Shown: positions 1 to 64,000, counted from the stretch's first letter. The stretch: 64,000 nt of DNA from an uncultured Acidobacteriota bacterium (GCA_963828465.1 CAWHEU010000018.1:1-64000); one strand, 5' to 3'. The notes: generated by a model not told the origin, from the sequence alone. Numbers and translations: made by a program.

Positions 1-790
1 TCGCCACGTAAGCAATTGAGAGCGCGATCAACGGTTCGACGATGCGCGGAGACAAGGAGACGATGCCGTAGATTGAGAGACCGAGCGTGATCGAGTGCGC
101 GACCGTGAACGCCGTGACCTGCAGCAGCATCGTTTTCCATCGCGGACTCAGCAGGAAGATGCCGAGCACGAACAGGATGTGATCGAGGCCCTTCGGAAGG
201 ATGTGCGTGTAGCCAAGCCACAGGTACTGCCGCGCGATCTCCAATCGCGTCGGACGCGTGAAGCTCGTCGAGAGATCGATCACGTCGCTCCAGTTGGTGC
301 CGGTGATCCACTCGACGGTCGACGAGCCGTCGGGCTGGCGGACTCGAGGGGATACGCGACCGCCGACCCGGCCTCAACCACCGCAGTCGCGTCGCATCCC
401 GCGGCATGGTGCCGGTCAGCCGAAATGTCGCGAGTGCATTCTCGGGTTCGCGTGGCGGCGGTTGGTATTCGACGTGAGTGGCGCGGGGTTCGTTCGCATC
501 GACGAAGAGCACGATGCGATCGGCAAATACCGCGGTGAGTTGCGCGAGGCGTGCATCGCGATCCGCAGCTGACAGGTTCGCGGGAACGCTGCCGCCCGCA
601 AACGTCTCGAGTCGCAGCAGCAGCCAATTGGGATCGTTGGCGACTTCCAGCGTAAACGTGCCGTTCGATTGCAGGATCAACGTGACCCGCGTTCGTTCGG
701 CTTCGTGCGAAGCGGCGCTTACGGGAAGCAGCAGCGCCGCGAACACGAACCCTGAGCGACGATCGAGCGGACGACGTCCGCTCGATCGCA
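1..790 (-). CDS. HupE/UreJ-family (HupE_UreJ_2-like) membrane protein with N-terminal extracytoplasmic domain; runs off the left edge; frameshifted; start approximate
   Basis: Not in the ORF track. Manual translation of the minus strand at 1-230 gives YLWLGYTHILPKGLDHILFVLGIFLLSPRWKTMLLQVTAFTVAHSITLGLSIYGIVSLSPRIVEPLIALSIAYVA, with the GxDHILF, TAFTVAHSITL and VEPLIALSI signatures. Confidence 0.8.
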
Positions 791-829
791 AGTCGAAGGG
801 CGCATCGCTGGGCTATCATACGGTCCGCC

Positions 830-1182
830 ATGACCGCCCTGTTGCTCGCCTCGTTGCTGGTTCAATCGCCGACGAAAAAAATCGAGATCGTCAGCGTCAC
901 GGGCTGCCTGCGTGAACAAGGCGCCAATACCTGGATGCTGGTGGCCGCGACCGATCCGGTGTCGAGCCTGGCCAATCAGGCGCAGGGCGAGGACGTCCCG
1001 AAGCGCCGCCGGCCGGCAAGAATTCGTTCAGGCTCATCGGCATCAGCGAATTCAATCTGCCGCAAATGCGGGACCGGACGGTCGTGATTCGCGGCCTGTT
1101 CATCAAGGACAAGGTCAGCCGGATCAACGTGACCTCGGCGGTGGAGGCGGCGGCGTCATGTGCGCCAAACGCCCCTAAATAA
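830..1182 (+). CDS. Small secreted hypothetical protein (frameshifted)
   Basis: Signal-peptide-like MTALLLASLLVQ, then VTGCLREQGANTWML. After a frameshift near 1000 it continues FRLIGISEFNLPQMRDRTVVIRGLFIKDKVSRINVTS...SCAPNAPK* (TAA 1180-1182). Confidence 0.55.
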
Positions 1183-1199
1183 GCTACTATTTGCCTGTC

Positions 1200-1230
1200 C
1201 CGCCGTAGCCGGCGGAGTGAGCGAAGGCGG
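1200..1230. repeat. REP-like intergenic palindrome
   Basis: CCGCCGTAGC...GCGAAGGCGG imperfect inverted repeat containing GTAG, in an intergenic gap. Confidence 0.35.
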
Positions 1231-1245
1231 ACGCCAGGGAGCCAC

Positions 1246-2667
1246 ATGAAACGTTTGGCGTTACTCGTCTTCCGGCGTTGCGGTGCTCGCGTCTTTCAGC
1301 GTCTCCGCACAATCCCCAGCCACACCGTCCGCACCGACGTTTGCCAAAGACGTCGCGCCGATCATCTACGGCAAGTGCGCGAACTGCCATCGGCCCGGCG
1401 AAGTGGCGCCGATGTCGCTGCTGTCGTACGAAGATGCGCGGCCGTGGGCCAAGGCCATCAAGGCCAAGGTCGTGGCGCGCGACATGCCGCCCTGGGGCGC
1501 CGACATGACGCAGTCGTTGCCGATGCGCAACGACATCAGCCTGTCGCAGAAAGAGGTCGACACGATCGCGGCGTGGGTGGATGGCGGCGCCGTGCGCGGC
1601 AACGCCGCGAGATGCCGCCGTCGCCGACGTTCGCAACCGGATGGACGGCCGGTACCGAGCCGGATCTGATCTTAGAGATGCCGGTCGAGTTCGACATTCC
1701 CGCCGAAGGCGAGCTCGGCGTGCAGATGTTCTACTCGAAAGTGCCGTGGCCGGAAGATCGCTTCGCCGAGATCGTCGAGCTCAAGCCGAGCAACCGCGCC
1801 GTGCTGCATCATGCCGGCATTTTCTTCGTGACATTCCCGAAGGCGCCTCAATCGTTGACGGCCGCATCGTCGACAAGGATGGCAAGGTGATCGGCGATCG
1901 CGGATCGCGCGGGCTGCCGTCAACCGACAGCGGGCTGCCGGGATCGAGCAAGTTGCTGTCGTGGGTTCCGGGGCGCGGCCTCGATCATCATCGTGCCAAC
2001 ATCGGCAAGCGCCTGCCGGCCGGCAAGTACATCAACTGGCAGCTGCACTACAACCCGACCGGCAGACCGGAAAAAATATCGCACAAGGCTCGGCATCTGG
2101 TTCAACAAGGTGCCGGTGACGCAGAAGTGCTGATCCGGCAGGCCGGCGATCCGCTGGCGACCACCAAGGGCGGATTGTCGATCTATCGCGCCGAAGGCCG
2201 CGAGGTGGAATACAAGGCCGACCCGGCAGCACGCGCCGCAATCGCAGCACGCCGAACATTCCGCCGTATGCGGAGAACTGGCGCCTCACCGGCATCACGC
2301 CCGTCACCGAAGACATCACGCTCTACGCGATGTCGCCGCACATGCACCTGCGCGGCAAGAGCCTGAAGTGGGTGATCGTGGATCCAGACGGCCGCGAGCA
2401 GACCATCCTCAACGTGCCGAAGTTCGACTTCAACTGGCAGTTCAACTACGAGTTGAAGGAGCCGCTGAAGATTCCCGCGGGCAGCAAGATCCTCGGGCTC
2501 GGCATCTACGACAACTCGATCCGCAACAAGTGGAACCCCGGCCCGCACCTGAGGTCTGGTCGGAACAGAGCTGGGACGAGATGTATCAGCCGTTCACCGA
2601 GTATCCGGTGGATTCGCAGGACCTCACAGTGCTGCGGCCTGTCACCTCACAGCAGCAACAGAAGTAA
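1246..2667 (+). CDS. Secreted cytochrome c + copper type II ascorbate-dependent monooxygenase-like (PHM-fold) protein; several frameshifts
   Basis: Signal peptide, [29 protein letters not shown] (CxxCH), [36 protein letters not shown] and EQSWDEM, spread over ORFs 1283, 1246, 1581, 2330 and 2368. Confidence 0.8.
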
Positions 2668-2690
2668 CGCCGGGGTCGGCGCCTCTTGCC

Positions 2691-2731
2691 GGGGTTGCAC
2701 TGCGTGAACGTGGTGCAACCCCGTTCACGTA
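2691..2731. terminator. Hairpin between convergent genes, with an alternative overlapping stem
   Basis: GGGGTTGCAC (2691-2700) pairs with GTGCAACCCC (2713-2722). TGCGTGAACG (2701-2710) can pair with CGTTCACGTA (2722-2731). Confidence 0.5.
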
Positions 2732-2734
2732 CGC

Positions 2735-3247
2735 CTACTTTTTCTCGGCGTCGAGTCGTTTGACGACGTCGTCGGAAATATCCACCGCTGGACTCCACCA
2801 GACGACCGCGGCCTGCTCGAGGCCGAACACCAACTGCAGGCCTTTTTCCTTTGACACTGCGTCGATGATCGGCGCGAGCTTGACACGGAACTCGGCGTCG
2901 AACGTCGTCTGCATGCGCTCGATTTCTGCTCGAGTGTCCTGCTGAAAGCGCTCGAACTCGACTCGCGACTTGTCGAACGCCTTCTGCAGATCGCCGATCG
3001 CCCGCGGGCTCAATCCGGCGCTCGTTTTCTGCAGCGCGAGCTGTTGTTTCTCGAGCTCGACAGCCTTGACCGCAGCCTCGGATTCCTTCTGCTTGACGAA
3101 CTTCTCGATCTCCGCGAGCGCGGACTTGCCCGCTTTGCTGGAGCGCGCGACGTAGGCAAGGCTGATCGCGCCGGCGCGCGTGGTGTCTTGCGCGAACGCG
3201 GATGTGGCGGTGAGGGACAGGACGAGGACGGCGATGGCGCGGCTCAT
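2735..3247 (-). CDS. OmpH/Skp family outer-membrane protein chaperone
   Basis: GGAGG RBS, then ATG 3247 MSRAIAVLVLSLTATSAFAQ (signal peptide), a coiled-coil body, and a C-terminal KEKGLQLVF...VDISDDVVKRLD typical of OmpH. Confidence 0.85.
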   Translation of the reverse strand: MSRAIAVLVLSLTATSAFAQDTTRAGAISLAYVARSSKAGKSALAEIEKFVKQKESEAAVKAVELEKQQLALQKTSAGLSPRAIGDLQKAFDKSRVEFERFQQDTRAEIERMQTTFDAEFRVKLAPIIDAVSKEKGLQLVFGLEQAAVVWWSPAVDISDDVVKRLDAEKK

Positions 3248-3269
3248 GGAAACCTCCGCGCTTTTGACG

Positions 3270-3332
3270 CCGCTGTCTAACCTTGGTCTAAAAAAAAAAA
3301 AAAAAAAAAAACCACTGTCTGAACCTTGGTCT
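3270..3332. repeat. ~20-bp direct repeat flanking an A22 tract (probable sequencing or assembly artefact)
   Basis: CCGCTGTCT-AACCTTGGTCT (3270-3289), A x22 (3290-3311), CCACTGTCTGAACCTTGGTCT (3312-3332). Confidence 0.8.
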
Positions 3333-3338
3333 GCCTGC

Positions 3339-3918
3339 TTACTTGACGACTTTTCCACCCTTGCGGTTGTCGATCACGAAGCGATCGCGCGCCGGCATCT
3401 TCACTTTCGGCAGCGCCGCCGCATCCATCACCGCGTCTTCGGGAACGATCTCGTTGAGCGCGAGGATGAAGGCGACCAGCGAATAGGTCTCGTTCGCGCG
3501 TGAGCGTGCCCGGCTGCATGAACGGCATCGCGCGATAGGTGTAGTCGTAGAGCGTCGTGGCGTACGGCCAGTAGTTGCCGACGGTCTTCGCGGCAGCTTG
3601 GCGTTGGTCGCGAAGTCGAAGTTGTTACCGGCGTCGGTGGCACGAGGCGCTCGGAGGACGCCCCCTCGCCGCTCGCGCCATGGCACGACGCGCATTTCGC
3701 CGCGTAGACTCCGCGCCCTCGGCGACCGTGCCGCTCCCTGCGGGGGCCCGCGGCCATCAGGTCGAACGTCGATATCGAGCGTCTTGATTTCATCCGCTGA
3801 CGCGGCCCGCCCGATGCCAAGCGGTGCCGAATCTGCCGGTCGCGCCGTAGCGCGAGCGCTGTGCGAGCGCGGAGGCGGACGCACTGACCGCGACCGTCTG
3901 ACGACGCGAGCAGCGCAT
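3339..3918 (-). CDS. SoxD-like monoheme cytochrome c (frameshifted)
   Basis: GIGRAASADEIKTLDIDVRPDGRG, VYAAKCASCHG (CxxCH), TVGNYWPYATTLYDY, AMPFMQPG, LPKVKMPARDRF. Confidence 0.8.
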
Positions 3919-5138
3919 CACAGTCCACCTGCGAACTTCACGGTGCCATCGGCGTGGATCTTCCAGCCGCGGATATTATTGAAGTGGTACGCGGTGTTCG
4001 GTCCGCGCGCCGCGAGCAGCACCTCGTAGCGTGGGCTGCACGTAGCCCGTCTCATCGGTGGCGCGGCTCGGGATGATCGTCTCGCCGCCTTTCCATCCCA
4101 CGGCTATCGGAAGCGCGTGTGGCACTTCGGCAGCACCGGCTCGTCGAGCTTCGCATTCTGCCAGGTCTTGCCGGCGTCGGTGCTGACCTCGACGCGCGTG
4201 ATCTTGCCGCGTCCGGTCCACGCGATGCCGCGGACCTCCCACCACCCGGGTCCGGTGAGCCTGTCGGGAAACGACGGTTCGGTGATCAGCGACTTCGCAT
4301 CCATGTCGAGGCTGAAGATGCGCGCCGTGCCGTCGGGCAGCGGATCGGTGTACTTCGAGGTTTCCTCGCGCGTCATGAACGGCTGATCGGCCAGCTTCGA
4401 TGCGGCGCAGCCACTTGATGCTCGCGTTGCCTTCCAAGCCGGGCAGGAAGAACCGCACCGGATAGCCCTGCTCGGGGCGCAGCGCTTCGCCGTTCTGCCC
4501 GTACACAATCAACGCGTCGTCCCACGCCTTCTCCATCGGGATGCTGCGCGACATCACCGCCGCATCCATGCCTTCGGCGAGGAACCACGTGGCCTTCGGC
4601 GACGCGCCGGCTTCGCGCAACAGGGTCGAGAGCAGCACGCCGGTCCATTCGCTGGTGCTGGTCAGGCCGTCGATCTGTTGCGGCGTGAGATCGGTCTGGT
4701 TGCCTTCGCGGCGATAGACGCGGCCGCCATTGCCGGAGCATTCCATCGCCCGGATCATCGACTTGCCGGGAAAGCGCCGGAGATCGTCAAGCGTGAACAC
4801 CAGCGGCCGATCGACCATGCCGTGGATCGGCAGCGAGTACTGCTTCGGATCGATCGCCGGAACGCCGGCGTGATGGCGTTCGAAGTGAGGTCGGAAGGCG
4901 TGATGATGCCGTCGAGATCCTGCAGCGGTGTGAGGCTCGACGTCCGCCGCTCGCCGAGCGACATGCGCTTGGGGCGTTCGAAGGGCGACCGTCCGCCGAC
5001 GTCAGTCGACAGCGGCCCCTGCACCTTGGTGGGGTCGGCAGAGGGGTTTTGGCCCGCGATCGGCAACGCCGCGCCAACTATTCCGGCGGTCCCCGCCGCC
5101 AGCACCCGCCTACGAGAGATGGATTTCGGCCGATCCAT
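3918..5138 (-). CDS. soxC: SoxC-like sulfite oxidase-family molybdoenzyme with Tat signal (frameshifted)
   Basis: SRRRVLAAG Tat motif, TPLQDLDGIITPS, MECSGNG (Mo-ligand Cys), YGQNGEALRPEQGYPVR, KWLRRI, REETSKYTD, GIAWTGRGKITRVEVS, SRATDETGYVQP. The stop overlaps the soxD-like start. Confidence 0.85.
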
Positions 5139-5170
5139 GCGTCCTCCTCCTGCCCCGCCGGAGGTAACAC

Positions 5171-5336
5171 GCGATTCGCTAAGTTGGGGTCAGGACTCGA
5201 TTCTTAGCGTTTTTCGTCCCGGTTATTCAGTCCCGACTTCCGAAGGTCGGAGAATCAGCAATCTAGGCGCAAAACCAACAATTTTGAGCATCCAAAATTC
5301 GCTAATTTTCGAAGCCTGACCCAACTTAGCGAACGC
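5171..5336. mobile_element. MITE/REPIN-like element with ~35-bp imperfect terminal inverted repeats
   Basis: Left end TTCGCTAAGTTGGGGTCAGGACTCGATTCTTAGCG; reverse complement of the right end TTCGCTAAGTTGGGTCAGGCTTCGAAAATTAGCG. Interior is AT-rich with a central hairpin CCGACTTCCGAAGGTCGG. Confidence 0.5.
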
Positions 5337-5488
5337 TGGCGTTTGACCGAAAAGGGGTGCGCTGAGCCATTCGAAATTAACTTACAAGTGGTGACAATAG
5401 AGTGCCCCTAAGTAGTTGAAAATGCTTAGGGTTAAGTAGTAAAACGGCGGTGGCAAAGCCGCCCCGGTACCGGGGGCTTGATCGAAAG

Positions 5489-8009
5489 ATGCGAAAACTT
5501 TCCGTGGTGGTCGTGTCCGCACTCGTGTTGGGCCTCGGTCTTCGTGTGTTTGCGGATCAGTCCGCCTCCGCGCGCGCTGACACGTCGCGCGCTACGGCGC
5601 GACAGGCAACGCCGGCCCCTGCGGCCACACCCGCGCCCAAGCCGGCGATGGTGGTGGCTCACACCGCGAAATCGATCACCGAAACCGAAACGGCGTTGGT
5701 GAAGCGGACCTGCGCGACCTGTCACAACGATCGCAACAAAAACAACGCGGGCGGGTTGTCGTTGCAGGCGTTTGATTCTTCGAAGGTCGGCCGCGACGGC
5801 CAGGCCGCCGAAGTGGCCGAGAAGATGATTCGCAAGCTGCGCTCGGGCATGATGCCCCCGGCCGGCGCGCGGCGTCCCGAACCGCAGACCATCAACGCGT
5901 TTGCGGCCTCGATGGAGACGCGGCTGGATCAGGCCGCGGCGCTCAATCCGAATCCCGGTCATCGCCCGTTCCAGCGCCTGAATCGCGCCGAGTACACGCG
6001 CGCCGTCAAGCGCGGTGCTCGCGCTCGACGTCGACGTCGAGCGCGTTCCTGCCGCCCGACAAATCAGCGCCGGCTTCGACAACGTCGCCGACGCGCAGGG
6101 CTTCTCGCCGACGTTGATGGAAGGCTATCTGCGGGCCGCCAACCGAATCAGTTCCCTCGCGGTCGGCGATCCCAAGGCGGCGGCCTCCGCACCACGTACA
6201 AGGTGCCGCGCACCGGCTCGCAGATGCGGCGGGTCGAGGGCGCGCCCTTCGGCACGCGCGGCGGCATCTCGGTGATGCACACCTTCCCGGCGGACGGCGA
6301 GTACGCGCTTCCGCATGCAGTTGCACTCGATCCCGACGGGCCAGTTGTTCGGCAGCGCCGTGCGTGGCGAGCTGCTCGAAGTGTCGCTCGATGGCGAGCG
6401 CGTGGCCGTGCTCGAGATCAACCCGCGGATGAGCGAGGCGGATCCGACCGGGATGAACATCACCACGCCGAAGATTCACGTCAAGGCCGGCACCCAGCGC
6501 GTGTCGGCGGCGTTCGTGGCGCGGTTCGATGCGGTGCCGGACGACCTGATGCCGCCGATCGATCACACGCTGGCCGACTCGCAGATTGGCGCGGGCTTCG
6601 GCATCACCACGTTGCCGCACCTCCGCGAGTTCGCGGTGGCCGGTCCGTTCACGGTAACCGGCGTGTCGGAGACGCTGAGCCGCCGCCGCATTTTCAGCTG
6701 CCGGCCGACCTCGGCCCTGGACGAGGCGGCGTGCGCGGCGGAGATCATCCGCACGCTCGCCACGCAGGCCTATCGCGGCCCGCTCTCCGCGGCGGATTTC
6801 GATGGCCTCCACGAGTTCTATCAGCAGGGCCGCAAGGATGCAGGAGACTTCGAGTCGGGCATCCGCATGGCGGTGCAGGCGATCCTCGCCAGCCCGCGCT
6901 TCCTGTTCCGGCTCGAAGAGGCGCCGGCCACCACGCGTCCCGGCCAGAACTACCGCATCACCGATCTCGATCTCGCGACACGGTTGTCGTTTTTCCTCTG
7001 GGGCGCGGGTCCTGATGACGAGCTGCTGAAGATCGCGCAGCGCGGCACGTTGCGCGGACCGGGCGTGCTGGCCGCGCAGGTCAAGCGCATGCTGCAGGAT
7101 CCGAAGGCCGAAGCATTGTCGACGCGCTTTGCGTCGCAGTGGCTGCGGCTGCAGGACCTCGACAAGATCCATCCCGACGCGCTGCTGTACCCGTCCTACG
7201 ACCATTCGCTCGCCGAAGCGCTCAAGAAAGAAACCGAGCTGTTCTTCGACAGCATCGTTCGCGAAGACCGCAGCATGCTCGACCTGATTACCGCCGACTA
7301 CACCTTCGTCAACGAGCGCATCGCGCAGCACTACGGCATGCAGAACGTCAACGGTCCGGATTTCCGCCGCGTCACACTCGCGGACGAAAACCGCCGCGGC
7401 CTGCTCGGCCAGGGCAGCATCCTCGCGTTGACGTCGGTGGCCGATCGCACCTCGCCGGTGCTGCGCGGCAAGTGGATCATGGAGGTGCTGCTCGGCGTCG
7501 CCGCCGCCGGCGCCGCCGCCGAACGTCCCGCTGCTCGACGAGACGAAGGCCGAATCGGGCGACAAGATGCTGACCACTCGCGAGCGCATGGAGATGCACC
7601 GCTCGAATCCGCAGTGCAGCTCGTGTCACCGTGTGATCGATCCGCTGGGGCTGGCGCTGGAGAACTTCGACGTGACCGGCCGCTGGCGCATCCGCGACAA
7701 CGGCGCGCCGGTGGATCCGGACGGCGACCTGTACGATGGCACGAAGATGAGCGGCCCGGCCGGGTTGCGCGCCGCGCTCCTCAAGCACCAGGACATGTTG
7801 ATCCTGAGCTTCACCGAGCGGCTGGTGACCTACAGCCTTGGCCGCCGCGTGGAATCGTTCGACATGCCCGCGATCCGCAAGATCATTCGCGACGCCGCGA
7901 AGGAGCGGAACCGTTTCTCGGCCTTCGTGATGGGTGTGGTCAACAGCCGCGCATTCCAGATGAGCCGCGCGGAAGCGGTGACGAGCACGAAGACGCGGGA
8001 CGGCAGTAA
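5489..8009 (+). CDS. Planctomycete-type cytochrome c / PSD-domain protein (DUF1587-DUF1595-DUF1592-DUF1588-DUF1585); frameshifted
   Basis: Signal peptide, CATCHN, KLRSGMMPP, QRLNRAEY, ILASPRFLFR, LATRLSFFLW, FASQWLRL, TADYTFVNERIAQHYG, RGLLGQGSIL, TSPVLRGKWI, HRSNPQCSSCHRVIDPLGLALENFD. Confidence 0.88.
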
Positions 8010-8022
8010 GGGGTCTGACCCC
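8010..8022. repeat. REP-like palindrome GGGGTCTGACCCC
   Basis: Perfect 6-bp arms immediately after the stop codon. Shares GGGGTC with the inverted repeat at 5171-5336. Confidence 0.4.
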
Positions 8023-8077
8023 ACGGATCGGTCCCAATTTGAGAGAAACGCGGGCAGCCCCTCAAGGAGAGAGCGCG

Positions 8078-9490
8078 ATGGAGTTCCTGACCAAGAAGCA
8101 CATGTCCCGGCGCACCGTTCTTCGTGGCCTCGGCGTCACGATGGCACTGCCGCTGCTCGACGCCATGACACCGGCGTCGGTGTTTGCGCAGGCCGCGGCC
8201 GCCGGAAGGTTCGCCTGTCGGCGATCGAGATGGTGCACGGCTCTGCCGGCGCGACGCCAGTTCGGCCTCGGCAAGCACTTCTGGTCGCCGGCAGCGGTGG
8301 GCCGCGCGTTCGACCTGAGCCCGGGCGCGCTGTCGTCGCTCGAGCCCTTCCGCGACTACGTGACCATCGTCAGCAACACCGACGTGCGCAATGCCGAGGC
8401 GTATACGCTGCCGGAGATCGGCGGCGACCATTTCCGCTCGAGCGCCGTGTTCCTGACGCAGGCGCACCCGAAGCAGACCGAGGGCTCGGACGTGCTACGT
8501 CGGCACTTCGCTGGATCAGATGTACGCGCAGCGCTTCGGCCAGGACACGCCGATCCCGTCGATGCAGCTGTGCATCGAGAACGTCGATCAGGCCGGCGGC
8601 TGCGCCTACGGCTACTGCTGCGTGTACACGGACTCGCATCAGCTGGGCGTCGCCCAACCGAGCCGCTGCCGATGATTCGCGATCCGCGCGTCGCGTTCGA
8701 TAAGCTCTTCGGCGCCGGCGCCACGCCGGAAGAGCGCGCCGCGCAGCGCCGCAGCCGACAGCAGCATCCTCGACTGGGTCACCGGCGACGTGGCGCGGCT
8801 GAAGCAAGGACCTCGGCGCCGACGATCGCACGCGTATGGACGCAGTACCTGGAGGAAGTGCGCGAGATCGAACGGCGCATCCAGCGCATCGAAGCGCGCA
8901 ACACGCAGCGGCGAAGCGCGCGAACTGCCCGGGCGCGCCGATCGGCGTGCCGGATTCGTTCGAAGAGCACGTCAAGCTGATGTTCGACCTGCAGGTGCTG
9001 GCGTTTGCAGTCGGACACCACGCGCGTCTTCTCGTTCAAGCTGGGCCGCGACGGTTCGGCGCGCGTCTATCCCGAGAGCGGCGTCGACAGCGCGGTTCCA
9101 CCCTGCGTCGCACCACGGCGAGCGCGAGGAGCGCGTCAGGGACTTCATCAAGATCAACAAGTATCACGTCAGCCTGCTGCCGTATTTCCTCGAGAAGCTG
9201 CAGGACACCGCCGGACGGCGACGGCAACCTGCTGGACAAGACGATGATCATGTACGGATCGCCGATGGCCGACTCGCAATGTGCACAACCACAAGCGCTG
9301 CCCGCTGTTCCTCGCCGGGCAAGGCCAATGGCAAGCTGCAGGGCAACCTGCACCTCAAGGCGCCTGACGGCACGCCGATGGCGAACGTGTTGCTGAGCGA
9401 TGATGCACGAGCTCGGGCTGGACGACCTCAAGACGTTCGGCGACAGCACGGGCCGTTTCGATCTCGAAGAGCGTTCCGGCCACCACTGTT
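8078..9490 (+). CDS. DUF1552 (HXXSHH) family Tat-exported protein; frameshifted; end approximate at the junction
   Basis: AAGGAGAG RBS, MSRRTVLRGLGVTMALPLLDAM, GGDHFRSSAVFLT, DPRVAFDKLFG, EHVKLMFDLQVLAF, FHPASHHG, NLLDKTMIMYGSPM, TPMANVLL, FGDSTGRF. Confidence 0.88.
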
Positions 9491-9493
9491 GCA

Positions 9494-9913
9494 GCGGCGG
9501 AGGAATGCGACACGATGGGAATGTCCGACGCTCAGAGGTTGGCCGCTCAGCGAGCCCTTGCCGGGCTGGGTGCGGTGCCGGACCATGTCCTGCTCGACGG
9601 CAAATGGGATTTCGTAGGCGGGGCAACCCGCATCGTCCGAGGTGATCGAACCTCGCTCTCCATCGCCGCCGCCTCCATCCTGGCCAAGGTGACCCGGGAC
9701 AGGCTCATGCGGGAGTGCGCCGATCAGTATCCCGGCTACAACTTCGAGGCCAACAAGGGCTACCCGTGTCCGGTGCACAAGTCGGCCCTCCAGGCTTGGG
9801 GGCCTACGTCCATCCATCGCCGATCATGGGTGTTCATGGACTATCTCATGTGGAACGGGTTGGAGCGCTATCACCGGCCCGAGCCTCAGATGGCGCTTCC
9901 CTTCGAGGACTGA
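9494..9913 (+). CDS. rnhB: Ribonuclease HII, C-terminal part only (N-terminus missing at the junction)
   Basis: AEECDTMGMSDAQRLAAQRAL, VLLDGKWDF, IVRGDRTSLSIAAASILAKVTRDRLM, YPGYNFEANKGY, GPTSIHRRSW. No upstream DEVGRG motif is present. Confidence 0.85.
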   Translation, partial: AAEECDTMGMSDAQRLAAQRALAGLGAVPDHVLLDGKWDFVGGATRIVRGDRTSLSIAAASILAKVTRDRLMRECADQYPGYNFEANKGYPCPVHKSALQAWGPTSIHRRSWVFMDYLMWNGLERYHRPEPQMALPFED

Positions 9914-9933
9914 CTGGCATCGTCGGTTCACGA

Positions 9934-11166
9934 GTGCTGCTCACCGAATCGGACCAGGCGATGCTTCGTGGGGAGGCCGGCGAGGCGGCCAGAACGGCGA
10001 TGGAGCTGCTCGTCGCAGTCGCGGAGTCGGAGGACGCACCGGGTCTTCTGGACATCTCCGCCGCCCACATCGACGGCGGCCTCTACCACGGGCGGGCGGG
10101 GCTCGACTTCGCTCTCGCCCTCGTCGAGGGCGGCGGTCGGGTGGTGGTGCCGACAACCCTCAATGTGTCCTCGCTCGACCTACTGCATCCCGAGCTCTAC
10201 CGGGGAGACCTGGAGACCGCCGCCGCGGCTCGCCTGCTCATGGATGCCTACGTCGACATGGGCTGCACTCCGAGCTGGACATGCGCCCCGTATCAGCTGG
10301 CCGAGCGCCCCGGGTTTGGCGACCAGATCGCCTGGGGTGAGTCCAATGCGATCGTCTTCGCCAACTCGGTGCTGGGGGCGAGGACAGCCCGGTACGGGGA
10401 TTTTCTCGACATCTGCTGCGCACTGACCGGCCGAGCACCGGCGGTCGGGCTCCACACCGATGAGGGCCGGCGGGCGACACTGCGGGTCGATCTGCAGGTC
10501 CCTGACAAGCTGCTCGACGACGATCTCCTCTACCCGGTGCTCGGCCATCTTCTGGGGCAGGTCGCCGGGACGGATGTGGCGGTGATCGTCGGGCTCGACC
10601 ACAGGGCCGGCGAGGACCGGCTAAAGGCACTCGGGGCGGCGGCCGCCTCGTCGGGAGCGGTCGCCATGTTCCACGTGGCAGGCGTCACTCCTGAGGCTGC
10701 CACCGCCGAGGCGGCGATGGCGGGCCAGGAACCTGAACGCGTCGAGATCATCGATGTCGACGACCTGATTCAGGCCCGGGCATCGCTCAATCATGGGGAG
10801 GGACCGCTCGGTGCAATCAGCGTCGGCACACCGCATTTCTCGGTTGCGGAGCTGGCGATGCTGGCCGACATGGTGAAAGGGCAGTCGACCAGGGTCCCGT
10901 TCTATGTGAACACATCACGGGACGCTCTCTCACGGGCAGAGGCGTCGGTCGCGGACATCGAGGGCTTCGGCGCCACGATCGTGACCGACACGTGCACCTA
11001 CATCACCCCGATTCTGCACGACGTCCGCGGGGTGGTCATGACCAACTCTGCCAAATGGGCCTTCTACGCCCCGGGGAATCTCGGTGTCGACGTGGTCTTT
11101 GCCGGGCTCGATGCTTGCGTCGCCTCGGCGGTGTCTGGTGAGCTGGTAATGGGGGAGGGGTGGTGA
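9934..11166 (+). CDS. Aconitase X catalytic subunit (DUF521)
   Basis: LTESDQAMLRGEAGEAARTAMELL, AHIDG, WTCAPY, IAWGESNAIVFANSVLGART, LKALGAAAASSGAVAMFHVAGVTPE, GTPHFS, DTC, MTNSAKWAFY. Confidence 0.9.
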   Translation: MLLTESDQAMLRGEAGEAARTAMELLVAVAESEDAPGLLDISAAHIDGGLYHGRAGLDFALALVEGGGRVVVPTTLNVSSLDLLHPELYRGDLETAAAARLLMDAYVDMGCTPSWTCAPYQLAERPGFGDQIAWGESNAIVFANSVLGARTARYGDFLDICCALTGRAPAVGLHTDEGRRATLRVDLQVPDKLLDDDLLYPVLGHLLGQVAGTDVAVIVGLDHRAGEDRLKALGAAAASSGAVAMFHVAGVTPEAATAEAAMAGQEPERVEIIDVDDLIQARASLNHGEGPLGAISVGTPHFSVAELAMLADMVKGQSTRVPFYVNTSRDALSRAEASVADIEGFGATIVTDTCTYITPILHDVRGVVMTNSAKWAFYAPGNLGVDVVFAGLDACVASAVSGELVMGEGW

Positions 11167-11571
11167 CCGGCACAGGGTTCAGGGCCTTGGTCGAGGGCAA
11201 GGCGGTCGGGGAGCTGTTGCGTCTCGGCGAGCCGTTGTCGCTATGGGGTGGTCTCGATCCCGAGACGGGGCTGATCATCGATCGCAACCATCCCGCAACT
11301 CGGGTAGAGCGTGACCGGCACCATCCTCGCCATGCCGCACGGACGAGGATCCAGTTCATCTTCGTCGGTGCTGGCGGAGGCCTTGCGGCTCGGGATGGGG
11401 CCGGCGGGCTTCGTGCTCGACTCACCCGACTCGATCCTGGTGATTGGGTCTCTGGTCGCCAAACGTCTCTACGGAACGGTTTGTCCGATCGTGTGCGGTG
11501 TGTTGCCCGAGGGTTCGACAGGGCCATGGATGATCGACCAGAATCACGTCGCGCCCATTACAGGGCCGTAG
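11163..11571 (+). CDS. Aconitase X swivel subunit (DUF126); frameshift near 11300
   Basis: LVEGKAVGELL, PLSLWGGLDPETGLIIDRNHP, then ILAMPHGRGSSSSSSVLAE. Confidence 0.88.
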
Positions 11572-11634
11572 ATTCCCCTTGTGTCGAGTGGTCATGTGTG
11601 CAGAAAACGCGCCGATTTGCCGATGGATAACTGA

Positions 11635-12654
11635 ATGAACGGCTTTGACGAGCTGAAGTCATTCTTCAAGAGGATGCCGGTGGCCTTTTATCGCACGTCC
11701 ACGACGGGTGCGTTGATCGCGGCCAATCCCGCCCTGGCCAACATCCTCGGGTACGACTCGGTCGAGGAGATGATGGCGCTGCTGCCCACCGTCGAGACCA
11801 TCTACATGGATCCGGCACAGCGCGCCGATTGGCTGCAGCGGATCGCCATCGAAGGCGTGATTCTCGACTTCGACGTCCAGCTCTCCCGTCCTGACGGCAG
11901 CACGATCTGGGTTCGGGACTCGGCCCGGGCGATACGGGACGACCACGGGCAGATCCAGTACTACGAGGGCTCTCTGATCGACGTGACGGACAAGTTCGAA
12001 GCGGGCAAGGCCAAGGACGATTTCATCGCCACGGTGTCCCACGAGCTGCGCAACCCACTGGCGGCCATGCTCGGCCTCGGCCAGGAGCTCGCCGACCATT
12101 ACGACACGTTCACCGACGAGGAGCGCCGGGATATGGCGCAAATGATCGCCCGCCAGGCCGACGACGCGTCATGGCTGATCGAAGACCTTCTCGTCGCCTA
12201 TCGCGACAATCTGAGCCAGGTCTCGGTCGCGCTTCAGGAGTTCGACGTCACGAAGGAGATCGAGCGGGTGCTCGAGGTGGTGGATTACCCGATCGATATC
12301 AAGGTCCTGCAGGGCTCATCCCGGATCATGGCCGACCCCAGGCGGACGCGGCAGATCCTGCGCAATCTCGTCTCCAATGCGATGCGATACGGCGGCGAGA
12401 AGATCCAGATCAGCCTGGGCAAGGCCGGCGATCGTCTCGAGGTCAAGATCCAGGACTCGGGAAAGGCCATCCCCAATGCTGACGTCGAGCGAATCTTCCG
12501 GGCATATGAGCGGGGGAGAGGCACTCCGCACTCGGCGTCCGTTGGTCTCGGTCTCAACGTCGCTCGTCGCCTGGCCCGACTCATGGACGGGGATCTCACC
12601 TACCGGCACGAGGATGGATGGTCGGAGTTCGTCCTGTCGCTCCCTTCGGCTTGA
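11635..12654 (+). CDS. Soluble PAS-domain sensor histidine kinase
   Basis: PAS (ANPALANILGYDS...RPDGSTIWVRDSA), H-box VSHELRNPL, N-box QILRNLVSNAMRY, G-boxes DSGKAI and GLGL. Confidence 0.9.
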   Translation: MNGFDELKSFFKRMPVAFYRTSTTGALIAANPALANILGYDSVEEMMALLPTVETIYMDPAQRADWLQRIAIEGVILDFDVQLSRPDGSTIWVRDSARAIRDDHGQIQYYEGSLIDVTDKFEAGKAKDDFIATVSHELRNPLAAMLGLGQELADHYDTFTDEERRDMAQMIARQADDASWLIEDLLVAYRDNLSQVSVALQEFDVTKEIERVLEVVDYPIDIKVLQGSSRIMADPRRTRQILRNLVSNAMRYGGEKIQISLGKAGDRLEVKIQDSGKAIPNADVERIFRAYERGRGTPHSASVGLGLNVARRLARLMDGDLTYRHEDGWSEFVLSLPSA

Positions 12655-12680
12655 AGCCCGGGCCTACCTACGATCACTGA

Positions 12681-13685
12681 ATGCGCGTACTCGTAACAGG
12701 CGGAGCCGGGTTCATCGGCAGTCACACCGTGGTCTCGTTGATCGAGGCGGGGCACGAGCCGGTGATCGTCGACAACCTCGTGAACGCGAAGCGCTCGGTG
12801 GTCACCCGGATCGGTCGGATCACCGGTCATGAGCCCGAGTTCGTCGAAGCCGATGTGCGCGACCTGGATGCCATGGAAAAGGTCCTCCAGTCGGGATACG
12901 ACGCCTGCATTCACTTTGCCGCGGTGAAGGCGGTGGGTGAGTCGGTCGAGAAGCCCCTCCTCTATTACGACAACAACGTCGGGGGCACCTTCGCCCTTCT
13001 CGAGGCGTTGACCGGCGCCGAGGTGAAGACATTCGTTTTCAGCTCGTCCGCCACCGTGTACGGGGATCCCGACCCCGCCTCGCTTCCTCTGCTGGAGTCG
13101 ACACCGATCGGGGCCGCGACCAATCCGTACGGCTGGAGCAAGATCATGATGGAGCAGATCCTTCGTGACGTTCACGTGTCCGATCCGGAGTGGTCGATCT
13201 CGTTGCTCCGCTATTTCAACCCTGTCGGCGCCCATCACTCGGGGCTGCTCGGTGAGGATCCCTCCGGTGTTCCCAACAACCTCATGCCCTATGTGGCCAA
13301 GGTGGCCTCTGGTGAGCTGACCAAGGTAAAGGTGTTCGGCAACGACTACCCGACGCCCGATGGAACCGGGGTCAGGGACTTCGTCCATGTGGCCGATCTG
13401 GCCGAAGGCCACGTCGCAGCACTCGAGAAGCGGGCGGGGGAGCAGGGCGTCTTCACCTACAACCTGGGCACCGGCGAGGGACACAGTGTCCTCGAGGTCA
13501 TCGCCGCCTACGAGCGTCAGTCAGGCAAGCCCATCCCCTACGAGATCGTCGGGCGGAGGGCAGGCGACGTGGCCTCCAACTGGGCGAGTGTGGAGAAGGC
13601 GCGCGTCGAGCTCGACTGGCAGACCACCCGAGACCTCGATGACATGTGCGCAGATTCCTGGCGCTGGCAGCAGAGCCCCCGCTGA
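12681..13685 (+). CDS. galE: UDP-glucose 4-epimerase
   Basis: GGAGFIGSH, IHFAAVKAVGES, FSSSATVYG, NPYGWSK, LRYFNPVGAH, PNNLMPY, DGTGVRDFVHV. Confidence 0.95.
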   Translation: MRVLVTGGAGFIGSHTVVSLIEAGHEPVIVDNLVNAKRSVVTRIGRITGHEPEFVEADVRDLDAMEKVLQSGYDACIHFAAVKAVGESVEKPLLYYDNNVGGTFALLEALTGAEVKTFVFSSSATVYGDPDPASLPLLESTPIGAATNPYGWSKIMMEQILRDVHVSDPEWSISLLRYFNPVGAHHSGLLGEDPSGVPNNLMPYVAKVASGELTKVKVFGNDYPTPDGTGVRDFVHVADLAEGHVAALEKRAGEQGVFTYNLGTGEGHSVLEVIAAYERQSGKPIPYEIVGRRAGDVASNWASVEKARVELDWQTTRDLDDMCADSWRWQQSPR

Positions 13686-13711
13686 CCGAAGCGTTTAGCC
13701 TCGCCGCTTCA

Positions 13712-15432
13712 GTGAGCGCTGTCACGGAGAATGATCTAGCGGGAGCCGCCCGGCGCTGGATCGAGGGCGACCCCGATCCCACGACCCGGGAAGCCCTTCA
13801 GGCCATGGTCGATGCCGGCGATCCAGCCGCGATGGCCGATGCAATGGGAGAGCCACTCACCTTCGGCACCGCAGGAATCCGCGGTGAGGTAGGACCTGGC
13901 TCAGGGCGGATGAATCGGGCCACCGTCATCCGCACGACGAGGGGCCTCGCCGACTACCTGATCACGAGCACAACGGCCCACCGGAGCGGCCTGTGGCATT
14001 GGGCTATGACGCCCGACCCGACAGTCGCACGTTTGCGGAGGACACCGCAGGGGTGTTGGCCGCGGCCGGCATCGGCGTCAGGTTCTTCCCGGAGGTCACT
14101 CCGACGCCACTGGTGGCGTTCGCGGCCAAGCACCTGGACGCGCCGGCGGCGGTGGTGATAACCGCCAGCCACAACCCTCCAGCCGACAACGGCTACAAGG
14201 TCTACGACCGCAACGCCGCCCAGATCATTCCCCCCACGGACGCCGAGATCGCGTCGGCGATCGCCCGGGTGGGCCCCGCTGCCGACGTTCCACGAATCGA
14301 AGGTGTGTTCGCAGGCGGTTCCGATCTCGTCACCCCGATGCCCGACGACATGCTGAATGCCTACGAGATCGAATTGGACTCGGCCCGCCCCAACCCGCAG
14401 ACGTCCGATCTGAAGATCGTCTACACCCCGCTTCATGGTGTCGGTGGCGACACCCTGACGAGGCTTTTCGTCTCGGCGAATCACCGTGGCCTGATACCAG
14501 TCGCGGAGCAGGCCCGTCCTGATGGCGCTTTCCCCACGGTCACCTTCCCGAATCCGGAGGAGGCGGGTGCGCTCGACCTGGCGTTGGACCTGGCCAGAGC
14601 TGTCGACGCCGATCTGGTGCTGGCCAACGACCCGGATGCCGACCGCCTCGCCTCGGCAGTGCCCATGGCGGGGGAGTGGCGACTGCTCAGCGGGAACGAG
14701 CTGGGCAGCCTTCTCGGCGACTACGTCCTTCGCTATTGGCGGCATCCCGAGGCACCGATCGTCGTCAACTCGATCGTGTCGAGCCCGATGCTGGGCCGGA
14801 TCGCCGCACGGCGCGGAGCGGTCCATGAGACGACCCTGACCGGCTTCAAATGGATCATCAACGCCGGCCTGGCCCTCGAGGGCAAGGGGGAGGGGCGCTT
14901 CGCATTCGGGTACGAGGAGGCGCTCGGATATTCGGTGGGTCAGACGGTTCGTGACAAAGACGGGCTCAGTGCCGCCGTCGTCATGGCCGATCTCGCCGCC
15001 GAGGAAGCATCCGCAGGGCGAAGCGTGCTCGATCGGCTCCACGACCTGTGGGACGAAGTCGGTTTGTGGGTCAGCGCCCAGTACTCGATCGTCAGGGCGG
15101 GTCCGGAGGGACAGGCCGCCCTGCTGGCGGCCGTCGATCGACTCGGAAGCGGCCCTCCTTCCAGCGTGCAAGGCATCGAGGTGACAGGGATGACCGACTA
15201 TCGGCTCGGCGGGGAGGAGCGGCCGATGTGGCTGGGGGAGCAGGACCTGATCGAGTTGTCTTTGGGAGATCGGGGCCGGGTGCTGGTCAGACCGAGCGGC
15301 ACCGAGCCCAAGCTCAAGATCTACGTGGACCTCTCCCGCGCCGTCGACACCGACCATGATGCGGCCCACCAAAGCCTCCTGGCCAATGCGCAGTCATTGG
15401 CGGAGGAAGTGGGGGAGTGGCTAGAGGTGTGA
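13712..15432 (+). CDS. Phosphoglucomutase/phosphomannomutase family; frameshift near 13975
   Basis: WIEGDPDP, LTFGTAGIRG, GYDAR, ITASHNPPADNGYK, DPDADR, GYEEALG, VRDKDG, RPSGTEPKLKIY. Confidence 0.92.
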
Positions 15433-15440
15433 CCGGTTGG

Positions 15441-15620
15441 TCAGTGCGGCGTTCGCCGGAGATGCTCCCGATAGAGATACAGCCAGCCAACTCCATGGAT
15501 CGCCACCCCGAGCATTAAAAGGGCGGTCACCAGTGGGTAACCGGCGATGAGCCCGGCGAGGGCGGCCACGACTGCGAAGCAGACCAGAGCGACACGCACG
15601 CCATTGAGAGGGCCGAACAC
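15441..15620 (-). CDS. 59-aa two-helix small membrane protein (below the ORF-track cutoff)
   Basis: GTG start: MFGPLNGVRVALVCFAVVAALAGLIAGYPLVTALLMLGVAIHGVGWLYLYREHLRRTPH*. It fills the intergenic gap. Confidence 0.55.
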   Translation of the reverse strand: MFGPLNGVRVALVCFAVVAALAGLIAGYPLVTALLMLGVAIHGVGWLYLYREHLRRTPH

Positions 15621-15670
15621 GCTGCAGAGCCTACCGGTTTGACCGGTCCTGAGGTTTAACCTGCCCGGGA

Positions 15671-16639
15671 ATGCGGCCCCTTCTCCTGGTCATCGTCGTC
15701 CTCATCGGGGCCTGCTCCGGAAACGCCGGAGCGGAGGTCACGACGATCCCCACCTCGATCACGACATCGACGACCACCACGACTGTTCCCACCACTACCA
15801 GTACCGAGCCACCGCCGACCTTCCCCGAGATAACCAGGGCCCTCGTCACGCCGACGGGGGTGGTCGTTTCGGTGCTGGAGGAGACGGCGACAGGATTTCG
15901 CGTCACCACGCCGTGCGGGAACGAGGCAACAGTTCGAGAAGGCACACCCTTGGGAACGACACAAGTCGTCATCGACCCCGGCCACGGAGGTGAGGTAGAC
16001 ACCGGCGCCGTCGGAGCCAACGGGTTGATGGAGAAGCATCTCAATCTCGAAGTCTCTCAGGCCCTCGAGGTCGACTTGATCGTCCGCGGCATCGACGTGG
16101 TCTTGACCCGGACCGCGGATTACGCATCGAGGCTGGGTGTGCGGGCAGGGCTTGCCGACCGGGTCAACGCCGACCTGCTCATCTCGGTGCACCACAATGC
16201 GCCCACACCCGGGCCATCGCCCCGCCCGGGCACGGAGGTGTTCATCCAGAGCACGTCAGAAGCCTCGCGACGACTCGGCGGCCTCGTGTGGACCCGCGTG
16301 ATGGCGGCGCTGTCCGACTTCGACATCGATTGGACGGCTGCACCAGATGCCGGCGTGCTCAGCGTCTTGAGCACACGGGGGAGCGACGCATACGGGATGA
16401 TCAGCGGCCCCCGCACGGTGAGCGTGCTCGCTGAGTTGGCCTACATCTCGAATCCGCCCGAAGCGGAGCTGTTCGCCACCAACGAATATGTGGAAGCCGC
16501 GTCGGATGCACTGGCCGACGCCATCGAGGGGTATCTGACCACCGAGGCCACAGGGGCCGGCTATGTGGCCGAGCCCCGGGTGTTCAACCCTCAGCCCGGG
16601 ATCGGGGGAAGCTTGTGTGTCGACCCAGCGCTGGAGTAG
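15671..16639 (+). CDS. N-acetylmuramoyl-L-alanine amidase (Amidase_3) lipoprotein with Thr-rich linker
   Basis: Lipobox LIGAC, poly-Thr linker, VIDPGHGG, EKHLNL, LLISVHHNA, VLAELAYISN. Confidence 0.9.
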   Translation: MRPLLLVIVVLIGACSGNAGAEVTTIPTSITTSTTTTTVPTTTSTEPPPTFPEITRALVTPTGVVVSVLEETATGFRVTTPCGNEATVREGTPLGTTQVVIDPGHGGEVDTGAVGANGLMEKHLNLEVSQALEVDLIVRGIDVVLTRTADYASRLGVRAGLADRVNADLLISVHHNAPTPGPSPRPGTEVFIQSTSEASRRLGGLVWTRVMAALSDFDIDWTAAPDAGVLSVLSTRGSDAYGMISGPRTVSVLAELAYISNPPEAELFATNEYVEAASDALADAIEGYLTTEATGAGYVAEPRVFNPQPGIGGSLCVDPALE

Positions 16640-16723
16640 GACGTGGTCCCTAACCATCCACGCCATTGTCCAACTTGACATAACGTGGATTATGGGTCTT
16701 GGACCAATTCTGCCCATACCGGC

Positions 16724-17738
16724 CTACCAGCTGTTCTCGCCCCAGCCGGCGATGTTTCCGCAACCACCGCCCGAGTAGGCAGGATTCGACTGGCCCTGAC
16801 TGTTCAGCCAAGTGACCGAATTGTCTCTCACCTCGATGCCGCCACATGGTCCGCTGCTCTGATTCCACACGTAGATCCCCACGTTCGACCAGGGCAGCCG
16901 TGCGGAGGTGACGGTGTTGTTCAACACCTTGATGTTTGAGCCCCCAGCGACTCCGATTCCAGCCTGACCGGGATTGGTGAGCTTGTTCCCTTGTACCAGG
17001 AGGTATTGGCCACCTCCGTCCCCCAACATGATCCCCGACCCCGAGTCGCTGGCGCCGGTGTTGTCCTTGACAGTGTTGTCGGAGACCTCGAGCCAGCTAG
17101 CGGAGGTTCCGCTCGACTTGAAAACGGAAATCATGTCCTCCGAGGCGTTCGAGGCGATCACATTTCCCACGATCTGGTTCCCCGATCCGGTCACCTTGTC
17201 GAACTGGACCGGGTTTCGACCCGAGTTCGAGATCTTGTTGTCGACGACGGCTATTCCGCTCGGAAGAGTGACCGTAGATCCCACCCTTGCTATCCGAAGT
17301 CTCGATGGTGGTGTTTTGGATCGTTACTGCCGACGATCTGTCGATGAACACGCCCCAATCACCACAGGGGCCGATCGTCGAGTTCCGGATGACCACGTTA
17401 GAGGAGCCGACGATTCTGACACAAGGCCCGTTCGGATTGGAGATTGAGAGGTTCTCAACAACCAAGTTCGACTTGTTGGAGACAGTGATCGGGCCGCTCG
17501 GGGTAAGAGGCGGCGGATTGGTCGGCTGCGTGGGAGGCACGCTATTCGACAGATCCGGCTCGGTGGGCTCCCCGGCGCGAGCAACCGTCGTGGCGGTGGG
17601 CACCGGCTGAGATTCGGGTCCGGGTGGCGGAACCGGGTCGCCCAACTCGATGAAGTTGGGAACTGTAAGTGCTACCACGGCCAGCAGTAAGGCGCTGATC
17701 CCCATCAGCACCCGCCTGATGAATGTGGGGTTCGACAC
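16724..17738 (-). CDS. Membrane-anchored right-handed parallel beta-helix (pectin-lyase-like) protein; frameshift near 17285
   Basis: N-terminal TM, Pro/Thr linker, and Asn/Gly-rich repeats (VVENLSISNPNGPCVRI, VIRNSTIGPCG, GSGIMLGDGGG, NPGQAGIGVAGGSNIKVLNN). Confidence 0.75.
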
Positions 17739-17897
17739 TATAAGATTGTCCGGGCAGTGGGGGGTTTCGTGCCTATCGGGAAGAGAAACCTGGACATGAA
17801 GGCGTTTTCCCTGCTGCGGTCGGTGGTCGAAGTCTGAATATGGTGGCAGGACCGTACAACATGGCTCGGTTTAGCGGATCCGGGGACCGGTGATCTG

Positions 17898-18671
17898 ATG
17901 ACGACTTTGCCTGAGAGGCATGACGTTTTCGGGACCGACATCTCCCTGACCTCCGTAGCTGAAGTAGTCGATCGGATCCTCCAGACGACACCTGGAGGCC
18001 TTACGGTCGTGATCGCCAACGTCCATTCTGTGATGACCTCACGCCGCAAACCCGAACTTGCCAGAGCCCTACGCGATGCCGACATCGCCACGGCCGACGG
18101 AGTCCCTCTGGTGTGGGCGCTGAGAGCGAGCGGCCTCGAATCTGCCCAGCGTGTCACCGGCATCGACGTGATGAGAGGCGCTCTCAGCCTCGGGCGGCCA
18201 ACCGGAACCCGACATTATCTCTATGGGAGCACCGAGCCCGTCCTGGGCGACGTGATCAGGAACATCGAGAGCGAGTATCCCGGAGCCCTTGTCACAGGCG
18301 CCATGTCGCCACCCTTCAACGAGCTGTCGGACGCCGAGCTGGACACGCACGCCGAAGCCATTACGTCGTCGGGAGCGAATATCGTCTGGGTTGGGCTGGG
18401 TATGCCCAAGCAGGAACTGTGGATGGCACGAGCTCGATCACGGTTGCCGGGCGTGAACCTGGTTGGCGTTGGTGCAGCGTTCGATTGGCTTGCCGGATCA
18501 ACGCCAATGGCACCTCAGTGGATGCGCGATCGGGGACTCGAATGGGCTTATCGGCTTGCTCGCGAGCCCCGCCGGATGTGGAAGCGATACGCCTACAACA
18601 ATCCGGCTTTCCTGGTGTTACTTGCGCGGCGATGGCTGGAGAAGTTGGGAAGCGTGTCGACCAAACGTTAG
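17898..18671 (+). CDS. WecB/TagA/CpsF family glycosyltransferase (GT26)
   Basis: NVHSV, ADGVPLVW, RVTGID, YLYGS, SPPF, VWVGLGMPKQELW, GVGAAFD, APQWMRDRGLEWAYRLAREPRRMWKRY. Confidence 0.92.
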   Translation: MTTLPERHDVFGTDISLTSVAEVVDRILQTTPGGLTVVIANVHSVMTSRRKPELARALRDADIATADGVPLVWALRASGLESAQRVTGIDVMRGALSLGRPTGTRHYLYGSTEPVLGDVIRNIESEYPGALVTGAMSPPFNELSDAELDTHAEAITSSGANIVWVGLGMPKQELWMARARSRLPGVNLVGVGAAFDWLAGSTPMAPQWMRDRGLEWAYRLAREPRRMWKRYAYNNPAFLVLLARRWLEKLGSVSTKR

Positions 18672-18704
18672 GCGGAGAAATGGGCCTGACGGCCCGTCAG
18701 GCGC

Positions 18705-18730
18705 GGAACAAACCTACCCCGTCCTCCGTT
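18705..18730 (+). promoter_or_regulatory. SigH/SigR-type ECF promoter for thioredoxin
   Basis: GGAAC-N18-GTT, 35 nt upstream of the trx start, matching the actinobacterial thiol-stress sigma consensus. The palindrome GCCTGACGGCCCGTCAGGC (18684-18702) lies just upstream. Confidence 0.7.
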
Positions 18731-18765
18731 GTACGGTGCACACAACCCCATTGAAAGGCTGAAGC

Positions 18766-19174
18766 ATGGCCACTGTGGCCCTGACCAAGGAAAACTTCGA
18801 CCAGACCATCCAGGAGAACGACACCGTTTTCATCGACTTCTGGGCGGAATGGTGCGGACCCTGTCGCATGTTTGCTCCGACCTACGAGACCTCCTCCGAG
18901 GAGCATCAGGACATCGTGTTCGCCAAGGTGGACACCGAAGACCAGCCCGAGTTGGCCGGCAAGTTCGGAATCCGTTCCATCCCCACATTGATGATCTTTC
19001 GGGACCAGATAGTCCTGTACGCCCAGCCAGGGGCGATCCCCGGTCACATGCTCGAGGATCTGATCTCCAAGGTGAAGGAAGTCGACATGGACGAAGTGCG
19101 TGCCCAGATCGCAGAGCACGAGCATGCCGATCGACGATCACGATCACGAGGATGCCCACGAGCACGCCCACTGA
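18766..19174 (+). CDS. trxA: Thioredoxin with probable His/Asp-rich C-terminal tail (frameshift near 19132)
   Basis: DFWAEWCGPCRMFAP, FAKVDTE, IRSIPTL. The tail reads EHEHAD / DDHDHEDAHEHAH* across the shift. Confidence 0.9.
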
Positions 19175-19244
19175 GGCTGCTCCCCCGGTTCTGACGCTCC
19201 TCGGATAGAGCAGCCCTGACCGGGCCGGATCTACCCTCCCGACT

Positions 19245-19736
19245 ATGCCTATCGACGCGGCTGTCCTCGAGGCGATGCAGACACTGGGTCTCACGTTCGA
19301 GGAGATGGACTGTGACCCGGAATTGGCCGACACCGCCCGCTTCTGCGAGGCGTACGGAGTGCCAGTGGAGCGGTCGGCCAACACGATCCTGGTGGCTTCG
19401 CGACGGCCCGAGGGCCATTTCGCAGCGTGCCTCGTCCTGGCCACCACGAGGCTCGATGTGAATGGCCTCGTGAGGCAACGATTGGGAGTCAAGAAGGTGA
19501 GCTTCGCCGACGCTGAGCAGACCAGAGAGCTCACCGGCATGGAGATCGGCGGAGTCACCATTTTCGGCCTCCCCGACCACCTCCCGGTCTGGATCGACGC
19601 CGGAGTGCTCGAGCACGATTGGGTCGTCATCGGCGCCGGCTCGCGGACGGCCAAGATCCGGCTTGATCCCCGCCAACTCGCCGGTCTCGATGGGTTCGAG
19701 ATCGTCCCCGAGCTCGGTCGTCAAATGTCAGTGTGA
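19245..19736 (+). CDS. YbaK/EbsC aminoacyl-tRNA editing family protein
   Basis: CDPELADTARFC, SANTILV, VLATTRLDVN, TGMEIGGVTIFG, IGAGSRTAKI. Confidence 0.85.
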   Translation: MPIDAAVLEAMQTLGLTFEEMDCDPELADTARFCEAYGVPVERSANTILVASRRPEGHFAACLVLATTRLDVNGLVRQRLGVKKVSFADAEQTRELTGMEIGGVTIFGLPDHLPVWIDAGVLEHDWVVIGAGSRTAKIRLDPRQLAGLDGFEIVPELGRQMSV

Positions 19737-20459
19737 GCGACGGGCCGCCCGTCGTATCAGGAAGAAGTATCCGAGCAGACCGATCAGGGCAAAGCTGAAC
19801 CACTGGATCGCGTACGCCAGGTGGGGCCCCTCATCCGCAAACGACGGCGGCGGGGCGGCGAGCGGCAGATCACCATCCAGGTCGTCGAGCAAGGACATGT
19901 AAACCGGCTCCAGCTCGTAAGGCACCTGTTCCTGGATGCGATCGATGTCGACCCGGCTCATTGCCACCAACCTGCCGTCGTCTGGATCGCTCGGGCCCAG
20001 CGCTCCCCGGGTCTGGGTGGGCCGAACCCAGCCAGTCACGGTCACAGTCCCCTCGGGAGGCGGGGCTGCCGTCACGGGCACCTCGTCGGCGTCGAGGGGG
20101 ACCCACCCCCGATTGACCAACACCGCGCTGCCCCCCTCCCCCAGCAGTGGTGTTATCACATGGAACCCGGCGACGCCTTGGTGGACCTGGCTCCTGACCA
20201 GGACTTCGTCATTGGGCTGAAACACGCCTGTTGCGTTGGCCCGCCGGAACTCGAGTGAGTCCCGCTCTTCACCTGCCGAGTCGAGCATGAGACCGACATC
20301 GACCGGCGCGGCTTCGAACCGTGACTCCCCCACTGTGTTCTCCAGCTGTCGCTCTTCGAGTCTGCGGAGCTGCCAGAAGCCGAGATAGATGAAGAGAATG
20401 GCGAGGGCCACGACTACGACATGGGCCACCATCCATCGTGGGGCCAGCAACCACCTCAC
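19728..20459 (-). CDS. SURF1 family protein
   Basis: LGFWQLRRLEER, GFHVITPL, VLVNRGWVP, GPHLAYAIQWFSFA. Confidence 0.92.
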   Translation of the reverse strand: MRWLLAPRWMVAHVVVVALAILFIYLGFWQLRRLEERQLENTVGESRFEAAPVDVGLMLDSAGEERDSLEFRRANATGVFQPNDEVLVRSQVHQGVAGFHVITPLLGEGGSAVLVNRGWVPLDADEVPVTAAPPPEGTVTVTGWVRPTQTRGALGPSDPDDGRLVAMSRVDIDRIQEQVPYELEPVYMSLLDDLDGDLPLAAPPPSFADEGPHLAYAIQWFSFALIGLLGYFFLIRRAARRSH

Positions 20460-20462
20460 CGA

Positions 20463-20715
20463 TCAGGCGGCTAAGGGGATCTCATCGTCATCGAGGAGGG
20501 CCAGCGCAGCGGCCTCGATGTTGGATTCCTCACGCCTGATCGCAGTGGGGACCGACATCATGGATCCGGCCGCGTCGACGGTCAACCGACCGGCTTCGAT
20601 CAGGGCACGGGCGATGTCGTCGGTCCAATACCAGGGCACGAGAAACCTCCGGGTGACGTCGAGGGGACAGGGACGAGGCCACTGTACCCCCGATGTCAAT
20701 ACCCGGAATCGTCAA
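20463..20715 (-). CDS. Small hypothetical protein; start uncertain, possibly frameshifted
   Basis: Co-oriented ORF filling the ssb-SURF1 gap: RRFLVPWYWTDDIARALIE...LLDDDEIPLAA. Confidence 0.5.
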
Positions 20716-20726
20716 TGAACACGGGC

Positions 20727-21056
20727 CTAGACGGCAACCGGCTCGAGATCTTCGACGTCCTTGAGGTTGACCTGCTCGGCCACTACCTCGAGTCGGGAAC
20801 GCCGCCCGTCGGGTGCCTCCCAGAACCGTCGTTGCACCGACCCGCAGATCCAGATCCGACGACCCTTCTCGGGCAGCTCATCGACGAGCTCATCTGGCGG
20901 GTCCCATACCGTGACCGGAACGACGTCGACCCGTCGTCTCGGCTCATCGCTCCGAACGGTGACCAGGAGCCTGATCAACCGGGTACCGCTCTCGAAGGTC
21001 TTCAACTCGGGCTCGACGGCGACGCGTCCACAAAGGACGACGAGGTTGAGATCCAT
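20727..21056 (-). CDS. Short single-stranded DNA-binding protein (OB fold, no acidic tail)
   Basis: Strong RBS AAAGGGGAG, MDLNLVVLCGRVAVEPELK, VPVTVW, KGRRIWICGSVQRRFW, SRLEVVAEQV. Confidence 0.8.
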   Translation of the reverse strand: MDLNLVVLCGRVAVEPELKTFESGTRLIRLLVTVRSDEPRRRVDVVPVTVWDPPDELVDELPEKGRRIWICGSVQRRFWEAPDGRRSRLEVVAEQVNLKDVEDLEPVAV

Positions 21057-21160
21057 GACACTCTCCCCTTTCTCATGGTCGGGGAAGTGCGGACGATTCG
21101 AGTGTGCCTGACCGCAGTGACAGATTCACCAGGGTCGTAGTTGTACGAATGCCAGACCGG

Positions 21161-21898
21161 TCAGAGCAAGGCAGCGCGCAGTTCGTCCACGCCTTCGAAA
21201 TCGGGGTCCTGCTCGTCCAGGGCGGCCAACAGCCGTCTGGCCGCGTCCTTGTCTCCGGCTGCAAGGGCCACCCTGGCCGCCACGAACCAACGTCGAAGCT
21301 CCCCCGGCGATGGTGAGGCCACGAGTCTGCCCGGTTTGATGATGTGCCAGGCGTCGACAGCCTTTCCCTGGTCGAGGAGGAACGACGCGTACACCACCCG
21401 GGCTTCATGGCCCACTGTGGCCGATGCGTCGAGATCCTGGAGCAAGTTCCAGGTCTTGGTCACGTCTCCGGGCCGGCCCAGGGCGCGGAGGCAGTCCATC
21501 TCGACCGGCATGTGGATCACGTCTCCGGTGAGACGTCTGAACGTGCGCAGCTCGCGCAGGGCCTCTTCCCATTGTCCGGTGTGATAGGCGGAAAGGCCGA
21601 GCATCTCCCGTACCGTCGATGAGCGAGGCGCCAGGTTCTTTGCCTTACGCAGCTCGGGAAGGGCGGCACCGTAGCGCTCGTCCGCGAACTGGTTCAAAGC
21701 CTTGGCCAGATGGTTCAGGGCGGGATCGCGGCGGTCTTTGGGTGTGGAGCGAAGGATCTCTTCCCTGACCCATTTCGGGAGCTGTCCCGAGCTCACCGAG
21801 GTGACCGTGCGATGCTCCCGTCGCTGGCCGGTGTCATGGGTGTCACGTCGTCGCCTGTCGCCACTCTTGCGCTGATGTCGGTCCGGGCGATTGCTCAA
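21161..21898 (-). CDS. Tetratricopeptide-repeat protein (actinobacterial gene typically found downstream of rrn)
   Basis: AKNLAPRSSTVREMLGLSAYHTGQWEEALRELRTFRRLTG...MDCLRALGRP. TTG start follows AGGGAAGG. Confidence 0.8.
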   Translation of the reverse strand: MSNRPDRHQRKSGDRRRRDTHDTGQRREHRTVTSVSSGQLPKWVREEILRSTPKDRRDPALNHLAKALNQFADERYGAALPELRKAKNLAPRSSTVREMLGLSAYHTGQWEEALRELRTFRRLTGDVIHMPVEMDCLRALGRPGDVTKTWNLLQDLDASATVGHEARVVYASFLLDQGKAVDAWHIIKPGRLVASPSPGELRRWFVAARVALAAGDKDAARRLLAALDEQDPDFEGVDELRAALL

Positions 21899-21914
21899 CG
21901 TGCCTTCCCTAGGG

Positions 21915-21953
21915 TGAAAATGAAGGGCCGCCAACGGTAGTCGGCGGCCCTTC
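21915..21953 (-). terminator. Intrinsic terminator of the rRNA operon
   Basis: GAAGGGCCGCC-loop-GGCGGCCCTTC followed by ATTTT on the minus strand, just after 5S. Confidence 0.75.
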
Positions 21954-21961
21954 GACGTAAA

Positions 21962-22081
21962 TGCCCGGCGGTGACCTACTCTCCCAGGGGGTCGCCCCCC
22001 AAGTACCATCGGCGCTGGCGGGTTTCACTTCCGTGTTCGGAATGGGAACGGGTGGTTCCCCGCCGCTGTAGCCACCGGACA
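21962..22081 (-). rRNA. rrf: 5S rRNA
   Basis: CCCATTCCGAACACGGAAGTGAAACC...CGCCGATGGTAC...GGGAGAGTAGGTCACCGCC on the minus strand. Confidence 0.97.
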
Positions 22082-22375
22082 AACTTGTCAAATCTTGGGC
22101 TTCGAGTCCCGGCAACCCGAGGACTCCATAGCGAGCACAAATATCGAGGATTCATTCCAAGCCCTCGGCCTATTAGTACCGGTCCGCTGAACACATTGCT
22201 GTGCTTACACGTCCGGCCTATCAACCTGGTCTTCTACCAGGGGCCTTAACCGGTTAATCCGGTGGGAAGTCTCATCTTGAGGTGGGCTTCGCACTTAGAT
22301 GCCTTCAGCGCTTATCCCGTCCGTACATAGCCAACGAGCCGTGCACTTGGCAGTACAACTCGCACACCAGAGGTA

Positions 22376-22407
<32 letters not shown>

Positions 22408-22431
22408 CTCCTCTCAAACTTCCTGCGCCTG

Positions 22432-22563
<132 letters not shown>

Positions 22564-23073
22564 ACCCCCGTCGATATGGACTCTTGGGGGGCATAAGCCT
22601 GTTATCCCCGGAGTACCTTTTAGCCGATGAACCATGGCACACCCACGTGCCACCATGGGTTCACTAATCCCGACTTTCGTCCCTGCTCGACTTGTAGGTC
22701 TCGCAGTCAAGCTCCCTTGTGCATTTACACTCGTCGTCTGATTGCCGACCAGACTGAGGGAACCTTTGGGCGCCTCCGTTACACTTTAGGAGGCCACCGC
22801 CCCAGTGAAACTGCCTGCCAGACACTGTCCCTGATCCGGATTACGGACCGAAGTTAGATGGCCGTCATATGAAGGGTGGTATTTCAACGTTGGCTCCACG
22901 AAAGCTAGCGCCTCCGCTTCTTAGCCTCCCACCTATCCTGCACATCACATGCCAGACACCAATGTCAAGCTACAGTAAAGGTTCCGGGGTCTTTCCGTCC
23001 TGCCGCAGGTAGTGAGCATCTTTACTCACACTGCAATTTCGCCGAGTCTCTGGTTGAGACAGTACCCAAGTCG

Positions 23074-23128
<55 letters not shown>

Positions 23129-23862
23129 CATTCTTGTTACTCCTCACATTCGCATGTGAGTGGCCAGGTCATTTCTGCCTGACTCCCCATGTCGCCATGA
23201 GGATCGGACTGTATCTTCACCACGTCAGCGTGGTGCCTTGCGTGCAGTCTCTGAGGATCCCAGGAGGATTTCCTCGATAGATCTCGACCGTTGCCGGCCC
23301 CTCGCATTCATCGAGTAGGCACGCCGGACGATGTCTTCGAAGACCTCAGGGCGGTGGTGACTTCTGGCTCGAATCGCCCTCACAATGAAGGCGAACTGCT
23401 CGAAGTCGTACCGCTTCACTCTCAGCGCGTTCTCCTCGAAGAAGGGAAGGACCCTCTCCTCGAGCTGGATCGTGCTGTGCACTGTGTAGACGTCGACCGA
23501 GCTCGCTCGGTCCCTTCGAACGCACGCTTCCGCATGCGAAGAAGGTCCTGAGCCCCTCGAGGACGTCCCGGTGGTCTGTGTGTTGGGAGACCTGGAACGT
23601 GGGCTGGACGTGCCAGCCACGTGTAGGTCTCGCCAGTTCGTTGCGATGCACGGATACTGAGAAGCATCCTTCGCCATCAACGAACCCCACGACCCATCCC
23701 GGATCGAGTGCATCGAGTCTGGTTTCCTGCTGATTGTCCGCACCGATCGGATTGTCACTTTCCATGTCTCGACCCTACGGAGAGGGTCTGACAAGAACTA
23801 GTACCGTCGGATACTCGGATGTTCCAGCATATAGCAAGGTTTACCCACGGCCAGTAGGTCTA
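23129..23862 (-). mobile_element. Group I self-splicing intron at 23S L1923 (734 nt)
   Basis: Splits TAACTATAACGGT^CCTAAGGTAGCGA. The 5' exon ends in U and the intron ends in G. P1 is ACGGU/GCCGU with a U-G pair. Core elements: P (AUGCUGGAA ~23822-30), Q (AAUCAGCAGG ~23726-35), R (UCAGAGACUGCA ~23243-54), S (AAGAUACAGUCC ~23206-17). Confidence 0.95.
23225..23765 (-). CDS. Intron-encoded single-motif LAGLIDADG homing endonuclease; +1 frameshift near 23505
   Basis: WVVGFVDGEGCFSVSV, VQPTFQVSQ, LRTFFACGSV. After the shift: SSVDVYTVHS...VLPFFEENALRVKRYDFEQF...AYSMN. Confidence 0.9.
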
Positions 23863-23868
23863 ACCGTT

Positions 23869-23899
<31 letters not shown>

Positions 23900-25364
23900 T
23901 TTCAAGGCTTCGCCGAAGCTAACCCATCCACTTAACCTTCCAGCACCGGGCAGGCGTCACAGCGTATACGTCGTCTTGCGACTTAGCACGCTGCTGTGTT
24001 TTTGGTAAACAGTCGCTTGGGTCTGGTCACTGCGGCCCCCTCAAGCTCAGGACGCGAAGTCCTTCACCTTACCGGGGCGCTCCTTCTCCCGAAGTTACGG
24101 AGCTATTTTGCCGAATTCCTTAACCAGAGTTAACTCGCTCGCCTTGGTATTCTCTACCTGTCCACCTGTGTCGGTTTGGGGTACGGGCACCCTGTGTGCT
24201 CGCTAGAAGTTTTTCTCGGAGGCATGGCTTCAACGGCTTCGCCTAAAGCGGCTCGGCATCACGTCTCAGGCTTCATGAGGTCCGGATTTACCTAGACCTC
24301 GCCCCACACGCTTACCCCGGGAACAACCATCGCCCGGGTCCGTTTAGCCTTCCCCGTCACTCCATCGCTGACCTAGTACTGACTGGGTCGGTAGGCCCCG
24401 AAGGGCTTTCCTTAGCAAATCAGATTCGGCCTGGGCGCACGCAGAGTGGTACCGGAATATCAACCGGTTGTCCATCGACTACGCCTCTCGGCCTCACCTT
24501 AGGTCCCGACTTACCCTGGGCGGACGAACCTTCCCCAGGAACCCTTGGACATTCGGCGGAAGAGATTCTCACTCTTCATTCGCTACTCATGCCGGCATTC
24601 GCACTCGTGACGCCTCCACGGCTGGCTTCCGCCGCCGCTTCACTGGCAACACGACGCTCCCCTACCGATCCAGCTAATGCTGAATCCCGTAGCTTCGGCG
24701 GTGTACTTGAGCCCCGTTACATTTTCCGCGCAGAGTCACTCGACCAGTGAGCTGTTACGCACTCTTTAAATGGTGGCTGCTTCTAAGCCAACATCCTGGC
24801 TGTTTGAGCAACTCCACATCGTTTCCCACTTAGTACACACTTGGGGGCCTTAGCTGACGATCTGGGCTGTTTCCCTTTCGACCACGAAGCTCATCCCACG
24901 TAGTCTGACTGCCGTATTTAGCGCATTGAGATTCGGAGTTTGACTGAATTCGGTAAGCTTGTAGGCCCCCTAGTCCAATCAGTGCTCTACCCCCAATGCG
25001 GAACATTACGACGCTAGCCCTAAAGCTATTTCGGGGAGAACCAGCTATCGCCGAGTTTGTTTGGCCTTTCACCCCTATCCACAGGTCATCCCCCAAGTTT
25101 TCAACCTTGGTGGGTTCGGGCCTCCACGAGGTCTTACCCTCGCTTCACCCTGCCCATGGATAGATCACTCGGCTTCGGGTCTACGACATGCGACTAGGCG
25201 CCCTATTAAGACTCGCTTTCGCTTCGACTACGGTTCACACCTTAATCTTGCCACATATCGGTAACTCGCCGGCTCATTCTTCAAAAGGCAGGCGGTCAGG
25301 ATCCGAAGATCCCTCCCACTGCTTGTAAGTCAACGGTTTCAGGTACTATTTCACTCCCCTCGCC

Positions 25365-25395
<31 letters not shown>

Positions 25396-26222
25396 AGTCC
25401 GCTATCGGTCGCTAGGAAGTACTTAGCCTTACGAGGTGGTTCTCGCAGATTCACACGGAATATCCTCCGTGATACTTGGGAACACCGAATCTGAAGCGAG
25501 GTCGGTTTTCGTCTACAGGGCTGTTACCTGCTGTGGCCCAGCTTTCCAGCTGTGTTCGACTAACCGCTTCGTTTGTAACTTCAGCTCGATACCGGTGTAT
25601 CGAGACATCAGGTCCCACGACACCCACACAGCAACGCCACCGGGCTATCACACTGCATAGGTTTAGGCTCATCCCGTTTCGCTCGCCACTACTCAGGGAG
25701 TCGCATTTGCTTTCTTTTCCTCAGAGTACTGAGATGTTTCAGTTCCCCTGGTTACCTCAACCGGCCCTATGTGTTCAGACCGGAGTGACTGGGCATGACC
25801 CCAGCCGGGTTTCCCCATTCGGACATCCTCGGATCGACGCTTGCTTGACAGCTTCCCGAGGCTTTTCGCAGCCTGCCACGTCCTTCATCGGCTTCTAGCG
25901 CCAAGGCATCCACCGTTAACTCTTAGTAGCTTGGAATATAGAGAATCCAAGACATTTTGTGCTCGCTATGCAGTTCTCAAGTTGCCTGAAGGTGCTCGAC
26001 CGTGACGATACGAGATCGTCCCGGCCGTGAACTCCTTCACAACTGAACAATGTGCCCTATCTAACCGGCTCCTTGGCCGGGCTCATCCGAGCTCTCGCGT
26101 CGCCGAAGCGACTCGAGCTTGCTCGTTCCACCCAACCAGATCAATCCTGTTCGATCGAATAGCCAGCAGATCAACTAGAAGCTGGAAACCAGTCAATCAT
26201 GCCGGTTTCGTTAATGCTCCTT

Positions 26223-27752
<1,530 letters not shown>

Positions 27753-27913
27753 TACATTCAAGGCTGGCACCCGAAGGCGCCGGCCAATCCTGTCAGTTAT
27801 GAGTTTGCAATTGGGTCCAGGACCCGTGAGGGGCCCTAGAGCTGATTGCTATACAGATGCTCACTCACCCCACCGACCCTGAGGCCGGGAAGTGGGTGTG
27901 CATGCTGGCTTTT

Positions 27914-27928
27914 GGCACATTGTTCAGT
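27914..27928 (-). other. rRNA processing stems (16S leader/trailer; 23S equivalent at 25955-25970 with 22127-22142)
   Basis: GGCACATTGTTCAGT (27914-28) is complementary to ACTGAACAATGTGCC (26042-56). TTTGTGCTCGCTATG is complementary to CATAGCGAGCACAAA. Confidence 0.75.
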
Positions 27929-28107
27929 TGTCAAGGAGCCCAGAGCTCCCACCTACTGATGTCAGGCGGGCCGGCAACGACAATCGCGAAATCCATCGCG
28001 GATGCCCTCGTGACCCCGATACAAAGTGAATCCGAGGCGACGCGAAAGAGGCGCCGTCCCGGTGTTCAAGTGGGTGGCCGGGGATGTATTCCCCAGCCGG
28101 GAGTCGA

Positions 28108-28135
28108 ATAGTAACGACACCCCTGAGTTAGTCAA
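28108..28135 (-). promoter_or_regulatory. SigA-type rrn promoter
   Basis: TTGACT-N16-TACTAT directly downstream of the tyrS stop. Confidence 0.6.
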
Positions 28136-28140
28136 GTCAA

Positions 28141-29328
28141 TCAGACCAACCGGACGAATCGGCGCTTGCCCACCTGGAGGACCCGGCCCGAAAGGTCGCT
28201 CCTGGCGACCTCCTGAGCCTCGAGAACCGACCCGTCGAGCTTCACCGCCCCCTGAGCCAGCAATCTACGGGCCTCCGATCCGGAGAGACCTAGCGCATCC
28301 CGGATCAGACCAGGGATGACGACCGGATCGTCCGCCGAGAGAGCAAACGACTCGATCTCGTCGGGCATTCCACCCTCCTTGAACACCTGATCGAAAGCGG
28401 ACTCGGCTCTCACGGCTTCGTCCTCACCCCAGTAGAGGGCCGTCACGGCCCGGGCGAGACGACGCTTGGTCTCTCCCGGATGGAGCGACTCCGAAGCCAG
28501 TCCTTCCTCGATCTCCTCGACCTCGGCCGGATCGAGGTCCGCAGCCAGCCGGAACCATTCGACCATCGCGGTGTCCGGGATGCTCATCGTCTTGCCGAAC
28601 ATCTCTTCGGGGGCGTCCTCCACGCCGATGTAGTTGCCGAGTGACTGCGACATCTTCTTGACCCCGTCGGTGCCGACGAGAAGAGGCATCGTCATGGCCA
28701 CCTGAGGCGCCATCCCGTACCGCTCCTGCACGGTCCGACCCATCATCAGGTTCCAGAGCTGGTCCGACCCACCGAGCTCGACGTCGGCCTGAACGGCCAC
28801 CGAGTCATAGCCCTGGAGCAACGGGTAGAGGAACTCCATGACCGAGATGGGGCTCCCGTCCTCGTATCGCTTGGCGAAGTCGGATCGCTCGAGCATCTGC
28901 GCCACGGTGGCCGACGAGGTGAGCTCGAGCAGACCGGCCATGTCGAGCGTCCCCAGCCACTCCGAGTTTCGCCGGATCTCGAGATTCTCAGGAAGGAGGA
29001 TCCTGCGGAACTGGCCGAGCACGTTCTCTGCGTACCCGTTGACTTCCTCGGAGGTCAGTCTCCGGCGCGTCTCGGACCGGTCCGACGGATCGCCGACCTG
29101 CCCGGTGAAGTCACCGACGATGAGGACGGCGGTATGGCCCATCTCCTGGAAGTGACGCAACTTGCGGAGGACCACAGCCCACCCGAGGGTCACCGCCGGG
29201 GCGGTGGGGTCCAACCCGAGCTTGACCCGGAGCGGGCGCCCCAGCTCCAGCTTGTCCGACAGGTCGTCGCCGGGGACCACTTGATCGGTGTGGCGGAGCA
29301 GGAAGGAGAGTTGGTCGTCTGTGCTCAT
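28141..29328 (-). CDS. tyrS: Tyrosine--tRNA ligase
   Basis: KLGLDPTAP, YPLLQGYDSV, GGSDQLWN, KKMSQS, C-terminal S4 domain ending QVGKRRF. Confidence 0.95.
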   Translation of the reverse strand: MSTDDQLSFLLRHTDQVVPGDDLSDKLELGRPLRVKLGLDPTAPAVTLGWAVVLRKLRHFQEMGHTAVLIVGDFTGQVGDPSDRSETRRRLTSEEVNGYAENVLGQFRRILLPENLEIRRNSEWLGTLDMAGLLELTSSATVAQMLERSDFAKRYEDGSPISVMEFLYPLLQGYDSVAVQADVELGGSDQLWNLMMGRTVQERYGMAPQVAMTMPLLVGTDGVKKMSQSLGNYIGVEDAPEEMFGKTMSIPDTAMVEWFRLAADLDPAEVEEIEEGLASESLHPGETKRRLARAVTALYWGEDEAVRAESAFDQVFKEGGMPDEIESFALSADDPVVIPGLIRDALGLSGSEARRLLAQGAVKLDGSVLEAQEVARSDLSGRVLQVGKRRFVRLV

Positions 29329-29933
29329 CGGCCAGGCGAGAGTAGATCCGGGAGGTCGGATCTCTTTCCGACCCCGGTCGTCGGGGTCACCGCCACGAAT
29401 CGCCATGGGCGATCGATCGCCCGGCTGATGCCAACCCGGGGGGTCGCCATCAACAGGGCAGGCGGCTCGCCGGGTTCCAACCGGATTGGAGAAGATCCGT
29501 CGAACAAGAAGGTGCCATCGTGGGAGTGGTCGACTCCCAATGCCTGCGTCAGCTTTCCCGGGCCGTTGGCGAGGTCACGCTCGCGACCGCGGCGCGTCCG
29601 GGCCACACCCAGCCCATCCACGATCTCCCCGCCCCTGAAGAGGATCCCCCAGCCGACCCCTTCCGGTCCCGCCGCCACATTGGCGCACCAGTGGATGCCA
29701 TAGGAGCGATAGACGTACAACGTCCCGGGTCGCTCGAACATCGACCCGTTCCGGCCCGTCCGGCCTCGATACGCATGGGATGCCGGGTCATCAGAGCCCT
29801 TGTAGGCCTCGACTTCGGTGATTCTGGCCTTCACCGACTTTCCTCCCACTTCCGAGACCAGAAATGCTCCCAGGAGCCGGGGTGCCGCCTCTTCCGGGCT
29901 CTCCGCGAGTTGTGACGCCAGGTCCATCCTCAA
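29325..29933 (-). CDS. mpg: DNA-3-methyladenine glycosylase (MPG/AAG type)
   Basis: RITEVEAY, DPASHAYRG, LYVYRSYGIHWCAN, NGPGKLTQALG, PRVGIS, PWRF. Confidence 0.93.
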   Translation of the reverse strand: MRMDLASQLAESPEEAAPRLLGAFLVSEVGGKSVKARITEVEAYKGSDDPASHAYRGRTGRNGSMFERPGTLYVYRSYGIHWCANVAAGPEGVGWGILFRGGEIVDGLGVARTRRGRERDLANGPGKLTQALGVDHSHDGTFLFDGSSPIRLEPGEPPALLMATPRVGISRAIDRPWRFVAVTPTTGVGKRSDLPDLLSPGR

Positions 29934-32317
29934 GCCCCTCGCAGTCGGGCACCGAGACCCTCGGCGGCCGAGATCATGTCCTGGCGGATCGGGGAAACCT
30001 CTTCGTTGGTGAGGGTGTGGTCTGTCGAGCGCAACCGGTAGCGAATCGCCACAGCCCGACTCCCCTGGTCGACCCCTGGCCCGACGAACACGTCGAACAC
30101 GCGGGCCGACTCCACCAAGTCGGCGCCGGCGGCCGTGGTGGCATCGATCAATCGACCGACGGCGAGATCTGCCGGCATGAGAAACGAGAGGTCGAAGTCG
30201 ACGTGTGGGAACACCGACGGAGAAACACCGACGACCGGGGCGACCCGGGCCAGGAGGGGCTCGAGGTCGAGCTCCCCGATCGCCACCCTGCCCGGTATTT
30301 CGAAGTTTCGGTTGGCACGGGGGCTCAACTCCCCGACATGGCCGATGATCGACTCTCCGAGCCGCACCGCGGCCGAGCGGCCCGGGTGGAAGCCTGCTGC
30401 ATCTGCAGGCTCGACCTCGAAATGGAGATGCCCGAGCACCGCCATGACATGACGAAGCACCGACAGCGATACGTGGGCGTCGGCGGACGGATTCTCTTGA
30501 CCCAGTAGATGAGGCCCGACGCCACCCACGATCACCCAGGTCAGGGCCGATTTCTGTTGAGGGAGGCGGGCATCCTCCGACCAGGGCTCGGCCAGGAACA
30601 CGCGCGCCATCTCGAAGAGCGCGACCTCCGACATCCCATATGAGAAGTTGTGACGGGCGACGTCGAGCAAACCGGGGAGCATGGTCGGCCGCATCGTGCC
30701 TTCCTCCTCCCTGAGGGGGTTGGTGACGGTCAAGAGTCGAGCCGTGTCAGTCCATCCCAGGTTGGTCAGGTCGGCCTGTTTGACAAACGGAAGCGTCACC
30801 GTCTGGTGCATCCCGAGCCCTACCAGTGCCGAAATGAGGCGCCGTGCCCTCTTCTGCTCGAGCGTCAGGCCACCACCGGGGCCGGTTGGAAGGGTTGCGC
30901 CGAACTGCTCGTAGCCGTGGAGCCTCGCCACTTCCTCGACCAAATCTGCCGGCCGGGTCACATCGGGCCGGAAGGTCGGCACGGTGACCACCATCGGGTC
31001 AGTTCCGTCGACGGTCATGCCCAAACGGGTCAAGATGCCGCTCACCTGCTCGGATGAGAACCCCGGCCCCAGCAAACGCTCGACATCCGCCAGGCTCAGA
31101 CCGACCTCGACCGGCCGACTTACGACAGCGATCTCATCGATCACTTCCTCGAGCACGCCGCCACCGCCGAGCTCCACCACCATCGCCGCTGCTCGAGCAT
31201 TGGCCTCGTCGGTGAGATTGGGGTCCACCCCGCGCTCGAACCGGGTCGATGCTTCGGACATCAACCCGTGACGACGAGACATGTACATGATCGTGGGTGG
31301 GTCCCAGGAGGCTGCCTCCATGAGGACGTTCACGGTTGATCCCGAGACTTCCGAGCGAGCCCCACCCATGGTGCCCGACATCGAAGTCGGCCCATCTGCG
31401 TCGTAGATGATCAGGTCATCAGCGCTCAATGTGCGCCGTTCGCCGTCGAGAGTCTCCAGAGCCTCGCCGGCGTCAGCTCGTTTGACCGTCAACCGATTGC
31501 CGGAAATGCTGTCGGCATCGAAGGCGTGGAGGGGATGACCGAGCTCCAGCATCACATAGTTGGTCACGTCGACGATGTTGGAGATCGCCCGCACGCCGGC
31601 CTTCCGAAGTCGATGACGCACCCAGAGCGGGGAACTCCGCACCTCGACTCCGCGGATCTCCCGGGCCGTGAATCGTCGGCAACCCCCGGGATCCTCGATG
31701 GCGACGCTGATGTTCGGCGACCCGGAGACGGTCTTGAGCGGTCGGTCGGGGATCCGGTACCCGATCTCGAAGTGAGCCGCCAGGTCCCGGGCTATCCCGA
31801 CGAGCGACATCGCATCGGGTCGATTGTTGGTGATTGCCAGATCGAACACGACGTCCGGCAATTCAACGAGGTCGGCAAAGGAGGATCCCGGGGCGGGCTC
31901 ACCATCCAGCACGAGGATCCCGGTGTGGTCGTCGCCCAGACCGAGCTCGCTCTCGGAGCAAATCATGCCGTTGGAGTCGACCCCGCGGATGCTTCGTCGA
32001 CCGATCTCGAAATCACCGGGCAGCACTGACCCGGGTCGGGCCACAGCCACGTAGGCGCCGCCGGAGAAGTTCCAGGCACCGCAGATGATCTGCTCGGCGC
32101 CTGACCCGGTGTCCACCTGGCACACCCGCACCTTGTCGGCGGCAGGGTGCGCTGTGATCTCCTCGACCTTGCCCACGACGACATTGGTCCACCCGACGTC
32201 GAGGACATCGAAGCTCTCCACTTCGTGTCCGAGCATGGTGAGGACATCCGACAGCTCAGTGGGATCAGTCGTCGGGAGCTCGATGAATTCCTGGAGCCAG
32301 CGAAGAGGGACCTTCAT
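29930..32317 (-). CDS. pheT: Phenylalanine--tRNA ligase beta subunit
   Basis: MKVPLRWL, ICGAWN, GMICSESELG, NRPD, NIVDVTNYV, RFERGVD, DLVEEVARLHGY. Confidence 0.96.
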   Translation of the reverse strand: MKVPLRWLQEFIELPTTDPTELSDVLTMLGHEVESFDVLDVGWTNVVVGKVEEITAHPAADKVRVCQVDTGSGAEQIICGAWNFSGGAYVAVARPGSVLPGDFEIGRRSIRGVDSNGMICSESELGLGDDHTGILVLDGEPAPGSSFADLVELPDVVFDLAITNNRPDAMSLVGIARDLAAHFEIGYRIPDRPLKTVSGSPNISVAIEDPGGCRRFTAREIRGVEVRSSPLWVRHRLRKAGVRAISNIVDVTNYVMLELGHPLHAFDADSISGNRLTVKRADAGEALETLDGERRTLSADDLIIYDADGPTSMSGTMGGARSEVSGSTVNVLMEAASWDPPTIMYMSRRHGLMSEASTRFERGVDPNLTDEANARAAAMVVELGGGGVLEEVIDEIAVVSRPVEVGLSLADVERLLGPGFSSEQVSGILTRLGMTVDGTDPMVVTVPTFRPDVTRPADLVEEVARLHGYEQFGATLPTGPGGGLTLEQKRARRLISALVGLGMHQTVTLPFVKQADLTNLGWTDTARLLTVTNPLREEEGTMRPTMLPGLLDVARHNFSYGMSEVALFEMARVFLAEPWSEDARLPQQKSALTWVIVGGVGPHLLGQENPSADAHVSLSVLRHVMAVLGHLHFEVEPADAAGFHPGRSAAVRLGESIIGHVGELSPRANRNFEIPGRVAIGELDLEPLLARVAPVVGVSPSVFPHVDFDLSFLMPADLAVGRLIDATTAAGADLVESARVFDVFVGPGVDQGSRAVAIRYRLRSTDHTLTNEEVSPIRQDMISAAEGLGARLRGA

Positions 32318-33363
32318 CGGAACTGGCTCAGGAAACGGAGGTCGTTGTCAACAAAGTGACGGATGTCGTTGATGCCGTGGCGAACCATGGCCATACGCTC
32401 GACCCCCATTCCGAAGGCGAACCCGGAGAACTGGGACGGGTCGTAGCCGACGGCGAGCAGGACGTTGGGATCGACCATGCCGCAGCCCAGCATCTCCAGC
32501 CAACCTGCTCCGCCACAGACCCGGCACCCGGGCTCGCCACCGTCGCAGGCGAAGCAGGAGACGGAGAGGTCTGCGGAGGGCTCTGTGAACGGGAAGAAAT
32601 CGGGCCGGAGCCTCACCGAGGTGCTCGGGCCGAAGAACTCCCTGGAGAAATGGGCCAAGGTCCCCTTAAGGTCAGAGAACTGGATCGATTCATCGACGGC
32701 CAACCCTTCGATCTGATGAAAGACCGGGAGATGGGTGGCATCGGTCGTCTCCTGGCGATAGACCTTCCCTGGCACCACGACATAGACCGGTGGCTCGTGA
32801 GTCTCCATCCACCGTGCCTGGACCGGGGAGGTCTGGGTCCTGAGTAGGACCTCGTCGGCCGGGTCCCCGTAGTCGAGGTAGAGGGTGTCCGACTCGAGGC
32901 GGGCAGGATGGGTCGGCGGCGTGTTGAGGGCGTCGAAGTTGTACCACCCGAGCTCCGCTTCAGGCCCGTCCGCCACCACGTAGCCGAGGCCGTTGAAGAT
33001 GTCCACGATCTCGTCGATGGTCTGCTGGAGCAGATGCTGCGATCCCTGCGGGAACGAGTGGCTGGCCAGCGTGACATCGATTCGATCCTCGGTGAGCCTC
33101 CTCGCCTCGTCCTCGATCTCGAGCTCGAGCCTCCTTGCGGAAAGGAACGCCTGGATACTCCTGGTGACTTCGTTCAACTTCTCTCCGACCAGGGGCCTAT
33201 CGGCCGGGTCCAAGGAACCCATCGATCTCCTCACGTCGCCCAGAGAAGAGCTCTTGCCCAGGAGGTCGCTCTCGACGCGGTCCAGCTCCTCGAGGGTCGC
33301 TGCGCCGCCTATCGCAGTCGGAGCCTCGGCCAGCACACTGTCGAGCACCGATCCGGCATCCAT
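32314..33363 (-). CDS. pheS: Phenylalanine--tRNA ligase alpha subunit
   Basis: NFDALN, HPAR, LRTQTSPVQ, FHQIEG, FPFTEPS, GFAFGMGVER. Confidence 0.97.
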   Translation of the reverse strand: MDAGSVLDSVLAEAPTAIGGAATLEELDRVESDLLGKSSSLGDVRRSMGSLDPADRPLVGEKLNEVTRSIQAFLSARRLELEIEDEARRLTEDRIDVTLASHSFPQGSQHLLQQTIDEIVDIFNGLGYVVADGPEAELGWYNFDALNTPPTHPARLESDTLYLDYGDPADEVLLRTQTSPVQARWMETHEPPVYVVVPGKVYRQETTDATHLPVFHQIEGLAVDESIQFSDLKGTLAHFSREFFGPSTSVRLRPDFFPFTEPSADLSVSCFACDGGEPGCRVCGGAGWLEMLGCGMVDPNVLLAVGYDPSQFSGFAFGMGVERMAMVRHGINDIRHFVDNDLRFLSQFR

Positions 33364-33375
33364 GTCGGCGGCAGG

Positions 33376-34158
33376 TTAGAAGGCTCGCTTGCGCTCGCCG
33401 TACTCGGTACCCGGTATCTGTTGTCGGGATAGCTCGTACATCACAATTCCGGCGGCCATGGCAGCGTTCAGGCTCTCCATTCCGCCGGGCATCGGGATGG
33501 TGACCTTGTGGGCGGACTGCTCGACCACGTCAGGCGGGAGACCCGGCGCTTCCTCGCCGACCAGTAGCGCATAGCGCCCGGTGGCCAGGTCGGCAGGTCT
33601 CGGCCCTCCACTGACCACCGTGGCGACGGTGGCCAAGCCCATGTCTTCCAGGGTCTGGAGCGACTCGACCGGCGTGATATTGAGACGAAAATGCCCTCCG
33701 GCTCCTGCCCTCAGGACCTTGGGCGCCCACGGATCGGCCGTGCCTTCGGTGTAACCGAAGTCCCAGTCAAAGGCAGCCGCGGTCCGGATCATGGTCCCGA
33801 CGTTCCCGGGGTCGCTCAGTCCCCATGCCACGATCATGTTTCGACCGGTTGGCGGGGCGGACGGAGGGATCGGAATGATCGCCGCCGGCCCTCTCGGCGT
33901 CCTGGTGCCGGTGACCCGGCCCAAGGCGGCTGATTCCACCAGGATCAGCTCGAAGCCATGGTCCGTGGCCAGCCTCGAACTGACCGCGTCGTCGGGGAGG
34001 GCGAACACCACGTCGGGTGCGACACCGGCAGCCAGCGCTTCGGCCAGGAGGCTTGGGCCTTCGAGAATGGTCCTCCCGGTGGCCCGTCGGTCCCGAGCGC
34101 GATGAAGCCGGGCCGCTTCCACCACGCGTGGGTTGCGATGGCTGCGGACCGGCTCCAC
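33376..34158 (-). CDS. TrmH/SpoU family RNA methyltransferase
   Basis: DPGNVGTMIRTA, KVLRAGAG, VGEEAPGL, IPMPGGMESLNAAMA. Confidence 0.92.
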   Translation of the reverse strand: MEPVRSHRNPRVVEAARLHRARDRRATGRTILEGPSLLAEALAAGVAPDVVFALPDDAVSSRLATDHGFELILVESAALGRVTGTRTPRGPAAIIPIPPSAPPTGRNMIVAWGLSDPGNVGTMIRTAAAFDWDFGYTEGTADPWAPKVLRAGAGGHFRLNITPVESLQTLEDMGLATVATVVSGGPRPADLATGRYALLVGEEAPGLPPDVVEQSAHKVTIPMPGGMESLNAAMAAGIVMYELSRQQIPGTEYGERKRAF

Positions 34159-34176
34159 TGGCAGGGGACGTTGAGG

Positions 34177-34527
34177 TCAGCCCTTGCGGGAAGCCTCTAC
34201 CAATTGTGAGAAGGCGCTCGGGTCATTGACAGCCATCTCGGCCAGCATCTTGCGATCGACCTCGATCTCGGCGGCTTTCAGCCCGGCGATCAACTGCGAA
34301 TACGTGGTGCCGTTCTGCCGGGCCGCGGCGTTGATCCGGGCGATCCAGAGACGCCGGAACTCACCCTTGCGGGCACGCCGATCGCGATAGGCGTCCTGCA
34401 TCGCATGCATGACCTGCTCGTTTGCAGTCTTGTACCGGCGGCTACGTGCGCCTTTGTATCCCTTGGCCCGATCGAGGACCTTCTTGTGTGACTTCTTGGC
34501 GTGGACCGCCCGTTTCACACGTGCCAT
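34177..34527 (-). CDS. rplT: 50S ribosomal protein L20
   Basis: MARVKRAV...AKGYKG...[14 protein letters not shown]...DRKMLA. Confidence 0.98.
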
Positions 34528-34546
34528 GGCTGAACCTCCTGAGTCC

Positions 34547-34741
34547 TCAGCGACCGAGCATCTTCTTGGCGACCTTGGCGTCGCCGGGGGCGAGCTCCAC
34601 CTCGCCGGTGCGACGGCGATAGGTGCCCTTGCCCTTGGCCAGACGCAGGTGACCGCGACCTGACTGGCCTCTCATGTATTTGCCAGAACCTGTGACCTTG
34701 ATCCGCTTCTTGGCGCCGCTGTGTGTCTTCATCTTCGGCAC
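34547..34741 (-). CDS. rpmI: 50S ribosomal protein L35
   Basis: [21 protein letters not shown]. Confidence 0.97.
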
Positions 34742-34759
34742 GGCTACCTCCTGTTCGTC

Positions 34760-35305
34760 CTACTGCTCGTCTTCGGCCGTCTCAACGGACGCCTTCGTCT
34801 TCCGGGAGGGAGCAAGCACCATGGTCATGCTCCGACCTTCGAGTTTGGCGGTCTGCTCCGTGACCGCGACATCCGTCAATTCCTCCGCCAGCTTGTCGAG
34901 CAACTCTTTGCCGAACGCGGGACGCTCCTGCTCCCGTCCGCGGAAGCGGACCGTGACCTTGACCTTGTCCCCTTCCTCGAGGAATTCCTGGGCCTTTCGA
35001 CGGGTGATGTCGAAGTCGTGGTCCCCGATCCGCACCTTCATTCGAAGTTCCTTGATGGTGGTCCGGGTCTGCTTCTTCCGTGCCTCGCGCGCCTTGACCG
35101 ACTGCTCGTACTTGTACTTGCCGTAGTCCATCAGCCGGCAAACCGGCGGCTTGGCATTGGGTGCCACCTCCACGAGATCTAGATCTAGCTGCTCTGCCAG
35201 CCACATGGCCTCGTTCAGCTTCTTGATCCCGATCTGTTCCCCATCGGGGGCGATGACCAAGACTTCCTTGGCCCTTATGGCGCCATTCACACGGAGCTCG
35301 TTGAT
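34760..35305 (-). CDS. infC: Translation initiation factor IF-3 with non-canonical AUC start
   Basis: GGAGGT SD then ATC (35305-35303) in frame. LDLVEVAPNAKPPVCRLMDYGKYKYE, GDKVKVTVRFRGRE. Confidence 0.96.
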   Translation of the reverse strand: MNELRVNGAIRAKEVLVIAPDGEQIGIKKLNEAMWLAEQLDLDLVEVAPNAKPPVCRLMDYGKYKYEQSVKAREARKKQTRTTIKELRMKVRIGDHDFDITRRKAQEFLEEGDKVKVTVRFRGREQERPAFGKELLDKLAEELTDVAVTEQTAKLEGRSMTMVLAPSRKTKASVETAEDEQ

Positions 35306-35342
35306 GCTCTTACCTCCTGCTGGTGTTCGATTGCTCGGAAAG

Positions 35343-35495
35343 AAAAAGGCAACAGGCGAAAGACCTGCTGCCATGACCTCGAACCGGTCCCCGATTGAGG
35401 CGATCGGTCTGGTGATCGGACCACGGCTCGCCTTTGCTGAGATCTACCTGGATCCCGCCGGCGGCCGGGTGGGGAAGCAGCGCTTCCGCTCTTGC
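35343..35495 (-). promoter_or_regulatory. L20-leader-like RNA with attenuator terminator upstream of infC-rpmI-rplT
   Basis: GCGGAAGCGCTGCTTCCCCACC resembles the Firmicute L20 leader core. Terminator GGCAGCAGG-loop-CCTGTTGCC-TTTTT lies at 35372-35343. Confidence 0.6.
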
Positions 35496-35550
35496 CATCG
35501 GTTGTCCCAACGAGGTTACCAGTGCAGTGTCCGGAATCGGTAGTCGCAAC

Positions 35551-36012
35551 TCAGGTTGCATCGAGCCCCCGCAGCGCCACCGCTGTCGATACCGCAGCCT
35601 CCGCCGCCTCATACCCCTTGTTCGACGGTCCCTCGGTCGCCCGCTCCACTGCGTGAGCGAACTCGTTCACGGCGAGGATTGCATTGGTCACCGGGATACC
35701 GGTGTCGAGGGCGACCCGGGCGATCCCGGCGGTCGACTCCCGGACCACGATCTCGTAGTGGTCGGTATCGCCCCGAACGATGGTGCCGATGGCCACCACG
35801 GCATCACAACCAGCGTCGGCGAGACCGAGTGCGGCAATGGGCAGCTCCAGCGCCCCGGGAACCCTGACCACGGTCACCTCGGCGCCGAGCGCCTCGAGGC
35901 GGGTCACCGCTCCATCGAGGAGGCGGTCCGTCACAGATCGGTTCCAGGTGGCAACGGCTACGCCCACGTGCAGGCCGGTCCCGTCCAGGTCTCCTTCGAT
36001 GCTTCGGATCAT
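35551..36012 (-). CDS. ribH: 6,7-dimethyl-8-ribityllumazine synthase
   Basis: [13 protein letters not shown]-like [17 protein letters not shown]. Confidence 0.95.
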
Positions 36013-37223
36013 GCCCCCTGGCCCAGGTCCATTTGATGTCCCAGGCGGGTGGCCTTTGCCCGCAAATAGTCCCGGTTCTCGTCGTTGGCGTCGACGAACA
36101 GGGGGACCTGCTCGAGGATCGAAAGCCCGTAGCCTTCGATCCCGGCTCGTTTGGTGGGGTTGTTCGTCATGATCCGCATCGAGCGCACCCCGAGGTCGTA
36201 CAGGATTTGGGCACCGACCCCGTAGTCCCGGGCATCGACGGGCAGCCCCAGATTCACGTTGGCATCCACGGTGTCGTACCCCTCGTCCTGGAGCTTGTAT
36301 GCCGCCAGCTTGTGAAGCAATCCGATGCCCCGGCCTTCATGGCCCCGGATGTAGAGGACGACACCGCGCCCCTCCCCGGCAACCCTCGCCATCGCCTGGT
36401 CCAGCTGGTCACCACAGTCACATCGCAGGCTGCCGAACACATCGCCGGTCAGGCACTCGGAATGGACCCTGGTGAGAACCGATTCCCCGTCGCCCAGGTC
36501 ACCAATGACGAGGGCTATGTGCTGACGGTCGTCAACGAGCGAGCGATAGCCGACAGCGGTGAAGGTGCCGTGATCAGTGGGAATACGGGCCTCGACGACA
36601 CGTTCGACGAGCTTCTCCTCACGACGCCGAAAGGCGATGAGATCAGCGATCGTCCCGATGAGCAAGCCATGTTCATCGGCAAACCGCTCCAACTCGGGGA
36701 GCCGTGCGACCGACCCATCATCGTTCATGACCTCGGCAAGCACGCCGGCCGGGTAATGCCCCGACAACCGGGCCAGGTCGACGGCGGCCTCGGTGTGCCC
36801 CGCCCTCTTCAGAACACCACCTGGCTCGTAGCGCAGCGGGTACATGTGTCCGGGGCGAGCGAGATCATGGGGCTTTGTCTCGGGGTCGACCACAGCTCTG
36901 ATCGTCTTCCAGCGATCGGAGGCCGAGATGCCGGTAGTGGTCCCCTCCCTGGCATCGATGGAGACCGTGAAGGCGGTGCGCCGCACGTCCGTGTTGCGGG
37001 CGACCATCATCGGCAGGTCGAGCTCGTCGAGTCTCTCACCGACGACCGGCAGGCAGATGATCCCGCTCGTGTGCCGCAGCATGAAACCCACCTGCTCAGG
37101 GGTGGCGGTCTCGGCGGCGAGAATCAAGTCGCCCTCGTTCTCGCGATCTTCGTCGTCGACCATGATCACCATCTCGCCGTTTCCGACGGCCGAGATGACG
37201 TCTTCGATGGCGGCAAAGGTCAT
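36009..37223 (-). CDS. ribBA: Bifunctional DHBP synthase / GTP cyclohydrolase II
   Basis: [52 protein letters not shown]. Confidence 0.97.
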
Positions 37224-37810
37224 GATCCGGCTTTCAGCAGCTTTTCGACATACTTCGCGACCAAATCGACCTCAAGGTTGACCTTCTCCCCCACTGCACG
37301 CAAACCCAGTGTGGTCACCTGGAGCGAATGGGGAATCAGGGCGATCTCGACTTCGTGTCCTTTCACTGCGGCCACGGTGAGGCTGACTCCATCGACGGTG
37401 ATCGATCCTTTCTCGATCACATAGCGGCTCAAGGCGTCGGGAATCCGGAGGCGCAACCGCCGGCCCGATCCTTCGGGCACGATGGCTGTGATCACCGCCA
37501 CGCCGTCGACATGACCCTGCACGATGTGCCCGTCGAACCTCCCGTCCGCCGCCATCGGGCGCTCGAGATTGACCGGGTCGCCCGGTTGCAGCTCGGCGAG
37601 GGTCGAGCGGCTCAGGGTCTCCTTGACGACGTCGACTGCAACGTGCCCCGGTCCAGTCTCCACGCCGGTGAGGCACACACCATTGACCGAGATCGAACCA
37701 CCCAGTTCGATCTTCGGAAGGGTCCCGGTGTCCAGCACGAGTCGCATTCCTCCGTTGGCGTTCTCCACGGAGACGACTGACCCCCGCTGCTCGACTATCC
37801 CGGTGAACAT
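37220..37810 (-). CDS. ribE: Riboflavin synthase
   Basis: [38 protein letters not shown]. Confidence 0.96.
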
Positions 37811-38896
37811 CTAGGAGGCCCCCCTCCCCGCCTGCGGCGGTACTCCCCCCTCCAGGGGGAGAAATTCGATTCTGATATCAGGACCAACCATCCGAACGTC
37901 GTTGATATTCACTGCGCTTGATTGTGCCATGGTCGCGAAATCTCCCTCTATCGGAGCCATGCCACGCCCACCGGCCATTCGTGGCCCAACATAGATCACG
38001 CCCCTGCTCACCACCCCGGCCCTCCACCATGCCCCCGTCAACTGAGGGCCGCCTTCCAGGAGGAGGTCGAGCAGCCCTCGGTCGGCCAACGCCTGCGCCG
38101 ACTTCACAGGATCGGGCCACTCATCATCGCCGCCGACCACCACGACCTCGCCTGACGGGACGCCCAGCGGTCGCGCGCTGATCACGAGAGGTGATCTCTC
38201 CCAGATCCTCCTGTCGATGGGGAGGGACTGGCGTCCGGCCACCACGACCGGTACAGGCTGTTTCTCGACGCCTTCGACGCGGGCGGTGAGCAATGGATCG
38301 TCGGCGCGGAAGGTCCCTGCGCCGACGACGACGGCATCCATGGTCGCCCGGAGGCGGTGCGCATCTTGTCTCGCCTCTTCGGACGTGATCCATTGCGACG
38401 ACCCGTCGGTTGCGGCAACGGAGCCGTCCAGGGTCATGGCCACTTTCAAGGTGACCAGGGGCAGCCCTGTGCGCCGGTGGTGGAAGTAGGCAGGGTCGAC
38501 AGACTCCGCTTCTGGTGCCAACACCCCGGTCTCCACCTCGATACCAGCCTCTTTCAGCCAGGCCACCCCGGCTCCCGACACACGTTGGTCCGGGTCGATC
38601 GCCCCAATCACTACCTTGCGAACCCCGGCTTCCGCCACGGCTCCTGCGCAGGGCGGCGTCTCGCCTTGATGGCTGCACGGCTCGAGCGTCACAAAGAGCG
38701 TGGATCCCCGCGCCTGGTCCCGGGCTTCAGCGAGGGCGACCACCTCTGCGTGGGGCTGGCCGACCCCGTGATGTGCCCCCTCACCCACCACCTGGCCGGA
38801 TTCGTCCACAATGACGGCGCCAACCCTCGGGTTGGGATGAGTTCTGTGCGGTGCGGCGAGCTCGATTGCTCGTCGCATGTGGCGGGCATCGCCCAC
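37811..38896 (-). CDS. ribD: Riboflavin deaminase/reductase
   Basis: PNPRVGAV, HAEVVAL, TLEPCSHQGETPPC, TLDG, LLEGG. Confidence 0.96.
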   Translation of the reverse strand: MGDARHMRRAIELAAPHRTHPNPRVGAVIVDESGQVVGEGAHHGVGQPHAEVVALAEARDQARGSTLFVTLEPCSHQGETPPCAGAVAEAGVRKVVIGAIDPDQRVSGAGVAWLKEAGIEVETGVLAPEAESVDPAYFHHRRTGLPLVTLKVAMTLDGSVAATDGSSQWITSEEARQDAHRLRATMDAVVVGAGTFRADDPLLTARVEGVEKQPVPVVVAGRQSLPIDRRIWERSPLVISARPLGVPSGEVVVVGGDDEWPDPVKSAQALADRGLLDLLLEGGPQLTGAWWRAGVVSRGVIYVGPRMAGGRGMAPIEGDFATMAQSSAVNINDVRMVGPDIRIEFLPLEGGVPPQAGRGAS

Positions 38897-38910
38897 TCAG
38901 CGGCCCGCCA

Positions 38911-39840
38911 CTAAGTAGCGCGTCGATCGATGCGGTAGGTGGAGCCCTGCTGCTTCTTGGCGAATTCCTTCATTTCCACCGCAATCGCCGACGCCTCCCA
39001 CTGTGTGGAGATCTCGCGCACGTCGGTGGACGCTACACCCAGGGAGAGGGATACCACAGGGAAGGCGAACCGCTCCCCGCGCCGGTCGATGACCTCGATG
39101 TAGCCGCGGAGGGCATCGGCGGTGTCATAGAGGTCGAGGATCCCGTCGTCGAAACGCTCGATGACCTCCTTGCAGAAGGACTCCGACACCTCGGGTGGGA
39201 TGATTGCCACGAAATCGTCGCCACCGATGTGACCGACGAAGGCGTTGGCGATGCCCAGGCTGTCGGAGGCGTCGTTGAAGCACTTGGCACAGAAACGGAT
39301 CACCTCGTCGCCGCGCATGAACCCGTAGTGGTCGTTGAACGCCTTGAAGTTGTCGAGGTCGCCGTGAACGAGAGCAAAGTCCCTCCCGGAGGAGATCCTC
39401 TCCTCGACCTCTCCGGTGATCTTGAAGTTCCCGGGTAGACCTGTGAGTGGCGACAGATCGCGGGCCGCCTGCGTTCTGCGTACCACTGCCCGGACTCGAG
39501 CGACGAGCTCGTTGATGTCGAACGGCTTGGTGATGTAGTCGTCGGCGCCCAACTCGAGGCCGCGCACACGATCTTCGGGGAGGCCGCGGGCCGTGAGGAG
39601 GATGATTGGGATGTTCCCCGTCGAAGCCTGGCTGCGCAGCCGGTGCAGGGCGGTGAGCCCGTCCATACGGGGCATCATGATGTCGAGGACGATCACATGT
39701 GGGGGGTTGGCGGTCGCCTTCTGCAGGGCATCTTCGCCATCGACAGCGGTCTCTACCTCGAAGCCTTCCAGCTCGAAGTTGACCTGGACCACGGCGAGTA
39801 TGTCCGGATCGTCGTCCGCGATGAGGACTCGTTCACTCAT
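38911..39840 (-). CDS. Response regulator with REC + GGDEF domain (GGDDF variant)
   Basis: ADDD, LDIMMPRMDG, GADDYITKPF, SPLTGLPGN, DLDNFKAFNDHYG, GDEVI, HIGGDDF. Confidence 0.9.
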   Translation of the reverse strand: MSERVLIADDDPDILAVVQVNFELEGFEVETAVDGEDALQKATANPPHVIVLDIMMPRMDGLTALHRLRSQASTGNIPIILLTARGLPEDRVRGLELGADDYITKPFDINELVARVRAVVRRTQAARDLSPLTGLPGNFKITGEVEERISSGRDFALVHGDLDNFKAFNDHYGFMRGDEVIRFCAKCFNDASDSLGIANAFVGHIGGDDFVAIIPPEVSESFCKEVIERFDDGILDLYDTADALRGYIEVIDRRGERFAFPVVSLSLGVASTDVREISTQWEASAIAVEMKEFAKKQQGSTYRIDRRAT

Positions 39841-40499
39841 TTACCTTGTAATGCCCTTCTCATCTCGGCAGCAGCCGTCGGCGGATCATCCGCCCCGAAA
39901 ATGGTCGTCCCGGCCACGAGCACATTTGCCCCTGCCGAAACAGCCTGACGAGCGGTCTCGAGTGTGATTCCACCGTCGATCTGAATATCGGCGCCCAAAC
40001 CCCGCTTCTCAACCCATTCTCTCGCCTCTTCCACCTTGGTGAGCACCTCCGGCATGAAGCTCTGGCCGCCGAAGCCGGGCTCCACCGACATGAACAGGAC
40101 CACATCGGCCAACTCCATGAACGGCCGCAAGGCGGCGAAGGGTGTTGCCGGGTTGCACACCAGGCCGAAGCCCAAGCCGTTCTCACGAGCCAACTTCGCC
40201 GCGTCGGTTGGCTCAGGCATCGCCTCGATGTGCATCGTCACCGAGTCCGCCCCGGCCTCGGCCAGATCGGGTAGATAGGCATCCGGGTTGGTGGTCATCA
40301 AATGGCAGTCGAAATGAAGCTCGGTGATGGGTCGGATGCCCGCTATGACCGGGATCCCGAAGGAGATGTTGGGCACGAAATGCCCGTCCATCACGTCGAT
40401 ATGGAGCCAGTCCACCTCCGCCTCCACCGCCACGATTTGCTTCTCGAGACAGCTGAAGTCGGCTGCGAGCAGCGATGGTGCGATCTTCAATGCGGCCAT
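39837..40499 (-). CDS. rpe: Ribulose-phosphate 3-epimerase
   Basis: IAPSLLAADF, HIDVMDGHFVPN, MSVEPGFGGQ, IDGGI. Confidence 0.97.
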   Translation of the reverse strand: MAALKIAPSLLAADFSCLEKQIVAVEAEVDWLHIDVMDGHFVPNISFGIPVIAGIRPITELHFDCHLMTTNPDAYLPDLAEAGADSVTMHIEAMPEPTDAAKLARENGLGFGLVCNPATPFAALRPFMELADVVLFMSVEPGFGGQSFMPEVLTKVEEAREWVEKRGLGADIQIDGGITLETARQAVSAGANVLVAGTTIFGADDPPTAAAEMRRALQGK

Positions 40500-40531
40500 G
40501 GGGCGAGTCTATGTCCCGGCCGTGTGCTCGA

Positions 40532-41446
40532 TCAGGCGACGGACCCGCGGTCGCGACGACGCCCGCGCAGCCACGACTCGCCGGACATCGGGCGCTTGCC
40601 CGGTGGCAGCAGAGTCACCAGTTGCACTCCCCCATCACCGAGACCAGCCACCGGCATGCCGTCGAAATCCATCCAGCGCCCCGGTTCTGGAGCGGCCTCA
40701 TGCAGGCGCGCCTGCAGCACCTGATACGTCTCCCCGTCGATGATCAGACTGGCGCCTGGCTCCGGTGACAGACCCCGTACCCGGTTCACCTCCTCGACCC
40801 GACTCCCGTCCACCTTGATGACCCTTTCTTGGGGCTCGATCTTGGAGGCGTAGGTCAGCCCTTCATCGCTCTGTGGCACTGGCTCCAGGCCGCCATCGAG
40901 ATAGGGAGGTATCGCTCCGGTCATCAGCCGGGCACCGAGCATGGAAAGGCGGGAAGTCAAGTCTCCAGCGGTCTCCTCATCGTCGATGTCGACCGCTTGA
41001 GCGGTGAGGACCGGTCCGGTGTCCAGACCCTCGTCGAGACGGAAGATGGTGACGCCCGTCATCGGATCTCCGGCCATCAGGGCCCGGCTCACTGGAGCCG
41101 CGCCCCTCCAGCGGGGAAGAAGGGAGAAATGCAGGTTCAACATCCCGGCGGCAGGAACTGCGAGCGCATCAGATTTGAGGATGCGGCCGTAAGCAACCAC
41201 GACAGCCACGTCCAGGTTTCCCGCCGATTCGAGCGATTCCCTCACCTCACCGGCCGAGCTCGGTTGGACTACAGGCAAGCCGAGGCGGTCGCCCTCGATC
41301 TTGACCGGAGGAGGAGACATGGCTCGGCCCCTGCCCTTCGGTCTATCGGGTTGGGTGACCACGACCGCGACGTCGTGGCCCGCAGCAAGCGATCTCAGGG
41401 TGGGCAGCGCCGCTTCCGGGGTCCCCAGGAAAGCGACCCGGCTCAC
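40532..41446 (-). CDS. fmt: Methionyl-tRNA formyltransferase
   Basis: FLGTPE, VVTQPDRPKGRG, NLHFSLLPRWRGAAP, LDTGP. Confidence 0.96.
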   Translation of the reverse strand: MSRVAFLGTPEAALPTLRSLAAGHDVAVVVTQPDRPKGRGRAMSPPPVKIEGDRLGLPVVQPSSAGEVRESLESAGNLDVAVVVAYGRILKSDALAVPAAGMLNLHFSLLPRWRGAAPVSRALMAGDPMTGVTIFRLDEGLDTGPVLTAQAVDIDDEETAGDLTSRLSMLGARLMTGAIPPYLDGGLEPVPQSDEGLTYASKIEPQERVIKVDGSRVEEVNRVRGLSPEPGASLIIDGETYQVLQARLHEAAPEPGRWMDFDGMPVAGLGDGGVQLVTLLPPGKRPMSGESWLRGRRRDRGSVA

Positions 41447-41952
41447 TCGAAGGTGGCCAGCCCCAGGGCCTCATCCCTCAGGTCACGGAGGGCCTTCTTC
41501 CGGATCGGCCTGTCCAGCCGGTCTATGAGCAGCTTCTGGTCGAGATGGTCGATCTCGTGTTGGAGGACACGGCCCAGAAGACCATCGCCGGCGTACTCGA
41601 CTTCATTCCCTTCCAGGTCGAGAGCACGAGCACGGGCGAAACCGGGGCGTGTGATCTCCCACCAGTGGCCGGGCACCGAAAGGCACCCTTCTTCGTATTC
41701 CCACTCGCCACTGACTTCGACGATCTCCGGGTTGATCATCACCCTCGGCCCGAGCTCGTCCTGGGCGTCGAAGACGGCGATCCGCCTCGGAACTCCGATC
41801 TGGTTGGCGGCAAGCCCGACGCCGGGCGCTTCGTACATCGTCTCGATCATGTCCTGAACCAGTGCCCTGACGGTCTCGTCGATCTCGACCACCGGCTTGG
41901 TCTCGAGACGCAACACCGGGTCGCCAAAGGTGCGGATCGGGTAGACGGCCAT
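41443..41952 (-). CDS. def: Peptide deformylase
   Basis: GVGLAANQIG, EGCLSVP, QHEIDHL. Confidence 0.97.
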   Translation of the reverse strand: MAVYPIRTFGDPVLRLETKPVVEIDETVRALVQDMIETMYEAPGVGLAANQIGVPRRIAVFDAQDELGPRVMINPEIVEVSGEWEYEEGCLSVPGHWWEITRPGFARARALDLEGNEVEYAGDGLLGRVLQHEIDHLDQKLLIDRLDRPIRKKALRDLRDEALGLATFE

Positions 41953-41986
41953 GCTGGCGTGTGACTCTAAATCCCCTCGTGTGGCG

Positions 41987-43765
41987 TCACAGGTCGATCG
42001 GGTCGGCGTCGATGCGAACAGTGGCCCCGGCCTCGCGCCATCGCTGGACGAGCGGGCGCAACCGGGGCTTCAGGGCACCGAGGGATCCCTGAAGGAGCCA
42101 TCGCGAGCCCTGGGCGGAAGGAGCAGGGCCGAGGACCGTCTGCGGCTCCAACGACCTCAGATCCGAATCGAACCGGGACGGACCTTCCTCACCGCGGACC
42201 TCGATCGCCAGCATCTCGGTTGCCGGGGGAAGCCCCAGCCGGGCACGCTCCACGAGCAATCGCTCCAAATACGGAACGGCGTCTCCCCGTTTCAGCGCCG
42301 TCACCAGCGGCGCCTCGGGCATTGACGTCTGCGCCATCATTCGCCTCCCCGGGCCGTTCTCGATGGCGTTGGCCAGGCGGGCCAGAATCCGGAGAGCCTC
42401 TTCGGAGGTTCGATAGTTGTGGCCGAGCATGAGACCATCGACGTCGACCGCTACCGCCAGCGGAACCGGCACAAGCGTGGGCAGATCACGCTCGGTCCCG
42501 ACTGTCACCGGGAAATCGGCTGGATGGATGCCGGCTACGTCATTTCCGAGGCGCCTGTTGATCTCCTTGACCAGCCGCTCCGGCTCGGATCCCATCTCCT
42601 CGAACCCTGTACCCCCACAGTGGAGACAGGGGCCGGTCGCCTGCCCACAGCGCCGGCAGGCGGCCTCCCGACCCAAACGTGAACCACACGACTCACAGAC
42701 CCGCACCCGTCGACAAGAGACACAGCGCATGGATGAGTCCGAGGTCCGGCGGTGGGTGAAGACGAAGGATCTCCTGCGGCCCGCGATCGTCGCCCGGATG
42801 GCTGCCACCGTCCTCTCCGCGAGTGTGCCGGAACCGGGGGCCTCGTCGCGCCGGTCGACGACCTCGACGAGCGGCCATGCCCGCTTCGTGGGGCGAATGA
42901 CCTCCGGTCCCGATGCAAGGACTTCGAGCGACGGAGTGGGGCCGACGAAGGCCACCGAGAAGCCCTCGATCCGGGCGCGGGTCGACACGACGTCCCTGAC
43001 GTGCAACGTCGGCGTCTGCCGGTCCTTCATGGCACGTCTCCCTTCCTCGAGGACGATGGCGAGGGCGAGCGACGGAATGCGCCACACGGCTACGCGGGGA
43101 GTGCCGATGATCAGCCTCCCCGGCCCCTGGGCGTCGGTCCAGGCGTTGGTCAGGTCCCGCGCCACGTCCCCCGAGGCCACCGTGGCGTCAAACCCGCGGT
43201 CACGGGCATCGTCACCGACCATGCGGGCCTCCGCCTCCGTTGCCACGATGACCAGCACCGACTTCTCTGCCTCCAGGATTGGGAGCACGGTGTCGATCCA
43301 GTCGAGGGTCTGCCAGCGCCCGATCACCGCCGTAGCCGGACGACGGTGGCCTGCTGCGATCTCGCGGGTGATTGCGAGCAACGGATGTGCGCCGACCGGA
43401 TGGCTCACATGGGCCGCTGCTTTCTCCGGTGCGGGCATGGTGGGCAGATTCGGGGGCGCCGAGCGCTCGAGCAGCACCGACAACGGGGCCACGTAATGGG
43501 TCGCCGCCCATTGGATCGTCTTAAGGAGCCCGGAGTCGAATACCGGGATCTCACTAGAGAGCGCGGCTATCTCTTTGAGCGCCCCTTCTCGTTCGGCACC
43601 GATCTCCACGACGAAGCCTCGTGTCTTCCGCCCGGAGAGAGGAACCCTGACGATGGAGCCAATCTGCACCAGGTCCCGGAGGTGCTCAGGGATGTCGTAC
43701 CAGAAGCCGTTGTCGACCGCGAACGTTGGGACGCTGGGGACAACTCGAGCCGTCTGTCGACTCAG
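41987..43765 (-). CDS. priA: PriA-like primosomal protein (degenerate helicase, Zn knuckles retained); likely CTG start
   Basis: Sits between metK and def. GSIVRVPLSGR, four CxxC pairs, C-terminal VRIDADP. No Walker A motif visible. Confidence 0.85.
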   Translation of the reverse strand: MSRQTARVVPSVPTFAVDNGFWYDIPEHLRDLVQIGSIVRVPLSGRKTRGFVVEIGAEREGALKEIAALSSEIPVFDSGLLKTIQWAATHYVAPLSVLLERSAPPNLPTMPAPEKAAAHVSHPVGAHPLLAITREIAAGHRRPATAVIGRWQTLDWIDTVLPILEAEKSVLVIVATEAEARMVGDDARDRGFDATVASGDVARDLTNAWTDAQGPGRLIIGTPRVAVWRIPSLALAIVLEEGRRAMKDRQTPTLHVRDVVSTRARIEGFSVAFVGPTPSLEVLASGPEVIRPTKRAWPLVEVVDRRDEAPGSGTLAERTVAAIRATIAGRRRSFVFTHRRTSDSSMRCVSCRRVRVCESCGSRLGREAACRRCGQATGPCLHCGGTGFEEMGSEPERLVKEINRRLGNDVAGIHPADFPVTVGTERDLPTLVPVPLAVAVDVDGLMLGHNYRTSEEALRILARLANAIENGPGRRMMAQTSMPEAPLVTALKRGDAVPYLERLLVERARLGLPPATEMLAIEVRGEEGPSRFDSDLRSLEPQTVLGPAPSAQGSRWLLQGSLGALKPRLRPLVQRWREAGATVRIDADPIDL

Positions 43766-44901
43766 AGACCGGCCGCCCCTCTGAGGGCGTCGACCATGTC
43801 GAGACGCTCCCAGGTGAACTCGGGACGACCGAAATGCCCGTAGGCGGCAGTCCCGGCAAAGATCGGATTCCTCAACTCGAGATGCTCGATGATCGCCGCA
43901 GGCCTGAAGTCGAACACTTCTTTGACTACGTTCTCGATCTTCTCAGGCGGGATCTGCTCGGTGCCAAAGGTTTCGACGTGGATGGAGAAGGGCTCAGCCT
44001 GGCCGATGGCGTACGAGAGCTGTATCTCGACCTTCCGGGCGACGCCGGAGGCGACGATGTTCTTGGCCGCCCATCGAGCTCCGTAGGCGGCCGAGCGGTC
44101 GACCTTGGTGGCGTCCTTCCCGGAGAAGGCCCCTCCCCCATGACGGGCGTATCCGCCATAGGTGTCGACGATGATCTTGCGGCCGGTGAGGCCAGTGTCC
44201 GCCACCGGGCCCCCTACCTCGAATCGCCCTGACGGGTTGAAGATGAATCCGATGTGCGGGTCGAGCATGTCTTCGGGAATGACCGCAGCCACGACTGCGT
44301 CGAAGACCTCCTGTCGCATCTCTCCCTGGTCCTTGTCCTGGGCATGGTGAGCGGAGATGAGGACCTTTTCCACCGCCACGGGGCGGTCACCCTCATAGCG
44401 GACCATCACCTGGGTCTTGCCGTCGGGCCGGAGATACTCCAGCTTGCCCGTCTTGCGCACTTCGGTGAGTCGCTCGGCCATCCGGTGAGCCAGCTGAATG
44501 GGCAAGGGCATCAACTCGGCGGTCTCATCGACGGCAAATCCGAACATGAGCCCCTGGTCGCCTGCCCCGAGCTCGCGATCGACACCGTCGGAGATATCCG
44601 GGCTCTGTTGCTGGACACGGTCCTGAATCTCGAGTTGGCCGGCGGCAAAGCCAGGGTCGAAGCCGTCGTAGCCGATCCGCATGACGGTGTCATCGACGAT
44701 GGCCGCGACATCTGGCTCGGCTCCCTCGCTGATCTCCCCTCCGACAATGGCCAGACGGGTGGTGACGAAGACCTCGCACGCCACTCGCGCCATCTTGTCG
44801 TTGGCCAGGGCTGCGTCGAGAACCGAGTCCGAGATGGCGTCGGCCACCTTGTCCGGATGGCCTTCTGTGACCGACTCTGAGGTGAAATACCAGCTTCTCA
44901 T
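43762..44901 (-). CDS. metK: S-adenosylmethionine synthetase
   Basis: FTSESVTEGHPDK, GAGDQG, GRKIIVDTYG, GGGAFSGKD. Confidence 0.98.
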   Translation of the reverse strand: MRSWYFTSESVTEGHPDKVADAISDSVLDAALANDKMARVACEVFVTTRLAIVGGEISEGAEPDVAAIVDDTVMRIGYDGFDPGFAAGQLEIQDRVQQQSPDISDGVDRELGAGDQGLMFGFAVDETAELMPLPIQLAHRMAERLTEVRKTGKLEYLRPDGKTQVMVRYEGDRPVAVEKVLISAHHAQDKDQGEMRQEVFDAVVAAVIPEDMLDPHIGFIFNPSGRFEVGGPVADTGLTGRKIIVDTYGGYARHGGGAFSGKDATKVDRSAAYGARWAAKNIVASGVARKVEIQLSYAIGQAEPFSIHVETFGTEQIPPEKIENVVKEVFDFRPAAIIEHLELRNPIFAGTAAYGHFGRPEFTWERLDMVDALRGAAGL

Positions 44902-44913
44902 GCGGGGGCGAGA

Positions 44914-46095
44914 TTAACCCTGTTCCCCGATGGCGGCGGCCACCCGGTCGAGGAGCCGCTCGGCCACTTCGGATTTGGCGAGGAGGGGCAGCTCTTCGGT
45001 TTCACCGGACCGGTCGATGAGGACCACACGGTTGGTGTCGGTCCCGAACCCCGACCCAGGCTCGGTCACGTCGTTGTAGACCAGGAGGTCGACATCCTTC
45101 TTTCGAGCTTTCTCGATTGCCCGCTCAACTCCACCCGTCTCGGCGGCGAACCCGACTGTGAACGGCCGGGGATGACGCTGCACGACCGATGCCAGGATGT
45201 CCGGGGTTTCCGTGAGCTCGATGGAAGGAACGCCGTCGGCCCTGGGGATCTTGGATTCTGCCGCAGACTTCGGCCGGAAGTCAGCGACCGCCGCGGCCAT
45301 GATGGCGACATGTGGATCCACACCGGCGACTGCCGCCAGCATCTCCTCGGCAGTTTCCACGCGGATCAGTTTCGCGGCCGGATGGGTTGGCAAATCGGCC
45401 GTGGTCACCAAGGTCACGTCGTACCCGCGACGAATCGCCGCGTCTGCGATCGCGTGACCCATCTTCCCGGACGAGCGGTTGCCCAGGTAGCGCACGGGGT
45501 CTAGCGGCTCACGGGTCCCTCCCGCCGTCACCAGGACCTTCTGACCTTTGCCCTCACCGCCCAGGATGTCGCCGGCGGCGACAACGATCTCCTCGGGCTC
45601 AGCGACGCGGCCCATCCCGGAATCCCCCCCGGCGAGGGGGCCGATCTCGGGACCAATCATGTGGTAGCCGAAACCGCGCAAGGTCTCCAGATTGCGTTCG
45701 GTCGCAGGGTGCTCCCACATCTCCGTGTGCATCGCCGGCGCCAGCAACACAGGGACAGTCGTGGCGATGATGGTGGCACTGACGAGGTCCTCGGAGATGC
45801 CGTTCGCCACTCGGCCGATAGTGGCTCCGGTGGCCGGGGCGACGATCACGAGATCCGCCCATCGGGCCAACTCGGTGTGGGGCGAGACCAGATCGGCGGC
45901 AAAGAGCGCTGTGAAAGGGTGCTCGCCAGTGATGGCGGCAAAGGTCTGGGCGCCGACGAACTCGAGAGCTGACTCGGTCATCTCCACCCGCACGGTGGCT
46001 CCGGCCTCGACGAGACGCCGAGCGAGGTAGGCGGATTTGTAAGCGGCTACGCCGCCCGTGACGCACAGAAGGACGCGGCGGCCCTGCAGCATCAC
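44914..46095 (-). CDS. coaBC: Phosphopantothenoylcysteine decarboxylase/ligase
   Basis: [53 protein letters not shown]. Confidence 0.97.
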
Positions 46096-46313
46096 TCTTC
46101 TACGGTGTCGACCGAGACCTTGCCTTCCGCGATCTCCTCCATGGCGATCGTCAACGGCTTGCGGGACAGCGAGTGGACCTGGGGCGGTACGAACTCACCG
46201 TACCCGACGCCGAGCTGGTGGAAATAGCCGTTGATTTGGCGGGCCCGGCGGGCCGAGATGACGACCGTCGCGAAACGGTTGCCGATCTGGTCGATGACCT
46301 GTTCGATCTTCAT
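46092..46313 (-). CDS. rpoZ: RNA polymerase omega subunit
   Basis: [19 protein letters not shown]...[13 protein letters not shown]. Confidence 0.92.
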
Positions 46314-46354
46314 GGGATCCTTTACGGGAAGGGGGATGCGAACAGAGTACCCGA

Positions 46355-46913
46355 TCAGCGGGTGGTAATCAGCCCCTCCAACTCCGATATGGCCTGATCG
46401 AGGTTGTCGTTGACGACGATGTGGTCGAAGAGATCGGGCGCTTCGGCCATCTCCGATTTTGCGATCTCGAGCCGATCCTCGATGTCCTCGTCGGAGGTGT
46501 CGCCCCGGCGGCGCAATCTCCTTTCCAACTCCTCGAGGCTTGGGGGAGCTATGAAATACATGATTGCTTCGGGTTTGCGCTCCCGCACCTGGCGGGCCCC
46601 CTGGATCTCGATCTCGAGGAGGATGTCGCGTTGGTCCACCAGGGTCTCCTCGATCAGAGCCTGAGGCGTGCCGTAGTACCGATTGTTGTAGATAGCCCAC
46701 TCGAGAAGCTCGTCGTTCTCGATCATCTTCTCGAAATCCCGTCGCGAGATGAAGTTGTAATGGACACCGTGCCGCTCGCCCGGGACGCGGCAGCCTGGTG
46801 GTGGCGGAAACGGAGAACTCGATACCGAGACGCTCGATGAGCTCACGAACGATGCTCGACTTTCCCGAGCCCGATGGCCCGGACACGACGAGAAGCCGGG
46901 CGGCGGCGGCCAC
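46355..46913 (-). CDS. gmk: Guanylate kinase; frameshift near 46790
   Basis: [16 protein letters not shown] / [31 protein letters not shown]. Confidence 0.93.
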
Positions 46914-46914
46914 T

Positions 46915-47229
46915 TCAGGAGAACTCGGCTAGGAGAGCCTCTTTCTGCTTGTCTCCCAGGCCCCTGATCCTGCGGTTTTCGGCAATACCCACCGATTCCA
47001 TGAGACGCTTCGCCTTGATCTTCCCGGTGCCGGGCATCGCTGCGAGGGCCCGCTCCACCTTGAGGCCGGCGAGGAGCTCATCACTGTCGGCCTTCTCGAA
47101 CAACTCGGAGAGGCGAAGGGACCCTGTCTTCAACAACTCCTTGGCCTCGGCGCGCACTCGTCTCGCCTCCGCTGCCTTGGCCAGCGCTGCTGCTCTCTGC
47201 TCATCGGTCAATTGGGGTGGTTGCGCCAT
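46915..47229 (-). CDS. mihF: Actinobacterial integration host factor
   Basis: [24 protein letters not shown]...RRIRGLG. This family is specific to Actinobacteria. Confidence 0.93.
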
Positions 47230-47258
47230 GTCCTCATCTCGTTCGACGAACCGTGACC

Positions 47259-47982
47259 CTAGCCAGCATGACTTGCGCCGGTCGTCGAAACCGCAGCCTC
47301 GATCTCCCGCAATATCGACAAGGTGGCCGCCGCCGGATCGGCCGCCGCAGTGATCGGGCGGCCCACAACCAGCAGGTCGGCCCCCGCCTCGATCGCCTGC
47401 GCTGGCGTGGCCACTCTCTTCTGATCGGCACTATCTGAACCGGCCGGCCTGATGCCGGGCGTGGCGACGATGAGATCGAGATCGAGCGCCTTTACCGACG
47501 CCGACTCGGGCACGGCGCACACCACCCCTTCGGCGCCGGCCGCGGCGGCCAACCGGGACATAGCGGTGACGTGTTCAGCGGGACCCTGACTGAACCCGAC
47601 TGCTTCCAGTCTCGCCTCGTCTAGTGAGGTGAGGATGGTGACAGCCAGGATCCCGGCTTCGCCTTCGGAGTTGGAGGCGAGCGCTTCCACAGCTGTCCGG
47701 ATCATCTCCTCGCCTCCAGAGGCGTGGACGGTCACCCAGCGTGCCCCGATGGAGCCCAGCCGGCTTGCTGCTCCAGCCACCGTGTTCGGGATGTCATGGA
47801 GCTTCGCGTCGACGAAGACCGGAGCACCAAGGGCGGCAACCCGTGACACGATGCCGGGGCCCTCCCCCATGAGCAGCTCGAGCCCGACCTTGAAGCCACC
47901 GACATGCGGATTAATGGCCCCGGCGATGTCGGAGCGCTTCCTCTCCTGTAGGCACGTCGAGGGCGACTATGAGGAGACTCAC
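47259..47982 (-). CDS. pyrF: Orotidine-5'-phosphate decarboxylase; frameshift near 47935
   Basis: LIVALDV, FKVGLEL, DAKLHDIPNTV, VTILTS, TPGIRP, DQKR, VVGRPI. Confidence 0.93.
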
Positions 47983-48893
47983 CAGGGCACGACTCCCCCC
48001 ACCAGGTCGGGCACCGCCGCGTCGCGCCGTTCTAGATCGCGACTCAGCTCACGCTCGATGCGCTTTCCGGCGCGTGGCTCGGCGAGATGTGCGGTGCCGA
48101 TCGCTACCGCCGATGCACCTGCGAGGAGATACTCGACGACGTCCTTTCCGGTCATGACACCTCCGCACCCGACAATGGGGGCTCCGGGCAGGGCGCGGGA
48201 CACTTCGTACACACAGCGCAGAGAGATGGCCTTCAGACCCGGACCGCTGTAGCCGCCGACTCCGCCACTGAGCAGTGGGCGGCCGCTGACGGGGTCGATG
48301 CCGAACCCGAGAATCGTGTTGGTCAGGGTGAGGAATGTGGCGCCAGCCGCCAGACAGGCGGCGGCGACCGCCACGATGTCATCGGTGTTGGGTGAGAGCT
48401 TGGCGCCTACCGGCACCTCTGATGTCGCCGCCACCGCCGTGACCACCTCGGCCGACCTCGGTGCATCTAGCGAGAACATGCGCCCATCTTCGAGATTTGG
48501 GCAAGAGAGGTTGATCTCGATGACTGGCACACCTGCCGAGACGAGCCCTTTGGCCACCATGGCGAACTCGTCTGGAGTTTCCCCGACCGCAGACCCCCAC
48601 ACCGGCACCCCGATACCGGCAAGTAGCGGTGTCATAGTCTCGACCCAGGCCTCGATGCCCGGGTTCTGGATGCCGATCCCGTTGAGCATGCCGGGGCCGG
48701 CCGGGGCGAGACGTGGGGCCGGCCGGCCTGCCCACTCCACCGGGGCGACCGACTTGGCTACTGCGGCCCCGTAGGGCGAGACATCGGCCACCTCCGCCCA
48801 CTCCCAGACAGACCCGACAGTGCCCGAGGCGGCGATGAGCGGGCTTCGCAGCTCGATCGGGCCCAGGCGTGTCGTCAGACGGTCTGGTGCCAT
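47979..48893 (-). CDS. pyrD: Dihydroorotate dehydrogenase class 1
   Basis: [30 protein letters not shown]. Confidence 0.93.
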
Positions 48894-51800
48894 TCCTGGA
48901 GGCTCCTCGGTCGCTGGATGGCGCCTGGCCCGGCGCGGAGGCTGCGGGCCACCGCCAGCCCACCCTGGATCGTGGTCACGCAGGGAATGGAGTGGGAACG
49001 GGCGGCGATCCGGATCGTCCTGCCGTCGGATCGCGCCTTGCCGCCGCGAGGTGTGTTGATGACGAGTTGCACCTCGCCGTCCTCGAGACGTTGCCCGATG
49101 TCCCTCGGCCCCTCGCCGACCTTGTGGACCGGATCGGCGTCGATTGCGTGATGCTTCAGGTACCGGGCGGTGCCGTGGGTCGCGACCAGGTCGAACCCCA
49201 GCATGGTGAAAGCCTGGGCCACGGCCAGCCCCATCGCCTTGTCCCTGTCGGCGAAAGACAGAAACACCCGCCCGCGTGTCGGCAGGATGTGACCGGCCGC
49301 GAGCAAGGCCTTTGCAAAGGCAACTCCGACGTCGGGGCCGATCCCCATCACCTCGCCGGTGGCCCGCATCTCCGGACCGAGCACCGAGTCCTCCTCGGGG
49401 AATCGGTCCCAGGGGAGGACTGCGTTCTTCACTGCGACGAAGTCGGGGCGTTGGGTCGAGATCGGCACTACTCCCTCACGGCGAAGCTCTTCGAGGGAGC
49501 TGCCCATCATCACCCTGGCTGCTATCCGGGCGAGAGGCACGGCAGTTGCTTTGCTGATGAACGGGACCGTCCTGCTCCCCCGAGGGTTGGCCTCGAGGAC
49601 GTAGACGTCGTCTCCCTTGACCGCGAACTGCAGATTGATCAAGCCGCGCACGCCGAGCGCTGCGGCCAGCTCTGATGTCGCCCTGAGGATCTCTTTGTGG
49701 GCCTCGTCCGAGATCGTCGGCGGCGGGGTGACGCAGTCTGAATCACCGGAATGGACACCAGCCTCTTCGACATGCTCCATGACACCGCCGAGGAGCAGCT
49801 CGGAGCCGTCATAGACCGCGTCGACGTCGATCTCTACGGCTGCCTCGAGGAATCGGTCGATGAGGATTGGTGCCCCGGTCAGCTCCGGGTCGGCCTCGCC
49901 ATACATCTCCCTCACGTAGTCGGCCAGCTCCTCGACGCTGTATACCACCCGCATCTTCCGGCCCCCGAGGACGAAGGAAGGCCTGACCATGACCGGCAGA
50001 CCGATCTGATCGACTACGTCTTCGGCTTCGCGCGCCGATGACGCCGAGCCGGCGGGAGGCTGACGGAGCCCCAGGCTCTTGCATAGCTCTGCGAACTGCT
50101 CACGATCCTCCGCCAACTCGATCGATGCCGGCGAGGTGCCGGCGATGGGCACTCCGGCATCCTGCAGCGCCCTAGCCAGGTTGAGCGGGGTCTGTCCCCC
50201 GAGTTGGACCACGACGGCCTCGGGCCTCTCCGCCTCGATGACGGACAACACGTCCTCGACTGTCAGGGGCTCGAAATAGAGCCGATTCGACGTGTCGTAG
50301 TCCGTCGAGACCGTCTCGGGGTTGCAGTTGACCATCACGGTCTCGTATCCCGCGTCGCGCAGGGCGAATGCAGCGTGCACACAGCAGTAGTCGAATTCGA
50401 TGCCCTGGCCGATCCGGTTGGGGCCGGAGCCGAGTACCACAACCCGGGGCCGTTCGGCCGGGGGCACCTCAGATTCCTCCTCGAAGGTCCCGTACATGTA
50501 CGGGGTGTGGGCTTCGAACTCGGCGGCGCAGGTGTCCACGGTCTTGTAGGTGCGGTTGATCCCGAAACGAGCGCGGGCCTCCCGGACTTCGATTTCGGTC
50601 TCGCCCCAGAGATGGGCGAGTTGGCGATCGGAAAAGCCGTACCTCTTCGCCTCTTTCAGCAGGTCTCGATTCCCGGAGCCCGCTGCTTCGATCTCAGATC
50701 GCAACTCGACGATCTCGGCGATCTGGTCGACGAACCACGGGTCGATGGTGCTGAGCCGTGAAACCTCGGCGACGCCCCATCCTCGTCGTAACCCCTCGCC
50801 GACGGCGAAAACCCGATTCGGCGTCGGGATGGCTATTGCCTGGCTCAACTCGTCGTCGTGCATGTCGCGCAGGGTGTGCTCCCCGGCATCGGCATTCAGG
50901 CCGTCACGCCCGTTCTCCATGCTTCGAAGGGCCTTCTGCAGCGCCTCCGGGAACGTTCGGCCAATCGACATCGCCTCGCCGACGCTCCGCATCGACGTGC
51001 CGAGCCGGTTCGAGGCCGATGGAAACTTCGCGAAGTCGAAGCGCGGCACCTTGACCACGACATAGTCCAGCGCCGGCTCGAAGGAGGCAGGCGTCGCCCC
51101 TGTGATGTCGTTGGCGATCTCATCCAGTGTGTAGCCCACGGCGAGAAGCGCGGCGATCTTGGCGATGGGGAATCCGGTCGCCTTGCTGGCCAATGCAGAC
51201 GACCGGCTCACTCTCGGGTTCATCTCGATCACGAGACGGCGTCCGGTGTCGGGGTCGACGGCGAACTGGACATTGGAGCCGCCGGTCTCGACGCCGATCG
51301 CCCGGAGCACCGCAATCCCGTCGTCCCGCATCTCCTGGTACTCGCGGTCGGAAAGGGTCTGGATTGGTGCCACTGTGATCGAATCGCCGGTGTGCACCCC
51401 CATCGGATCGAGGTTCTCGATCGAGCAAACGATCACCGCGTTGTCCTTGTGGTCACGCATGACCTCGAGCTCGAACTCTTTCCAGCCCTCGACCGATTCC
51501 TCGACGAGAATCTCCGACACCGGAGACGTGGCCAGACCATGGCGAGCCACTTCGATGAATTCCTCGTCGTCGGCGGCAATTCCCGTGCCCCCTCCGCCGA
51601 GGATGAAGGAGGGGCGGACCATGATCGGGAAACCGATCTCTTGTGCGATCTTCACCGCCTCGGTCATCGAGCGGGCATACCCGGCCCGTGGCACCTCGAG
51701 GCCTACCTTCTCCATGGTCTCCTTGAACAGACCGCGATCCTCGGCCCGCTCGATCACCTCCAGACCGGCTCCGATCATCTCGACTCCGAGTCGCTCGAGG

Positions 51801-52119
51801 ATCCCCCTGCGGGCGAGCTCAGAGGCGACGTTGAGGGCGGTCTGGCCGCCGAGAGTGGGAAGGAGAGCGTCGGGCTGCTCCCTGGCGATGATCTCCGCCA
51901 CCACCTCGGGGGTGATCGGCTCGATATAGGTCGCATCTGCGAACTCGGGGTCCGTCATGATCGTGGCGGGGTTGGAATTGACCAGGATCACCCGGTATCC
52001 CTCGGCCCGGAGCACCTTCGCCGCCTGGGTGCCCGAATAGTCGAACTCACAGCCCTGGCCGATGACGATCGGCCCCGAGCCGATGAGGAGGATCGATCTC
52101 AGATCGCGTCTCGCCGGCA

Positions 52120-52120
<1 letters not shown>
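48875..52120 (-). CDS. carB: Carbamoyl-phosphate synthase large subunit
   Basis: [54 protein letters not shown]. Confidence 0.98.
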
Positions 52121-53282
<1,162 letters not shown>

Positions 53283-53286
<4 letters not shown>

Positions 53287-54551
53287 ATGAGCCCTCCTTC
53301 GTACGAGACTCGGCCTTCGTAAATCGTCGCCAGCACCCTGCCAGTCAACTCCGTCCCGGCAAATGGGCTGTTCTGAGACTTGGACGCGAACGACCCTGGA
53401 ACCCATCGACGAGCCGGATCGAAGAGAACGAGATTGGCCGGTGATCCGGGTTCCACCTCTCGTCCCTGGCGCTCCAGCCCGGCGATCCTCGCGGGTGAAA
53501 GACTCATGCGGTCGAAGAAGATCCTCTGGTCGTCGCCGACCGCGTACGAGGCCACTGCCGCCGCTGCCGTCTCGAGCCCGATGACACCGCGTGGTGCCTC
53601 CTCGAAGGGCACCTCCTTTTCAGAAGGGGCGTGCGGGGCGTGATCGGTGGCTATCGCATCGATGACACCATCCCGAACGGCCGATCGCAATGCGGCCTGG
53701 TCTTCGGCGCCGCGCAACGGGGGGTACATCTTCAGATTCGGGTCGAGGCCCTCGAGGGCAGAATCGTCCAGAGCCAGATGATGTGGCGTCACCTCCGATG
53801 TCACCGATATGCCCGCCTTCCTGGCTTCCCTGATCAGCTCCACCGAGCGGGCGGTCGACACGTGCTGGATGTGCAGGGCAGCCCCCGTCTCGGCCGCGAT
53901 CGCAATGTCCCTGGCGACTATCACGTCCTCGGCGACACCGGGCAGGCTCGCGATCCCCAGCCGAGCCGAGACCATCCCCTCGTGCATGTGGCCCTCGCCT
54001 GCAATCGACCGATCTTCGGCGTGCTCGGCAACCACGGCACCGGGCAGGTCGCGCAGATAGGCCATGATTCTTCGCAACAGCCCAGCTTCGGGGACCGCAT
54101 CGCCGTCATCGCTGAAGATCCTCACGCCTGCCTCATACATGGCGTCGAATCCCGCCATCTCCGTGCCGGCTCGGCGCTCGGTCAATGTCCCCGCTACCAC
54201 GATGTCCATCGTGTCGACGGCGCGGGCTCGTTCGACAGCGGCGACGGCCGACGACCCGCCGTCCACCGGAGGCACTGTGTTGGGCATGGCCACTATCGCC
54301 GTGAAACCGCCCGCGGCTGCTGCCCGGGAGCCGGAACCCACATCCTCCTTCCAGGTTTGTCCGGGGTCGCGGAGATGGACATGGAGATCCACCAGGCCGG
54401 GGCCGAGCCAGGCCCCTTTGGCGTCGATCACCCTGGCCCCGTTCGCGACCGGATCGGTCCCCACTGAAGTGATGGTGTCACCCTCGATCACGACGGTGGA
54501 CTGGTCGATCCCGTTAGCCCGAAGCACGCTGGCATTGCGGATGACGATCAT
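53283..54551 (-). CDS. pyrC: Dihydroorotase
   Basis: DLHVHLRDPG, AAAGGFT, MPNT, EVTPHHL, KMYPPLR, ATDHAPH. Confidence 0.96.
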
Positions 54552-55456
54552 CCCGAGCCACCGAGAGCCTCGGCGATCGCAGCCATGCGGAGCGGCACAC
54601 CGTTGGCAACTTGCTCGAGAATGAGCGATCGCTCTCCATCGGCCACGGCATCGTCGATTTCGACCCCGCGGTTCATCGGCCCCGGGTGCATGACCACGGC
54701 AGCCGGCTTGAGCAAAGACAACCGCTCCGCATTCATCCCGTAGCGCCGGGCATAACTCTGATCCGCCGGGATCCCCTCCGAGGCGCCACGCTCGTTCTGT
54801 ATCCGGAGCAGATACACCACGTCGACGTCACCAAGCTCTTCGTCGAGCTCGGTGCTGACCCTGACACCCCAGGGATTGTGGTTGGGGAGGAACGGCGTCG
54901 GCCCCACCAGGGTCAGATTCACGCCCAACGTCGGGAAGGCTTCGAGATGACTGCGGGCGACACGGCTATTACTGATGTCTCCGACTATGGCCATACGAAG
55001 GCCATCGAGATGACCGAACTCCTGGCGCAAGGTCATGGCGTCGATGAGGGTCTGCGTGGGGTGCTCTCGCCTCCCGACGCCGGCGTTGATCACCGGACGC
55101 CCCGACCACGCGGCTGCCAGATCCGCGGCATCGGCCAGCGAGTGGCGAATGACGAACAGGTCGGTACCGATCGCGGTGAGGGTCAGGATCGTGTCCTTGA
55201 AGGACTCGCCCTTGGTGGCAGAGGACAGATCGGGGCTGAGGTCCATCACATGGGCACCCAGCCGGTGTGCCGCCCTTTCGAAGGAAAGCCTCGTCCGGGT
55301 AGATGCCTCGAAGAAGGCTGTTGTGACCGTGGCCCAAGCGAGGTCGCTCGACACAGGGCTGCCGACGTAGCTCTGGGCACGATCGAGGAGACCCTCCAGA
55401 CGCTCCCGGCTCAATCCCCTCAGGCTGATCAGGCCGTGCTGCGGTCGGGTGCTCAT
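54548..55456 (-). CDS. pyrB: Aspartate carbamoyltransferase catalytic subunit
   Basis: FFEASTRTRLSF, KGES, HPTQ, SRVARS, MHPGPMNRGVEI. Confidence 0.96.
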   Translation of the reverse strand: MSTRPQHGLISLRGLSRERLEGLLDRAQSYVGSPVSSDLAWATVTTAFFEASTRTRLSFERAAHRLGAHVMDLSPDLSSATKGESFKDTILTLTAIGTDLFVIRHSLADAADLAAAWSGRPVINAGVGRREHPTQTLIDAMTLRQEFGHLDGLRMAIVGDISNSRVARSHLEAFPTLGVNLTLVGPTPFLPNHNPWGVRVSTELDEELGDVDVVYLLRIQNERGASEGIPADQSYARRYGMNAERLSLLKPAAVVMHPGPMNRGVEIDDAVADGERSLILEQVANGVPLRMAAIAEALGGSG

Positions 55457-55986
55457 GCCGCTCCGTTCCTCTCCACCCAGACGCCCTCGTCCTGGTCGGC
55501 CGGGGGTATGCGCACACGCACGACCTCATCGTGGCTGGTGGGGAGATTCTTGCCGACGTAGTCGGCTCTGATCGGGAGCTGGCGATGGCCGCGGTCGACC
55601 AGGACCGCCAGCTCGGTCTGGCGAGCCCGGCCCAGGTCGGAGAGGGCGTCGAGAGCAGCGCGCACGGTCCGGCCGGTATAGAGGACGTCGTCGACCACGA
55701 CCACGCTGCGGTCTGAGATGTCGGCGGGAATCGCGGTCACAGCTGCGCCATGGATCGGGCGCAAGGCACGGTCATCGCGGTACTCGGCGATGTCGAGCTC
55801 GCCGACCGGGACCTCTACGCCTTCGAACTCGGCAATGAGCTCACCGAGAAGACGGGCCAGGTGGACTCCACGGGTATGGATGCCGACGATGACGACGGAT
55901 TCCGCGCCGCGGTGACGCTCGAGGATCTCATGGGCGATGCGGCGAACGGCTCGCTGGATGTCCTGGCCGTTCATCACCTGGGGCAT
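55453..55986 (-). CDS. pyrR: Pyrimidine operon regulator / uracil phosphoribosyltransferase
   Basis: RIAHEILER, GIHTRG, YRDD, VDDVLYTGRTVRAALDAL, DRGHRQLPIRADYVGKN. Confidence 0.96.
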   Translation of the reverse strand: MPQVMNGQDIQRAVRRIAHEILERHRGAESVVIVGIHTRGVHLARLLGELIAEFEGVEVPVGELDIAEYRDDRALRPIHGAAVTAIPADISDRSVVVVDDVLYTGRTVRAALDALSDLGRARQTELAVLVDRGHRQLPIRADYVGKNLPTSHDEVVRVRIPPADQDEGVWVERNGAA

Positions 55987-56021
55987 CGGCTCGACGCCGA
56001 TGGGACACTGCCCATCTCTCT

Positions 56022-56054
56022 CCTTCCCGGCCTCACCGGACCGTGTTTTAAAGG
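56022..56054 (-). promoter_or_regulatory. PyrR-binding RNA stem-loop
   Basis: CCUUUAAAACACGGUCCGGUGAGGCCGGGAAGG matches the CUUUAA...RGUCCNGNGAGGY...AAGG consensus. Its 3' arm contains an SD-like AAGGAG. Confidence 0.85.
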
Positions 56055-56140
56055 CAAGTCGACTTTAGCCGAGCAATCGCGTCACCTCGTAGTTGGGATC
56101 CACAGGTGTCACAGGCGGCACTGTTGCTCCCATCTACGTG

Positions 56141-56509
56141 TCAGGTCCGGGGAGCCCGTGCCAAGGCGGCGAGCACCCCATTGACGAAGGCGCCGGATCG
56201 CTCGGTGGAATAGGTCTTGGCCAGCCGCACCGCCTCCGATACGACCACCGCAGTTGGTGTCTCCGGTGCATGACGCAGCTCAAACAGGCCGAGACGGAGG
56301 ATCGAGCGATCGATGACCGGCATTCGGGCCACGCTCCAGTGCTCGGAAGCAGATTCGATCTCGTTGTCCAAACCCTCTTTGTGCTCGAGGACGCCACGAA
56401 CGAGGGTCCCGACCCTTCCGGTGAGGTCCTCGATGCCAGAGTTGTCACCTGTGATCTCGGCCTGATACAGGGCTTGGAGTGCCAGGTCTCGCGGCTCGTC
56501 CTGGCTCAT
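56141..56509 (-). CDS. nusB: Transcription antitermination factor NusB
   Basis: ALQALYQ, WSVARMPVIDRSILRLG, EAVRLAK, FVNGVL. Confidence 0.95.
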   Translation of the reverse strand: MSQDEPRDLALQALYQAEITGDNSGIEDLTGRVGTLVRGVLEHKEGLDNEIESASEHWSVARMPVIDRSILRLGLFELRHAPETPTAVVVSEAVRLAKTYSTERSGAFVNGVLAALARAPRT

Positions 56510-57063
56510 ACCCTGGTCAGGTATTCCCCCGAACGGGTATCGACCTTGACACGATCGCCCTGCTCGACGAAGAGGGGGACCTGGATCTGGATCCCGGTCT
56601 GCAGGGTGACCGGCTTGGTGGCGCCGGTCCTTGTGTCCCCTTTCACGGCGGGCTCCGCATAGGTGACCTCGAGCTCGACCGCTGCAGGCAGCTCCACCGC
56701 GATCGGGGTTCCGCGATAGAGGGAGAGACTGGCTGTCATTCCCTCGACCAGGAAGCCGGCCGCGCCGCCAACGTCGTCCCCGCTGAGAGCAAGCTGGCCG
56801 TAGTCGTCGAGATTCATGAAGTGGAAGCCGAGATCATCCCGATAGAGATACTGGTGGTCGCGTCGCTCGATGATCGCCTGGTCGACGTTCTCGTCGGCTC
56901 TGAAGGTGCGGTCCAGCACCTGGCCCGTCTCCAAGTTCTTGATCTTCATCCGAACGAAGGCCCTGCCCTTGCCCGGCTTCACGTGTTGGTACTCGACGAT
57001 GCTGAACAGGCCGTCGCTCAGCTGGAGCGCCATCCCCGGCTTGACGTCGTTGGTGCTGATCAT
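56506..57063 (-). CDS. efp: Elongation factor P
   Basis: HVKPGKGRAFVR, KGDT, VPLFVEQGD. Confidence 0.97.
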   Translation of the reverse strand: MISTNDVKPGMALQLSDGLFSIVEYQHVKPGKGRAFVRMKIKNLETGQVLDRTFRADENVDQAIIERRDHQYLYRDDLGFHFMNLDDYGQLALSGDDVGGAAGFLVEGMTASLSLYRGTPIAVELPAAVELEVTYAEPAVKGDTRTGATKPVTLQTGIQIQVPLFVEQGDRVKVDTRSGEYLTRV

Positions 57064-57107
57064 GATGCCCGCAGTGTGGTCCGACCCTCGAGAGAAGATA
57101 AACCGGA

Positions 57108-58133
57108 TCAGAGACCGACGGCGTCGAGGCCGAGTGCGAGATCGGCGCCTTCGACGTGCTCGACGACCGGATCGGCCACTGCCCGAAGCAGGACCATCCG
57201 CATCCCGCTCGAATCCCGTTTCTTGTCGTGACGAAGCAAATCCTCGACCCGGGCCCGCTCCAGACCATCGACCCTGGTGGGGAGACCGAGCCCGGCGATG
57301 GCACCGGACATCCTGTCCAAGCCCTGGAATCGGAGTCTTCTCTCTGAGATTCGGCCGGCGGCCACCATACCGACAGCCACCGATTCGCCGTGGGACAGCG
57401 GCGAGGCGTACTCGATGGCGTGGCCGATGGTGTGCCCGAAATTGAGGATCGCGCGCAAACCCGAATCTCGTTCGTCTTCCCCCACCACTCTGACCTTCAC
57501 CGCGGCTGCCTTGGTGACGACTTCCTCGAGAGAGGCCTCTTCGCCTTCCTGCTCGAGCAGCTCGAAGAGCTCCCTGTCACCCACGAGCCCGGTCTTGAGG
57601 GCTTCGGCCAGACCCTCCCGGCGAAGACTTGTCGGGAGGTCCTCCAGGATGGTCACATCGACGATCACCCTGGTCGGGTGCCAGAAGACCCCAACCAGGT
57701 TCTTACCCGCCAGGTTGACGCCGGTCTTTCCGCCGATGGCCGCGTCCACGGCCGCGAGAAGGGTCGTGGGGACATGTGCGGCTTCCACCCCACGAAGCCA
57801 GGTGCCGGCGACGAATCCGGCCAGATCGGACACCGACCCTCCGCCGACACCGACGACGGTGTCGTGGCGACCGAGGCCGAACCGGGCGAGAGCCTCGTAT
57901 ACCGATCCGGCGACAACCAGGGTCTTGGCCTCCTCCCTATCGGGGAGACCGATCACCTCGACCTGGAGGTCCTCGTCGCGCAATTGCCGCGCTACTTCGA
58001 GTGCGATGTGGGTGGCACCGGGCTGGGTGACGAGGGCCACCCGTTCGCGGTCGGATCGTGCCGGAAGGATCGGGTGGGGCAGGCCGCGCCCGACGACCAG
58101 CTCTGTCTTGCCTGCGACGATCAAGGCCTCCAA
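57108..58133 (-). CDS. aroB: 3-dehydroquinate synthase
   Basis: GGGSVSDLAGF, PTTLLAAVDAAIGGKTG, KNLVG, LNFGHTIGHA, HGESV, DKK. Confidence 0.95.
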   Translation of the reverse strand: MEALIVAGKTELVVGRGLPHPILPARSDRERVALVTQPGATHIALEVARQLRDEDLQVEVIGLPDREEAKTLVVAGSVYEALARFGLGRHDTVVGVGGGSVSDLAGFVAGTWLRGVEAAHVPTTLLAAVDAAIGGKTGVNLAGKNLVGVFWHPTRVIVDVTILEDLPTSLRREGLAEALKTGLVGDRELFELLEQEGEEASLEEVVTKAAAVKVRVVGEDERDSGLRAILNFGHTIGHAIEYASPLSHGESVAVGMVAAGRISERRLRFQGLDRMSGAIAGLGLPTRVDGLERARVEDLLRHDKKRDSSGMRMVLLRAVADPVVEHVEGADLALGLDAVGL

Positions 58134-58136
58134 GCG

Positions 58137-59294
58137 TCAGCCTCCGGGTCGGCCGGAGAGGCCAGACCGATAGCGATCGGCGGCGGCGACGAACTCATCG
58201 ACCGTGTCGCCGCCGAATTTCCTCTGGAACTCGGCAGCCAGGATGAAGGCGGTCATCTGCTCGCCGACGACGCCGGCAGCGGGGACGGCGCAGACATCGG
58301 ATCGTTCCCTGACTGCGTCGGCAGGCTCCCCGGTCGTCATGTCGACGGTGCGCAAGGGTCGCATCAAGGTGGATATGGGCTTCATCGCTCCCCGCACGCG
58401 GATCGTCTCACCGTTGCTGATTCCGCCCTCCGTGCCTCCGGCGCGGTTGGTTGGCCGGGTGAGGGCGCCATCGTCGAGCAGGATCTCGTCGTGTGACTTC
58501 GACCCGGGCAGGGCGGCCACCTCGAAGCCGTCGCCGATCTCGACACCCTTGATAGCCGGGATGGACATGATGGCCGTGGCGAGCAAGGCGTCTAGGCGAC
58601 GGTCGTAGTGGACGTGCGAGCCGATCCCCGGTGGCACGCCGAACCCGAGCACCTCGAATACCCCACCCAGCGTGTCGCGTTGCTCTTTGGCGTCTTCGAT
58701 TGCCGAGATCATCGCTTGCTCGGCGGTTGGGTCCAGGCAGCGAACCGGGCTGTCATCGACCCGGTCCTGGTCGTCAGGGCCGGGTGTCGGCCCCTCGCTC
58801 GAAGCAGGTCCGATCGCTACCACGTGGCTGAATACGCGCACTGCAACCGTGGAGAGGAAGATCTTGGAGAGGATCCCGGCCACGGTTCGGGCGGCGGTCT
58901 CCCGAGCAGAGGCACGTTCGAGGATGTCCCTCGCATCGTCGGTCCCGTACTTGAGCATGCCGGCCAGGTCGGCGTGTCCGGGCCGGGGGCGGGTCACCGT
59001 CTTCTTGGAGGCGGCGGGCTCCGGGCTCATCTCTTCAGCCCATCTCGGCCATTCGGTGTTGCGGATGAGAACCGCCACCGGTGAGCCGAGCGTCTGACCG
59101 TGCCTGATGCCGCCCAGGATCTCGATCTCGTCTCTCTCGATCGCCATGCGTTTGCCCCGCCCATACCCCATGCGCCGCCGCGCCAGCTCGTCGCTGATCT
59201 GCTCGGGTGTGACCTCGAGCCCGCGTGGAAGGCCTTCTACGATCGTGACCAGCCCCGGCCCGTGGGACTCGCCTGCGGTCATGAAGCGCAACAT
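58137..59294 (-). CDS. aroC: Chorismate synthase
   Basis: TAGESHG, RPGHAD, ERASARET, KPISTL, ERSDVCAV. Confidence 0.97.
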   Translation of the reverse strand: MLRFMTAGESHGPGLVTIVEGLPRGLEVTPEQISDELARRRMGYGRGKRMAIERDEIEILGGIRHGQTLGSPVAVLIRNTEWPRWAEEMSPEPAASKKTVTRPRPGHADLAGMLKYGTDDARDILERASARETAARTVAGILSKIFLSTVAVRVFSHVVAIGPASSEGPTPGPDDQDRVDDSPVRCLDPTAEQAMISAIEDAKEQRDTLGGVFEVLGFGVPPGIGSHVHYDRRLDALLATAIMSIPAIKGVEIGDGFEVAALPGSKSHDEILLDDGALTRPTNRAGGTEGGISNGETIRVRGAMKPISTLMRPLRTVDMTTGEPADAVRERSDVCAVPAAGVVGEQMTAFILAAEFQRKFGGDTVDEFVAAADRYRSGLSGRPGG

Positions 59295-59303
59295 GGCCAG
59301 ATG

Positions 59304-60083
59304 CTACGTCGGGATCGGGATAGCTCCCAGCCCCACCAGCATGATGGCGATCCACGCTCCGAGGATCATCGGGGGCCCATAGGGGACTTCGGCCCGCATC
59401 GCGTCACGAACGGTCATTTCCGCGCCTCCGGCCTTTCTCTGTCTCGATCTGCCGACCAACCCGGCAACCAGCACCCCGATGGAGAGAACACCACCGATGA
59501 GGGCGGTCAGGAAGACACTCCACCCCAGTGTGCCCCAGGAGAGATAGGCGGTGAACACCCCGAGCTGGGCGGACAGCTTCACGTCCCCGTAGCCGAACCC
59601 TCGCCCCCTCACCAGCAAGAACATGAGGTTGGTGCCCGCGAAGTAGGCCAGGCCCCCGAGGACGGCCCTGACCCAGGCTCCTCCGCTGGCGTCGGCCAGG
59701 GAAGCCACGCCGAGCGCCAGGACCAGAACGACCGTCCCGCGGATGTTCAGTCGGTCGACGATTCGGAACGAATCGATGTCAGTGATGCCGAGTGCGAGCG
59801 TGAGCCAGAGGAACCCGACATACGGGATGAGTGCCCAAGCAGGGCCGATGGTGTTGGCGAAGCCGACGGCGACGGCGATCCCTACTCCTATGAGCAGGAT
59901 CTCCCTTCCAATGGGCCGGTCGCAGCTGGGGCAACGCGCCGCCAGCCATCCCCTTCGGGTGCCGCACCGCGGGCAGGTGCCCGTCAGCGGGCGCAGTGGG
60001 AGGTCGAGAAGCGCCTGAGCGGCCAAGTCGTGTGCGACAAGAGCCCCCAGAAACCCAAATGCTCCGGCGATGAAGTTGTTCAC
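59304..60083 (-). CDS. Prepilin peptidase (A24) with N-terminal CxxC pairs
   Basis: CPRC...CPSC, ITDIDSFRI, GFGYGDVKL, VPYGP, multiple TM segments. Confidence 0.85.
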   Translation of the reverse strand: MNNFIAGAFGFLGALVAHDLAAQALLDLPLRPLTGTCPRCGTRRGWLAARCPSCDRPIGREILLIGVGIAVAVGFANTIGPAWALIPYVGFLWLTLALGITDIDSFRIVDRLNIRGTVVLVLALGVASLADASGGAWVRAVLGGLAYFAGTNLMFLLVRGRGFGYGDVKLSAQLGVFTAYLSWGTLGWSVFLTALIGGVLSIGVLVAGLVGRSRQRKAGGAEMTVRDAMRAEVPYGPPMILGAWIAIMLVGLGAIPIPT

Positions 60084-60140
60084 CGCCGGAGCAAGTTAGT
60101 GGTCGGGATGCGGGCTGGGATCGTGTGGACGACCGCCGGG

Positions 60141-61313
60141 TCAGCCTTCGTCGATCTCCTTGAGAACGGATCCCATGCGACGACGCCGGAGTAGGCCATG
60201 GCCCTCTTCCTCGACATCGGCCTTGCCGTTCACCTCGAGCTGGGAGAACACTTTCTCGAGGAACGCCTCGGTGTCGCCCTCGACATCGGGCTCGACCGGG
60301 GTCTCCAACGTCGCGGCATCGGAGTATGACTCCTCCTGCTCGCCGCTGTCGGTTGCCGGGGCGAAAGCCTCATCGCTGCCGGCGAAAGACTCGTCAGACT
60401 CATCCGACCTGACAAAGTGCCCGAAGCGGCTTTCCTTGGCCTCCTCAGCGATCGGCTCGAAGCCCTCCTCCTCCGCTGGCTCGAAAGCCTCCGGTGAGGT
60501 GACCTCGAAGACGGGCTGGTCGCCTGCGTCGGCCTCGATCTCGGCGGGAGCCTCGTCCTGTGGCTCGACCCACCAGGAATCTGCCTGGGAGGCAGGCTCG
60601 ATAGCGCCGGGCACGACCGGCTCAGAAGCCGGCTGCTCGGTCCAACCCTCGCCCAGAACGAGCAGCTGACGCTCGGTGAGCTCGGCCGTCACCTTGGCGA
60701 TCCAGAACTCAGTCGTACCGAGACGCTCGGCGATGGCGGCGACTGATGCCCCCGCGCCCAGCTCACAGAGCAGGCGCCAGGCCTCACGGTTCAGTTTGAT
60801 CTCATCCAGATCACCGGCATCACGGTTCATCCGAATCGTGGCGTCGAGGTCGTCGATCGTCTCATGGACGGCGGCCCACTCGTCGGCACGGCGGCGTGAA
60901 TCATCGAGGGCTGCCTCCAACTCGAAGGGCCGGGGACTCCCATAGGCAGTCACAGCGCCTTCGGTGACCTCGAACGTCGCGCCCTTGACGCCGAGGTGGT
61001 ACAGACTCTCGACCGTGATCTCACGGAGCAGGTCGATGATGACCTGCTCTCGATCATGGAGATCGGAGAACGACGATTCACCGGAGACAACTTTGCGAAG
61101 GAAGGCGTCGTCTACGTATCCGGAATTGACCAAATGCTTGTGCAGGTCACGGTCCTCGGATGTAGTTGCCAGGGCGATGCCCTTCTTGGCCACGAAGACG
61201 CGTCCACGGATGTCCTCACCGCGCACCTCGACGGACCCACGCTGATCGGATCGCATCAAGAGTCGCAGCACCTCATCGAGAGGGACAAAACCGAGATTTC
61301 CAGAAAGAGCCAC
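60141..61313 (-). CDS. DUF4388 (PatA-N-like) domain protein with acidic disordered C-terminus
   Basis: AAGGAG RBS, MALSGNLGFVPLDEVLRLL...GSVEV...GRVFV, RRRADEWAAV, long E/D-rich tail. Confidence 0.75.
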   Translation of the reverse strand: MALSGNLGFVPLDEVLRLLMRSDQRGSVEVRGEDIRGRVFVAKKGIALATTSEDRDLHKHLVNSGYVDDAFLRKVVSGESSFSDLHDREQVIIDLLREITVESLYHLGVKGATFEVTEGAVTAYGSPRPFELEAALDDSRRRADEWAAVHETIDDLDATIRMNRDAGDLDEIKLNREAWRLLCELGAGASVAAIAERLGTTEFWIAKVTAELTERQLLVLGEGWTEQPASEPVVPGAIEPASQADSWWVEPQDEAPAEIEADAGDQPVFEVTSPEAFEPAEEEGFEPIAEEAKESRFGHFVRSDESDESFAGSDEAFAPATDSGEQEESYSDAATLETPVEPDVEGDTEAFLEKVFSQLEVNGKADVEEEGHGLLRRRRMGSVLKEIDEG

Positions 61314-61372
61314 TTCAACTACTCCTTGGCTTGAAGACTTAGCCACAAAATCGGCCGCTCTAGTCCGACGCT

Positions 61373-62156
61373 TTAGGCGTTTCTCGCTGCTCGAACCATG
61401 ACTTCCATCGGAGCCGGCACCCCCGTCCACCATTCGAACGAAGCCGCCGCCTGCAGGACGAGAAATTCGACTCCATCCATGAACGGCAACCCCACCGTCC
61501 GGGCACCAGCCACGGAGAGGGTCTCGCCCAGCCCGTAGGGCAGGTCGATGAGGCCGGAAGCGGTCGCGGTGATCGCCCCGGGCAGTCGCTCACCACCCAT
61601 GCCCAGCGGTGTGGCATTCACCACCAATGCGCCGCTGACGCCGACACCGAGAGGAACCACACCTCCACTTCCGATCCTCTCGATCAGCGCTGTCGCTCGT
61701 TGCATGTGTCGGGCGGCGACATATACCGCTCGCCCGGCGGCTCCGATCATGGCCGCTGCCGCGGCACCGCCGGCGCCCAGGATCAGGACCGGGGCCGATT
61801 GGTCGAATCTCTCATCCGAGAACGCCCGAGCCGATGCGACTACATCGGTGCTGTGACCCTCGATCCAGACCGGATCGCGGTCGCAGGGTGTTGACCGAGC
61901 CGCTCGCAGCAGCTTCAACGGTCAGGTCATCGGCCAACGCCGCCGCCTCCAACTTCAGTGGCATAGTGACGTTCGCCCCATCCAGCGAGCCTTTCCTGAG
62001 CTCCGACACCACATTGCTCAGCTGCCCTCCTCTGACCCGTCTCGCCACGTACGAGCCATCGATGCCGAGATGGGCCATGGCCGCGTTATGGATGGCAGGC
62101 GAACGTGAATGCTCGATAGGGTCGCCGAGCACGGCGAGATGGAGAGTGGACTGCAT
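61373..62156 (-). CDS. aroE: Shikimate dehydrogenase; frameshift near 61880
   Basis: VLGDPIEHSRSPAIHN, GANVTMPLK, SVNTL / GHSTD, LGAGGAA, NATPLGM, LVLQAAASFEWWTG. Confidence 0.92.
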
Positions 62157-62186
62157 CGCCGCCAGTGTTGCAGCGACCGTCAACGC

Positions 62187-63289
62187 CTAGGGAAGAACCC
62201 CGTCTTCTCGGGACTGGGCAACATTGGCGTTGTGCTCGTCCAGCGTGGCGGCAAAAGCGTGGTGCCCTTCCAGGTCGGATAGGACGTAATACAGAAAGTC
62301 TGTCTGGGCCGGGGCCGCGGCAGCATTCAGCGAGGCACGACCCGGCGTGGATATTGGGGTGGGAGGGAGCCCGTTGACCAGGTATGTGTTGTAGGGCGAG
62401 TCCACCTCCCGGTCGAACTGCGCCGGATCGTCTGTGCCGAGGGCGTAGAGGACAGTGGCGTCGATGTCGAGCTTCATACCCATGTTCAGGCGGTTGTGGA
62501 TCACGCTGGACACGGTCGGGCGCTCCTCGTCCAACTGGGCCTCCGACTCGATCAGGGAAGCGATCTTCAATCCGTCGTACGGCGTCATCCCTGCGGATTC
62601 CAGGTTGGCCCAGTCGATGCTTCCCACTCGCTGCTCCATCGTCGAAGCGAGCCGTTGCAGGATGTCCACCGGCTCGGCCGAGCTGGCGAACTCATATGTA
62701 TCCGGGAAGAGCAGTCCCTCCCAGTTGGCCAGGGTCGGCTCCGCCGGCATCTGGGCGAGGGATGTCTCCACGTCGCCACTCAGCAACGCCGCCTCGAAGT
62801 CGGCATATGGCAGGCCGGATGCTTCGGCAAGGGCGGTCAGGATCTCTTCACCTTCAAACCCTCGATCACTGTGGCCCGGTAGACATCAGCCACCGGCCCG
62901 ACCACGAGCATGGCCACCACCTCGTTGGGGTCCATGACGGTCTGCATGCCGTAGGTCCCGGCCTGGAGCCGGGCATCCGCCTCGTTGTTGCGCACCGCCA
63001 CCTCGAACTCGAGTGCAGAGCGAACGACGCCCTGGGCGGCGAGGATGGCGCCGATGTCCTCGGCAGTCGACCCCGATGGGATCTCGATCGTCACGTCCTG
63101 CCCGGGCTGGACGGACACCGGGCTGGCCGAGGGATCGTCGGAGTTGAAGGTGGAACCGACGAGACGACCAAGGTAGGAGCCCCCGCCGACCACGGCGACC
63201 CCGGCCAGGACCACCAGTCCGATGGTGGCGACGATCTTGCTCACGCGAATCCACGGAGTGGGCTGTTCTGGCGCAGGTTCGTATGTCAT
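62187..63289 (-). CDS. mltG: Endolytic transglycosylase MltG (YceG); frameshift near 62845
   Basis: TM, IPSGST, LQAGTY, TVIEG / EGLLFPDTY, ASLIESEA, VIHNRL, DSPYNTY, GLPPTPI. Confidence 0.93.
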
Positions 63290-63690
63290 TTGGTTCGGTC
63301 CAGATAGTCCTGAAGGATGATTGCGGCTGCCACCTTGTCGACGTTCTCTCTCCGCTTCCGGCGTTTCATGCCCGATTCGAGGAGAGCATCGTCGGCGATT
63401 CTCGAGGTGTACCGCTCGTCGGCCAGGATGATTTCGGCCCCTGTCGCGGCGCCTAGCTCATCCGCAAGTTTCCTGGCTTCGGATGCGGACATCCCTTCAT
63501 CACCACTCAGCCCGGTGGGGAGGCCAACGACAATGGTACCGATATCGTGTTCTTTGACGAGGTTCACCACCTCGTCCACCACCGCCGACCGTGGCACAAC
63601 AGAGAGTGGGCGGGCCGTGATCCCGAGGGAATCCGATATGGCCAGACCGACCCGCTTCGTCCCGTAATCGACGCCGAGGGACCGGCTCAC
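63286..63690 (-). CDS. ruvX: Holliday junction resolvase-like / pre-16S nuclease RuvX (YqgF)
   Basis: GVDYGTKRVGLAISD, VVGLP, DERYTS, VDKVAAAIILQDYLD. Confidence 0.95.
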   Translation of the reverse strand: MSRSLGVDYGTKRVGLAISDSLGITARPLSVVPRSAVVDEVVNLVKEHDIGTIVVGLPTGLSGDEGMSASEARKLADELGAATGAEIILADERYTSRIADDALLESGMKRRKRRENVDKVAAAIILQDYLDRTK

Positions 63691-64000
63691 AGACTCCCGA
63701 TGAGACGTTCGGCGCTGTCCCGGGCCCGCTCCAGGGCGTCATCGAGACGGTCGCCGTGGGGGCCCCCGGCCTGGGCGAGCTCTGGATCGCGGGAGCCGCC
63801 CCCGCCGAGCTCGGTCGCAGCCTCTGAGATGATCGCCGCGGCCGAGACCCCGGCTTCCACCAGGTCCTTCGTCACCACCCCGACCAGGGAACCCTTCCCG
63901 GCCAGGGCGGATCCGGCAACCACCACCGCAGGTGAGCCGAGGCGATCCCTTACGCCCAGGGCGAGCTGGCGCAGAGAATTGGGGTCGAGGTCAGGCGCGG
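63687..64000 (-). CDS. alaS: Alanine--tRNA ligase, C-terminal DHHA1 part (runs off the right edge)
   Basis: LRQLALGVRDRLG...LGGGGSRDPELAQAGG; canonical alaS-ruvX-mltG order. Confidence 0.9.
   Translation of the reverse strand, partial: APDLDPNSLRQLALGVRDRLGSPAVVVAGSALAGKGSLVGVVTKDLVEAGVSAAAIISEAATELGGGGSRDPELAQAGGPHGDRLDDALERARDSAERLIGSL

Follow-up and report, generated by a model that had tools for sequence, protein, structure and literature searches.

A group I intron with a frameshifted LAGLIDADG gene after U1923 in the 23S rRNA gene of a probable Acidimicrobiia-like bacterium

Position 1923 of the large-subunit (LSU) rRNA is a known site of group I introns. It is the site of I-CeuI (n.1923), where the LSU intron of the Chlamydomonas eugametos chloroplast is inserted, as given in the available part of PMC3315327 and as the original prediction on the DNA studied here had stated. 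In archaea, about nine group I introns of subgroup IB4 are described at LSU/1923, and the available portion of that paper presents these LSU positions as group I sites already known (Nawrocki, Jones and Eddy 2018, PMC6125680). For bacteria, the accessible text of Haugen et al. 2007 (PMC1995217) places rDNA introns with endonuclease genes at L1917, L1931, L1951 and L2593 only, with Thermotoga, Simkania, Coxiella and Synechococcus as hosts, and the sites named for CPR bacteria in the accessible text of Tsurumaki et al. 2024 (PMC11270868) are 1917, 1931, 1952, 2593, 2604 and 2657. As far as these texts go, both treat bacterial rRNA introns as rare outside the CPR.

We analysed a window of 64,000 nucleotides (GCA_963828465.1, CAWHEU010000018.1:1-64000) from an uncultured bacterium recorded as Acidobacteriota, in which a 734-nt insert follows U1923 of the 23S rRNA gene. 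Taken as a whole, the evidence makes it very likely that this insert is a group I intron of the organism's sole 23S gene, and the endonuclease gene housed in its P6 has probably decayed by frameshift. It belongs to an ordinary kind, that of group I introns with a LAGLIDADG gene, and the comparative side-results are of modest interest.

The closest described systems each share part of its features. Like the archaeal LSU/1923 introns, it occupies the same site, is of group I and comes from a metagenomic assembly; many of those also hold a LAGLIDADG ORF in a peripheral loop, and they too are detected in two pieces when the ORF sits in P6 (PMC6125680, available portion). Unlike them, it has a bacterial host, and the two may share subgroup IB4. 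It shares with the C. eugametos intron the position of insertion, the target site and an endonuclease with a single LAGLIDADG motif; compared by protein only, the relation to I-CeuI (2ex5) is weak (42.7 bits, E 4.4e-10 over 95 residues), whereas halves of I-SmaMI/I-OnuI-type enzymes score far better (E 1e-33 to 1e-40). The bacterial introns of PMC1995217, as described in its accessible text, resemble it in size (654-774 nt there, 734 nt here), in having no P2, in lying in domain IV/V of the 23S rRNA and in their ORF of ~160-190 aa, which encodes a single LAGLIDADG motif and extends into the ribozyme core, but the four bacterial sites given there do not include L1923. At L1931, relatives of the window have a homologous intron, either alone or twinned with the L1923 intron around an 8-nt exon. 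As in the CPR/Patescibacteria of PMC11270868, group I introns and LAGLIDADG_1 genes are found in most assembled 23S genes of the lineage, but the accessible text on the CPR set does not name 1923 (its supplementary tables may), and the host here is a probable actinobacterium outside the CPR.

No paper on bacterial L1923 introns came up in our literature search, entries in supplementary tables being conceivable. Searches on 23S introns of Acidimicrobiia gave nothing relevant, those on group I introns in actinobacterial 23S genes gave none on such introns by title or abstract, and those on rRNA introns and homing endonucleases in metagenome-assembled genomes (MAGs) gave CPR, Asgard or methods papers only. 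The site and the type of intron are both on record from elsewhere, and unannotated public genomes contain abundant copies; what is new is a site undescribed for bacteria in the literature searched. The novelty foreseen in the original prediction holds to that extent and does not extend to the site itself, at which IB4 introns were described in archaea in 2018 (PMC6125680, available portion).

The insert, its gene and its host

The rRNA operon sits within a 387-kb contig of the assembly of the window organism (G000; 29 contigs, 3.07 Mb, 92% complete, 4.8% estimated contamination). Its 23S gene matches the Rfam model LSU_rRNA_bacteria over 3784 nt against 2925 model positions, and it is the only LSU rRNA match in the whole assembly. 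Aligned with E. coli K-12 rrlH by MAFFT, the 23S gene of the window has a single 734-nt gap immediately 3' of E. coli position 1923, and the junctions on the rRNA strand read ...ACTATAACGGT ^ TAGACCTACTGG...AACAAGAATG ^ CCTAAGGTAGCGAAAT, the insert lying between the two ^ marks. The extent and position originally predicted are therefore exact, and the 5' exon U, the omega G, the U.G wobble of P1 and the R and S elements named with them are all present; the minus strand, the LAGLIDADG ORF and its frameshift had been overlooked. We take L1923 to be the foot of helix 69, a conserved region of the subunit interface. All features are collected in Table 1.

Table 1. Features of the rRNA operon, the intron and its endonuclease gene (window coordinates)
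Feature	Position	Strand	Basis or remark
16S rRNA gene	26225..27753	minus	rRNA operon of the window
23S rRNA gene, intron host	22153..25936	minus	Rfam LSU_rRNA_bacteria, 2743.8 bits, model 1-2925
5S rRNA gene	21963..22079	minus	rRNA operon of the window
Group I intron, 734 nt, after E. coli U1923	23129..23862	minus	exon junctions, Rfam, alignment, mapped pairs
5' exon end ACGGU (E. coli 1919-1923), 5' strand of P1	23863..23867	minus	U1923 at 23863
Internal guide sequence GGCCGU, 3' strand of P1	23847..23852	minus	intron nt 11-16
P3 5' strand CCUUGC	23834..23839	minus	pairs with 23236..23241; 4/6 pairs compensatory in relatives
P4 5' strand (UGCUGG region)	23824..23829	minus	RNAalifold, pair counts
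P5 with long extension (P5a-c-like), boundaries approximate	23734..23823	minus	RNAalifold helices 4-7
P4 3' strand UCAGCAGG, Q element	23726..23733	minus	also encodes endonuclease N-terminal ...NQQE...
P6 5' strand	23717..23725	minus	pairs with 23255..23264; ORF body occupies P6 loop
P6 3' strand	23255..23264	minus	mapped pairs
R element UCAGAGACUGCA, with P7 5' strand GACUG	23243..23254	minus	Rfam alignment
P3 3' strand GCAAGG	23236..23241	minus	pair counts
P8 hairpin	23218..23235	minus	Rfam alignment
S element AAGAUACAGUCC, with P7 3' strand CAGUC	23206..23217	minus	Rfam alignment, pair counts
P9 hairpin, GCGA tetraloop	23185..23202	minus	RNAalifold, pair counts
P9.1 hairpin	23163..23183	minus	RNAalifold, pair counts
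P9.2 hairpin	23143..23160	minus	all 6 pairs covary in relatives
Terminal (omega) G, 3' splice site	23129	minus	directly before CCUAAGG
Endonuclease N-terminal 86 codons, native frame	23508..23765	minus	ORF listing, Pfam
Extra A, intron nt 356, +1 frame shift	23507	minus	against in-frame relatives L004, L006
Endonuclease C-terminal 93 codons, shifted frame	23225..23506	minus	stop TGA 23227..23225 in P8 loop

By 16S rRNA, the nearest named records to the window are two labelled uncultured Acidobacteriota (99.9% and 97.8% identity); a record labelled Actinomycetota has 91.5% and many loci labelled Acidimicrobiaceae or Acidimicrobiales have 87-90%, compared with ~80-82% for loci labelled Chloroflexia and Eremiobacterota. 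The host is thus probably Acidimicrobiia-like (87-91.5% to loci labelled Acidimicrobiaceae, Acidimicrobiales or Actinomycetota), as first proposed, and the Acidobacteriota labels appear doubtful. Labels were also found to conflict with 16S/23S similarity at four public loci (L035, L046, L111 and L060, labelled Acidobacteriota or Spirochaetaceae), which group with Acidimicrobiia-labelled loci and the window (16S 99.9%, 97.8% and 87.2%); the intron of L060 has the same length, ends and ORF start as that of L033. Compared with E. coli, the 23S rRNA of the window is further expanded by 24+55 nt near 272-290 (window ~25565..25661, minus strand) and by 66 nt after ~1404 (window ~24383..24448, minus strand), the latter presumably where high-G+C Gram-positives/Actinobacteria typically have an insertion.

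Group I fold and the P1 guide

The Rfam model RF00028 (Intron_gpI) aligns to 23185..23398 of the window with 32.5 bits (E 2.2e-6), below its gathering cut-off of 50, and a search of the window at gathering thresholds reported rRNA alone and no Intron_gpI match. In this alignment R, the 3' strand of P3, P8, S and P9 fit well and the 5' half fits poorly, because the core is split by the ~450-nt ORF in P6. Two ORF-less introns at the same site in relatives do pass the cut-off (L016 with 55.2 bits and L014 with 51.6 bits), and L014 is ~90% identical to the first 142 and last 133 bases of the window intron. The check by covariance model that the original prediction had proposed is in this way passed by these two relatives, the window intron itself falling short.

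The fold was assessed on 10 natural ORF-less L1923 introns, for which a consensus was computed by RNAalifold and P7 was added as a pseudoknot. The consensus contains P1, P3, P4, P5 with a long extension, P6, P9, P9.1 and P9.2, and no P2. Across the 84 counted pairs, P7 included, 96.5% are paired compared with 87.8% in shuffled alignments, and 36 of the 84 show compensatory change, against 16.1+-2.3 in the shuffles (0 of 500 shuffles reached 36) and 5-11 pairs in controls in which the partners were slid by 1-3 columns. The pairs of P7 are 100% paired, and the P5 stem with its extension contributes 15 pairs with compensatory change. When the family pairs are mapped onto the window intron, 76 of the 84 are canonical. 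The non-canonical pairs number three, of which two belong to the P5 extension and one to the outer end of P1; a further five were unmappable in the two-segment alignment, four of them in distal P6, where the window has a CAG/CUG pairing of its own. By structural and comparative grounds, then, the assignment of the insert to the group I introns is confirmed, with helices P3 to P9.2 and a P3/P7 pseudoknot that covary in the ORF-less relatives. An architecture that lacks P2 and has extended P5 and P9 regions would be compatible with an IB4-like intron. For P10, inspection by eye of the 3' exon against the P1 loop gave only a 4-bp possibility, which is non-adjacent and unconserved in relatives, and no P10 is therefore claimed. 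An intervening sequence processed by RNase III was also considered for the insert and ruled out as a class, the insert having a full group I core.

In P1, the exon end ACGGU pairs with the guide GGCCGU and leaves a U1923.G wobble at the 5' splice site. Among 47 distinct L1923 introns from hosts with an ACGGU exon, the guide is GGCCGU in 39 and GGCUGU in six (45/47 together), and the remaining two comprise a G.U-rich variant and one intron (L019) that has no such guide. Five hosts from other families of the same order have swapped a base pair of helix 69 (exon ...GGCGGUAACUAUAACCGU), and in all five of these ACCGU-exon hosts the intron guide is GGCGGU. The guide thus tracks the helix-69 swap in the host, and this comparison gives direct evidence for the formation of P1 and for selection on it.

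The LAGLIDADG gene, its frameshift and splicing

A LAGLIDADG homing-endonuclease gene lies inside P6 of the intron. It starts with an ATG at 23765, in the distal 3' strand of the P5 extension, runs through the 3' strands of P5 and P4, which encode a conserved ...ADNQQE..., fills the P6 loop and continues through the 3' strand of P6, P7 and the 3' strand of P3. The N-terminal piece matches Pfam LAGLIDADG_1 (PF00961) with E 2.3e-12 (48.1 bits, cut-off 23.1) and contains the motif GFVDGEG. The reading frame is interrupted by a +1 frameshift at 23507, after codon 86; without the extra base, the two parts correspond to an intact orthologue of 179 aa (P0001, from G005 and G025), which matches LAGLIDADG_1 with E 2.9e-19 (70.3 bits). 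The best PDB matches of this orthologue are halves of monomeric LAGLIDADG meganucleases, headed by aHE15 (E 5.7e-40) and followed by I-SmaMI (E 3.9e-33) and the I-OnuI family; aHE15, I-SmaMI, the I-OnuI family and 5gkk score 77-140 bits, against 42.7 bits for I-CeuI (2ex5). An I-CeuI lineage was ruled out for the endonuclease, I-CeuI not being the closest characterised LAGLIDADG enzyme by score. The protein family comprises 1353 clusters at E <= 1e-10 in public data, and the best 120 of these are all at least 59% identical and are labelled hypothetical protein or carry no label.

Our proposal for the working of the intron follows the canonical group I scheme. In the pre-rRNA, the guide would pair with the exon end and present the U1923.G wobble, at which an external guanosine bound at P7 would cleave; the terminal G would then replace the external guanosine and the exons would be joined to give ...ACGGU-CCUAAGG.... 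Intact orthologues, with a single LAGLIDADG motif and with gene ends that overlap the ribozyme core, would cut intron-less L1923 sites and so bring about homing, and the gene of the window, cut short by its frameshift, would most likely be a recent pseudogene. The intron is apparently fixed in the genus, with no empty site seen, and the endonuclease would therefore be left without anything to cut. There is one 23S copy in the assembly, and for this reason the original statement that the intron must splice is a reasonable one. Twenty public sequencing runs were listed, 16 of them RNA, and the best two contained 0.55 and 0.52 of the sampled words, shares that are no evidence of expression or splicing.

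Whether the frame is really broken depends on the extra A, and we consider that the gene is probably a real and recent pseudogene of the window organism. The same intron could also hold an intact endonuclease, if the extra A were an assembly or sequencing error, and the enzyme would then be active or serve as a splicing helper (maturase); we regard this as unlikely, though well worth weighing. The window gene is just a single 1-nt change away from a full frame of 179 codons, and pN/pS against G006 is 0.09 (18 synonymous, five non-synonymous differences), so that the protein must have been under selection until recently. Single-nucleotide indels also break ordinary genes in related assemblies: the 10.2 kb flanking the intron contain nine between the window and its closest relative, G029 (16S 99.9% via L035, intron 99%), and the window may hold one itself at ~13967. 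A maturase role is mentioned for the LAGLIDADG protein of a Thermotoga 23S intron in the available part of PMC3984707, which would suit an intact gene. However, the extra A lies outside any homopolymer run, the gene of G029 is broken at the same spot in a different manner and has two more frameshifts, and the changes between the two endonucleases are mostly non-synonymous (seven, against one synonymous). The indels of the flanks mostly break the frames of G029, the window frames being mostly the intact ones. A comparison of the window with G029 gives 0 changes in the 195 nt of the ribozyme cores, eight substitutions and three indels in the 537 nt of the ORF, and 13 substitutions and two indels in 3000 nt of flanking rRNA-operon DNA. 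ORF-less copies of the intron persist in relatives, which argues that the ribozyme is independent of its own protein and against a maturase.

Two further alternatives concern the insert itself rather than its gene. It might not be spliced with ligation of the exons, either staying in the mature 23S rRNA or being excised by an RNase III-type activity that leaves the 23S rRNA fragmented, and an apparently unspliced 23S group I intron has reportedly been seen in Simkania. We hold this to be highly improbable: across many hosts, and in ORF-less copies too, the whole core, the guide and the terminal G show conservation with compensatory changes, as expected under selection for ribozyme activity; intervening sequences simply lengthen a helix and have none of the P3-P9 folds; and the presumed place at the foot of helix 69 also speaks against retention or fragmentation. 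That the insert is an assembly chimera or a contaminant rRNA fragment seems to us a negligible prospect. The draft nature and estimated contamination of the assembly would allow it, as would the two kinds of 23S fragment in the bins of some relatives (G060), but the operon lies inside a large contig, both exon junctions are exact and near-identical introns occupy the same place in several independently assembled relatives. A spliced group I intron with a probably decayed endonuclease gene is therefore the reading that we retain. In an ordinary gene of the window, one base is lacking at ~13967 compared with the nearest relative, leaving a stop-free frame of 514 aa against 596 aa, which may be a frameshift or an assembly error.

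Relatives and public genomes

Matches to the intron DNA were found in 25 of 61 related genomes, the window's own and G039 included; G039 enters into this count alone. The helix-69 exon motif, with ACGGT- or ACCGT-type exons, is assembled in 26 places in 24 of the 61 genomes; 12 of these places (in 11 genomes) have an L1923 insert, one is aberrant (G026), seven have an L1931 intron only and six are uninterrupted, and the L1931 introns are related to the L1923 intron. Within the genus of the window, the L1923 intron is present in 10 genomes, counting the aberrant copy of G026 and the copies of G003, G015 and G019 that are cut by contig ends, and the L1931 intron is present in three. No uninterrupted site was seen among the 30 other genomes of the genus, for which 13 genomes provide the evidence; the other 18 of the 31 genomes, a total that includes the window's own, show nothing, and most of them consist of ~80 or more contigs. 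The apparent fixation in the genus rests on 13 genomes because most genomes without a match are fragmented and probably lack the rRNA.

The endonuclease gene of the genus is found at several stages, being intact in G005 and G025, frameshifted in G000, G006 and G029 and cleanly deleted in G024 and on a second contig of G029, where a 282-nt mini-intron is left. The G029 bin thus holds two L1923 intron alleles, one with a frameshifted ORF (G029:C10:4894-5627) and one without an ORF (G029:C24:3495-3775), and the core segments of the latter are 100% and 96% identical to those of the window.

We scanned 185,579 public species genomes for the exon followed by a base other than C, with counts that cover at least 120 matching stretches. 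At least 44 bounded L1923 inserts of 253-804 nt were obtained, all in MAGs. Among the matches listed, 24 of the 44 are labelled Acidimicrobiaceae, Acidimicrobiales, Acidimicrobiia, Actinomycetota, Actinomycetes or Actinobacteria, and the other labels include Acidobacteriota, Gemmatimonadota, Anaerolineae, Armatimonadota, Ignavibacteria, Margulisiibacteriota, Bipolaricaulota, Peribacteria, Nomurabacteria, a deltaproteobacterium and others; the rest of the matches listed are C1924 variants, chance matches outside rRNA, truncated loci and other inserts. The suggestion that the intron may represent an undescribed lineage finds no support here, since introns at the same site are frequent in relatives and occur in these at least 44 named public MAGs of many phyla. 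The pattern CGTAACTATAACGGTD, found in 15 of 401 genomes of a class-wide sample, was rejected as a measure of prevalence: it misses hosts with an ACCGT exon and introns that begin with C (G042), it counts C1924 variants, and it comes without a denominator of genomes in which the site is assembled.

From these data we tentatively entertain a wider reading, plausible but still somewhat doubtful, in which an order-level, Acidimicrobiia-like lineage outside the CPR would have L1923 and/or L1931 introns in almost all of its 23S genes, long since fixed and passed on by vertical descent, with a guide that followed the helix-69 swap of the host and an endonuclease caught at every stage. If this were true, every ribosome of these soil bacteria, with their single rRNA operon, would depend on a ribozyme step; no such case would have been described before except in organelles and the CPR, and L1923 would be a new bacterial intron site in print. 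The window and its relatives show a common group of uncultured soil actinobacteria in which introns at the I-CeuI site are routine. Intron-bearing 23S genes are ~0.3-1.5 kb longer than expected, which breaks rRNA annotation, primers and assembly, and the endonuclease ORFs of such introns are annotated as hypothetical proteins. With intact, frameshifted and deleted endonucleases all seen, the family offers a clean natural series for the gain, decay and loss of a homing-endonuclease gene and for the covariation of guide and rRNA target, and the large family of intact endonucleases, with its 1353 clusters, is one from which new meganuclease specificities can be drawn for the surroundings of a universally conserved site.

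Several loci depart from the simple arrangement. Twin introns at L1923 and L1931 around the 8-nt exon CCTAAGGT were observed at L029, L058, L067, L085, L100 and L125, in Acidimicrobiia-type MAGs, usually with an ORF in one intron and none in the other (794+327 or 349+782 nt, for example). In G012:C19 (L009), an intron 77% identical to that of the window follows CCTAAGGT, at L1931, and keeps an L1923-type guide region, and in G026:C7 (L008) CCTAAGGT flanks both sides of a 783-nt, indel-ridden intron copy; these two aberrant copies may be recombinants of twin introns or assembly artefacts. Contigs C15 and C83 of the G060 bin hold an intron-bearing 23S piece with an ACCGT exon and an uninterrupted piece with an ACGGT exon, which may reflect two organisms in one bin or two divergent operons. 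L142 (G052:C40) and L143 (G041:C33) have an L1931 intron of ~500 nt. In G052, a second pair of intron-core matches is found ~1.1 kb further along the same 23S gene, which suggests a second, related intron at another 23S site.
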